This document shows, one piece after another, positions 1 through 64,000 of a stretch of DNA of 64,000 nt. Position numbers and translations under genes: made by a program. The first letter of the stretch is position 1, and each line of letters starts with the position of its first letter. The notes below the pieces were generated by a model. It made no database searches and was not told the DNA's origin. It saw only the letters and a list, made by a program, of their open reading frames with translations. Origin of the DNA: Octopus vulgaris (taxonomy: Eukaryota); contig OX597816.1 of the NCBI GenBank assembly GCA_951406725.2, positions 121,830,001 through 121,894,000 on the forward strand, written 5' to 3'.

Positions 1-1288
1 GGAAAATTAAAAGTAGTTGAAATACCATCCAACAAAAGTAATTAACACATTTGAAAATTACTGCAATTATGCAGGTCAGGGTAATTTGATTACGTACATG
101 CATATATGTGAGTAGTGACATATATGAGAGGAAGACATAACCAGTGAGCCAAACACATAAAACAACATTGTTTAATAATTTAGTGACCTCCACTGTTAAT
201 TTAAAATTGTGTGACATAATTTTACAAATACCATTTAAGGACAATGAAGATATACAAGCTGATGATGATGATGATAATGATGAAAGTAAAAATAATGAAT
301 TTATTTGCCTGCTGGACAGAAAGGTAAAAGACATTACAAACAGATATATGAGACTATATAAAGTATAGAGTGTGCTATGAATAACAATAAGATAGACAAC
401 TATATGAGTCACCTTGTTCTTCCACCAACACCACCTCTAATGATGTCATTGATAAGTAAAGTGATTCTAATGTCAAAACAACTGGTCAGCTGTCATCTTG
501 AAAATAATATGCTGATCAACAGTCTTATTAAATGTTTTGTTTAGTAAGCAGGACATTGAGATTAGGCTTAAACCACTCACTGCCATTCAATCAAGTCATG
601 AAGCAGATAAAATACAACCAATTGTTAAACTCCAACAATGTATTAACATATGACTAACTGTGAAGTAGATAAAAATATGTAATATGGGAAATAGCTACTT
701 CCTGAAATATTAATCTCATTGAAATATTCCAAAAAGTTTATAAGTTTTTTTTTTTTGTTGTTTTTTTTGCTTTTTCTTGTGAGTATGCACTGAATTGTTA
801 AAAATTGTAGGCCATAGTTTTAGGCATCTGACAGTGTTAACTGTGAATGAGACTGACAACTAATATTAAGCATAACTCAACACTAGTAACAAATGCTTGA
901 AATGATCCATCCTCCCAGCTCCAGAAATGTCTGGGTTGAAAACCTTTGACAATAGATCTGCTTGGCCATGGGCTTCAACAACAACTATTCAAATTAATAT
1001 TACACTGTTGTTCAACTTGTTAAAGATAGCACCCAAATCACCCTCAAATAACACCCTACTGTATTAAAAAAGAGAAAAGACATGAGGAATAATATATCTC
1101 CAGATAAACAGAACAGAAGCACAATCACTGTTTCATATCAAGGAAATAATCATGTACTTCAAGTTCTTGTTTGGGATACCATACAATTAAAACCCTCACA
1201 GTTGTTCTCTTCACAGCCTTTAAACACCTCAGTTATGATCAACTACTACCCTCAACAAAGCTTACCAAAAGCCATCAGAAGGGTACAA

Positions 1289-2633
1289 TTTCCACGTCAG
1301 GAGGGTATGTTTTGATTGTCGTTAGTTTGTCCATCTATGTGCAAAATAACTCAGAAAGTTGTGAACGGTATTCAATGAAACTTGCAGGAAAAGTTGGTAA
1401 TGACACAAGGAACTGATGATGAAATTTTGGTAGTGATCCAGGAATTTTTATGGATTCTTGAAGGATTTTTCATTTGTTATATTTACTTTACATGAAGTAT
1501 TGTTACGTACTTTGATTATCTCCCTTGAAAACACTTCAGCTCCATGTAACCTATGGTGGTGTTGCTGTTTCCAAAGTTTATTTTTGTTTCTCTATTAGTA
1601 ATTTTACTTGCGTATCTATCTTAAAATGAGCTGCTTGGCAGAGGTCTGCAGAGGATGACATGACAAGCCTTGACTATTGGGATCGACTCAAAAAGCTCAG
1701 GCTTTGCTCCCTCCACTGCCGCTGTGAGCTCTATTTCATCTGTATGATGTGGAAAATATTCCATCAACATTGCTCATCTTTAAAATTTGTCCAAGGCTTG
1801 GGCCCCGTGCCATCTGTCCACTATAGAAATGTTCATGTCATATCACAACACTATGACAGAACTATTTCACCTCAATTGGCCCTGTTCTCTTCAACATCGT
1901 GCCAGACACACATAAGGGAGGAAAGTGACTTCACAGCATTCAAACGATCCCTAGATGATTACCCCCAACAAATACCAGATAAACCATCCACACTCAGATA
2001 CGTCTCTGAAAACAATAACCCTCTGCTTGAATGGGCTACGGTTCCCCAGAGCTGACTGTGTATCTCTTCCAGGTGGTGCTAATAAATTAGACATGGCCTG
2101 AGTCAACTTCAGCAGAAACTTATCTAAGTAATCTAATCTATGCTGTAACCTTTTAATCAAAGCATGACAACATGGGTAGAGGCTGATATCTTAACATTTC
2201 TGATGGTCTTAAGTATAAAAAAAAATTATCAAAGATTTATATAGAACTACATTCAGAGTATGTCTATAAGCTATTGTGTTTAGACCTAGTTTCTATCCTC
2301 AAACTGTTCCATTTTGTAGAATGCAATTTTTTTTTTTAATAAAGCCCTCCAAAATTAGAAAAATGAAAAATCTGCAACAATCTCAGTCCCATGAGTATCA
2401 GATAATGGATTTTCAACTGTGTAAAGAAACTGATTGTGGTGATCGTAGTTTTGATGGTGATTGTGGTGAAAGCAGAGACAGTGTTGATGATGATGATGGT
2501 TGAGATAGGTATGGGAGAAGGTTATGGTTTTGCTGGCATTGGTTTGGGAAATTGGGCAATTTAAAGCATGCATGTGTATGGGTGGAAATGAGCTGCTTGG
2601 CAGAGGTCTGCGCTTTCCGAGTGCTTTTCTAGT
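1289..2633 (+). mobile_element. Non-autonomous Helentron/Helitron-associated element(s), HINE-like, interrupted
   Basis: 5' end ggagggtatgttttgattgtcgttagtttgtc; 3' end cttggcagaggtctgcgctttccgagtgcttttctagt (sub-terminal repeat, short hairpin, CTAGT). The 3' motif appears twice (1624-1649 and 2586-2611). Confidence 0.6.
1650..2140 (+). mobile_element. CR1/L2-like LINE 3' fragment
   Basis: Translation LDYWDRLKKLRLCSLHCRCE...FKRSLDDYPQQIPDKP resembles a LINE ORF2 C-terminus. The 3' end ccaggtggtgct...agacatggcctg has a short-repeat tail and recurs in reverse at about 37845-37925. Confidence 0.65.
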
Positions 2634-5600
2634 TTCAGGTAAGTGTCTTCCATCATAGATTTAGATCAAACTGAACTGTGTGAACAAATCTGGCGAATGG
2701 AAACTTTGCAAACGGCTATCAGAGGGAACTATATCAGTTCTTATGTGGACTTGAAGATAACTCAATATTTTGCTGCACTGCTTCCTACAGCAGCAACCCA
2801 TGAGTCATGGTTTTACCACCCTTTCCAAAACAGTCTCAGAGAACTTGTATAAAGACTATAGCTACTGCCTTTTACCTATGACTTAGTCATAAAGTAAAAG
2901 TTCCAAGTCAACCCAGATCCAGTGAACCTATAATCAAAGACCTTCCAGCCATGATTACTCTGTCTTCTAACTAGATAGTATAACAAACACTTCATTACCT
3001 AATAAGTCCCTTACTTTATTTCAGAAGGGTAGAATATGATTCAGCTACTATTTCTAGTAAGTTAAGTGAGCATATAGAAGTTTCCTTTTTAGCATGAGGG
3101 AGATATACTGCTTGCTGAATCTGCCTAATTTAAGAAATAGATTCCAGATTTGGATTCAGAATTAAATGCTTAAGAACAGAAAAATAATATATCCAGGTAT
3201 GAAACACTTGAGGTACACAAATGTTATCTCTCAGTCTGTTTTGTATGTTAACATGCAAAAACTGATGTAAACAAAAGTACTATCGCTATCTCATGATGAA
3301 TATACAGAAATTTTTAAGCTCAATTGAGAATTCTGATGCACTGGAAAACAATTTTAAAATGAAAATAAAATGTCTTCAACTTGAATACATAGGGAAGAGA
3401 GGGCAACTATGTGAAACAAACAATACAATTTGGTGTACAGAATGCCCTTGGCCAAACTAATAACAGTTAGTCAATAATCAGTGTAAGAGTTCAATTAGTT
3501 ACCTAAAGCACTATATCCAGCCTCAATCCAACCAAGGCCTTGTGAGTGGATTTGCTAAAGAGAAAATGAAAAAAGTCTGTTGTATGAGTGTGTGTGTGTG
3601 TACCTCTTCCTCTTGACATTACATTATTGTTGTAAATGAGTGTCACAGTTATACATGCAGTGTCATTTGTTGTTATGGGGAAATGTAAATTTGCTTGAAA
3701 ACAAGTGAAGGTTGACAACAGAAAGGACATCTAGCCATAGGAAATCTGCTTAAACAAATTCTTTTTCACCAATGCAAGTATGGAAAAGTGAGCATTAAGG
3801 TGGTAGCAGTGGTTGTGTTGATGAAATGGTGGCAACAAAACAGTACAAAAATTTTATTTTATATTACTAGCTCAAAAGACACTATTTAGAAATTGCTCAC
3901 AGGCCACTATTGAAAAACTAAGCTGCTACAGCTAAGATGATTATTAGCATTAGATTTCAAATAGCATTAGTACCTAATAAATAAATTAGGGTTCCTGATA
4001 TGTATTGGATAGATAGAATTCTCAACACCAAAGTGTGAAACAAAGAACAGCCTATAAGTAAGCTCCATATTCTAAACCAACAATATCTGAGATGACAAAA
4101 ATATGCTTGATGATTGGCTGCTGAGATTATTCCCAAAGACTTAGATGAAAATATAATCCTTAATGACAGAGTAAACAAAACTAGATTAACACAGGGCCCA
4201 AAATGCTAAAGCAACTGGAACAATCAAAATATTATCATTTTAACATTCATTTTATAACATACAGCATATTGCTGCTTATCTTGGACTTTTTTTGTCACAA
4301 CTGTAGTGCTTCAATGTTATAAAATCTAACTTCAGAAAATCAACATATTACAATATATTAATAGCACTACAGTATTTGTAGTTCTAAGTGAGCAGAAGTC
4401 ACTTTACAGCAAGAACTTGCAACTTTAAAGAGTGATTAATGATGTTAAAATGAAATTTTGCTTTTTCAAAGTGAAAAAATATTGATTTCAAAGTGGGATT
4501 AGGACAAACAAGTTTATTTCATAGAAAATATACCACCAAAATTTCGCTTACAAGTGGTGTTGATGACAAATCCAATATTGTACCTTCATTTATGCTTCAT
4601 AAGGTGATGGATTGTTATTTATTACCATGTACAAATAATCAGGTAGTTCCTCAACTTACACATTGCATCTACCTCAGTTACTCAAATCAATGCTGTAGAT
4701 CGAGAAAGGTCCTTGTAGTCAATCCCTAATCACAATAATATGTAAATTTTGAGCAATGTTGGACAAAGCTATCTTCATGCCTTATAAAATGAACTGCACA
4801 GGAGAAACTACTTTTCAGAACTCTGTATGAAGTTTGGCTTCCAATGGTTGATAAATAGTGGGGTTCTGTTTTTGTTTTATTTATATCAATACTGTATTTT
4901 CTGTATGATAGTCTTCCTTGTTACATCTTTAGATGTAGATACCTGATTTAATTAGCTAAGAACAACCCAAGTTTAAGTTTTGTTTAATTGAAATGTCCTC
5001 ACTTTGAAATAGTTATTGCCCCTTTGAAGTGACAAGTACACACTAAAAATTACAAATACTGCAATAGTAGTTCAATATTTGATATTCTTGATTGATTTCC
5101 TCCAGAAATCTGGTCTACAGGCAAACAGGAAAATAAGTAAGATATAATAAGCTACTGAAATGCTCAACAACAGAAATGAAACCAATCGATTCTATAAAAG
5201 AAAGGTATAATGAGTGGGTGACAGAATCAGTAGAGCATTAGTTGAAGTGAGTTCTTGCTCAGGTCCACCTTGCCCTATTATCTTTCTGTTATTGAATGTT
5301 ATCAACATTAACAAAAGTAGAGATGGCCCAATGTAACTAACAAATCATTGACCAAAATCAGAAAATCTTGGGAACTTTCAAATAACACATGGTGCCACTG
5401 AGACATCAGGTTATGATGAACTCTCCAAAAATGAATACATAAAATATGTATTTATGAAAAAATAAAATCAAGAGAATAAGAAGTCCTATAGAAAACACAC
5501 ACAAAAACCCCACCTCATATAAGGCTTTAAAATGTTGGCCAGATCTAACCCATTAGAGTTAAGGTGAATCAATATACTTAATGTGTCAACAAAAATATGA

Positions 5601-5668
5601 TGGAAGATTATTTTTCCTTGGGTCACGAACTGCCATGTAGATGGCAAACTTGAGGCAAAATTTATTTA

Positions 5669-7169
5669 TGAGGTACATTCCAGAAGTTTTGAGACTTTTT
5701 TTAAGGAGAAACAGTTATAACTGTCTGAGATTTTATTGTCATTATCATCATCGTTTAACGTCCGTTCTCCATGCTAGCATGGGTTGGACGGTTCGACTGG
5801 GGATCTGGGAAGCCAGAAGGCTGCACCAGGCTCCAGTCTGATCTGGCAGTGTTTCTACAGCTGGATGCCCTTCCTAATGCCAACCACTCCATGAGTGTAG
5901 TGGGTGCTATTTACATGCCAGGCGAGGCTGGCAACGGCCGCGATCGGATTGGTGCATTTTATGTGCCACCGGCACAGAAGCTAGTCGAGGCGGCGCTGGC
6001 ATCGGCCACGTTCGGATGGTGCTTTTTACGTGCCACCGGCACAGGGATCACAACTGCAGTTTCCATTGATTTTGATGTTGGTGTACTTGACTCAATGGAT
6101 CTCCTCAAGCACAGGGGCGAAATGGTGTTTCTTCACTTGCCACCTGCACAGGAGTCAGTCCAGCGGTCCTGGCAACTGCCGGGTGCCAGTCATAGGATTG
6201 GTTCAATTTCGATTTCACTTGCCCCAACAGGTCTTCGCAAGCAGAGTTTAGTGTCCAATGAAGGGAGGTTGGCATCGGTGCCTGTCGTTGGATGAGGTTT
6301 GATTTCAACTTTGCTTGCCTCAACAGATCTTCGTGTGTCCAAGGGAGGAAAGGCATGCATAAGTAGGCTGGACTCACTTGTCCTGCCAGGTCTTCGATTT
6401 TAGTATATTATTACTGTACATCTAATAAGTTGGCCTGCTAACATTTTAAAATCCAGATTGAAGGAGTCAGCTGCAAGTGCACTTTGGATACACCCTACTA
6501 AACACTACTTGTCACAGCTGACTAATTTACAGAATGCAGTTGGGATGTGAAGACAATTTGGAAGCTCACTATGCATTAAAGATCTGTGTTAAACAGGGCA
6601 GGAATACTACAGAAAATTATGAAATGCTCCAGCATGTATTTGTATTAACTTGTATGAGTCGAGCATTTGTTTCTCGCTGGTAAAAGAGGCCAGGAAAAGC
6701 AAGTCTGACAGGAAGCTCATGATGATACCCTCTTTTGACAGGAAGGGTAACATCAACATCCACTGGGTTCCCTCTGGTCAGACAGTCAACCAGGCGTACT
6801 TAATGGAGGTTTTGAGTGAGTTCAGGAAGAGATTTCATTGCAAAAGTCCAAAACACATGTACCAAGACAATACAACAGTCCACAATTCCATTGTGGTAAC
6901 TATCTGCTTGAGAGATATGAGCATCAAAATTGTCCCTCACTCTTTCTAAAGTCCTGACTTTGCTCCCAGTTTTGGTTGTTCCCCAAGCTGAAGGAGATCT
7001 GACAAAGTTCTTGGACACCTTCATTTTGGAGAATTTCTATGGGGTCTTCACAAAGTGGTTGGGATGCTACAACAAAAGCACTGAAGTCAGAGGATCCAAC
7101 TTTGAAGGTGATTAGTGTTTTACACTCCTTTGAAAATAATTAAGGTTTCCTCTTCTGAAAAGCACCTTG
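5669..7169 (+). mobile_element. Degenerate mariner transposon with a nested RTE insertion
   Basis: TA-flanked imperfect TIRs (tgaggtacattccagaag / cttctgaaaagcaccttg). Transposase remnant ...LMMIPSFDRKGNINIHWVPSGQTVNQAY...YQDNTTVHNS at 6650-6949. Confidence 0.7.
5742..6396 (-). mobile_element. 5'-truncated RTE LINE copy (ORF end and 3' UTR)
   Basis: Reverse complement closely matches about 53565-54170, with the ccatgctagcatgg hairpin and (GAT)n tail. Confidence 0.85.
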
Positions 7170-7667
7170 TACAGTTCAGATTTAATTTCTAATCACAACT
7201 ATTTCATTTACCTAACTAACACTTTTAAAAAGATAAAGTATAAACATCATAATTTCTGCTCTCCAGCTCCTAATATCAAGATAAATTACCAAAGGATGGA
7301 TATTTCTGATAATGAAAATTCAAGTAATTAACTATTTATAAGTGGGTGGAAATGCTTAGAATTATTTCCTGTATTTTCAAATGACAAAGCAATATTAGTC
7401 ACCATAAACTAATATTGTTTTTATTTTTTCATGATGTAACATTTTTCATGTTCCAAACTTTAAAAATATTATAGCCAATGTAAATATCATGTATCATGTG
7501 GAGGTTGCCCAAGGAATTGTTGAAATTTTAATTTTCTCATTCTCTCTCTTCACACACACAGAATAGCTATCTCATGGATTAGAAATACGACATAACATTT
7601 CTGCTCAAGATTACAAAGCAAAGTAGAGTGTCCAGTTACATTCCAGAACTTGACAATGGATATATAT

Positions 7668-7985
7668 CATCATCATCAACATCAACATCGTTTAGCATCC
7701 GTTTTCCATGCTAGCATGGGTTGAATGGTTCAACTGGGGTCTGGGAAGCCAGAAGGCTGCACCAGGCCCAGTCTGATCTGGCAATGTTTCTACGGCTGGA
7801 TGCCCTTCCTAATGCCAACCACTCCGTGAGTGTAGTGGGTGCGTTTTACGTGCCACCAGCACAGGTGCCAGACGAGGCTGGCAAACGGCCACAATTGGAT
7901 GGTGCTTTTTACATGCCACCAGTACGGAGGCCAGGCGAGGCTGGCAATGGCCACGATCGGATGGTGTTTTTTATATGCCACTGGC
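7668..7985 (-). mobile_element. RTE 3' UTR fragment
   Basis: Same terminal motifs as 54000-54170 (ggatgcccttcctaatgccaaccactccgtgagtgtagtgggtgc). Confidence 0.8.
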
Positions 7986-8459
7986 ATATATATATCTATA
8001 TAATTACCCACCAACTATTAATATTTTTTTCCACAGCATATTTTAATGTTCCAATCATTAAAAAATACTTTAAAATGCACTTAACTCTCTTACACCAGCA
8101 CTTAACTATCGCACTGGTAAGGAAATTAAATAAAGACATTAACATAGATAAGCAGAATAACATTTCCTGGTTCCTAAACACTTATCAATATGAAAGAGAT
8201 GCTTTCATAAATAAAACATGATTTAAAGATGCTTTTATGCCATCATGACTAACACAGATGAGTCAATGAGAGAGAGAGCCTTTACATGGCTATTTGATCC
8301 ACTAGACATATCGGCCTAATATCCCTCAAATCACACACTACCATCTTAATAAAAGGACACTTGACATAATGTGCTCTATATGTCCTAAAGTAAAAGGATG
8401 GTCATGGCTGGAATGATTTTAATTACAGGTCAACTCAATTAAGACTAGGATGCCAGGCT

Positions 8460-8825
8460 AGACAGCAATGACTGTGTGCTTAAGAAGTTTGCTTTGCAAC
8501 ATCATGGTTTTGAGTTGAGTCCCACTGCTCAGCACCTTGGATAAGTGTCTACTGCCATACCTCCAGGTCAACCAATGCCGTGTAAGTGAATTCAGTAGAT
8601 GAAAACTGTGTTGAAGCCTGTCGTGTGTGTTTGTATTCATCCCCTCCACTGCTTGACAACCGGTGTTGGTTTGCTTACATCCCCAAGGCTTAGCAACACA
8701 TAAAAACAAAAAAAAATTATAGAATAAATACTAAACTTAAAAATAAGCACTGGGCTTGGTTTGTTCAACTAAACCCTTCAACACAGTGCCCCAGCATGGC
8801 ACAGTTCAATGACTGAAGATAAAAG
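8460..8825 (+). mobile_element. tRNA-derived SINE
   Basis: Degenerate tRNA-like head and a body shared with copies at about 13920-14305, 24985-25315 and 60180-60335, and in reverse at 11168, 15760, 42468 and 62990. Confidence 0.7.
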
Positions 8826-10537
8826 ATATGTTAGTCAAGTCAAACTGGCGTGGAACATATAAAACAAATATAAAAAAAAGTCAGTAGAGAAAGCAGTTTC
8901 TTTGAGGAAATGGCATAATAACTATCTACCATAAGACAACTTCAAAAGAAGTATTCAGGTACCACCAGATGACCCCTCTTCCCCATGACCTAAAATGCTG
9001 GTGATAAATTCTTTTTGAATTTTCCAATAAAAATGAGCATAATAAACCAGACTATACATGGTTTAACATAGCAAGGGGGGAAAAAAGTGGTTTTATGCAT
9101 AAATTATGCAGCTAGTGATGAGAGAATCTATGGCAGTTTTGAGAAATTATACAGATAGATTTATATAGCATCATCATCATCATCATTTACTGTCTGCTTT
9201 TCCATGCTTGCATGAGTCAGATGGAATTTATTGAAGCAAATTTTGTACAGCCAGATGTCCTTCGTGTTGCTAACCATCACCAGTTTCCAAGCATAGTAAA
9301 TATTTCCCCTTTAACCAGACAGACATGTTTTTTTTTTTACAGAAGATTGGAAATAAAATGAGCTTTTATGATGGTGGTGCTCATTTGATAATGATTACAT
9401 GATGTCAAGACAAGAGAATACACACACACACCATCATAATTTAATATCTGTTTTCCATGCTGGCATAGGTTGGACAGTTTGACCAGACACTGTGAGGCAA
9501 AAGGCTGCAACATGCCCCACATCAGCTCTGACATGGTTCCTATGGCTGGATGCCTTTCCAAGCACCAATCATTTTACAGTGTGTACTGTGATGCCTTCCC
9601 ATACCAGTGGCACTAGTGGGATTGCCAAGTAACTTGCAAGACAAGAAAGAACAAGAAAAGGGGAAAAGGAAAAAGCCCACTTGACTAAGTGGATGTGGAG
9701 TATTGGAGAGGTGATTTTATGCCAGGGATAAACAGAGATATCTTGCTATAGAGAAGATATATGGCTACCCCATATTTACGTAAGGGTGGATGAGAGTATC
9801 AGAGAAACTGGCAAGATGGTAGAGATGGAGTGCCAGAGCAAAACCCTCAAAGAAGCAAGAGATATGGGGGAGAGGGCAGTTATAAGCATGCGAGGGGAGA
9901 GAGAGAGAGAGAGAGAGAGGGTACTAGAGGTGAATGTAAATATGTTGAGGTCATGAACAAGGATGGAGGTGCAGCTTGATGGGAAATATCAGTATGGGTG
10001 GAATGACTGTAAGATGAGAGAGGGGAGTGGCTCAAGGATGATAGTTCAGGAAGTAATGATAGCTAATATGTGAGGAGTTAGGATGAAACATGGCAGGTGA
10101 GAGAGGGGAATGACTGGAGGCTTATGGCCATGATAATAATGAACAAGAGTGATATGAGTGGTGGGAAGACAGTAACTGATAGCAAAAAAAGTTAGGGAAT
10201 GTTGAGAGAAGGGGGTATGTTGAGAGATGAGATGTGGTGGAATACTTGACAAGGCAGTATGGGTGTAAGGACAGCACCCAGTACATGGAGGAGGGGATAA
10301 ATAGGGAGATGAGATGTGGGGAATGCTTGAAAGGGCAGAGTGGGCACAGGGACAGCAATCAGCACATGGGGAAGGGGATAAGAAGGGAGATGAGATGTTG
10401 GGATACGAGGGGTGGGGAATAGGGAGAGGCAATGTGGGGAGACTAGGCTGCTTTTAGTCTGCTACAAAATCTGATCACAAGACTTTGGTCAGCCCATGTC
10501 TATAGTATAAAACACTTACCAAAAGTGTCATATAGAG

Positions 10538-10827
10538 CAGTGCTTCTCAAACTATTTGATTTGGTGTACCAGCAGTTTCTTTTCCAATGTGCCAGGGACC
10601 GGTAATATTTCTTAGTAATATTAATTTATACCAGAAACAATAATGGATATAATAAAAGTTGACAATTTCTTTTTATTTTATATTTGTTTTGTAAACAAAT
10701 AATATTAGTTAAGCATTTTATAAGCATGTTATTATGTTTCTTTCTTTTCTGGAAACTCACCACGTACTGGCAGCTTATGGCTTGCAGACCGGCACCAGTC
10801 CATGGACCACCATTTTGAGTAGCACTG
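10538..10827. mobile_element. hAT (Charlie-like) MITE inserted into a SINE
   Basis: TIRs cagtgcttctcaaa / tttgagtagcactg; 8-bp target-site duplication atatagag / atgtagag. Confidence 0.85.
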
Positions 10828-11167
10828 ATGTAGAGGAACAGAACCTGAGATCATGTGGTTGGGAAGTAAGCTTCTTAACTACACAGCCCAGGGTGCATCT
10901 ATAGATTTATACACATAGATATAAAGACAGTAGATTTCTTTTTATGCTTCAAAAAAATAACTTGGAAACCTATCCCAGCCAAAAAATTGACAATTAGTAG
11001 AACCAAAATTTAAATAAAACAATAAAGATTATACAGGCAAGGGAAATCTAATTATAAAACTCTTATGAATTAAACTGGATATTTAAATGTATTTATAATT
11101 TGTGTGTGTGTATCTCTGTGTCCAACCCATGCTAGGATGGAAAAAGCATGTTAAACAAATGAATTAT

Positions 11168-11384
11168 TTTATTCTTTTACTTGTTTCAGTCATTTGAGTG
11201 CGGCCATACTGGAGCACCGTCTTTACTCGAGCTAATCGACACCTAGGACTTATTCTTTGTAAGCCTAGTACTTATTTTATTGGTCTCTTGCTGAACCACT
11301 AAGTTACGGGAACGTAAACACACTAGCATCGGTTGTCAAGCGATGTTTTGAGGACACACACAAATACATATAATTATATATATA

Positions 11385-11441
<57 letters not shown>

Positions 11442-12010
11442 TGATGGGCTTCTTCCAGTTTCCATCTACCAAATCACGCCACAAGGCTTTGCTTGACCCA
11501 AGGCTATAGTAGAGGACATGTAGTGGGTGCTTTTTATGTGTCATCGGCTCAAGGGCTAGTCAAGCAGTACTGGCATCAACCATGCTTGAATGGTGCTTTT
11601 TAAGTGCCACCCACATGGGAGCCAGTCAGGCGACACTAGCAATGACCACGCTTGAATGATTTTTTTATGTGCCACTAGCACAGGACCAATCAGTCAGCAC
11701 TGGCGTTGACCATGATCGAATGGTGCTTTTTACGTGCCACCGGCACAGGTGCCAATCAAGTGGGACTGTCATTGGCCATGACAACAACTTCACTTGCCTC
11801 AGCAGGTCTTTGCAAGCCCAATTTATTGCCCAATGATTGAAGGGTACTCTTAAATGGGCTGGTTATGTTGCGCTGGCATAGGCTACGGTTATGGTCTTAT
11901 TTGGCATGCCGTGTCTTCTCAAGCACAGCATATCTTCAAAGGTCTTGGTCACTTATCATCACCTCGGTGAGGCCCAACATTTGAAGGTCGTGCTTCACCA
12001 CCTCATCCCA
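11168..12010 (-). mobile_element. SINE with internal TA/CA microsatellite, followed by an RTE-family 3' fragment
   Basis: SINE end ttttacttgtttcagtcatttgagtgcggcc; from about 11520, the RTE 3' UTR tandem units (tggtgctttttacgtgccac). Confidence 0.7.
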
Positions 12011-12599
12011 GAAAGGGATACATATATATAACCTGTGTATATAACATAACCTACATACACATGTGTGTGGAGGTGTGTGGCCAAATTTAAAGTGTTGAGC
12101 ACACAATCAAAATTCACAGGTTTAATTCCTGGACTAAGTGGTATGTTGGCACACCTTGAGTAAGACATTTCAGTTCACTTTGCTCCAGTCTACTAAGCTG
12201 AAAATTAGTACCAGCCCAGTGTTGATATAGTGCTCTCACTCTGTCTCTCTAGCTTTCATACCCAGCATTGTTCAACTAGGTCAAAAGTGAGAGGTCCAAG
12301 AGTGTCTACATTTACTCCTGACTAAATAGACACCTACAGCTGTCAGCAAAAGCATGGTACATACTACTGATACTAGACCATAGTTGTTTAAAATAACTAT
12401 TATACTGCTTTATTTTCATTTTATTTATTTAGATTTACACTACATGTTTTTTTTGTTGCTCTATTTCCTTTCTCTGTGGCAATGAATTATCATGCTAATT
12501 TTTCATTATAAATACTGTATTTTGTAATTTCAAATATCAGTTCAATAACCTAAAACTACTCAGTTGTAATAGAGTGTAACCTCACAACAAAAGGATATA

Positions 12600-13446
12600 C
12601 AGGGTGTTTCTGCTAAATTTGACAGTTTACACAGGAAAAGAAAACAATATCCCAGCCAAAAATAAAGGTATTTTAGAACATCAAAAAATATCAACAAGTT
12701 TATGGCTGAGAGAACGATTTACTCAAAGTAGCTGCTCTCAGCTTCCAGGCAGCTTTTGAACTTGTTGCATGCATTCCTCACAGTTCCTGAGAAGATCTTC
12801 AAACACCTCCTTGATCTTGGCCACTAGCTCAGCCTTGGTGTTGCAAGCAGAATAGTTGGGTGTCTTTCTCAACCATGCTCCCTACACAGTAGTCCATGGG
12901 ATTACAATCAGGGGAATTAGAAGGCCAGAAATTGGAGCTGGTGAAGTCATAGAAATTCTCCGACAACCACTTCCATCTTTATCTGGATGTATGGCAAGGA
13001 GTCAAATCCTGCTGCTACACACATGGCCTTCCAGCAGCTTTATGTAGCTGTCTGAATCAAGCCTATGGCTTTGTTCCTGCAGTTGGGATGAAGTCCAGCA
13101 TGTAGATGCAATCAGAATGCCTGCTGTGTCCCTTCCTGCTAGCCACATCTTCATACTTTGTTGCAGTAGGCCATGGCACGTCTTACAGCCTTTACAGTGT
13201 TTAGAGAGCATTGAACAGCAGTGATAATGTCGGTATTTTGGTACCCTGCACGAATCATCATAAACTGGGTAACTCTTTTCCAATATTCAAATGATTTCCA
13301 GTTCTCCATATTATCTAACTTTTTCTCAATAACAACTTGCATCTTTATGCTCTCCAAAACCATTAACTGTTCATCAATAAATCAAGGTATACCTGAAAAA
13401 TGGAGACATAAAAAAAAAAATCATCAAATTCAGCCCGAATACCTTG
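12600..13446 (-). mobile_element. Degenerate Tc1/mariner (maT/DD37D-like) transposon
   Basis: Imperfect TIRs cagggtgtttctgctaaatttga / tcaaattcagcccgaataccttg. Minus-strand remnants QQDLTPCHTSR and FWPSNSPDCNPMDY. Confidence 0.75.
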
Positions 13447-13463
13447 TGTATGAATATATATAT

Positions 13464-13663
13464 AGTTGGAAAGGGGTTAGTAAATAAAGTTGGAAAAGGC
13501 ACAAAAGTATATTTTAGAGAATGTTTATAGTGAGTCGTTTAAAATATAACTGGTTTCGATGTGTTCAATCTTATTGAAATTTTAAATGACTCACTGTAAC
13601 AAAAATATTAAACATTCACTAAAATATACTTTCGTGAATTTTCCAACTTTGTTTACTTTTTTA

Positions 13664-13699
<36 letters not shown>

Positions 13700-13798
13700 T
13701 AATATTAAAATACCTTTTAAGGTGAAATTTATAAACAACTTATAAATAAGGGCAAAGGAAATTGGAATGTTTTCTTTTGCCCTTGTTTATAAGTTGTT

Positions 13799-13800
<2 letters not shown>
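13464..13800. repeat. Two AT-rich imperfect palindromes in TA microsatellite (Penelope-like pLTR remnants)
   Basis: aaagttggaaaaggcacaaaagtatattttag pairs with ctaaaatatactttcgtgaattttccaacttt; ataaacaacttataaataagggcaaa pairs with tttgcccttgtttataagttgtttat. Confidence 0.6.
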
Positions 13801-13855
<55 letters not shown>

Positions 13856-14702
13856 ATACATACACATACATATGCATAAAATTATCATTGTTAAGGCAAG
13901 TAGATACAACTGGAAGTTGCTTGTGTGCTTAGGAAGCTCACTTTACAACCACATGGATTTGGGTTCAGTTCCACTGAGTGGCACCTCAGGCAAGTGTCTT
14001 CTACTATAGCCCCAGGACAACTAACACCTTATGAGTGAATTTGGGAGATGGAGCCTGTGTGGAAGCCCATTGTGTATACTGATGTGTGTGTGTGTGTGTG
14101 TGTGTGTGTACATGTGTTTATTACCCCACCCACCAACTGACTACTGGCGTTGGGTTTCTACATCCCTGTAACTTAGCAATTTGGCAAAAGACATGGAAAG
14201 AATAAGTACCAGACTTAAAATGATATTGGCGTCAATTTATTGACTGCACCCTTCAAGGTGGTGCCCAGCATGGACACAGGCCAAAGTCTGAAACAAGTAA
14301 GAAATAAATTTAAAATATCAAATCAGTATCTTAATTTTATTTTATTTTATTCTGTTCACTGAAATAGCTTGATAAACAAGTAAAGCAAGGCTGAGAACAT
14401 AAATTCTGATAGGCAGTTTGTGTTGGCAAAACCTGTTAAACATAACTGAACAGGAATTTACTTCAATAAATCACATAATAAATGTTTATAACTTTATCTT
14501 CTGAAAAGGTAATCTAACATATATTAAATCATTTTATGGCAATTTTTCTTAAGATTTTAGTCTTGACCTCTTAGCACCACATACATGATGTAGGTCTGTT
14601 TCTCAAAGAAAGAGAAGATAGAATAAGAACAAGGCTACAAAATGATAATGAATTTTATTCATCTGATTATATGAAGATGGCTTAAAAAAAAAAGAAAAAA
14701 AT

Positions 14703-14744
<42 letters not shown>

Positions 14745-14745
<1 letters not shown>

Positions 14746-14962
14746 TGCGGCTGTTGCCAATACTGCCTGACTGGCCCTCATGCCAGAGACACGTAAAAGC
14801 ACCCACTATACTCTCAGAGTGGTTGGCGTTAGGAAGGGTATCCAGCTGTAGAAACTCTGCCAGATCAGATTGGAGTCTGGTGCAGCCATCTGGTTCGCCA
14901 GACCTCAGTCAAATCATCCAACCCATGCTAGCATGGAAAGCGGATGTTAAACAATGATGATA
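14745..14962 (+). mobile_element. RTE 3' UTR fragment
   Basis: gcacccactatactctcagagtggttggcgttaggaaggg...ccatgctagcatgg, with a (GAT)-type tail. Confidence 0.8.
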
Positions 14963-16365
14963 ATATAGATATAAAACCCCAAAACTTTGTATTAATTTAT
15001 GCACAATATAAAGCTTTAAGTGAAATGGTCTCTGTATGTGTGTGTGTAGAGAGAGAGACAAATGGAGTAATTAACAGGTCTAATGATAGGTAACCATGGA
15101 AATAGCCATTACAGCATGCCACAGAAGTTTCTTTGATCAAGTAACTATATTGCTACTAGCAAGAATAACAAAACAAATGATTTGGGAAAAGAGACATTTT
15201 TCATATGAATTGATGGAAAACAGCTAACATCCTGTCTGAGCTAAATATGACTTCGGGAATAATAACAGCTGCTACTAAGATGGTGATGTAGTGGCTGTTA
15301 GCAATGTTAATGATAAAACACAAAAAAGTCCATCTATAGCTGTTAAGTTATATAGGTAAGCCATAAGTAGGACTGTTTGGTCGCCTAGACTATAAATGTT
15401 TCTTGGTTTTTGTAATTTGTCTTTGATTAAAATTTCAGGGTAGAATGTAAGCAAGGCTAATTTTGAGGTGGTTGGTATATTAAATGGTAGAAATGACATC
15501 ATCAGTGAGAAGGTCAGGGAGGGAAGAGAAGGCGGAAATGGTAAACAAGTAGTAATAAATGAGAATTGCTTGGAAAGATCTATTTCATGACATTGACTGT
15601 AGCAATAAATACCGAAAGAGCAACTAAAAGAGAGTCTCAGAACACAACTGATTAAGAGCCAAAGAGTCATTTGGTAGAAACAGCAACCAAATCACCTTCA
15701 AATCACACCCCTACTCTCTGAATAAGTGAAAGACATATTAGACGATGTAATCCTAGATGTTTTTCTTTTTACTTGTTCCACTCATTTGACTGTGGTCATG
15801 CTGGGGCATCGACTTCAAGAGTTTTAGTTGAACAAATTGACCCCCAAGACATTTTCTATTGGTCACTTTTGCCAAACTACTAAGCTATGGAGACATAAAC
15901 AAACCAACACTGGTTGTCAAGTGGTGAGATGGGTGACAAACTCAGAGACACATACATAAATATATATGACAAGCTTCTTTCAGCTTCCGTCTCCTAAGTC
16001 TATTCACAAGGCTTTGGTCGACCCAAGGGTATAGTAGAAGGCACTTGCCCAAGGTGCCACGTAGTGGGACCAAGCCTGGAACCATTTGGTTGAGAAGATA
16101 AAACATGATAAATCTATTCCATCAGAGCTGAAATGACTTGTGGACTAAACAACAACAAACTAGAATAAAAATTCAGTTAACATATACTTTGTGCTTATGT
16201 ACAGATGTACATAAACACAAAGTATAAATACATTAAGAAATAAAACAGAGTTCTCCAAAACACAGATGGCAACTACTGAAATGATAGTTATTTTGGTACC
16301 CTTAAACTTTGACATACTCCCTGTTGGAGACCAAGGACCTCTGACCACACTAGCTTACAAGGGTT

Positions 16366-16588
16366 TAACCCTTTACCATTCAGATTATTCTGTCATATAT
16401 TAATACTAATTTCTTTACATTGTTTTGAATTAATCATGCTTTATCTCATAACTTTGAGATTTTGATGATGTGATTATTTACTTTTAGAAAGACATTGTAG
16501 GATAAGTGTGAGAGACCAGATCTGGCTGGTTTGAACATAAAACAGAATATTTTAGCCAGATATGTTAGTTTAAATGCTAAAGAGTTGA
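16366..16588. mobile_element. TTAA (piggyBac-type) MITE, family 1
   Basis: Ends ttaacccttta...taaagagttga; body matches 18435-18661. Confidence 0.75.
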
Positions 16589-17652
16589 AAGATTTCTAGG
16601 AGAAAAAAAAAGGGTGTTTGGGCATCTATACCTATTACAAATGGGGTTTAAATTTGTGAACTAAAAGAGCTTCTAGTTGATGCATGTGTGCGTACATGTA
16701 CTAAGGCTGAAACTAATCCACTTGATTACAACAATGTATTGAAGTGGATCATAATATGGGCCACAACAATCCATTTGACTACAATTCATCCTGAACTGAA
16801 CTTGTATGTGCATGCACATGGTGTGTATGTAACAGGATAACCATTCTAGCAAATGGCAGCATAAGGAGACACCAAGCTTGTATATGAATTATGTTGACAT
16901 GTATGGGAAGAGAACTGCCATATAATGAAAAAAAAAAGTCCTGTCTGACGAAAGAGACATTGCAAAAGTGAGAATCACTGACGCTATGAGAAAAGACAAA
17001 AAGAAAGAGAGTACAGTATAGATAGAGAATACCTATAAGTGTTTTGAGCTGACATAGGAAAGGCTTTTAGCACAAGGGTTGGACTGCAAGTGCACGAGAA
17101 CTTATGAGAAAATATCAGTATAGAGAAAAATTAAGAGTCTTTAATTTTACAAATTCGTAGGTACGGAACTTCTATCATATTAAAGCTTAAACAATTTATT
17201 TCATATGAGTTTTTAGAGACTTAACCAGCAAGCAGTTTCAAATTTGAAAATGAATGAAATTACACCAGTATGAAAAGGGTTCTCCAATCCCAGGTTGATA
17301 ACATATGAACATCAACTGACTTCAACACCTCATCTCACAGGATGTGGTCCCATGCACATGAAAGAAAATAGCGTTTCACTACAGTGGAGCTGTTAGTACA
17401 GATATTTAAACAATTGAACTGTATACGTTCTGATTATCAAACATTGGTGCTTCACTCTGTAACAAGTTCAAATAGTTGATTTTGCCATAAATTAATTTTT
17501 TTTTTTTGAGCTTGGTAACATAAATTCTAATAATTTTCTGGAAATGATTCAATAAATTATTTTGGTTACCTCCCCACACGCAAAATAAATGGACTTATGC
17601 CAAGCAAGTAAAAGAAAAAGAAATGTGGAAAGCAGAATCAAACTGCTTTATA

Positions 17653-17721
17653 CAGGGTGGCCTAGAAATGGTCTACCATATTATATCTGTATAATTGTCA
17701 AGCCATTCATGGGCCACTCTG
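17653..17721. mobile_element. About 70-bp Tc1/mariner-type mini-MITE
   Basis: TA-cagggtggcc...ggccactctg-TA. Confidence 0.55.
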
Positions 17722-17879
17722 TAGTTTTTTTTTAGCTATGTCTAAAATTTAAACTGCACCTAGTTGACAAACTTCATCATTTTAGGGTCCATAAAATAAA
17801 ATATTAAGACTGATTTAATAAACTACACCTCTTCAAATATGTAGCAGTGTTCCTATTTTACAGATCCATATTATTACAG

Positions 17880-20800
17880 GAAGGTTTAGTGGAATTTGTT
17901 TGTCTATATGTTCTGAGTTCAAATTCTACTGAAGTCAACTTTGCCTTTCATCCTTTCATGGTCAGTAAAAGAAGTACCAGCTGAGCACTGGGACTATTGT
18001 AATCAACTTACTCACTCCTTTAAAACTGCTGGCCTTGTGCCAAAATTTGAAACCATTATTACTGGAAGGTTGGTGAGCTGACAGGATTACTAAAGCAGCA
18101 AAAAAATTTTGCTTGCAGCATTTGTTACAGCACTTAAGATTCTAAGTTCAAATCCTGCTGAGTTGAACTTCGTTTTACATCCACTTAGAGGTCAATAAAA
18201 TAAAGTAACAGTCAAGAAGTAGACGTAATAACTAGAACCCATCTCTGATGGACTAAATTAGAAACATTATTAATAAAGCAGTGGATCGTGGAAAATGTTA
18301 AAGAGCAGAAAAAGATACATTGTAATATTTAGTAAGATTAACTCTTTTGTTACCGTATTTCTGTTGAGATGCTCTGTGTTTCTTTCAGTTATTTTTAAAT
18401 ATACAAAGAATTTAGTAAAATAACTTAGTTATCATTAACCCTTTAGTGTTCAGATTATTCTATCAAACATAATGCTTATTGATTCCCATTGATTTGAATT
18501 AATCATGCATTATCTCATATCTTCAAGATCTTGATGGTGTAATTACTTAATGTAGAATAACATTGTAGGGTAGGTGTGAAAGCCTGGATCTGGTCAGCTT
18601 GAACATAAAACAGATTAGCTATTTTGGCCGGATATGGCCGGTTTAAATACTAAAGGGTTAAGCTAGTGATAGGAACATAAATTGTAACCAAGGTTTGGTG
18701 AGCGATTTTAATTCAGAACTTTTGAAGACATTTGTACTATAGAGACAGAGGCGGTTTCAGGTGGGTTGGTATCAAAAGGGTTAAGAAAGCGAGCTGGCAG
18801 GGAAAATGCTAAGCGGCTTTTCATCTATCTTTATGTTCTGAGTTCAAATTCTATCAAGGTTGACTACCTTTTTTTTTTTTTATCATTTTGGGGTTAAATA
18901 AAATAAGTACCAGTTGAGGACTGGAGTTGTTGTAATCAACTTACCCACTTCCTCGAAATTGCTGGCCTCGTGCCAAAAGTTGAAACTAATATTTAGTATT
19001 TAGGCTTAGAGGGTTCAAATTCCAGCAGAGTTGATTCGGTTTTTTTTTCTTCTTTTTAAGTAAATAAATGAAGAAAATCAAAATCAATATGATCAGCTGC
19101 ATCCCCTCCTCTCCCACAAAATTTGTGGCCTTATACCTTTGTTAGAAGTCATTATTGTTCATTGATTTAGTAGACATCTGTTTTTTTTTTTTTCAGCAGA
19201 CATGTTACTGAGCAATGGATTTTTTATTTTTTTTCATTCTAAAAGGTTTATTGGCTCTGCCACAACAATAACACTGAATAAATGAATAAGAAAATAATCA
19301 AGATATATTTAAACAAGATGTCTATTTATAGCCCACAGCTATGTTGAACAACAACAACAAATGAAATAAAATTATTTATGAATTCACAATGCATAGAGTT
19401 TTGGAAATTTCCACAAGAAAATTCTAGATTTCATCTTATTTGAAAGACATATTATCATTTGTCTGAATGAATGTATTAATCACAGGTAAATGCTATTCTT
19501 GGCAGCAGCAATAATAATTATTAGTTATTATTATAATAATTATATTGTCATTATTAGTATTACTGAATTGTTAGCATGCCAGACAAACATGCTTAGTGGC
19601 ATTTTTTCCACTTTTATGTTTTGAGTTCAAATGCCACTGAGGTCGATTTTGCCTTTCATCCTTTTGGGGTAAAAAAAAAAACCCCAAAAAAACAAGCACT
19701 GGGATTGATGTAATAAGCCATACCCTCCCACTACATTTCAGGTTTTGTGTCTAGAGTAGAAAGAATTAAGGCAACAAGCTGACAGAATTATTAGCATGCC
19801 AGACAAAATGCTTAGCAGCATTTCGTCTGACTTCATGTTCTGAGTTCAAATTCCACTTAGGTCAACTTTGCCTTTCATCCTTTCGGAGTATATAATGTAA
19901 ATACCAGTTGAGCAATGGCATTGATATAATCAACTTACCCATACTCCAAACCTACTGGCCTTATGCCAAAATTTTAAACTATTTTAAATCATTATTATTA
20001 CTATCAAAGTGACAAGCTGGCACACTGTTAAAATACCAGGCAAAATGCTTAGCAATATTTCATTTGTCCTTACATTCTGAGTTCAATTCCACTGAAGTCA
20101 ATTTTGCTTTTCATCTTTCCGGGATCAATAAAATATGTGCCAACTGAGCACTGGGGTTGATGCAATCGACTAAACCTCTTCTCCAAAATTGCTGGACATG
20201 TGCCAAAATTAGGAACCATCATTATTATTATCAAGGCAGTGAGCTGGCAGAATCATTAGCACACTGGGTGATATACTTAGTGGAATTTTGTCTATCCTTA
20301 TGTTCTGAGTTCAAATTCCGCTGAGGTCAACTTTCATCCTTTTGGGGTTGATGAAATAAGTACCAGTTACACACTGGGATCGATGAAATCAACTATCCCT
20401 CTCCCCCAAATTTCAGGCCTTGTGCCTATAGTAGAAAGGATTACAACTACTACTAAATCATTAGCATGTCAGCAATATGATTAGCAACAGTTTGTTTCCA
20501 TTTTCATGTTCTGAGTTCAAATGCTGCTGAGGTCAGCTTTACCTTTCATGTTTTCAGGACTGATAAAATAAAGTACCAGTTGAGAGATGGGGTTGATGTA
20601 ATAAACTTTTCTCCCTCCCCACTAAAATCACTGGCCTTGTACAAAAATTTGAAACTATTATTATTATTGACAAGCTGGTGGAATTGTTTGCAAGTCAGAC
20701 AAAAATGTTCAACAGCATTTCTTTCGACTTGGAGTGTAGAACACTCCAAGTTCAAATATCACTGAGGTAGACTTAGCTTATCATTTTTTCAAGATCAATA

Positions 20801-21110
20801 AGAAGCAGTTGAGCACTTGGGTCAATGTAATCAACTTCCTCTACTCTCAAAACTGCTGGCATTATGCCGAAAATTTGTATTATCATTATTAAGGCAATGA
20901 GTGAGCAGAATCGTTAGCATGCCAGACCAAATGCTTAGTGGTATTTTGACCGCCTTTACATTCCGAGTTCAAATTCCACTGAAGTCAACTTTTCCCTTCA
21001 TCCTATCAGGGTCAATGAATTAAGTACCAGTGAAACACAAGGGTCGATGTAATCAACTAGTACCCTTCCTCAAAATTTCAGGCCTTGTGCCTTTAGTAGA
21101 AAGGATTATT
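17880..21110 (+). repeat. Head-to-tail cluster of about 12 diverged ~200-bp tRNA-derived SINE copies
   Basis: Repeated unit aaggcagtgagctggcagaatcgttagc...gagttcaaattcc...gcctttcatcc...gtaccagttgagcactgggg...ggccttgtgcc, mostly separated by short (ATT)n tracts. Seven units are contiguous from 19560 to 21110. Confidence 0.9.
18338..18784. mobile_element. Nested TTAA MITEs: family 1 (18435-18661) inside family 2
   Basis: Outer element ttaactctttt...aaaagggttaa; inner element ttaaccctttag...ctaaagggttaa inserted at an internal TTAA. Confidence 0.85.
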
Positions 21111-22789
21111 ATTATAATTATTATTATTTTGTAATTACTTATTTATAGAACTTACAATTATGTTTTGAAATATAGAAATCTAAAGAAAATTTCAAAAAAA
21201 TAATCAAAGAGGTTACAATGGGAGTGCCTATTCTGAAACTCAAACCTTTTCACATTTTGTTAAGACTTTTTATGGATAATTATAAAGGGTAATTTTTTTT
21301 TTCTTTTTTGAAATGCAGCCTGTCAGATGACATTTAACCAGAAAGTGGCGCTCCATAAAGTCCCTCCCCTCTGGCTTAATCAATAGAATCAATCCCAGTA
21401 CACAGTTGGTATTTTATTTTATCAATTTCAAAATGAGGTACACCCCGACACATCTTCACTATCTTTTCTCTCCCTCTCTCTCCTTCTCCAACGGAGGGTA
21501 GCTGTGTATCTCCTCTACTGTAACACACCCATTTGTATCCCTCTATTATAACCTTTCATCACTTGGCACAAAGCCACCTCCCTCAATACAACTCCCCACT
21601 CAGTGGAGGGATCTTCTTTTGCAAGTTACTAGTGGCCTTGTTGGTGCTGGTGGTACCACATAAGATGCACCCAGTAACCTCTGTAAAGTTGTTGGTATTA
21701 GGAGGAAAGGTATCCAGCCACAGAAATCTCACCAAAGCAGACAATAGAGCTCGATGCTGTTCTCTGACTTATCAGCTCCTGTCTAACTTTCCAACCCATG
21801 TGAGCAGGAAAGACAGACATAAAATGATTATTAAGAGCATTAAATGAAATGTTCTGTGATATTAAACTACATTCCTGTTCAAGTTCTGTTGTTGGCTCCA
21901 CCTTTTAACCTTTTGAGGGGTAGTCAATAAAACAGAATACCAATGCAGAAAGAACTAAGTCAACTTAAGTGATTATACCCCAACTCCAAGGCTGAGACCC
22001 TGTGCCTATGTCAGAAATTATTAGCTTACTGTCTTATATTCACTGTTTGTTTAACACTAAGTCAGCTCTGGTCAAGCAGATGAATGAGCAAAGGCTTTCC
22101 AACTGTGATCACCTCATCATGTTTTCAAGTATAGGGTATCTACAATATGTCCAGTTCTTTTAGCTCAATAGGATTTATTGTAATTTGAGGGTGATTTGGT
22201 TGCTATATTTAGCAGGTTGAACAACTACACAGAGGCTACATCAATGGCTTGTTTTACATCTGATGTCATTATTTAACCCTATGTCGGCACTGATTGAGTA
22301 GACCAATGAAAGGCATCTAACCATCATTTCTTTCAGCAAAAGTGTACCTCCAATTTCATTATTCTATGTGTCTCATTTTAAGACACAAAGGTGTGGTTGA
22401 GGGAGATTTGATTATTATTTTTAGCATATTAAGTAGCCACCTCGAGTTTATTTTTGCAAGGGTAACATGAGTGTAAAGGGTTTTGCAACTTCAGCATTTC
22501 TTATATGTGTGTACAAATGCATGCAAATGTTAAAATTACACAGCTTCACTTGTCATCCGAGCAAAACAGTGATATGTTGTTTACATCCTTTGTGAACATT
22601 TCAACTGGGCATTCTCTGTGTCTGGATACCGGTGAAGAAGGAAAAAAATCTTGTTGCCAACTCAGCCAATTTTAAGAAATTATTGAAAGCAAACATTTTA
22701 ATAACAAGATAAAATAGTAACAGTCATTCTAGATATAACAATAAAGGGGTAGTTGAAAAAAAAAAAAAAGAACCAAGCTATATATATAT

Positions 22790-23169
22790 ATAATGTATAA
22801 AAGAGAGTTTATATGTGTGTTTCTGTGTGTCTGTCAGGTTGTACCCTCACTCTGACCACGGCTTTCAACCGATTCTGATGAAACTTGACACACACATAGC
22901 CCAATGTCATAATTCAAAACTAACGCAGCGAAAATTTTGAAAAGTTCCCCCAGTTCTGAAAAAAATCGATAAATTCGACATGGGGTCAAGAATCAGAAAC
23001 CCAAACCACAGACCGTCTAGGGGACGCAACTCCACCTTTTTAACTCTCAAAAAAAATTTACCATCAGTTTTTCCCCATTTTTTTGCTATTTTTTTGGCTA
23101 TAACTCTCTAAAAATGCTTTATAGTTATTTCCCTTACAAACCTGAGCAACGCCGGGCGATACTGCTAGT
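22790..23169 (+). mobile_element. Non-autonomous Helitron-like element
   Basis: 3' GC-rich hairpin-like segment cctgagcaacgccggg followed by CTAGT. The 5' motif aatgtataaaagagagtttatatgtgtgt is repeated right after it at 23170 (tandem or nested copy). Confidence 0.7.
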
Positions 23170-23517
23170 AATGTATAAAAGAGAGTTTATATGTGTGTGT
23201 GCACGTATGTTCCTTACACATTTGGAAACGAAGTTGCCGATTTTGACGTATGGGGTATCAAAAGATTCGGTAATCTTTCAGCAACCAAATAAATTTTATT
23301 TTCATTTACATATTTTCTACATTATCTCAACAACCAGCTATAGTTATTTGAAAGAAACTGCTCTACGATGACCAAATTTCATCAGAAAGTGAAAATAGTG
23401 TAACACTTTCAATATGAACCAAGATTACAAAGTGATGATGTGTGAATAATGAAAGTAATGTTTCTCCAAATTAATCACATCTGTACTATAATAAAGAAAG
23501 CTGCTTATCTATATATA

Positions 23518-24453
23518 ATGGGTCATCCCATAAGTAATGTGGTTTTTTTCAGTTGCATGAACTAAAAGTCGGAGAGGGACAGGATAAACTTCCTGCATCA
23601 ACTTACTATAAAAGTAGGCAATAACTTTACCTCACCCTTATTCTTAGTACAAGTTTCAAAGAGTGCAGTTCAATTTTAACAGTTATTTTTTCAAAGCTAT
23701 AATAGAAGTGACAAAGAAGCATATTCGGCATATTTTGCTTCATGAGTTCAATAAAGGCAACAATGCAATAGAAAGTGTGAGGAATATTAATGCAGTATGT
23801 GGGGATCAGACAATAAGTGTAAGCCAGTCTTAAATGTAGTTCCAGAAATTCCAAGCCAGAAACTACAACCTAGAAGACAAGCCTCATCCTGGAAGACCTG
23901 TAGAGCTCAACAAGGATGTCCTGCAAACTCTGGTGGAACAAAATCCCATTGAAACTGTCAAGAAACTAGCAGTGAAGCTTGGATTTGGTCATTCAACCAG
24001 TCATTCAAGTCAGCACTAGAAGAAGAACAACCATCTTTGGTTTCAAGACAAAAGGTGTTCTTCCATGAGGATAATGCTTGGCCACATACAACAAGGATGA
24101 CGTTTCAAAGGCTGGAGCAGTTTGAATGGGAAATAATGTCTCACCAACCATATTTGCCAGACATTGCTCCATCTGATTATCATTTATTCTGCAGTCTTCA
24201 AAATCATTTGGATAGAAAAAATATGAATTCTATAGACGAGGTCATAACAGTAGTGGAGGAGCATTTTTCGTAATGGACAAGTGAATTTTGGAAGAGGGGC
24301 TTTGCAAGTCTACCAGATAGATGGAAGTGTATTGTAGAAAATGAAGGCGAGTATATTTTAGATTTAAAAAGAACTGTGATTATCTTAATTTTGAAAGATA
24401 AAAGACATATATATATATATAAAAAAAAACACATTATTTATGGGATGGCCCAA
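23518..24453 (+). mobile_element. Internally deleted mariner transposon
   Basis: TIRs tgggtcatcccataagtaatgtggttttttt / aaaaaaacacattatttatgggatggccca. Transposase remnant FHEDNAWPH...HQPYLPDIAPSDYHLF. Confidence 0.9.
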
Positions 24454-24584
24454 TATAAAGACGATCAAATAAACGATGCTTTTGGTATGAAGGGATGGTT
24501 TCATCCAAGGACATACTGGTTCAATACCTAGAATTTTGGAGGAATTAATTTCCTTAAAATAATAGGTATATATATATATAAACA

Positions 24585-24958
24585 TATAAAAGAAGAAAAA
24601 GAAAATGGCGATTGGGAAGTTAATTGTTTATTATCAACAGTAAATAAATCATTTCCACTTACAGCTATTTCAATTAATACTCAGTATTAAATTTGTATGA
24701 CCTGAGCATAATATCTTCAGGGGGAAAAAAATATACCCTGGATATTTTATTCATTATAGCAGACTGAATGTTATGAATCCATAAACACATAAAATAACCA
24801 AGGGAATATTTTTTCTCTGAAGATATTATGTTCAGATCATAAATATAAATTTAATATTTACTGAGTATTAATTGGAACAGTTGTAAGTAAAGATGATTAA
24901 TATGCTATTAATAGTAAGTGATTATTAACTTCACAATCTCCATTTTCTTCTTTTACAT
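24585..24958. repeat. Long AT-rich imperfect palindrome
   Basis: aaaagaagaaaa..atggcgattg pairs with caatctccattttcttctttt; ctgagcataatatcttcag pairs with ctgaagatattatgttcag; aatactcagta pairs with tactgagtatt. Confidence 0.7.
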
Positions 24959-25313
24959 ATGTATGTGTGAGGTGTGAGTGTGTGTGTAGGCATGGCTGAG
25001 GGGTAAGAAGCTTGCTTCCCAACCACATGGTTTGGGGTTCAATCCTACTGCATGGCACCTTGAGCCAACCAATGCCTTGTAAGTGGATTTGGTAGATTGA
25101 AACTGAAAGATGTGTGTGTGTGTGTGTGCTTGTCCGCCACCACCACTTGACAGCTGGTGTGCTTATGTCCCCATAACTTAGTAGTTCAGTAAAAAGCAAC
25201 CTATAGAATAAGTAACAGATTTTAAGAATATGAATAAATACTGGGGTCAATTCATTCGACTAAAAAATTCCCCAAGGTAATGCTCCAGCTTGTCCACAAT
25301 CTAATGACTGAAT

Positions 25314-25356
<43 letters not shown>

Positions 25357-28300
25357 TGGGCTGATAGTTAATTCTCTTGTAATTCCTCATACATCACATA
25401 ACCCTATATTTCCAACAATCACAATTCATTTGTTTTTATCAAAGACAACAGTAAACCAAACATTCTGATGGCTGAAGGTTTTATAGTTTCATCTTCAATC
25501 TACTTTTAATCCACGTTAATCTACAGTGCACATGCACTGATCATTGCCTGAAGTTGGGATTGAACCTCTTGTCACATACTAGGTGCCCAGAACTTCCTAC
25601 TACACCTTGAAATCCAACATGTCCAAGTATTACAGCTTTGTAAAAGATTTCAAATAAAGCATCATAGCAAATTTAGTCTCTGACTAAGGAAAGTTTACAC
25701 TGTCAACTGCAAATATGCAGTACAACATCTGTCGGTTCAACATGAAATATCATCTGTATTAATTGATTCCATAGTATAAGAATGAGCTAGCATGGTAACT
25801 ATTACAGTCATTGAAGTTTTTCAATCAATAGACCACATTTTAAATCAAATAGTAAGATCGCATGCTCTACATGAACAGGGTAAACTTAACAAAACCAAAC
25901 TCATAACAAGCTAATAAAGGAGTTTCTATCCAGTCATAAAATTAATTAGGTAAACAAAAACTATCTCAATACATTTTTCATTGTAAAAGTGCTCCAATGG
26001 GGCCGTAGTTAAAAAAGACACACATAGAAAACAAGAGTGAACTGGTCTGAATTTTAATTCTATCTTCACGGTTTGAATCCATATGATAGGGGGCTAAAAA
26101 TGAGGCAGAGCCTGTTGTGACAGGTGATTTAATGGGTTGGAGGTCCTTTATAAAAACCTAACCATTCAATCAGAAATTGAGTGGGGAAATGTGTTTATTT
26201 TTCACCGAAGTTGAACAAACTAAATAGCAACTCTAGCTTAACGGATACAACCCAACGGTTGTATTAAGAGAAATAAAGTCTTTTATTATAATATTTGGTT
26301 ATCAACAATTAAATGATGATCAAGTGTCCCTTTGAGAATATGTCTTTCTTTTTGTGCCCTTCGCAGTACAAAAACAATCAAGAATTTACCTAATAAGGAA
26401 TAATCTCTATTTTAAAATTAATCAACACAACACAAAGTGAAAAATACCTAAAACCTTTGAGGTAAGGAGATAAAATTATTTCGACAAAACTTTTAAATTC
26501 TAAATTACGTTCAAAGTTTCAAATGACCAATATCTATATAGGAATTCGGTAGATTTTGACATATGTAATTGAAATTTAAAATCAAAACAACAGAAATAAG
26601 TACAACACCAAGTAGCTTATCTAAAACTTGCAAGGGACAGGTTAATTCAGAAACTCTGCGAACTCAGATTAAACTTTATGGAGAAGACTATGCCGTCATT
26701 TTATTTTAGGTCTACAATAATCTAGGACAGTTCAACATGCCCTTCCATTTATATGACTGTAAGAAGTGGGGGTGTGAATTGGCTAGTTCTTGCAGGTTCA
26801 ACTCCGCGCAGTCTCTCCCGTCGGCTCGTTTCAATCCACGATAACACCTGGCAACTGGTTTGTATGGGAGAAAAAGTAAAGGAAAATATTAGAACACTGT
26901 TGAACTAGTTTTACGTTGTTTATATTTACCTCCAATTTCTCAATGGTAATCAGCAATACATTCAAGTAAAAAGTTACGAAGTCAAATCACTCATCCATTT
27001 CAGTGAAACTATTCGGAACGTAGAGTTAGGTTTGGGACAGACCATGCAACGAATAGTAAACATCCGGTCAACCAAAATAGTGTTAAGATAAACGGGAAAT
27101 CCTTCAAACAAGTGGGTTTAAAAGAAAAGGGGATGAACACTGCGTGATGTGACGGATATGCTGAGATGGTAAAAGCAAATTTTCTTTTTCAAAAGAAAGA
27201 AAAAGAAAATTTGCTAACTTATTTGTAAAATTGGTTAGTTCCAAAACTTACGAGTAATTTTCGCGAACAGAAAATTCGAATTAAAATTTTAATATATTTC
27301 GTAGAAACTATATAAATCTACATCAGATTGTATGGAAGTTGTATTAGATCACAAGAACTAAACCCACCCCAATTTAGAAGACCTAACTAGCTTAGTGATG
27401 TTACTAGAAATAAAGTGTCACACACACACAAAAAGAACTGACAATTTTCTCAGTCACTAGTTTTAATTTATTCACAAATCAATGCAGTTATATTTGTTGG
27501 TTAAAACTTGATTGTTTTGCGAGCTACGTTGCTATGTAAGTAATATAACGATATCCCAACCAAGACAGAAATAATGTCAACAGACAATACAATACTCTCA
27601 CACCACTTATAACCGATTTCAAATTTGTTTAACATTTCAAAACATCGCAATAACCTTAATTAGTTAGAGAAAACAGGATATTTCAACATTTAGATTCATA
27701 CAGTTATTCTATAGAATTTGCTATTTCTAAATTCACACTATACTTGGAATACGTAATAAACAACATTCATTTTGACGAGTAGGCTTTGAATTAGCTGGAA
27801 TATATCAAGGCCTACGACATACACAGCTGTGTGATGGCTTCAGGGAGGTTTCACCCAATTAATTTAAAACCATGTGCCCCTCCCTCCAATACGTGGAAAT
27901 ATATAACTAAAACATTCGAAAGGTTAGGCCAGCCAAGTTACATCAGAATATCTGATGACTCAAAAAATAAAAAAATAATAATAATACGAAAACAAATTTG
28001 AACAAAATTGAAAATAAAAATTATTCTACAAAAATCAAAACAAGATGCCCCAATGTTTATATAAGTTAGTTTACATACAAACATAGTTTACATACATATA
28101 TACCATATTATCATACAGATTAAAGGGTGTAGATTAACGGTAGGTTATTGTTATGATACACCATTCAAGTTGGGACTGAGGAAAATAACAGAACAAAATG
28201 AAAATAGACCGCGGACTACTAGCACCAACAGTGTTGTATTAGTAAGGAGGAGTACAGAAGTTTAGAAACCCTGACTGATACTGAAAGGGGTGGGAGAATA

Positions 28301-28451
28301 TATAAAACGGTTGCTGTGTATCTTAAAGTGATAATAGTAAGTCTAATTCCACAACTTCGGGTGGGTGGTCAATAAGAAGAAAAAAAATATTACCTGTCCA
28401 AGCATCCCAGCCCACCACCTCCCGTAAACAGTAGTCAATAACTAAACTTAC

Positions 28452-28603
28452 CTGTCATCACAGATGCTAATCACCCCATCTTCGTGGGGAATAAATACAG
28501 CCATGTTGACATTATCACTGTAACCTTCCAATTTGTTAACCAAAACGGGTTTTCGTACATTTCCTTGCTTACCAAGACTAACGGGCTTAATTTCAGCAGC
28601 CAT
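28452..28603 (-). CDS. WDFY2: WD repeat and FYVE domain-containing protein (WDFY1/2 family), coding exon 1
   Basis: Manual minus-strand translation from ATG at 28603: MAAEIKPVSLGKQGNVRKPVLVNKLEGYSDNVNMAVFIPHEDGVISICDD(R). This matches the WDFY2 N-terminus as I recall it (MAAEIQPKPLTRKPILLQRMEGSQEVVNMAVIVPKEEGVISVSEDR). The exon ends at a canonical AG|GTAAGT donor in phase 2. It is not in the ORF track. No exon 2 (GQYWP motif) was seen in 1-28451. Confidence 0.92.
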
Positions 28604-28613
28604 GTTATAGGTT

Positions 28614-28625
28614 TATCACGTGATA
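28614..28625. promoter_or_regulatory. Palindromic E-box TATCACGTGATA (MiT-TFE CLEAR-like, SREBP or USF site) just upstream of the WDFY2 ATG
   Basis: 12-bp perfect palindrome 10 nt upstream of the start codon. CCAAT boxes lie further upstream at 28909-28913 and 28942-28946. Confidence 0.5.
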
Positions 28626-30804
28626 CCTGAGTACCAGTTAAATAGCGAGCGAGTGATAAATAAAGAGAGACAGAGAGAGAAAAAAAGAGACAGACAGAAA
28701 GAGAGATAGAGAGAGGACGGATAAATAGAAAGGCAGAGAAAGTGATACACAAAAAGGGAAAGACAAAGAGATTGAAAAATAAACAGAAACACAGACAGAC
28801 AGATGACAGAGACAGCCAGAGAACGAGCACACTCCTTTGATTACTAACTACTGTTATCTCCTTTCTTCTTTCTATTTAAGTATCTCATACATTCACAGAC
28901 ACTGTCTGATTGGATGTTGATGCATTTCGTATACGCTACAACCAATTTTGCTTTTGTCAGATTGCCCTATGGTTCTTATCTAACTTTATAATTATCACTG
29001 GATTGTATTAAATTAAATATTACTAAATTTTCTAAATTTAGTTCCCCTCCACAAAGCTTTATTTTTTTTTTCGCCTTCCATACTTCCGAGGCATATACTG
29101 GAGACGATTTAAACAAGGATATCCTTCCTCCAAATAGATTAATGGTCTTGAGTCAATGTGAGAAATATTTATTATGTCGTTCGTCGTGATTACTGTGTTT
29201 TTGTCTGCGATTGAAACTGGCGATCCGGTTTCGATACTTGATTAAAACGAATTTATTTACGCCACAATTACATTCATGAGGAGAAAATCATTAATGTCAC
29301 AACATCTCATTTTTCATACATTCGAGCTTCCCAGTGTTTATCAAAAGACAATTATTATTCGAATATACAACAGTGAAAATATTGACTCCTAAACAACCTA
29401 ACACTTGATACAACTCAATAAAATGGCTACGTTTTATTTACTTCCGGGATACTGGGTTTCACTTATAGCTGATAATGTCTTTATCTTTTAGCTCTTGTTA
29501 TTGCAGTATTTTTATTGGTTTCTGTTGTTCTTTGTTGTTGTTGTTTTAGTAAACAACGTTGTATTCTAAATGTAAATATTTAACATTACAACAAAATGTT
29601 ACATTTTTAAGGTAGAACAGGAATGGGCTGTTGTGATGTTTATGCACGCCCCCCCTCCCCAAATCAGCACTATAAATGATGGAAATGGAGACGACTATTG
29701 CACCAAGTCATCTATTATTTAATTCTTCTTCTACTTCTTCTTCTTCTTAGATGATATCATCACAGCTGAAACAGAAATCACTGGCTAATATGGCTAAGGT
29801 ATCTAAGAAATACATTGTATTTCTTAATGTAAATTTAGGAGTTTGTTCCTATATAAACCATTGGATCTTGGATATTATAAGAATTGGAAAATTGTGATGT
29901 TTCTGCATGTTCTGGTACAATGGAGGGTAGATCTAGTGAGATAGTTACTCAGAGACATCTTGGTCCTGGTGAACTATTAATGGTCGATAACAAAGTTTTA
30001 GTGATCTACAACTAGCTTTATAAGATCAATGAAATCACTCGTTTCAATTTCAAAATTTATAGAAAAGGCAGTCTAAAATCAAAGTTAATTAAAAGTAAAT
30101 TTATGTACATCAAATTATACAATGCATAATCAATTTCTTTATTTAAAATATGTCCTACTGTGTAATGTACAGTAAATTTACAGTTGGTAGTCCATGAAGT
30201 TTTCTACCAGAATTTTGAGGACTTCTTTCTGAAAAAAATGTAATATCATTGGTGTAAATGTTAGGAGCTGAGACAAGTGAAAGTATGTGGTGTACAAGAA
30301 GTTGTGTAATTCCAGATAAGCCCAGATTGAACAGACCTATGGCAGACCTGTTATGTTAGAAAGTGTTAATGATAAATTCCTGTGGAGAAAAAAAAAAATC
30401 TGTCATTCTGTGGAAAAGGGATAGTAAAAGTGTGTGTATGTGCAATAGAGAGAGAGATGGGGGAAGGAGGGATTCAAATAAATGCTAGTGGTACAAGCAT
30501 ACTTTCATTCATACACACATACAAGCACTCTTGGTACACACACAGATGACAATTAGTTGTATGTATGAAAGTGTGGTGTGTATGTGTGCATGCCATTAAT
30601 GTTCAAATGTGTGCATCTATCAGTAATGTTTGACTTTCTCTCCCCCTATTCGACAGATGATTTAATGTATGCATCTTAGAACAAGTCATTGTTGTGAAGA
30701 TTGAATATCTATCTATTCTAATAGAGGCAGATTAATAACCATGTTTCTTACTTCCTTTATGAAATGTGTGTAAGGGGATGTCTTGGATACAGAATTTTTC
30801 CAAC

Positions 30805-31236
30805 TGTTCGAGCGTGATTGTTGCCGGGACTGCTGACTGGCTCCTGTGCCGGTGGCACGTAAAATGCACCATTTGAGCGTGATCATTGGCAGCGTCACCT
30901 GACTGGCTCCTGTGTTGGTGGCACGTAAAAAAAAACCCATTTGAGTGTGGTCATTGCCAGTGCTGCCGGACTGGCTCCCATGCAGGTGGCATGTAAAAAG
31001 CACCATTTGAGCATGGTCAATGCCAGTACCACCTGATTGGCCCTCATACTGATGGCGTGTAAAAGCACCCACTACACTCTTGGAGTGGTTGGCGTTAGGA
31101 AGGGCATCCAGCTGTAGAAACTTTGCCAGATCAGATTGGAACTTGGTGCAGCCTTCTGGCTTGCCAGCCCTCAGTCAAACCATCCAACCCATGCCAGCAT
31201 GGAAAGCAGATGTTAAACAATAATGATGATGATGAT
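30805..31236 (+). mobile_element. RTE 3' UTR fragment with tandem ~60-bp units
   Basis: Repeated gactggctcctgtgccggtggcacgtaaaa units, terminal hairpin and (GAT)n tail. Confidence 0.8.
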
Positions 31237-32874
31237 CTATATAGTTATAACCATGTTCCTAACTTTCTTTGTAAAATATGAGTAACTTTATATCTTAAAT
31301 ATGGAGTTTTTCAAATTATCTATATTTTGGTTTCAACTTTGGTTCAATGCCAACAAGTTATATCAAGTGCTTCTTAAATATGTTTATTACCGAAACCGAG
31401 TTTCATATGTATGCTGGACAATGGTCTTAGAGCTTAACTGAGAATTGAACTGAAAGCAGTAGAGAAGAAACAGGGAAATATTAGTAAATTAAAGGACTAG
31501 GTGAGATACACAAATCTGTTACTCCAGATATTCTACACTTTTGTTTAACTGTAGACTATACTGTGCATTGTAGGGTTTTTGCATGACAGTTTGGAAATGT
31601 ACTTTTTCAGTATTCAGTTTACTTCTGCTGTTGTTTGACTTCAGATCAATATTGAGAGAGAAAACTTTTGGTTATAAATATCCCATATTTTTTATATAAC
31701 TCTCTATATATTAATAACCATGTTCCTAACTTTCTTCATAAAAAGTGTGTAACAGTATATCCTGGATACAGGTGTTACTAACTATATAATTCTATTACGT
31801 GTGATTTGAGGAAAATGTTACCTGCTATTTCTAACAGAGCTAGTGATTGCATAGCTTCTCTGTTTTTATTTCATACAGGCTTGCTCAAAGAAAAGTTGCC
31901 ACTAGTTACTTTTGAAGTCTTTGAAATCACATGTCAGTTTACCTGGAAATAAACAATGCAGTTATTAATAAGAAAAGTTGAAAGTAGTTGTTTTTTTTTT
32001 TTTTAAGTTGCATTATTGTAGCTTGCTCATTGGTAAGAGAGAATAAAGCTTTTGCAAGAGGTCAGAAAGTGCTCAAAGATAAAAGTACTTTTAATAACTG
32101 ATGATGTGGATTCAACAATGGGAAGAATGCTATATTTTACAGGTTGTTAAGTTACTATAGGGTATTAAATGTTATATTTGCTGGGGTTGAATGTGAACTT
32201 TGCTTTGTAAGTGCGCTATTATCTTATCATATTTTGACCCAGAGATCTTGATTGGTTACTGGTTGCAAATGATTATATTCTATTGATCAGGGAAAAGAAT
32301 ACAAAACAGAAATACATCTTGGTAATCTTACTTCCTCTTAGTAATAAAGCTGAGATATTTGAGGACATTATTCTATGGCTGATATATGTCACCTTATCAC
32401 TATGTCTCTCTCTCTCTCTCTCTCTCTCGCGCTCTCTCTCGCTATGTGGTGTCGGTTTCTCCCTCTGTTATCACTGTCTCTCTCTCTCTCTGTATATATC
32501 TCACCTTCACTCGCTTCCACAGGCTTAGCCAATACGCAGGATGAAAATATCAGCTAAGTCCTGTTCCTCTTTTCATTGTTTTTGCAAGTATCATCATCAC
32601 CATCAAGCCTTCTTATTATTATTGTTTCCCCATATATTAGCGTTATCGTTGTCTTTCGTCTCAAATGCTAGCTGAAGCATATAAACTTTCACTCACAAAA
32701 ACTTATTCACACGACCGCAAAAACATCTCGTCTCAAATCTGGTCTTTCTTTCTGTCGCTTAATTCTCTAACCCATCTTTTCCCAACTTCCACTCATAGAA
32801 ACTTATGCACACGATCACAAAGCATTCCATCTCAAATCCTGTCTTTCTTTCTGCCGCCTAAATCTCATCTTCTC

Positions 32875-33117
32875 CCAGTGCCTGGCCCCCGTAAAAGCAC
32901 CATCCGTTTGTGGCCGTTTGCCAGCTCTGTCTGGCCTCTGTGCAGGTGGCACGTAAAAAGCACCCACTCCACTCACGGAGTGGTTGCCGTTAGGAAGGGC
33001 ATCCAGCCGTAGAAACTCTGCCAGATCAGACTGGAGCCTGGAGCGGCCCCGGTTGAACCGTCCAACCCGTGCTAGCGCGGAAAACGGACGTTAAACGATG
33101 ATGATGATGATGATGAT
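32875..33117 (+). mobile_element. RTE 3' UTR fragment
   Basis: Same terminal sequence as 54000-54170, with (GAT)n tail. Confidence 0.8.
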
Positions 33118-33873
33118 TCATGCAACTCATCAGCTTGAATTGCTCAGTGTAATTCTGGTTGAATATAGACCAAAAATAATGTTTCTAATTGTTTGCTGCT
33201 GATTTGTTCCAGCACAAACAATGATGAGCTCAACTATAATGAGTCAGTGTGGGGTGGAAGCAGTATATTTTGATTCTATAACAAACATATTTTTACGCTA
33301 TTCCTAACTATTTGATACTTTTACTCTGTAGTAAACAATAATTTATCATTTAAACACATGACATTTGTTTGATAAAACAATATTCAAGTTTATTGTATTT
33401 TTATTTTAACATATTTATAATGCTTAGCACTGATAGTTTCAATAAATATGGTGAAGGATTCCTGAACAAAATATGGTGGAGAGGTTTTTTGAAGAAGAAA
33501 GAAAAAAACAAGGTTTTATTTTGCGTGTAATGAGAAACAAGTTGTTCAATCTTTTATAATTAAGGGGCCCTTTTTTAAAAAGAAGTTAGATAAAATAGAA
33601 AAATTCTGAACATCCTTGTATTGAAAATAATATTAGTGCTCATTTGCTTCAAGTTCAATGAACCAATGCTGAGTAGCAGGTGCTTCCTTAATTAATTGAT
33701 GTTGTAATTTGAGATGATCAGAAGCATCCCCATCAACTTTGTCATTGATATCATCATCATCACCACTTCTGTCATCATCGTTTTAAAATGGCTAGCATGT
33801 GTTTGGTGAGTCTTCTTTGACCCTACATTATCCTGTGTGATCAACTTAGCGATTGTTGCAGTCATTGTTATCT

Positions 33874-34100
33874 TTAACCCTTTAGCATTTAAATAGGCCA
33901 TATCCAGCCAAAATTTTCTACCTATTTTATGCTCAAACTGACCAGATATGGCCTCTCACACCAACCCTACAATATCATTCTAAAAATTAACAGTTAGCTC
34001 ATAAAATCTCCAAGTTACAAAATGCTGCATGATTAATTCAAAACAATGTTAATAAATAAGCAATACTTTTGACAGACTAATCTGAACCCTAAAGGGTTAA
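33874..34100. mobile_element. TTAA MITE, family 1 (reverse orientation)
   Basis: ttaaccctttagc...ctaaagggttaa; reverse complement of 18435-18661. Confidence 0.85.
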
Positions 34101-34693
34101 TGCTGCCTTGAAGTATATTTTCCCATGCCAGCAAGAATTAGATGGGTTAGCTATACAGAACACTATCACTTATCATTCTTTTATCAATTTATTTTCTGTG
34201 GGACTAAATGTTCTCAAATCTAAATTCATCCTTTCTTTCTACATCTCCCTCTTCCTTTGGAGCTGTCCACTTAGAGTTTCTTTTTTACTCAACTCATATC
34301 ATCTACAAGCAAAACGCCTCCCGTCCAATGGACGGTGCTGAGTTGTCAAACATTTAAACCAAATTTTCTCAAAACAACTTGTCCAACCGTCCCATAGGCC
34401 TCCCCTTTGAGAAACACTGATTTAACCTAAATTTGAGACACCAGCAAAAGAAGAAATAAAGATAGACTTTTTTCTATTCCAAGGAAAACGATTTTACAAA
34501 TGCACGTTCCCACGGCTTTATCGATCGCATTCTCACCTGGAATCGATTTTTGTAATTTTTTCAAGACTTATACATGCCCTGATATCGTCGGTATCTACAT
34601 ATCAAATTTGAATGCAAAATCGGATGGAGGATGCCTGAGATCCTAGAAGACACACACACACAGACAGAACGGATTTTATATAATATATATATA

Positions 34694-35985
34694 CGAGGGA
34701 CGTTCAATAAGTAATACCTCTACCCTACTTGCAGTTGTTTGATCTAGCTGTAATTTGGCATGTGCAATTATTTATATCTCTATAGATTGAGTGAGAAATT
34801 ACAGCTCTGAACTCACTGTGGTTTCTGATTTACAGGTGTTTGAACTGAGTCAAGTGTGAAATGAAGCCTGTTGAGTGTCGAGCAGTGATCCGGTTTTTGT
34901 AATTGAAAGGACGCACACCATGAGAGACTTTTGATGAAATGAAAGTAACTTATGGTGATGATGACCCATCATATGACCTTGTAAAACGCTGGCATCGTGA
35001 ATTCAAACATGGTCGGAACTCTGTGAAAACAGCTCTCAGATCTGGTCGCCTCCCTTCTGCCATTGATGAGGCATCTATCCGTCAAGTTGAGGCTGCCATT
35101 TTGGAAGATCGACGCATAACTATTCGCCAAATAGCCCATGAGGTCAAGATTAGTACCTGGTCTGTGGAAACTATCATTCATGACCATTTGCATATGCAAA
35201 AGGTGTCTGCCAGATGGATTTCCAGGTTGCTCACACCTTTCCAGAAGCAAGAACTCGTCGAGTGCTCGAGGGTGAATTTGGAGATGTGCCAAGAAGATGA
35301 GTCAAAATTTTTTAAAAGACTGATTACACAGGATGAAACCTGGGTCCATCACTATGATCCAGAGACCAAAGCCCAGTCAATGCAGTGGAAGCACCGTGAC
35401 TCACCTCTCCAAAGAAGAAAAGGGTGCAGCCCTCCACTGGATATGCCATGCTCACAGTCTTCTGGGACCAGGACGGAGTAGTGATGACAGATTTCCTGGC
35501 AAAGGGTACCACAATTACAGGAGCCTATTATGCTTCACGTTTGAGGAAATTAAGAGAAGCTATCAAAATCAAGAGGCGGGGCAAGATCAGCAAAGGCATC
35601 CTCCTCTTGCAGGACAACGCTCCGGTCCACAACTTGCTTGTCGCCAGATCAGAAGCACAGGCGTGCGGCTATGAACTCCTCCCCCATCCCTCCTACTCTC
35701 CTGACCTTGCACCCTCTGATTTTCACCTCTTCCCAGCCATGAAGTTGTTTTTGAAAGGAACGCGTTTCCCTGATGATGCAGCCTTGATTTCTGAAGTCAC
35801 GTCGTGGTTGGAGGAACAAGCTGGGGTCTTCTACAAAAATGGTCTCCAGAGCTGCATCAAACGATGAGAGAAATGCGTACCTCGGTGTGGTTCCTATGTA
35901 GAAAAAGACTAATAACTGTGCCAAGTTTCGTTGCTCTACTGCTATGGGAAGTGGGTCAGGGGCATTACTTATTGAACGCCCCTCG
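34694..35985 (+). mobile_element. Full-length mariner (DD34D) transposon with inactivated transposase
   Basis: TA-flanked TIRs cgagggacgttcaataagtaat / attacttattgaacgcccctcg, about 1.29 kb. Transposase starts at ATG 34861 with motifs WISRLL, TQDETW, LQDNA and SPDLAPSDFHLF. It has two early stops, a frameshift near 35410 and a TGA at 35865. Confidence 0.95.
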
Positions 35986-35999
35986 TATATGTATCATGT

Positions 36000-36560
36000 G
36001 TCCATGCCTGTGCAATTGTTGCTCTAGTATACTCTGTAACTGATACTTTTAATACAATCATTCATTTTACTTCTGCTGTGCTTTTCACACACCCATTGAG
36101 GTCATACATGCTTCCTCTATCTTCGACCTCAAAAGTGTTTTACATTTATTGTCCTTGTCTTGCTGCCATGTGGCATTACACTTTTCACATATGCTTCATA
36201 ATTGATGCCTTTTACACAGAGAGAACATTTTCCAAATCCTAATGCATTGCATTATAGTCACAAGAACTATAATGACTAGAAAAAGGTTTCATACGCAATC
36301 ACAGAATACTAAGTTTCTCTGTGAATTTACCACAAACACTAATCTTGCTCTCAACACTTTCATAGATGACTTGCACAACTTTCACAACAAGCCATTCTGC
36401 TTCACATACTTCCCCTAGTACCCACCAGACTAATCTATCAAAAATCTTCCCTAAGTCAACAAATATTAAAATGAATGGTGTATTATTAGCTAAGATATCA
36501 GTGTAATGTTCAATGTAAAATTATATAACACATCTCACACTCTCACCTCACTGATATACT
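36000..36560 (-). mobile_element. Old RTE reverse-transcriptase remnant
   Basis: Minus-strand translation IFVDLGKIFDRLVWWVL...EWLVVKVVQVIYE parallels AFVDMEKAFDRV..IWW...EWLVRAVRAMY in the RTE ORF at 52178. Confidence 0.55.
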
Positions 36561-37992
36561 CCCTGTGTTGTTTATAGTAGGTCTACAGACTGTGGATTTT
36601 CTAATCAAGTTTGTAATGGAATAAGGTCCAAATATATTGCACTCTTTGAGTATGCTCTATTGATGTAATGTATTCTAAAATCAGGTTGTATATTTTGTTG
36701 CCAGAAAGTATATTTTATAGTTAGGTAAAATTTTCTATAGATCAGTGAATGTTAGAATACTTATTGCAAGCAGAGTTACATATCTAAAGTAGGACCAAAT
36801 ATAAATACTAAGATAAATACTAGCAAGATTGATTTATTTTACATTTTTCCAGTAAGTAGAAGAGGCAACTCCATGCATATTTCTACCTTTTTCTGACTTC
36901 TTAGAAAAGTATAACTTCCTTGCTGCTGGTTGGATTTTATACATCAGTAACTATTCATATATTTTATTGCCTGGCAAATTAAAAATCTAAACTAAACTAA
37001 ATATGCAGCGATAAAAAATATCAGTCAATGACAATTATTATTATTATCAATTTCTTCATTTTGCTTGTAAAATTTTGCTTTACCTAGTTTCCTTAGCAAA
37101 ATATAGCAGGTTAGATCAGAAGTGAATGAATCACTAAAGTAAATCACAGACATGCATGCACACATGCATGTGCATGCACCCCACCCCCACCCCACACCCA
37201 TACACGTTTGTAGCACAAATACTTTATTAATATTTTCTCTTCAAGTATATTTTTAGTTTGGGTCTTTAACATTCCATGCATTATATATGCTGGTTTTCTC
37301 TTATCTATTGATTTTAATTTGGATTAAATATCCACAACCCATGCTAGCATGGAAAACAGACGTTAAACGATGATGATGATGAGGAGGAGGAGGAGGAGGT
37401 ATCAGGGATAATTTCATGTGTTTGAAATGCCTATCAAATATAGATCATCTGCTGATGATCTTCCAGAATCTTCAGATTATTCAGTAGCTACTCTATTCAA
37501 TAACAGGACCTTGACTCCCTGATTACTGTTCTTTAATCCAGGATGTTATCCTTGATCAGACAGCCCTATGGTCACAGACATTATAGTCATGACCATCCCG
37601 CCTTTTTATATATCAGAGATGATATCATTTTCATCCTTCCTTTCTTTTAAGGTGGTAAAGTATGATTTGAGGGAGATTTGGCAATAGCTACTAGCAAGCT
37701 TCATTAAACACATAGAGGCCTCCCCAATGAATCCCTGGTTATTAAATAAGCCAATCTATGAGATGAGTCACTGAGGAAACATCTGCAAAGTCAGTAACCA
37801 ACATATGATTTGGGCATGGGTATTAGGAAAGTGTCTTCTACCATACTTTGATACTTTGATACTTTGATAGGTTTCGGCCATTATTGGCCCAGGCCATGTC
37901 TAACTTAATAGCACCACCTGGTAGCCTAGGATTATTTTATATACTGTCTGTGTGTGTATGTATATAAATATAAAACATGTGTGTGTAACATC

Positions 37993-38950
37993 TATACATG
38001 GTGCATCATTTCTTCGAGGTCATTTATATGAATTTAGAAAAATATGCAGAGCTAATCAAAGAAAAGATGTATTTGAATACAAATTGGTACAAATAATCTT
38101 GAGAATCCTCTTATCACACCTATTCAAAGAGTTCACTGTTAGCGTCAATAGCTGCTTCAATACATGTCGGTGGTATTGACATGTCCAAATCTCATTATCA
38201 TTATCAATTTCCTACATAGTGCTAGTTATGGTGGACTTGAGAGATTTATGGTGTTATGGGGTTGTTGATTGACCTCTCTTTCTTGACTACATGCTTTATG
38301 CAATAGGTCAATGGATTGAGATCAGGTAAGTAAGGAGGACATGTGTTTGGGAGAACAAGCTCATGAATATTGGCACACATCCACATTTGGGTTGCCCTAG
38401 CTATATGAGATGGGCCAATGTCTTGTTAGAAAACAAATGGTCTTTCATTGTGTACTCTGTCTATCCAGGGCTTTACAACTTTCTCCAACACCTCTGTGTT
38501 GATACTGACATTGCCTTTTAACCCATGGAAAAAAAAAAGTGAGGAGGCATGACATATCCTTCATTGCTGATGACTCCATGAACCATCACAGTTGCTCGGA
38601 ACTTTCTATGCATGACCATTGGAACCTTGTTCTGGTTTCTGCATAACCATCTGTTATTCCTTCAGTAAACCTTTTGTTTGGCCCTGATCGAAGTTTTTCT
38701 CAAAAAAAAAAACAAAAAACAGAACACAAAACAGCTTCTTAGTGTTTTAACTTATTTGGCAAGTACCTTTTACAGCTCAAATGATTTTCTCTAGTCACAT
38801 CTGATATAAACAGACCCCTCCATTGCTTAATAAATACATGATGTAAAAGTAACAAAAATAAAACGAAAAAAGAAGATACAACGTATAATGGAAAATATTG
38901 CAATTCTAACTAAGAGATAAAAAATCTCTGAATCACTCTGTGAAAAACAC
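37993..38950 (-). mobile_element. Highly degenerate Tc1/mariner-like remnant
   Basis: Minus-strand remnant LPDLNPL(T)Y and a TA-catggtg terminus. Boundaries are approximate. Confidence 0.45.
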
Positions 38951-39624
38951 AACACCATGAAAATCAATACACTGTGATACTATCCAGTGGAAATAAAAAT
39001 AAGAAGGTAAAAAAGAGAAAAAAGATACACGATTGGTTATTGTAAATCTATTGAAGAAACTGATGTATAATTTTATGATATTTTGCAAAGAGGTGTGTGT
39101 GTATATCTATGTATTTGATGTATTAATTTCAGGATGCCTAAGAATAAGTTACATCTTTACATGCAATACTTCAGGCAAAAATATAATACTTTTTGGTTTA
39201 GTGAGATCCTTAAAAGTAGGAGAGCAATCGGGAGAACATCTTTAGACATTCGTGTTTATCAAACAAGATGCAAGGATGCCCAAATATCGTTCGCGATCCT
39301 TTTATATGGATTTATGAACGATTCATGACGTAGATAACTTTTCTATTGTAAATTACTGAGAACAAAACATTGAGAGTTGTCTCCCATATTTGTTGACTTC
39401 AAATCCTCGAATATTGCAGTTATTTATTAATAGTATATTTATGCTTTCTTTACCTTTTATTTTAACATTCTGCGCTTTAAACCAGTTAATATAAATTGAT
39501 GGAAATATAAATCTTTGGCATTAATCATTCACATACATGCATACATACATACATACATACATACATACATACATACATACATACATACATACAAGTTTAG
39601 GTTTATACCTGTAATTACTGGGAC

Positions 39625-39777
39625 ACTGGGATATGTAACACACTGCCTAAATAGCAATGTTGAGAAATTAAGCTTCTCAAAACCAGAAAGGAGAAAGCTG
39701 GTTCGAAAACTACAGATCCAATCCATCACCAGAGCTATAAGAACCTGTAAAACTTAACAGAAGTTTATCATACACAA

Positions 39778-39844
<67 letters not shown>

Positions 39845-40557
39845 TACATACATACATACATACATACACGCATATATATGTAAGTATATTTGTTTGTGTA
39901 TGTGTGTGTAGTTGTTTTTAGTAATTTACATTTAAAATCAAAACACTTCTTGCCTCTAAACAAACTGTTTCTTTCTTCCCTCTTTTTCTCTCTTTCTCTT
40001 TCTTTCCCTTTATATGTCTGCCCTTCCTTTCAACTCATATTTTATGAGTAGTTGGAAAAGATACGATTTAAATATTCCATTACTCATTTCTAGGTCTTGG
40101 TATTATATTTCATATTTCACAATCTTGAATGTAGATATGTATAAGATTAGCTTTTATATGACTGCTTAACTTCAGAAAATCTTAGATAATCTTACATTTC
40201 CTATACTGTGGTCTTTCTGTCTCCCTCTTCCACTTTCTGTAATTTGCAGATGTATACATCTTTCTTAAATAAACACACCAGCATAAACACACACACACAC
40301 ACATGCATACACCTACATTTGCCCACATACAAATTCTGTAAGCACATATATAACTATTATATATATATATATATATATAAGAAAATAGTAAAGTGTGAAA
40401 AAACTTTGGCATTACTGGGATATGTAACACACTGCCTAAATAGCAATGTTGAGAAATTAAGCTTCTCAAAACCAGAAAGGAGAAAGCTGGTTCAAAAACT
40501 ACAGATCCAATCCATCACCAGAGCTATAAGAACCTGTAAAACTTAACAGAAGTTTAT

Positions 40558-40615
<58 letters not shown>

Positions 40616-40645
40616 TACATACATACATACATACATACACGCATA

Positions 40646-40655
<10 letters not shown>
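39625..40655 (+). repeat. Direct duplication of a LINE C-terminal fragment plus compound microsatellite (copies start at 39625 and 40414)
   Basis: About 150 bp near-identical, encoding LGYVTHCLNSNVEKLSFSKPERRKLV(R/Q)KLQIQSITRAIRTCKT. Each copy is followed by (CA)n(TACA)n-cacgcatatatatgta. Confidence 0.85.
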
Positions 40656-40686
<31 letters not shown>

Positions 40687-40741
40687 TTGTATATATACTA
40701 GTTATATACATACTTTAATAACAATAATCTTAATAGTAGTA

Positions 40742-40790
<49 letters not shown>

Positions 40791-40792
<2 letters not shown>

Positions 40793-41604
40793 GCCGACCA
40801 ATGTTTTCATTCAGAGAACTCAAAGGTGGTGTTGTCTCAAAAAATTAACCCTAAACAGGCAGATCTGTCCCTAATGTCAACTTTCAAGCTTGTCATGCCT
40901 CACTGAGATAAAGCAAAATACAAACTGGATCCAGCCAAGGACCACGTACATGAGTGATGAACTAAACTTGGTACGAAAATCAGCTACTGGTTCAAATCTT
41001 CCTGAAACACAAGAGCTGGAAGTGCCCCACAACCAGAATATTCTAATAGAAGGCCATCCATGCTCGTCATCAAATAACCAAAAGAAAAAGAACGAAAAAT
41101 GGTCTAGGGGAGATCATAAAGAAGTTCTTAAGGCCTTCTTTCATGCTATGTATTTCCCCGCAATAAGTCTAATACTGTGAAAACCTACTTAAACTGGGGA
41201 CAGAAGCACCTTGAAGTAAGACCTTACATAGACAGTAAGAAACTTGCCAACGTCAGAAGAAACATTATGAAAAAGAAATTACTAACTGAATTAGAGATTG
41301 ACCAAATTTAACAATCACTAAGGGATAAAAGGAATGAAGTTGCAACTAAAGAAGATACTACAGACGAAATAATTATGGACCAACCCAGGTTTGATGAAAA
41401 TGCAATAATGATTGAAAGAGTTAATGTAACTGATAAGCAAAGTGAAATATTCTCTGAACCAACCCTAAACACTAAGGCAGATGAAAATCAAATAGATGAA
41501 GAAAGTCACACAGGAATTGACCCAACAGAACTATATGATCTAAAAAATCAAATCATGACTGAATGGCTGAAAATTAAAGAAACCAGTATGAATGGATGTG
41601 AGTA
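40791..41604 (+). mobile_element. R4/Dong-like non-LTR retrotransposon, 5' portion
   Basis: Begins directly after (AAT)n. Remnant KWSRGDHKEVLKAFF...YIDSKKLANVRRNIMKKKLLTELEIDQI resembles an R4-clade N-terminus. Confidence 0.55.
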
Positions 41605-42467
41605 AAATTTTAATCCCATATGCATCCATATCCATACAAATCTTCTATATATATATGCACATTTCTGTTTCTTCTCAGTCCCTCATTATGCATCAATGAT
41701 AATTATAAAGACAAAATAAATATTAACACATGTCCATGGGCAGTGTTCTGTCAAAACATAAATGCTGTAAAGATGGCTCCATAACAAAAAGGAGTGTACA
41801 GATAACCATGAATACAATGAAATGGTTGCTTTATGATTTACACACACTACTATGCAACACTCCTCCAAAAAACATGGGAATAAACTCATACAGTAAATAC
41901 CTAATAAAATGAACCCCACAACATATGCCATAGATGTTCGATACCAAACAGAATAACACAACCTGCACTACACAAAAAACACACAATACAAAAACTAATA
42001 CAACAGAAGCCTCAAGCCAATCTCCATAACAAAATATACTGATGCAATACAATATTCCCCAAGGGTAAAAAAAAAAAAAAGAAAAAAATGTGAAGCACAT
42101 ACCCTATCAGCATGAAAGTGCAGCAAGTGATGCAATAAAAAGTTACTTGAAACTATCAGATGTTGGGTAATAATAATAACAGTGATGATGATAGTGACAG
42201 ACATTACCTTATCTCAGTTTATGAGAGACAAAAGTTTGCAAAGAAACTCTGATTGTAACAGTGAAAATGAAGTTAAACATTTAAGGGAAGGCCTCTCACT
42301 CAACAATGGTTCAGTAAAGATGCAGACTGACCACAGCTGTTATCCTAAGACATCATCAGCAGATAATAGAGTAAGGAAGAGGAAGTGGACCAGCGAAAAA
42401 AAACAGGATAGTGATGCAGTGTTACTTAGAAAGTGAACCTACAAGAAGTTGTTATAGAAAACAGATA

Positions 42468-42666
42468 CTCTTTTACTCGTTTCAGTCATTTGACTGCGGC
42501 CACGCTGGAGCACCGCCTTTTAGTTGAGCAAATCGACTCCAGGACTTATTTTTTGGAAGCTTAGTACTTACTCTATCGATCTCTTTTGCCAAACCGCTAA
42601 GTTACGGGAACATAAACATACCACCATTAGTTGTCAAGTGATGTTGGGGGGACAAACACAGACAAA

Positions 42667-42725
<59 letters not shown>

Positions 42726-43003
42726 CAAATAAAAATAAAAACAGAACACAAAGGATATCGCAGTACACGTGTTTCAAGCTTTATAAACAACCCATTATTA
42801 CATCAGTGTATTATTGATATAAAAGATGATTTAAAGCTCTCTTCAGCTGCAAACATTGTTAGTCCAAAGAATTACATCACAACATAAAAAAATATGAAAA
42901 ACACATGTAGTATTTCCCATTATAATAGGTTTGTCATATCTCTTTCAAAAAGTGTATAAAGATTCATTGGATTTTGAAAATCTGCCCATACTGTATCACC
43001 AGT

Positions 43004-43061
<58 letters not shown>

Positions 43062-43236
43062 GCATACATATATACAACAGGCTTCTTTCAGTTTCTGTCT
43101 ACCAAATCCACTCACAAGGCTTTGGTTGGCCCGAGGCTATAGTAGAAGACACTTGCCCAAGATGCCACACAGTGGGAATGAACCCGGAACCATGTGTTTG
43201 GTAAGCAAGCTACTTACCACACAACCACTCCTGTGC
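42468..43236 (-). mobile_element. tRNA-derived SINE inserted in the R4/Dong element; its microsatellite carries a ~285-bp insert
   Basis: SINE 3' end ctcttttactcgtttcagtcatttgactgcggcc and head near 43230. The LINE reading frame resumes afterwards (LTFWVEKGMF). Confidence 0.8.
42760..42850 (-). ncRNA. Minimal type I hammerhead ribozyme (Penelope-like element or retrozyme type)
   Basis: Minus strand reads GCAG-CUGAAGA-GAGCUUUA[loop]UAAAGCUU-GAAAC-ACGU-GUA-CUGC. Stem I is GCAG/CUGC, the CUGANGA and GAAA core boxes are intact, stem II is 8 bp, stem III is minimal with a palindromic ACGU loop, and the cleavage triplet is GUA. Confidence 0.75.
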
Positions 43237-45228
43237 CTACTAACATTTTGGGTAGAGAAGGGTATGTTTAAAGTGACTGAGCAGAGCCTAGTAGATCAAG
43301 CTAATGCTATTAGGAGAAGAAAGTGGATGACAGAATTGGACAGAAAGACCAAGCAGTAGGAAAGACAAACAACAACAACATAAGAGATACAGGTCAAACC
43401 AAAGAAGACCCTAAAGAAAAACGTAATAATAGCACTACCAATAATGAAGGGACTACTGGCACCAGCGATTTAAGGGATTTAATTGAGGAAGATCAGAAGA
43501 TTTTAGATGAGCTGCAGGAAATGAGTAAAGGAGTAAGAAAAAGATAGCCAACATTAAAAGGTACCAACATACATTGTCTGCTATATTCAGTATAGCAGAC
43601 AACATAATAGAATTAATTAGTTGTAGCATGAAGTAATGGAAAGTAGATCTCTACTCAGTTGACATGGTCTTAGGGAAGGTTAATATCAAGAGAGGAATTT
43701 GCCAAGGAGACTTGTTATCCCCTTTAATATTTGTCTTATGTTTGATCCCCCTCAGTTCAGTATTAAGGAAGGCAAAGGCAGGGTATCAGTTCAGTAATAG
43801 TAAGAGAAAAATTAACCATTTGCTTTACATGGATGATCTGAAACTTTTTAAGTAAAGATGAAAAATCTTTAATACAGACTGTAAGACTCTTCAGCAAAGA
43901 TATAGGCATGGAATTTGGCATAGATAAGTGTGCAATATTAGTCACGAGAAGGAGATAAGTAGTCTGCAGCAAAGGCATCCAATTAGCAGATGGCCAGACA
44001 TTAAAATCACTGAAAGAAGGAGAGAGTTATAAGAGTATTAGAATCTGACAGAGAACTAACTGTAGAAATGAAAACGAAAACTGAGAAGGAGTACATCAGA
44101 AGGGAAGCTAATGAAGTCAATGCTAAATGGTCTCAATGTAGTGAAGGCTGTAAATACTTGGGCAGTAACATTACTTGCAAAGCAAGACAGAACTAGGAAG
44201 GAATTCAATATGAATGGAGGACTCCATCCAAAAGCTGGAATAGCAAGATTATACTTACCTAGAAAGGAAAATGGAAGAAGATTAATATCAGTAGAAAGTT
44301 GTGTGGAGTTAGCTAGAGTTGATATAGACTCCTGTGTAGGTAATAGTGAAGAAAGAGCTGCTAAAGTCACAACAAGACATAGAGAAATCAAAAAAATCTA
44401 ACAAAGTTAAAAATCAGAAAAAGAACAAAAGTTATCTGATGGGCAGAAGAAAGCTTTGCACAGTAGAAACTCAAATAGCACTAGTGAGACATGGTTATGG
44501 TTGCAGAAAGGAAGGCTGAAAAGAGAGACAGAAAGTTTATTAGTAGCAGCACAAATCAAGCATTAAGGATTAATTGGATAAAAGCCAGGATAGACAAAAA
44601 CCAAGTAGATTCCCAATGTAGGTTATGCAAATCAAAAGAGGAAAGTGTTACTCATATAGTAAGTGAATGTAGCATGCTGGTGCAGAAAAAATACAAGAAA
44701 AGACATGACAATCCAGGAAGAGTCATCCACTGGGTGTTATGTAGAAAGCTAGGATTTGACCATACAGATAAATGGTATGAATATGAACTTAGTAAAGTAC
44801 TAGAAAGTAAGAAATATAGGATGTCATGAGACTTTAACATTCAGGCTGACAGAGTAGTAGAAGCCTGATTTAGTAGTAGTAGTAGATAAAGAGAATAGAA
44901 AATGCCAGATAATTGACTTTACAGCCCCAAATGATGAAAAAATCAATATGAGAGGTATAGAAAATAGAAAATAGGACCTAGCAGAGACTATGGAAATTGT
45001 GGATAAAATGTATCTCAGTAGTTACAGGTGCATTAGGGACTATCCCTATAGATTTGAACAGATGGATAGAGGAAATAGGTACAAAACCCAGTTTAGTACA
45101 GTTCCAGGAAACAGAGTTATTAGGGGCAGCTAGGATACTTAGGAGGGTTCTTGGCATCTAAAGTTACTTGCCTAATGTTAGGAATTTTTTTTTTTTTTTC
45201 CAACAGTCTAATATGTTGTGTGTATATA

Positions 45229-45280
<52 letters not shown>

Positions 45281-46407
45281 GCCCTGATGCAGTACCAGGC
45301 AGTGGCTCTCATGGCTTCTGATCTTAACTGATTGGAAGTGTTATCATGTACATTGTTTTGTCTTGGTATAAAAGATGGGCTACAGCAAATATTCTGCTCA
45401 ATACCACAGATTTGCTTGTCAGTTGTTTGACCTTAACCAGTTGAGCATGTCCCTTAGTGGCTGACGATATGTGCATCTCTGATCATGAGCAGAAGTAGTG
45501 GGGGAGCATCATAGCCATGTGTTGAGAGGGATTCTTTGGGGTTTGAATAGTTCACCTCTGGAAACATGGGTGGTTCTTTCAACATCCTTAAACAACCCTT
45601 ATTCAGGGACCGTTTGAGCGGGATGGGCTACTCAACCTGAAGAAAATTCTAACTGGGCCCCACCCGCAAGGTCATGTGCTGTTTATCTTGATATGAGATC
45701 ACCATGTCGCGCACATATGGTTGTGATGCATGTGCCTGGTGTACCTTTATCAGACGGGTAGTCATGATGGGTATATTGGGCTTCGTATATTTTACCCCAG
45801 TGTCACTTTGATGGCATGAACTGCTCTCTCACTCAATAATAATAATAATAATAAATGCTCTGATGCAGTACCAGGCAGCGGCTCTCATGGCTTCTGATCT
45901 TAACTGACTGGAAGTGTTATCATGTACATTGTTTTGTCTTGGTATAAAAGATGGGCTACAGCAAATATTCTGCTCAATACCACAGATTTGCTTGTCAGTT
46001 GTTTGACCTTAACCAGTTGACCATGTCTCTTAGTGGCTGACGATATGTGCATCTCTGATCATGAGTAGAAGTAGTGGGGGAGCATCATAGCCATGTGTTG
46101 AGAGGGATTCTTTGGGGTTTGAATGATTCACCTCTGGAAACATGGGTGTTTCATTCAACATCCTTAAACAACCCTTATTCAGGGACCTTTTGAGTGGGAT
46201 GGGTTACCCAACCAGAAGAAAATTCTAACTGGGCCCCACCCGCAAGGTCATGCGCTGTTTATCTTGTTATGAGATCACCATGTCGCGCACATATGGTTGT
46301 GATGCATGTGCCTGGTGTACCCTTATCAGACGGGTAGTCATGATGGGTATACTGGGCTTCGTATATTTGTACCCCAGTGTCACTTTGATGGCATGCACTG
46401 CTCTCTC
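45281..46407. repeat. Two tandem ~550-bp non-coding elements (45281-45834 and 45857-46407), each bounded by (AAT)n
   Basis: Both start gc(c/t)ctgatgcagtaccaggcag and end ctgctctctc, with scattered substitutions between copies. Confidence 0.9.
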
Positions 46408-46461
<54 letters not shown>

Positions 46462-48520
46462 CCAGTCACTATAGGTATAAGGTCTGAGGAGTAGGTTAGT
46501 CAACTATATCAATTCCAGTGCTCAATTGGTACTTATTATATCTACCCTGAAAAGATGAAAAGCAATCAATTTTTTTTTATTTGCCACCCTTTCACTCCTT
46601 TTTCTTTTTCCTCCACACTTATTCCCAGATCTTCAATCTAATATCATGTATGTCTTCCCTTTGAAGTACCTCTCTACACGTTCATTACCATGCTCGTATC
46701 TGATCACAGTTATCTCCCCTACATGGCAAATATCTGTAATAACAACTCATTCTCATAGCTCATGTGTGTGTGATGTGAAAATGGAACTGAATTCAAAACT
46801 ATGGAAAGATAAGGGGTACCCACACACCAATCATGTTTTGTCTCCTCCTATCTATGATACCCTCTTGTTTTTCTTTTACATGGTCTCTCTTCCTCCCTGA
46901 CTCTCTCTATAATATTTGTCATATCAAAAAAGAAAAACAAAAGAATCAAAAGTCCTTCCGCAGCCATAGGCTCATAAGGCTGGTTTGCCAGATTCTGCAG
47001 TATATATTCCCTGCAAGATTACTCATGCTAGCTAAATGGACTAGAACGATATGAAAGGAATTGTTTTACTAAAGAACACAGCACATTGCCCTGTCCAGGA
47101 GTGGAAACTATTATCTTAGAATCTCGAGTGCAGCATCCTGACCATTAAACCACACACCTCCACAGTAGTTTTGTAGTGGTTAAAGGTGTATCAGAAAGTG
47201 TTGAGGTGAACAGTTAAAGGTGTATCAGAAAGTGTTGAGGTAAACAGTTGCGATAGGCATGTGGATGCATTCGAAGTAATTAAGTGAATGACATTGATTT
47301 ATAGTTTAAATAATTTATTTACTGGACTTGCTGTTGGTATACATGATTCTTTACTACATGAATTTGTTGTCAACTGCTACGAGTTGAGAGGAATAAAAAC
47401 AGGGTACATCTGTGGATGTGATGTGTTAAAACTGAATATGCTTTGTGTCTGTGTGTGTGTCGTTCATCTGAGAAAGTAGTAGGCTATCTCTAGTCTTGAC
47501 TGCCTGTCTTGACTGCCTGTCTTCTGACTGCCTGTCCCTTTGCTGACCATAGTATTTATAACAGCTGTGGCAGCTAGAAGGATAGACATACTGCAGGAGA
47601 GATTGTGTCTAAATAGGTCAGCTCCTGTCCATTTGAACTTCGCCTGACATGGCTGAGGTCGTAGGTCAAAGGCAGATGATTTATCATTTTTTTGACAGGA
47701 CAAAGAACTTTCTTCGTACCTGTCGGTCCATGGTGGTTCAGATGAACAAGAATCCTTATATTCAGTTTCGAATATAAACTTGGAGGAAAGAAGTGTTAGT
47801 TTTTACATAGCTTACCATTATATGGACCTCATATATTTTCCTCATTTCTGCCCAACCTATGCTGATCATCTGCGTCTGTTGCTGATATCTCGTCTTCATA
47901 TAGCATCTAACCCCTTAAGCATGCTTCATACAGCCTGCTTGTTGCATATAGAAACCTTTTGTTGTTAACCGATCTCTGAACTTCTTTCACCATATTTTCC
48001 ATGAGAAGTAGAAGTAGGGCAGCAAGCCAAGACTTTTACTGAGCCTTTGATACTGTTGGTGAGAAAATAGTATTCATCTTATATAATCCTTGTGACACAG
48101 ATTTCATCTACCCCATTTAATTTACAGTATTTGGGCTAATGTGGGGTTTTGATTGGAATCACATAACTGTAAAGTGAAATTCTTAATGACACAGTCATGC
48201 CTGTACCCACAATACTTTTATTACAACAACCTCAAGTGAGAATTTAGGTCATATAGATAACAGAATCTACCACTTACTTCTTGTGAGCAATGAGGATTTC
48301 ATTGATTATATTTCATACAGATAATGCATCAGATGTCCTAGTTGTCTATTAATCTGCAAGACATCTTAATGGGCATTTTAAGTAACTATTATTTTTCCAG
48401 TGTACATAGTCTAAAGTTCATGCAAAATTATTTTCCATCATGCTGAGTTTGATCACTTCTCTTCCCATCTGACACTAGGATAGCATGTCTATTTCATGTC
48501 CAAAGATAAGTGGATGGTTG

Positions 48521-48997
48521 TTAACTCTTTAGCATTTAAATTGGCGAATTCAAGCCAAAATAGTTTACCTATGTTTTATTTTTAAACTGGACAGATTCAG
48601 CCTTTCACACCTACTTGATGATGTCATTCTTAAAATAAATAATTACATCATCGAAATCTTGAAGCTACAAGATAATGCATGATTTATTCTTAACAATGAA
48701 AATTAATATGTATTACACTTGACAGAGTAATCTGAATGGTAAAGGGTTAATTATCTGTGACTTTGGCAATATAATAATATTCTTTTGTTAACCCTTTTGA
48801 TGCCAAACTGCTGAGGCTGCACCTGGTTCTATGATACAAGCTTCCTGTTTTAAAGTGATCTAAATTAAAACTTTTCATCAAAATTTCACATTAAGTTTTG
48901 TTCTAAAGACTAACTTAATGTCCAAATTAATTTGCTAAATTCTTCATAAAAAAAAAACAACATATTTCAACAGAAATTTAGTAACAAAAGGATTAAG
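48521..48997. mobile_element. Adjacent TTAA MITEs: family 1 (48521-48750) and family 2 (48788-48997)
   Basis: ttaactctttagc...aaagggttaa and ttaacccttttga...aaaaggattaa; reverse complements of the two nested elements at 18338. Confidence 0.8.
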
Positions 48998-49185
48998 TAC
49001 TTTTGGTCTTACTCTGCACCTTATATTGTGCATAACATAACTTTATGAATCCATATTGTTCTTGATTATTGCTTTCAAACTGTTAACTTATGCTGATGAT
49101 CTTGGACAATTTCAGAATTTGTAGCTGCTGTAATTGCCATCAACACCACAACCACCGCTACCACCGCTGCCACCACCACCACCTT

Positions 49186-50365
49186 CAGAGGAAGGTTAAC
49201 AGGGAAACTAGCTTTTGTATGCGGAAGATACACAGGTACAATAAATGCTGAAAATGTGCAGAAAATAGACTTCCTCAACTGTCAGGGGAGCAAGCTAGAG
49301 GTAGTAGATAGCTTCTGTTATCTAGGTGACTAAGTTAGTAGTGGAGTGGGGTGCTTCGAGGGCATAACTGTGAGAATAAGATAGATTAAGCAAAGTCCAG
49401 TGACCTCCTATATCTACTGGCAACAAAGAGCCTCTCTCTTACAGTGAAAGGCAGATTGTATGATGCCCTGTGTGTGAACAGGTATGCTACATGGGCTATG
49501 ATAGCTGAGGACATGCGTAGGCTTGAAAGAAATGAAGCCAGTATGCTTCACTGGATGTGCAATGTCAATGTGCATGTTCGATAGAGTGTAAGCATCTTGA
49601 GAGAAAAGTTAGGCATAAGAGGCATCAGATGTGGTGTGCAAGAGAGACAACTGCACTGGTATGGTCATGTGATGCATATGGACGAGGACAATTGTGTAAA
49701 GAAGTGCCAATCTCTAAGGACGAACAGGTGAAGCAGGATCTTTGAACTTTTGAGCTTCACAGAGGCAATGACTAGTGACTGGGACCTTTGGCGATATGCT
49801 GTAGTTGAGATGACCTGTCAAGTCGAGTGAAATCGTAGTCATGGCAGATGTTGGTGTCATATAACTGGCACCCACGCCAGTGGTATGTAAAGAGCACCAT
49901 TGGAGCATTGGACCGCACGGACTCAAAGTGGCTTTGTTCCTTTCAAGCACTGGGTCTCATGGAAGCAAAAGTGGCCGAGTTCCTTTTGAACATTGGGCCT
50001 CATGGAGGCAAAGTAGCTGAGTTCCTTTTGAGTGTTGGGCCTCACAGAGGCAAAGTGGCCGAGTTCCTTTTAAGTGTTGGGCTTCACAGAGGCAATGACT
50101 GAGACCTTTGGCATTACGTTGCACTTGAGAAGATCCATCACTGAGCAAAACTGCAGTCATGGCAGATACTGGTGTCATGCAAATGGCACTCATGCTGGTC
50201 GCACATAAAAGCACCATTACACTCATCCAGCCATAGAAAACCATGTCAAATCAGACTGGAGTTCGGTGCAGCCTTCCAGCTTACCAGCCCTGGTCAAACC
50301 GTTTAACCCATGCCAGGAATGACAATGAACATTAAAAGATGATGGTGATTATGATGATGATGATG
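49186..50365 (+). mobile_element. Degenerate RTE LINE copy (3' part)
   Basis: Homologous to about 52885-54170 (KLEVVDSFCYLGD, RNEASMLHWMCNV). The 3' UTR has a different ~45-bp tandem unit; (GAT)n tail. Confidence 0.85.
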
Positions 50366-51775
50366 TGCTATCAAGACAAGGTGACACAAATGCACATACT
50401 TTTGCATCAATTCACACATATGCAAATACACACATGCATACAGTCATTCACCCATGCACACATATACATATATGCAAACACATATGTAAGTATAAATGTA
50501 TGTACATATGTATGTGCATGTGTGTGTGTGTATGTATGTATGTATCTATCTATAAATCTCTCTCTATATATATGTACATACATATATATATGTATGTGCA
50601 TGTGTGTGTGTATGTATGTATGTATCTATCTATAAATCTCTCTCTATATATATGTACATACATATATATATGTATGTGTATGTGTGTGTTTATACACACA
50701 CACATATATAAATATGTATAGGAACAAAAGTAAGCCCACACATATGCATGCATACATACAAGCACACACACACACACTCACATGAGAGGCCTCTTTCACC
50801 TTCCTTGTTCCAAATCCACTCACAAAGCTTTGATTAGTACAAGGTTATAGTAAAAGTCATTTATCCTAAGTACTGTACAGTAGAACTGAATTCAAAGCCA
50901 CAAGCTTCTTAACTCCACAACCCCATGTCTACAATGTGTCCATTTTTTTTTCAAGATGGTAGACATAACATTTGGTGACAGTTTGGCTGCTATTTTATAC
51001 TTACTACATATTTGATATGTCTTAGCATTTACTTAAAGGCAAATGACATCAAACATCAACAAAAATAATCTCTCAAAGTTGCAGTTACTCTTTTCTTCAA
51101 TTAGTGACACAATTCCTCTAATGAAATTCCTGATCAAGTATCAAGCATTCAAGAAAGGTTCACATAAATGAGTGAACTAGTTCTTCCTTAGCAACAAAGG
51201 TATTCCAAGTCAGTAAGCTGGGTGAGATAAATTGTATGATAATCATACTCTATTAAGAGTAGTAAGAAGAGATAAAGTTGTAGTGATATTGCCTATCAAT
51301 GTTTTTTTTTTATACAGACTGTTGTTGACTTATGACCACAATTGGTTTTGACCGATTGGTTGTAAGTCGATTTGCTCATAAGTCAGCCTTTAGGCCTACA
51401 TAGCTTTGTTTTATATTTTTACATTCTTAAGGTAAATTCTCAGGTAAAAGTCACACATAGTATTCTGTTTGAATGCTGATAATTTGGCGTGGCTGACAGG
51501 ACATTCATCCTGTTCTGACATAAATGAAATGAAAATGATTTAATTTGCATAAATAAAATGAAAAGACAATCGATCAACTCTCTTCAGAAGTTGAGAAAAT
51601 TTCAATAAATCAAGAAGTTATCATCTACATTATTTAACGTAGCTTTATTCATCTTCATTGCTTAAATACATATCCATGGTACATGCTACTCTGAGTTGTT
51701 TTACTGAGCTCATTTTCATTACACACACACATACATAACTACATACATACACATATATATGTGTATGTGTGTGTG

Positions 51776-52110
51776 AAGGTGCATGGCTCAGTGGTTAGAG
51801 CGTCGAGCTTACGATCGTGAGGTTGTGAGTTTGAATCCCGGACCGGGCTGCATGTTGTGTTCTTGAGCAAGACACTTTATTTCACATTGCTCCAGTTCAC
51901 TCAGCAGTAGAAATGAGTTGTGACGTCACAGGTGCCTGGCTATATCGGCCTTTGCCTTTTCCCTTAGATAATGCTTGTGGTGTGGAGAGGAGAAGCCGGT
52001 ATGCATGGGCAACTGCTAGTCTTCCATAAACAGCCTTGCCTGGACTTGTGCCTGGGAGGATAACTTTGTAGGTGCAATCCCATTATCAGTCATGACCGAA
52101 GGGGGTCTCA
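51776..52110 (+). mobile_element. tRNA-derived SINE with clear Pol III A and B boxes
   Basis: A box TGGCTCAGTGG (51784-51794), B-box-like GTTTGAATCCC (51829-51839), then a non-tRNA body. A related degenerate copy lies at about 12068. Confidence 0.8.
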
Positions 52111-52145
<35 letters not shown>

Positions 52146-52153
52146 TAATTATA

Positions 52154-54172
52154 AATAATTACAGAGGTATCAAGCTGTTGGATCAGGTGATGAAGGTTAC
52201 AGAGAGGGTCATAACCCAACTAATTAGAGAGAGAGTTAGTTTAGATGAGATGCAGTTTGGGTTCGTGCCAGGGAAAAGTACCACTGATGCTATATTCCTG
52301 GTAAGGCAGCTGCAGGAGAAATACCTAGCCAAAGATAAGCCCCTGTACCTGGCTTTTGTTGACATGGAGAAAGCCTTCGACAGGGTCCCCCGATCCCTCA
52401 TCTGGTGGTCAATGAGGAAACTAGGGATAAATGAATGGTTAGTGAGAGCTGTGCGAGCCATGTACAGGGACGCTGCTAGTAAGGTGAGGGTTGGCAACGA
52501 GTACAGTGAAGAATTCTGGGTAGAGGTAGGGGTCCACCAAGGCTCAGTCCTCAGCCCCCTCCTATTTATCATAGTCCTCCAGGCAATAACGGAGGAATTC
52601 AAGACAGGATGCCCCTGGGAGCTCCTCTATGCTGATGACCTTGCTCTAATTGCTGAGTCACTATCAGAACTAGAGGAGAAGTTTCAGGTGTGGAAGCAAG
52701 GTTTAGAATCGAAGGGCCTTAGAGTCAATCTAGCTAAAACCAAAGTCGTAATAAGTAGGAAGGTAGACAAATCACAAACGCCTTCAAGTAGATGGCCCTG
52801 CTCGATCTGTAGAAAAGGTGTAGGTAGAAACTCTATAAGATGCACCAAGTGTAAGCTATGGACACATAAGAGGTGCAGCAATGTCAAAGGAAGGCTAACT
52901 AGGAAGATGGTTTTTGTATGTGGCAGATGCTCGGGAGCATTAACCTCTGAAAATCTGCAGAAAACAACTTCCGTCACTTTCCAGGGGAAAAAACTAGAAG
53001 TAGTTGATAGCTTCCGTTATCTTGGTGACCAAGTCAGTAGTGGGGGTGGGTGTGCTGAAAGTGTAACGGCTAGAGTAAGAATAGCCTGGGCGAAGTTTAG
53101 GGAGCTCTTACCTCTGCTGGTGACTAAAGGCCTCTTGCTCAGAGTAAAAGGCAGACTGTATGATGCATGTGTACGAACAGCCATGCTACATGGCAGTGAA
53201 ACATGGGCCGTGACTGCTGAGGACATGCGTAAGCTCGCGAGAAATGAAGCTAGTATGCTCCGATGGATGTGTAATGTCAGTGTGCATGTTCGACAGAGCG
53301 TTAGTACCCTGAGAGAAATGTTGGACCTAAGGAGCATCAGTTGTGGTGTGCAAGAGAGACGATTGCGCTGGTATGGTCATGTGGCGAGAATGGATGAAGA
53401 TAGGTGTGTGAAAAAGTGCTAATCCCTAGCAGTGGAGGGAAGCCGTGGAAGAGGTAGACCCAGGAAAACTTGGGAATGAGGTGGTGAAGCATGACCTTCG
53501 AACTTTAGGTCTCACTGAGGAAATGACCAGCGACCGAGACCTTTGGAAATATGCTGTGCGTGAAAAGACCAGACAGGACAAGTGAGTCCAGCCCACTTAT
53601 GCATGCCTTTCCTCCCTTGGACACACAAAGACCTGTTGAGGCAAGCGAAGTCGATATCAAACCTCATCCGACGACAGGCACCTATGCCAACCCCACTTTG
53701 CTTGTGAAGACCTGTTGGGGCAAGTGAAATCGGAATCGAAATTGAACCAATCCTATGACTGGCACCCGGCAGATGCCAGGACCCCTAGATTGGAGATACG
53801 TAAAAAGCACTATCCGAATCATGGCCGATGCCAGCGCCGCCTCGACTGGCTTCCGTGTCGGTGGCACGTAAAAAGCACCATCCGAATCGTGGCCGAAGCC
53901 AGTGCCACCTCGACTGGCTTCCGTGCAGGTGGCACGTAAAATGCACCAATCCGACCATGGCCGATGCCAGCCTCGCCTGGCACCAGTGCAGGTGGCACGT
54001 AAAAGCACCCACTACACTCACGGAGTGGTTGGCGTTAGGAAGGGCATCCAGCTGTAGAAACATTGCCAGATAAGACCGGAGCCTGGTGCAGCCTTCTGGC
54101 TTCCCAGATCCCCGGTCGAACCGTCCAACCCATGCTAGCATGGAGAACGGACGTTAAACGATGATGAAGATG
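52154..54172 (+). mobile_element. Young 5'-truncated RTE-clade LINE (RT ORF 52178-53422 plus 3' UTR)
   Basis: Motifs NYRGIKLL, QFGFVPGKSTTDAIF, FVDMEKAFD, GVHQGSVLSP, YADD, RLRWYGHV, and GRGRPRKTW after a premature TAA. The 3' UTR has tandem units, a terminal hairpin and a (GAT)n tail. No endonuclease domain is present. Confidence 0.95.
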
Positions 54173-54279
54173 ATATATGGAGAGAGAAAGAGAGAGATAG
54201 AGAGAGAGAGAGATACATACATATATATCCATATATGTATACATACACACACATACACATATATATATATATACAAGTG

Positions 54280-54357
<78 letters not shown>

Positions 54358-54949
54358 GTGTGCATGTGTATATGTATATATCTGGTTCTGGTCAAAAGTC
54401 TGAGAGTAAATTATTTTTCTAAAAATGTTTTTATATAAAAATAAAAACTAATCACCTGCAAGATATTTGCTAGTGATAATATTAAGACTACTTTATTTAT
54501 GTCATGAATTAAGATATATGGATGACAAAATATAGTTTCCATATTTTATTTGATATTTCTGCTCCAACAAGGTACATCAATGTTGTATGGATTTATGAAA
54601 TTGTTATCTGAAAAAAAAAATACAACCAGAAACTAGAACTTGTGTTTCATTGACAAAAATTCTCTATGTGTGGCATGAAATCTGGCAAATTTCAAGTGGA
54701 AAGTTCAGGTATACAATTTTATTGTTTGGTAATTTTTTTACCTTAGCAACAAAACGTTTTTTTGTTGGTGTAATTCGATTAATCTGTGGTGCTCCGTAAT
54801 GATTATTAAAAAGAGAGTGTACAGAATTCTTTCATTTCAGTTCATATATTGAATTTCTTTTCACTAGAAGCAAGCCTGCCTCACACACATAAATACCTCT
54901 ATATTGACATGCATATAATAAAAGAAGAATGTTTTCACACAATGCATGA

Positions 54950-56154
54950 AAATACTGCCAGTTCATCTACACAATAGGTCCCCAACTTGATAATCACCCC
55001 ACCAAACCTTGGAAATAGAGCTCATAAAGTTTCATTTTAAAAGTTTGCTGGGACTAAAATGTAAAGAGCTTTATATTTCCACAGAAAATGCTGCTCCACT
55101 TTATTGCAAAAGAACTTGGGAACAGGAAGCCACTCAGCTTCTCTGATGAATGTGTTGCTCCCTCAGAGACAATACCCAACAGGAAGAGATTTTCCTGCAA
55201 TGACTTCTTACCAACACTCAAATTATTTTGACTTCCACTAAAGGCACTGATTCAGTTGAACAAACCACAGATCAAATCGTGGAAGTCTCTTCACCAGAAT
55301 CAACTGTGGCATAGGTCATGGCCGATGCACCTGCTTGTCTAACACACGGTCCAAAAGTTGGTGGCTCTTTGAACTCAGATGGCTGCCTGCAGATATAGGT
55401 GCTCTCCTCTCAGTTTCATCTAGATAAGATTGCAAAGTCTTCTATTTATAGTAATGATCACAGTAATAGCTGTCTTCGTAGTTCTAGTTCCTCAATACCA
55501 CCTGGTCAGAGTTGGTACCATTATTGGTTTGGTAAAGATGTGTGCAGCTGCAGCTAACCTTACTCTTCCACTGATGGCTCTCTTCTGGAAAATACCAGGA
55601 AAATACTTGATTAAGAAGTTTGTTATTTTACCAGCTTCTTTTGAAGTAGAGGCAATACTACTTTAGTGTTTTGCTGTTTCTATGTGTTGCTTGATATCTG
55701 ACTTCTTGCTATGTTCAATACTGAAAGTGCAATCACATAGACCACAGTTTGCTTCAAAACAGCTTGTGCCCTGTTTGATAAACGTTCATTCGCTGGAATA
55801 TTCATCACTTACGTTTTGGCATCTAGGGACGGATGGATTAGTTTTTAAATTAGAAAGATAGTGGGCCGTGGCGATTAGTAACAACACACTTTGTAAACAG
55901 TATCAAGTTGGAAACATCAGTTTTGTGTAAACTTTTGGCGACACTAGTTTCCTCAAGAGAATATGCAACAAGAATTTACTTATAAAATTACAACTAAGAA
56001 CCGTAAGAAGGTAGTAAAACTAGATCTTTATTAGGAAATTTGAAAATGAACTAAATACAGGACGTTTGGGGTGTACCTGAAAGGTCAGTACGGACGGGAC
56101 AAAATTATCAAATATGGGACATGTCCCGTATATAAGGGACGTCTAGCAACCCTA
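54950..56154 (-). mobile_element. hAT (Blackjack/Tip100-like) transposon remnant upstream of HADH
   Basis: Terminus TAGGGTTGCTAGACGTCCC at 56154. Minus-strand BED-finger remnant EANCGLCDCTFSIEHSKKSDIKQHIETAKH. Left boundary is approximate. Confidence 0.7.
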
Positions 56155-56513
56155 GCTTTGGGCATAATATAATTAGTCCATCTTTTTTTTCCTTTAGATA
56201 AGTGTGGGTTTCCGATAACTTTATTCATATCAAGCATTATAAAGAAGATACAAGACTGGAAAATTTTGGGAGTAAACAATTCAAATATATTTTATACAGT
56301 AATGTTTTTAAGTGCTCGCGTACAGACATGAGAGGGAGAGGGAGAGAGAGAACAGGATACTGACTTTGAGAGTCTTTGTGTTCCAGTTAGATATAATCTA
56401 ATTTAAAAGAAAAGCCTACTTTTTGACATGTTGTTTACACTTAGTAGATTAGAGTTATCTACCTTGGCTGTCACTGCGATATCTATTACGACTCCGTCAC
56501 TCAGCGGTACAGC

Positions 56514-56627
56514 ATGCTTTCCAACATCTGCAGAATCCAGGCTCGAAGCCTAAGCCTATCTACTATGAACCGCATTAAACATGTAACTGTAATTGGCGGA
56601 GGGTTGATGGGAAGTGGAATTGCACAG
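56514..56627 (+). CDS. HADH: 3-hydroxyacyl-CoA dehydrogenase, mitochondrial, coding exon 1
   Basis: Encodes MLSNICRIQARSLSLSTMNRIKHVTVIGGGLMGSGIAQ: an Arg/Ser-rich presequence followed by the Rossmann GxGxxG motif. Donor CAG|GTATGT, phase 0. Confidence 0.95.
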
Positions 56628-57331
56628 GTATGTTTACAAAATATATTTTTGGAGGTCAGAAATTCCCGTTATGAAGGTTGTGGCATTTGTTCTTCACCCA
56701 ACAAAGATTTTGTTTATTATATTTATAATACAGTAATAAGAGTTTTAACACGTTGAAAGCTTAAGCGGATCTCTACTTCGCTTTCGGCATCTATTAACAA
56801 CTATATGTATTGTCAATCGCTCGCCAAGTTGTAAATAGGTTGTAACTAGTAAAGGATTCTTCGTCGATAGTAGGTTGCTGAATTCTGATCCTTAATGTGC
56901 ATATTTTCTCAATAATGGAAATCCTCTCTCTTGAACTCATCAGGGCTAGTTAATTATATATTGTTGTTTTGTCGCTGTGTACACAAGTTAACGCTTCTTA
57001 AACGTGCATGAGTTTTAACACACATGCACACAGACTGTCTCGCCCCTCGTTCTTGTACAGTTCTCAGTCTGTCTTAACGGACACACACACACACACACTT
57101 TAAATAATTGTGTGTGATTTGAGGGTGATTTTCAGCAGTGAAGCAACTACATAAAATCACCTTCGATTCGATCCCCAAGTAAAAGGCTTGTTGTAAGAGA
57201 TAGAAATAGTTTATCAGTTTCGTTAAATATCATAAAATTTCTAACAACAACAACAGTAAAAATATAGGTTTCTGATTTAGGCACAAATGCAACAGTTTTG
57301 AAAGGAATGAGTTAATCAATACTAATCGATC

Positions 57332-57877
57332 GGCAAAGTTTCGCATGTCGTAGCGCAGATTTCCGTCGATTTCCGTAAAAAACTTTTATTTTTTTACATA
57401 AGTAATGAGAGCGAAAGAGACTAAGAGGAAGCGATTTTATGACGAGAAGGTTTCACTTTGAAATCGGCCTGTGTGTGTTTGATGGGGTGTGGGAGACAGA
57501 CAGTATGTTGTGTAAGTGAAGTGCTTCTGTTGGTGTGTGCGAAGAGACAGAGAGAGTAATGTGTGAAAGAGAGAGATAACTGATTTTTTACTCGGTGTAT
57601 GTGTATATGTATGTATGCATGTATGTGTATATGTATGTATGCATGTATCTATGTATGTGTGTGTGTGTATGTATGTATGTATGGCCGATTCATCGTAATT
57701 TTTTACTCGGTGTATGTGTATATGTATGTCTGCATGTATGTGTGTGTGTGTGTATGTATCTATGTATGTGTGTATGTGTATGTATGTATGTGTGTATGTA
57801 TGTATGGTCGATTCAGTGTAATTTTTTACTCGATGTATGTGTATATGTATGTCTGCATGTATGTGTGTGTGTGTATG

Positions 57878-57908
<31 letters not shown>

Positions 57909-58371
57909 AAGTATGTGTGTGTGTATGTATGTGTGTATGTGTGTGTGTATGTATCTATGTATGTGTGTGTGTGTATGTATGTATATACACATACACCGAG
58001 TACATACTGTCTCTTCACACACACACATACATAGATACATACACACACACAACATACTGTCTGTCTCCCACACACACACACACACATAGATACATACACA
58101 CACACACATACATGCAGACATACATATACACATACACCGAGTAAAAAATTACGATGAATCAGCCATACATACATACATACACACATACATACATACACAC
58201 ACACACATACATAGATACATACACACACATACATACATACATACACACACACATACTTACACACACACACACACACATAGATACATACACACACACACAT
58301 ACATGCAGACATACATATACACATACACCGAGTAAAAAATTACGATGAATCGGCCATACATACATACATAC

Positions 58372-58404
<33 letters not shown>

Positions 58405-58722
58405 TACATAGATACATACACACACACACATACATGCATACATACATATACACATACACCGAGTAAAAAATCAGTTATCTCTCTCTTTCACACATTACTC
58501 TCTCTGTCTCTTCGCACATACTAACAGAAGCACTTCACTTACACAACATACTGTCTGTCTCCCACACCCCATCAAACACACACAGGCCGACTTCAAAGTG
58601 AAACCTTCTCGTCATAAAATCGCTTCCTCTTAGTCTCTTTCGCTCTCATTACTTATGTAAAAAAATAAAAGTTTTTTACGGAAATCGACGGAAATCTGCG
58701 CTACGACATGCGAAACTTCGCC
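57332..58722. mobile_element. Foldback element with long modular inverted arms in HADH intron 1
   Basis: About 260 bp of complex sequence (ggcaaagtttcgcatgtcgtagcgcag...) is inverted at 58460-58722 with few mismatches. It is followed inward by three microsatellite-rich modules per arm (tttttactcggtgtatg / cataca-ccgagtaaaaa). Confidence 0.9.
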
Positions 58723-59019
58723 TCTTTCTTAAATCGCCCGTCTTTCGTCTCCTCTAGGTTTATATATGTGCTGCATTAAAAAAAAAAAAATCTAAAATCG
58801 TTTCACCTTTTATTTAACTACAGTTTAGCTAATTTAATAATAACATATATAACATGTCTGAATATGATACATGTATAATACAAAATCATTTTAAAATACA
58901 AATCCCAAACTGAAAGAAATACACACTTGAGTGAAGTAAAAAACAAAGGGGCAGGGAAAGAAGGTGAATGAAAAAGAAAAAAAAAACATCAATTCGATAC
59001 TAAGTGCTTCAACAGGTCA

Positions 59020-59290
59020 CATACGACAAAGTTCAATGGAACCTACTGAAGGAAACAAACGTGCTTGTGGCATTGCTGCGGTCGTTGACAAAGCTAAGGT
59101 GTTGGAACAGCCAAGCACCTGTCACCTCAGTAAGGCAACTCACCAACGATGACAATAACTTCACTGTTTGCTGTGCTGCCCCTCCAAATGTCTCAAATGC
59201 CACAGGCTGGAAGAAATGATTCATTGACAAGTCCTGATACTTTACTCGGATCGATTCTGTCATATTTTCTCTTCTGTAAACTTGGAGTCT
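59020..59290 (-). mobile_element. CRE-like RLE LINE C-terminal remnant
   Basis: KYQDLSMNHFFQPVAFETFGG...WLFQHLSFVNDRSNA resembles the FxPxAxETxG...QRLSxAxxRGNA CRE C-terminus. Confidence 0.65.
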
Positions 59291-59847
59291 TGTGTCGTTT
59301 TAATTTATGAAAAGAACCCCATTATTATTGCATTACGATAGGCAGAATTTTTCATAGTAGCTTGTTCAATAACTTCCTATTAATTCTTTCCAGACACTAC
59401 CACTTTGATAACATAATGTAAATCCAGAAAGTGAGCATGACTTTAAAAAAAATAACACAAAAAATATAAAGTGCATTTTATAATAGTTTGACAGTGTTGG
59501 ATTGTTTGATATTCTGATGTAGGTTTTGTAGAAATTATGAATTTAGTACTTGGATTGGTGTGTAATCATAGGTTTGACAGCAATCACACAAACTTAAAAG
59601 AAGTAGAAAATAATTTCTTCATATGCCCCACACTACTATTCTGTAGCTAATAAAAAAGATATAAAACATGGCACAAAAATTAAAACTGCTTCCTGTGAAT
59701 GTTGTACTTTGATTCCTTAATACAAGTGAGGGAAGAGAATAAGTCAACATAATTCATGTGAAGGAAAAAAAAAAAAGAAACTATAAAACTAGTGCTTGTC
59801 AGAAGGAGGTGCATTTTATATAATTGCAGCTAAGATATATAAATATA

Positions 59848-60140
59848 TATCATCATCATCATCGTCATAAACATTTAACGTCCATTTTCCATGCCTGGCA
59901 TGGGTTGAATGGCATGACAGGAACTGGCAATTCCATGTGCTACACCAGGTTTCATAGTCTGCTTTGGCTTGATCTCTACAGCTGGATACCCTTCCTAATG
60001 CCAGTCACTTTACAGAGTGTACTGGGTGCTTTTAATGTGGCACCATCACCAGTGCTTTTTACATGGCACCAATACCTACAACAATGCGTTTTGTATGCCA
60101 CCATCGATTCTGTTGTGGTGGGTGGGTCTTCTTGAGTACA
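59848..60140 (-). mobile_element. Old RTE 3' UTR-related fragment
   Basis: (CAT)n, ccatgcctggcatgg hairpin, gctggatacccttcctaatgcca. Confidence 0.65.
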
Positions 60141-60731
60141 GCAATGTACCAATTATCTCAGCCTAGTGGCATAATTAAGAGGTGCAAGCCATGGCTATGC
60201 AGTTAAGAAATTTGTTTCCCATTTACATGATTTTGTGTTTAGTTCTGCTGCATAACGCCTTCACTAAGTGTTTTCTATAGCCTTGGGATGACCAAAGCCT
60301 TGTGAGTGGATTTGGTAGATGGAAACTGAAAGAAACAAGTTTTTTTTATCACTATCATAATGGTATCTGTTCCTCAAAACTGATCGGTCTTGTACCACAC
60401 CACCACACAAGCAACCTCAACCTACCCATCTCTCTACCTTTTTTATTACCCTTGATGCATCCAAATGCTCTGACCCTGCACTAACCACCATGTCCAGTCC
60501 TTCCTCCTCAGAATATCGGCCTACATACATACGTACGTACGTACATATGTACATACATACGTACAGACAGACAGACACAACAAACTTTCAGAGTAAAGAG
60601 TCAGTTACATATATAGTTGCATGTATCACATTTCCTTCTTAATTTATCATGTTTAAATTTATATCTAAACTTTTAGATACTTGAAATTTTATTGAATTTT
60701 AAGAAGCTCACCTTATCTTCTCTAATTTCAG

Positions 60732-60860
60732 GTTGCTGCCACGACTGGACACAGTGTTACCCTCATTGACCAGAAGGATGAGCTGCTTGCTAAATCAACA
60801 GCTGGTATCGCAAAGAGCTTGGCTAGAGTGGCAAAGAAAAAGTTTTCTGATGACCCTGAG
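60732..60860 (+). CDS. HADH: HADH coding exon 2
   Basis: Acceptor tttcag|, 129 nt encoding VAATTGHSVTLIDQKDELLAKSTAGIAKSLARVAKKKFSDDPE, donor GAG|GTTAGA. In frame with exon 1. Confidence 0.95.
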
Positions 60861-61127
60861 GTTAGAAGAGCTGTAATAGTTATCTGTTTATTATATTTGC
60901 TTAATTAGTTGGTTGGTTGGTTGATTTTGTCATTTCCTTAAGTTTCAACACCAGGAAGTATTGTGTACTTTTTTAATTCTGATATCATTTTACTTCCATT
61001 CATCTCAGTTCTCTTGTGGTATTTGAAAATCATGCCAACTGGAATATCAAAGATTGTACATAGTATTTAGTTGTCATTGATGATGATCATGATAATGATG
61101 GTAATGATGTTGATAATGTATTCTTTA

Positions 61128-61308
61128 GGGCCTCCATCGGTCATGGCTGACCATGGATGATGTCATCCGTCTGTTGAGTTGTCTATTCAGTTTTTGCAAT
61201 GCGTCCTGTAGCTGTAGAGACCGATGCGAGAGTGGCAGTCTCGTTTGCAGAGGTTACACCTATACGTTGAATCCGGTCTGTTGGCTGTCATTTATTTTCT
61301 GCAAGCTC
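61128..61308 (-). mobile_element. RTE/BovB-like LINE 3' terminus
   Basis: Minus-strand YRCNLCKRDCHSRIGLYSYRTHC matches the terminal CxxC..C.SRIGL.SH zinc-finger motif of BovB-like RTEs. Confidence 0.7.
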
Positions 61309-62170
61309 TACCACTGATAAGATTCAGCAAGCTGGTAATGGTGAACTGGCGAGTTAACACCAATGAGGTAGCTTTTTCTCTGCAGATTAGTCATGGTTCT
61401 GCCTATCAAATCATCCATGATAAGCTCAGTTGCCATAAAATCTGGGCAAAATGGGTGCCAAGAGAGCTTACTACGGAACTCTAGTGCAAACATCTTGAAG
61501 TCTGCCAATGTTTACTCGATTGCTACAACAATGAGGGTGAGTAATTTTTGAGCAGAATAGTCACAGGAGATGAAACCTGGGCCCATCATTATGAGATATA
61601 ATCCAAAAGAGGAAACACCTTGGCTTGCCAGTGACAAAGAAATTCAAGACTTGGTCTTCCTTGGGAAAGGTGATGCTGACCCTTTTTTTGGGACTCAAAA
61701 GGGCCTATACTAGCAGACTACCTGGAGAAGGGGTGTACGATCAACTGTGCAAGATACAATGCTTTGCTGGCCAACAAACTGAAACCAGCAATTTGCACCA
61801 AACTCCGAAGCCTATTGTCAAAGAAAGTTTTCTTGTTGCATCACAATGCACGGCCACCCAGACCATTGAAACCATCAACCAACTGGGTTTTGAGGGGTTG
61901 GAACACCCTGTCTACAGCCCAGATCTCACCCCTTTCAATTATCATATCTTTGGATTGCTCAAAGATAGTTTATGAGGTAGTTGATTTCCTACGGATGAAA
62001 ATGTGAAGACAGTGGTGCATAAATGGTTGCACGACCAGTCGAAAACCTTCTTGGAGTGAATATGCAAGCCTGCGAACCACTGGACTAAGTGCATCAAAAA
62101 GGAAGGAGACTATATAGAAAAATGACATACTTGTTTATCTCTTGCTTTTGTGTATAATTTTTGATTCTCC

Positions 62171-62173
<3 letters not shown>
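61309..62173 (+). mobile_element. Degenerate mariner transposon (5' truncated)
   Basis: Motifs AKWVPREL, VTGDETW and EHPVYSPDLTPFNYHIFG; right TIR ttttgattctccctca followed by TA. Confidence 0.9.
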
Positions 62174-62211
<38 letters not shown>

Positions 62212-62214
<3 letters not shown>

Positions 62215-62464
62215 ACTGCACATACTCAACATATGTCTTTCACTTGTTCACCAGCATGCTGCAGTTTAGTGCAGTGGGGATGACTCCCTTAAAGGGCTGG
62301 GTGTTAAAACACCTGAAAGTCATGGACAGACGAGACAACTTGCCCTTATCCCATTCTATGACTTTCAGGTGTTTTAACACCCAGTTCTTTGAGGGTGTCA
62401 TCCCCACTACGCTAAATTGCAGCATGCCAGTGAACAAGCAAAACAAATACATTGTGTGTGGTCA
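62212..62464. repeat. Palindromic MITE-like hairpin in HADH intron 2
   Basis: cttgttcaccagcatgctgcagtttag...ctgggtgttaaaacacctgaaagtcat pairs with atgactttcaggtgttttaacacccag...ctaaattgcagcatgccagtgaacaag; loop about 35 nt. Confidence 0.85.
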
Positions 62465-62503
62465 AAAATATTTATGACACTAGCACTGCTTCTAATTCAT
62501 AAC

Positions 62504-62534
<31 letters not shown>

Positions 62535-62679
62535 CATGATAATACATAATTATTTGACTCCTATATTTGATCAATTTATAAATTTTTATAAATTGATAAA
62601 AAAAAATTATTAATGCAAAAGATTTTTCATAAATCAATAAGAGAAGGTAATTAAAATAAACAAAACAAATCTTTTGCAG

Positions 62680-62837
62680 GGTGGCAAGAAGTTTATATCA
62701 GACATCATGTCTCGTATCAGCACTCACACAAATCCTATTCCTGTTATGAAAGATACGGATCTTGTTATTGAGGCTATTATAGAAAATATTGGCATCAAGC
62801 AGAAACTGTTTGCAGAACTCGATGCAGCAGCACCACA
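62680..62837 (+). CDS. HADH: HADH coding exon 3 (gene continues beyond it)
   Basis: Acceptor tttgcag|, 158 nt encoding GGKKFISDIMSRISTHTNPIPVMKDTDLVIEAIIENIGIKQKLFAELDAAAP, which includes the DLVIEAIxEN motif. Donor CA|GTAAGT. Confidence 0.95.
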
Positions 62838-63929
62838 GTAAGTTGTGTTTCAGTTTTTTACTTTCATTTATATTCTTTTTTGATTTCTTTACATCCATTT
62901 TTCTCAAATTAGTTTCATATTGCTGTGAAGCTCCTAACCATGAAGGTTCAAGTAAAATCTGTTCCTATATATATATATATATATATATATCTTATCTTTC
63001 TTTTACCTGTTTCAGTTATTGGACTGTAACTGTGCTCGGGCACCACCTTAAAAGTTTTAGTTGAACAAATTGATAACAGTACTTACTAAGTTTGGTACTT
63101 ATTCTATAGGTCTCTTTCACTAAACTGCTGAGTTAAGGTGACATAAACAAACCAACACCAGTTGTCAAGTTGTAGTGGGGCACAAACACAACATGCACAT
63201 ACACATATATGTTAGTCAGAGAAGAAATGCTTATAATCATGACCTTTGCATGCTCTCATAGGCTGATGAGATTAGTGCAGTTGATGTTCAGTTAGATCTA
63301 TCGGTGAATGCTTGCAGAAAAGTATGGGCAAGGAAAGAACTGCAAAGTGAAACATAGTGAGAATGGCAGGTGTTCCAGAGCAGTGCCATGTTAAGGTATA
63401 AAACTAGTGCCTTAGTACATTGTTGCTCTGAAGGATTTTCACTCTTGCTATATCTCACTTAGCAGTTCTTTCTAGGAACCCAGTGCTAACCTCTGTATGC
63501 AATGGCGCATACATGTTAGTTAAGCAAGTAAGAGTTCTAGGGCGATAATTGTGTTGAGACAGTCCTGGTCCAGAGTGAAGGGTGGAACTTAGTAGTTCAG
63601 AAGCTTTATAATAGTGGTAGAAGAGTCAAAGAAAAGAAACTTCACACTGTACCATACTGATGATAGTCTGATATGAACTGAAATATTTCTCTGCTCTAAA
63701 CCTGTTGTCAGCTGCACAAGCTGAGGGAAACAAAGTTATGTACCTTGCCGAACAGTACAACACAATGGCTACAGCGTGATTTAAATCTCTGATGATAATT
63801 AGTTAGCCACAACTATTAAAAAGGGTAATGGTAGTATGTATATTGTCAGATACTATTTTTTGGGATTGCTTAAATGCTTAATGGGTAAGACTTCATTTGT
63901 CTTTACAAATTTACTAATTAAAAAGAACA

Positions 63930-64000
63930 GCTTCTGTCACATTCCAGGGAGAAAAACTACAAGTAGTTGATAGCTTTCATTACCTAGGTGACCAAGTCAG
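63930..64000 (+). mobile_element. RTE fragment running off the window
   Basis: SVTFQGEKLQVVDSFHYLGDQV matches about 52968-53037. Confidence 0.8.

What the first reader, a model, noticed from the sequence alone, without database searches (positions are those of the whole stretch)
42760..42850. Minimal hammerhead ribozyme nested three levels deep (pLTR-like insert in a SINE microsatellite in an R4/Dong LINE)
Seen: the minus strand has every hammerhead core nucleotide in order (stem I GCAG/CUGC, CUGAAGA, 8-bp stem II closed by G-U, GAAAC, palindromic ACGU loop, GUA cleavage site). It sits in a ~285-bp insert (about 42720-43006) in the SINE's CA/TA tract. Established: Penelope-like elements and retrozymes carry minimal hammerheads with palindromic loop III that are thought to cleave as dimers. 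Inference: this is a solo pLTR or retrozyme LTR of a microsatellite-associated family. It lies on the same strand as the host SINE, so a SINE read-through transcript could self-cleave.
Basis: partly seen in the sequence, partly recalled or inferred. Interest (0 to 1): 0.75.

Follow-up and report, generated by a model that had tools for sequence, protein, structure and literature searches.

The report
Hammerhead end of octopus Penelope retrotransposon
This self-cutting-RNA motif is real but ordinary: it is the leftover end of a known kind of jumping gene (a Penelope-like element of the Hydra type) that landed inside two older repeats, one of tens of thousands of such motifs in this octopus-like genome, and this lone worn copy likely no longer cuts.

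Summary
Observation confirmed. The minus strand at 42852-42758 holds a complete minimal type I hammerhead with a 64-nt helix II and an 8-nt palindrome for helix III. The insert (about 42720-43010) is the 3' end (pLTR) of a 5'-truncated Penelope-like element, not a retrozyme: at least 344 copies, and one locus carries this pLTR on both sides of a decayed RT + GIY-YIG ORF. The ORF has the Hydra-clade motifs (DKT, CxCX5C-type linker, no CCHH); a Hydra element with a hammerhead is already published from Octopus. All three nesting levels hold (empty LINE site in 11 of 11 copies). Genome-wide there are 23,439 long-helix-II cores (control 225). Stems I and II covary across 19 families, and loop III switches between six palindromes, which supports cleavage as a dimer. 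Inside this family there is no significant covariation; this copy's 'compensatory' A-U pair is two CpG transitions. SINE read-through cleavage is unlikely: four oligo-T tracts precede the ribozyme and no partner hammerhead lies in the window. The scan noted this class before on other DNA of this genome (e1-8669779). New member of a known kind; the long helix II is the only unusual trait.

The parts
42758..42852 (-). Minimal type I hammerhead ribozyme motif (stem I open; predicted cleavage between 42764 and 42763, after GUA)
42840..42846 (-). CUGAAGA core strand
42776..42839 (-). 64-nt helix II: 8-bp base opened by G10.1-U11.1, extended by a 4-bp and an 8-bp helix
   Evidence: (probabilities 0.96-0.99 for the first five pairs)
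42765..42772 (-). Self-complementary ACACGUGU (helix III + loop III); predicted 8-bp intermolecular duplex
   Evidence: monomer pairs about 0.01, duplex -10.3 kcal/mol
42720..43010 (-). 5'-truncated 3' end (pLTR) of a Hydra-type Penelope-like element; has a 29-bp deletion against most copies and no tail
42652..42725 (.). (CA)n/(TA)n part of the SINE's internal microsatellite, at the 3' end of the PLE insert
43008..43074 (.). (TA)n part of the same microsatellite, at the 5' end of the PLE insert
42466..43239 (-). Host SINE with tRNA-like head (A/B-box-like motifs, recognised from recall) and an internal microsatellite, split by the PLE insert
41605..45280 (+). Decayed LINE (R4/Dong-like by recalled motifs) split by the SINE in its N-terminal coding region, with an internal deletion of about 1 kb at 43569/43582

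Best explanation
The motif is the hammerhead ribozyme in the terminal repeat of a Penelope-like retrotransposon with Hydra-clade protein motifs, left as a 5'-truncated 290-bp end inside the TA microsatellite of a SINE that itself sits in a LINE; in the parent element it would likely cut only as a dimer, and this lone copy is probably inert. Shown: the same pLTR flanks an RT + GIY-YIG ORF on both sides, on the same strand, at locus L031. Copies share a fixed 3' end that runs into a microsatellite or into the PLE 'tail', and vary at the 5' end. Inferred mechanism: the element's endonuclease nicked the (TA)n tract, the RT copied the RNA from the 3' pLTR and stopped after about 290 nt. In a full element or tandem unit, one transcript carries two hammerheads (5.5 kb apart in this family once nested insertions are subtracted, 4.76 kb in the sister family). 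Their palindromes would pair into an 8-bp shared helix III and cut after GUA, releasing a unit-length RNA. The long helix II would be tolerated or used as a structural arm; its role is untested.
For: Multi-copy: 931 candidates, 40 scored; 344 exact-stem-II copies against 0 control. L031: pLTRs 97.4% identical over 467 nt flank RT (YRDD) and GIY-YIG pieces. L032 independently joins the GIY-YIG part to the pLTR. Sister subfamily (73-74% DNA identity in the RT) has an 835-aa open frame with a hammerhead 5' and 3' of the ORF (L158 4536 and 9295). Its model (pLDDT 78.6) hits telomerase RT at ranks 1-6. Hydra motifs DKT, RWA, CNCICASEC, CQLC, CIH present, no CCHH, no GxKF/Y (definitions in PMC8557442 section 11). 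3' ends of 30 copies: 12 tail, 17 microsatellite, 1 other; 9 of 30 have an inverted partner. Dimer logic: loop III palindromic in 17 of 30 cores not selected on the loop (chance 1 in 16), six different palindromes, 12 of the other 13 one change away; the sister subfamily has ACAUAUGU. Stems I and II pair within but not between 19 families (69 vs 18.4 and 98 vs 38.4 pairs; 0 of 10,000 permutations).
Against: No cleavage data for this family. PMC4209133 found no cleavage for a single min-HHR and only low activity for dimers. In PMC11167929 hammerhead mutants did not affect insertion in vitro, and no RNA-seq reads ended at the cut site, so the role in transposition is open. Clade placement rests on motifs, not on a tree; RWK reads RWA, the linker is CxCX4C in L031, and the elements are longer than the <3 kb typical of Hydra. 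Pfam gave only a weak RVT_1 hit (E 0.0045) for one of 7 pieces and no RT or GIY-YIG hit for the 835-aa ORF. No intact ORF of the window's own subfamily was seen among the loci fetched. The 30 cores are not independent (families repeat).
Confidence: 0.88

Rival explanations
1. Non-LTR retrozyme monomer: a non-coding hammerhead repeat of about 300 nt that spreads through circular RNA.
For: Many copies are about 300 bp with no ORF. About a dozen share a 5' end within some 20 nt of this copy's (by eye). Retrozymes derive from pLTRs (bioRxiv 10.64898/2026.07.22.740005), and earlier notes describe retrozyme arrays in this genome (unchecked).
Against: 0 of 30 copies have a same-strand neighbour. Homology runs on upstream through about 2 kb of non-coding DNA into the GIY-YIG and RT region. 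5' ends vary from query position 1 to 156.
Confidence: 0.05
2. The inserted hammerhead is active at this locus: a SINE or host-gene read-through RNA self-cleaves, in cis or by pairing with another copy's RNA.
For: Core, helix II and palindrome are intact and stem I still pairs (6 bp). Same strand as the SINE. At least 344 close copies could supply a partner palindrome.
Against: Four oligo-T tracts lie before the ribozyme on the SINE strand. Stem I is only 0.30-0.41 formed and helix III about 0.01. The A-U pair replacing G-C is two CpG transitions, absent from 30 of 30 unbiased copies on the 5' side. The copy is about 9% diverged from its family.
Confidence: 0.06
3. The parent belongs to Neptune or Nematis rather than Hydra (same mechanism, other clade).
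For: C-terminal GIY-YIG with a Cys linker and (TA)n targeting are shared with Neptune; the length exceeds typical Hydra.
Against: No CX2-5CxxC, no CCHH, DKT instead of DKG, which PMC8557442 gives as Hydra-specific.
Confidence: 0.05
4. Chance resemblance to a hammerhead.
For: Fold z-score -1.09; no Rfam match.
Against: 0 of 150 simulated windows; 3258 vs 3 and 23,439 vs 225 genome-wide against reversed-pattern controls; cross-family covariation.
Confidence: 0.01

Closest known systems
Hydra-clade Penelope-like elements, including Hydra-1_Obim of Octopus bimaculoides (Craig et al. 2021, PMC8557442; seen: abstract, passages, section 11, supplement part 2 of 59)
   Same: RT then C-terminal GIY-YIG; DKT; CxCX5C-type linker; no CCHH; CxxC and CxH motifs; (TA)n target; sense-strand hammerhead near the 3' end. 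G-U at 10.1-11.1 and GUA sites also occur in their table (Penelope-13_HM, -17_HM).
   Different: Their listed Hydra hammerheads have short helices II (loops of 3-10 nt) and a 3-4 bp helix III with a 1-3 nt loop; here helix II spans 64 nt and helix III is a perfect 8-nt palindrome. Elements here are 4.8-5.5 kb with about 2 kb of 3' non-coding DNA, against <3 kb. The Hydra-1_Obim hammerhead is a different sequence.
Minimal type I hammerheads of metazoan PLEs (Cervera and de la Pena 2014, PMC4209133; seen: parts 1-2 of 4)
   Same: In pLTRs; helix I 4-6 bp, helix II base 7-8 bp, palindromic helix III; mostly solo, some inverted pairs; thought to act as dimers.
   Different: No bulged nucleotide between 9 and 10.1; G-U rather than the conserved G-C at 10.1-11.1 (U in 97 of the first 100 listed, counted by eye); far longer helix II. 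Count here (at least 23,439 long plus 9,739 short cores) exceeds the 2,000-9,000 per genome that paper gives.
Poseidon PAc of the green anole (Frangieh et al. 2024, PMC11167929; seen: part 1 of 4 and passages)
   Same: pLTR-ORF-pLTR tandem plan, optional tail, AT-rich target, hammerhead at the pLTR/ORF junction.
   Different: Other clade; there the ORF starts inside the hammerhead, here the cut site lies upstream of the open frame.
Animal non-LTR retrozymes (Li, Clavereau and Pollet 2026, bioRxiv 10.64898/2026.07.22.740005; seen: part 1 of 5)
   Same: Type I hammerhead in a short non-coding repeat related to pLTRs.
   Different: Defined by tandem units; this family has none in 30 copies and is joined to its own ORF.

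Membership tests
Minimal type I hammerhead | CUGANGA ... GAAA ... UH core in order with helix I open | tested here: met
Minimal type I hammerhead | Helices I and II supported by covariation | tested here: met
   across 19 families, 0 of 10,000 permutations; not significant within the family
Minimal type I hammerhead | Palindromic, unstable helix III (dimer type) | tested here: met
Minimal type I hammerhead | G10.1-C11.1 pair and bulged base between 9 and 10.1 (common, not obligatory) | tested here: not met
   G-U and no bulge; G-U also in published Hydra hammerheads
Minimal type I hammerhead | Self-cleavage in vitro | not testable with these tools
   needs an assay
EN+ Penelope-like element | pLTR-ORF-pLTR with the hammerhead in the pLTR | tested here: met
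   L031; sister L158
EN+ Penelope-like element | Telomerase-like RT plus GIY-YIG in one ORF | tested here: met
   TERT at ranks 1-6; VIY...YIG motif; Pfam GIY-YIG in only 1 of 20 aligned homologs
EN+ Penelope-like element | 5' truncation, optional tail, inverted partner copies | tested here: met
   12 of 30 tail, 9 of 30 inverted partner
Hydra clade | DKT instead of DKG; GxKF/Y not conserved | tested here: met
   (DKT in L031 and L047; GxKF/Y searched in L047 only)
Hydra clade | RWK motif | tested here: inconclusive
   RWA at that place in L031 and L047
Hydra clade | CxCX5C linker, no CCHH, CxxC and CxH in the endonuclease | tested here: met
   L047 exact, L037 exact; L031 CxCX4C
Hydra clade | (TA)n insertion | tested here: met
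   window site; 17 of 30 end in a microsatellite
Hydra clade | Length generally under 3 kb (typical, not obligatory) | tested here: not met
   4.76 kb unit in L158; about 5.5 kb in L031 after subtracting nested insertions
Hydra clade | Groups with Hydra families in an RT tree | not tested
   reference proteins were not on hand as sequences
Non-LTR retrozyme | Head-to-tail tandem units, each with a hammerhead, no ORF | tested here: not met
   0 of 30; ORF linked

The most novel reading that the evidence does not exclude
Octopus PLEs carry a distinct 'long-arm' minimal hammerhead class (helix II of 50-75 nt, perfect 8-nt palindrome) that Rfam and short-loop descriptors miss and that outnumbers short forms at least 2 to 1. 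The arm is kept in many families with unrelated sequence because it has a job, such as a loop-receptor contact that rescues activity or a binding site for the element's RT. The family-specific palindromes act as pairing codes that let scattered solo copies cut each other's RNAs in trans.
Probability: 0.15. Interest if true: 0.55.

Novelty: new member of a known kind. Interest (0 to 1): 0.2.

Why it matters
As one locus it matters little: it is a worn transposon end. The class offers a natural test of an open question, what PLE hammerheads do. Families with six different palindromes and unrelated stems allow dimer swap experiments, and a young sister subfamily with an open 835-aa frame and near-identical pLTRs gives a matched protein and RNA. 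The counts also show that standard models miss tens of thousands of hammerheads in this genome; a 2026 repeat annotation of Octopus vulgaris has no mention of hammerhead or ribozyme in its main text.

Tried and rejected
Rfam: no hammerhead hit; taken as a model limit, not as evidence against. ARAGORN: no tRNA in the window, so the SINE's tRNA origin rests on recalled box motifs. First reading as Neptune clade: dropped after the motif test. First test of LINE nesting was negative: 6 LINE copies extended upstream (L150-L155) did not match the left flank; a search with the left flank itself then gave 11 of 11 empty sites, so the negative was set aside. Within-family covariation: 55 copies (30 unbiased; 25, ranked by likeness to this copy and including it; L003 and L025 dropped as duplicates, and 2 of the 29 loci scanned gave no core match): G-C 39, G-U 6, A-C 5, A-U 3, other 2; p 0.12; neighbouring pair p 0.055. 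Expression: no RNA holder listed; 4 of 24 runs laid were contigs only and cannot show ends or strand; no conclusion. PDB sequence search: nothing for the single ORF, a retron RT at E 0.0025 for the profile. The 14-of-19 palindrome count is biased by ACGT-selected loci and is not used. One search was uninformative. Literature: 4 searches; 'octopus' + 'hammerhead ribozyme' gave 5 papers (4 listed), none on this class beyond PMC8557442; this does not show that it is unpublished. Supplements of PMC4209133 and PMC11167929 were not opened, those of the bioRxiv preprint are closed, and only part 2 of 59 plus a term search of the PMC8557442 supplement was seen; long-helix-II forms may be shown there.

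Full report
Observation. The minus strand carries all hammerhead core elements in order at 42852-42758: a 6-bp stem I, CUGAAGA, an 8-bp helix II base opened by G-U, GAAA, the palindrome ACACGUGU and a GUA site. Stem I is the open helix, so it is type I. The 48 nt inside helix II fold into two more helices. None of 150 first-order Markov samples of the window gave a comparable motif. Rfam does not detect it, and the fold energy alone is unremarkable.

Nesting. The insert spans about 42720-43010 and has TA repeats on both sides. The SINE runs 43239-42466 on the minus strand; its halves are contiguous in other copies, and loose ends of public contigs pile up at these two bounds. A first test of the LINE level was negative (6 copies). 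A search with the left flank then gave copies in which left and right flanks are adjacent in 11 of 11 examined, 6 of them running on into the RT region. So PLE in SINE in LINE is shown. The name R4/Dong rests on recalled motifs; Dong-R4 LINEs are listed as active in O. vulgaris (PMC13282606, passages).

What the insert is. It is a dispersed repeat: 931 candidates, 40 scored, and 344 copies with the exact helix II base against 0 in the control. This copy is 86.6-93.0% identical to others, mean 91%. In 30 copies chosen only on helix II, 12 end in a shared tail, 17 in a microsatellite and 1 otherwise; 9 have an inverted partner (two reciprocal pairs, so 7 sites) and 0 a same-strand partner within about 1.5 kb. 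Walking upstream leads through about 2 kb of non-coding DNA to an ORF. Locus L031 holds pLTR with hammerhead, tail, RT, Cys linker, GIY-YIG, non-coding stretch and a second pLTR with hammerhead, all on one strand; the pLTRs are 97.4% identical over 467 nt; the ORF is broken by stops, frameshifts and nested repeats. L032 joins the endonuclease part to the pLTR independently.

Clade. A sister subfamily at 73-74% DNA identity has an 835-aa open frame and its own hammerhead at both ends of a 4.76-kb unit. Its predicted structure (pLDDT 78.6) matches telomerase RT at ranks 1-6, as expected for a PLE; Pfam and PDB sequence searches were nearly blank. The best named homologs are from Argonauta and Octopus, hence 'octopus-like'. 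Motifs DKT, RWA, CNCICASEC, VIY...YIG without CCHH, CQLC and CIH match the definition of the Hydra clade (PMC8557442 section 11), which already lists Hydra-1_Obim with a (TA)n target and a hammerhead. Departures: RWA for RWK, CxCX4C in L031, and greater length. No tree was built.

Evidence of selection on the ribozyme. Within this family, stem I changes are CpG transitions and are not significantly coupled (p 0.12 and 0.055 on 55 copies). The window's A-U pair, which replaces the family's G-C, is thus likely two chance decays; 0 of 30 unbiased copies carry that A. Across families the signal is strong. A core pattern with ACGT loop has 3258 matches against 3; with a free loop and a 50-62 nt spacer 23,439 against 225; with an 8-30 nt spacer 9,739 against 412. 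Of the first 30 cores, 17 have a palindromic loop (six different ones), 27 have stem I of 3 bp or more and 20 stem II of 4 bp or more (families repeat, so not independent). With one member for each of 19 families from 87 cores, stems I and II pair far better than in any of 10,000 permutations.

Mechanism. Shown: anatomy, linkage to the ORF, target preference, covariation. Computed: helix III is about 1% formed in the monomer, while two palindromes give an 8-bp duplex of -10.3 kcal/mol. Inferred: the parent RNA carries two hammerheads that pair through the palindromes and cut after GUA to give unit-length RNA, as proposed in PMC4209133; this copy arose by target-primed reverse transcription into (TA)n that stopped early. 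Against: that paper saw only low dimer activity, and in PMC11167929 cleavage was not needed for insertion in vitro. For this locus, activity is unlikely: T4 (42980), T5 (42951), T5 (42901) and T7 (42892) lie between the SINE head and the ribozyme, stem I is only 0.30-0.41 formed, and no second core is in the window. Whether a host gene is read through here was not examined. Public runs gave nothing usable on expression.

Novelty. Hammerheads in pLTRs, Hydra elements in Octopus, microsatellite targeting and solo ends are all published. The 64-nt helix II differs from the Hydra hammerheads in the table I saw (loops of 3-10 nt), though long loops occur there in two plant PLEs. Verdict: real, new member of a known kind, interest 0.2.

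Noticed in passing
G000 genome-wide: At least 23,439 long-helix-II and 9,739 short-helix-II minimal hammerhead cores with a 4-nt loop III; long forms outnumber short ones. Only two subfamilies were linked to an ORF.
   Followed up: partly
L156 4651-7155, L157, L158 (4536-9295): Young sister PLE subfamily: 835-aa open frame, direct repeats 99.4% identical over 2.2 kb, inverted 5' partner copies; hammerhead with ACAUAUGU palindrome and a bulged A after the core.
   Followed up: partly
L003, L009, L014-L018, L021, L023, L024 near position 1486-1498: About a dozen full-span copies begin within some 20 nt of the window copy's 5' end (by eye). May be a preferred truncation or start site; the search ranking biases this and it was not tested.
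   Followed up: no
L031 about 1300-880 and L032 8400-9000: The element's 3' non-coding region itself holds (TA)n/(TG)n microsatellite tracts, its own preferred target, so copies may seed new target sites.
   Followed up: no
L031 about 6400-3250; L037: This subfamily has long Asn-rich low-complexity insertions in the ORF between RT thumb and endonuclease.
   Followed up: no
window 45459-46461: A segment repeated twice at 94-97% identity to other loci (L139, L146), much younger than the adjacent LINE (about 80%).
   Followed up: no
window 7838-7981, 11526-11780, 30833-31069, 53798-54009: Related 63-68 bp tandem units in four places, probably part of one mobile-element family.
   Followed up: no
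window 57583-58471: Large imperfect inverted array of (TGTA)n/(CATA)n repeats with a shared internal segment.
   Followed up: no
L032 3644-4988: Helicase-like frames (PIF1/Helitron-like by recall) next to a PLE copy.
   Followed up: no
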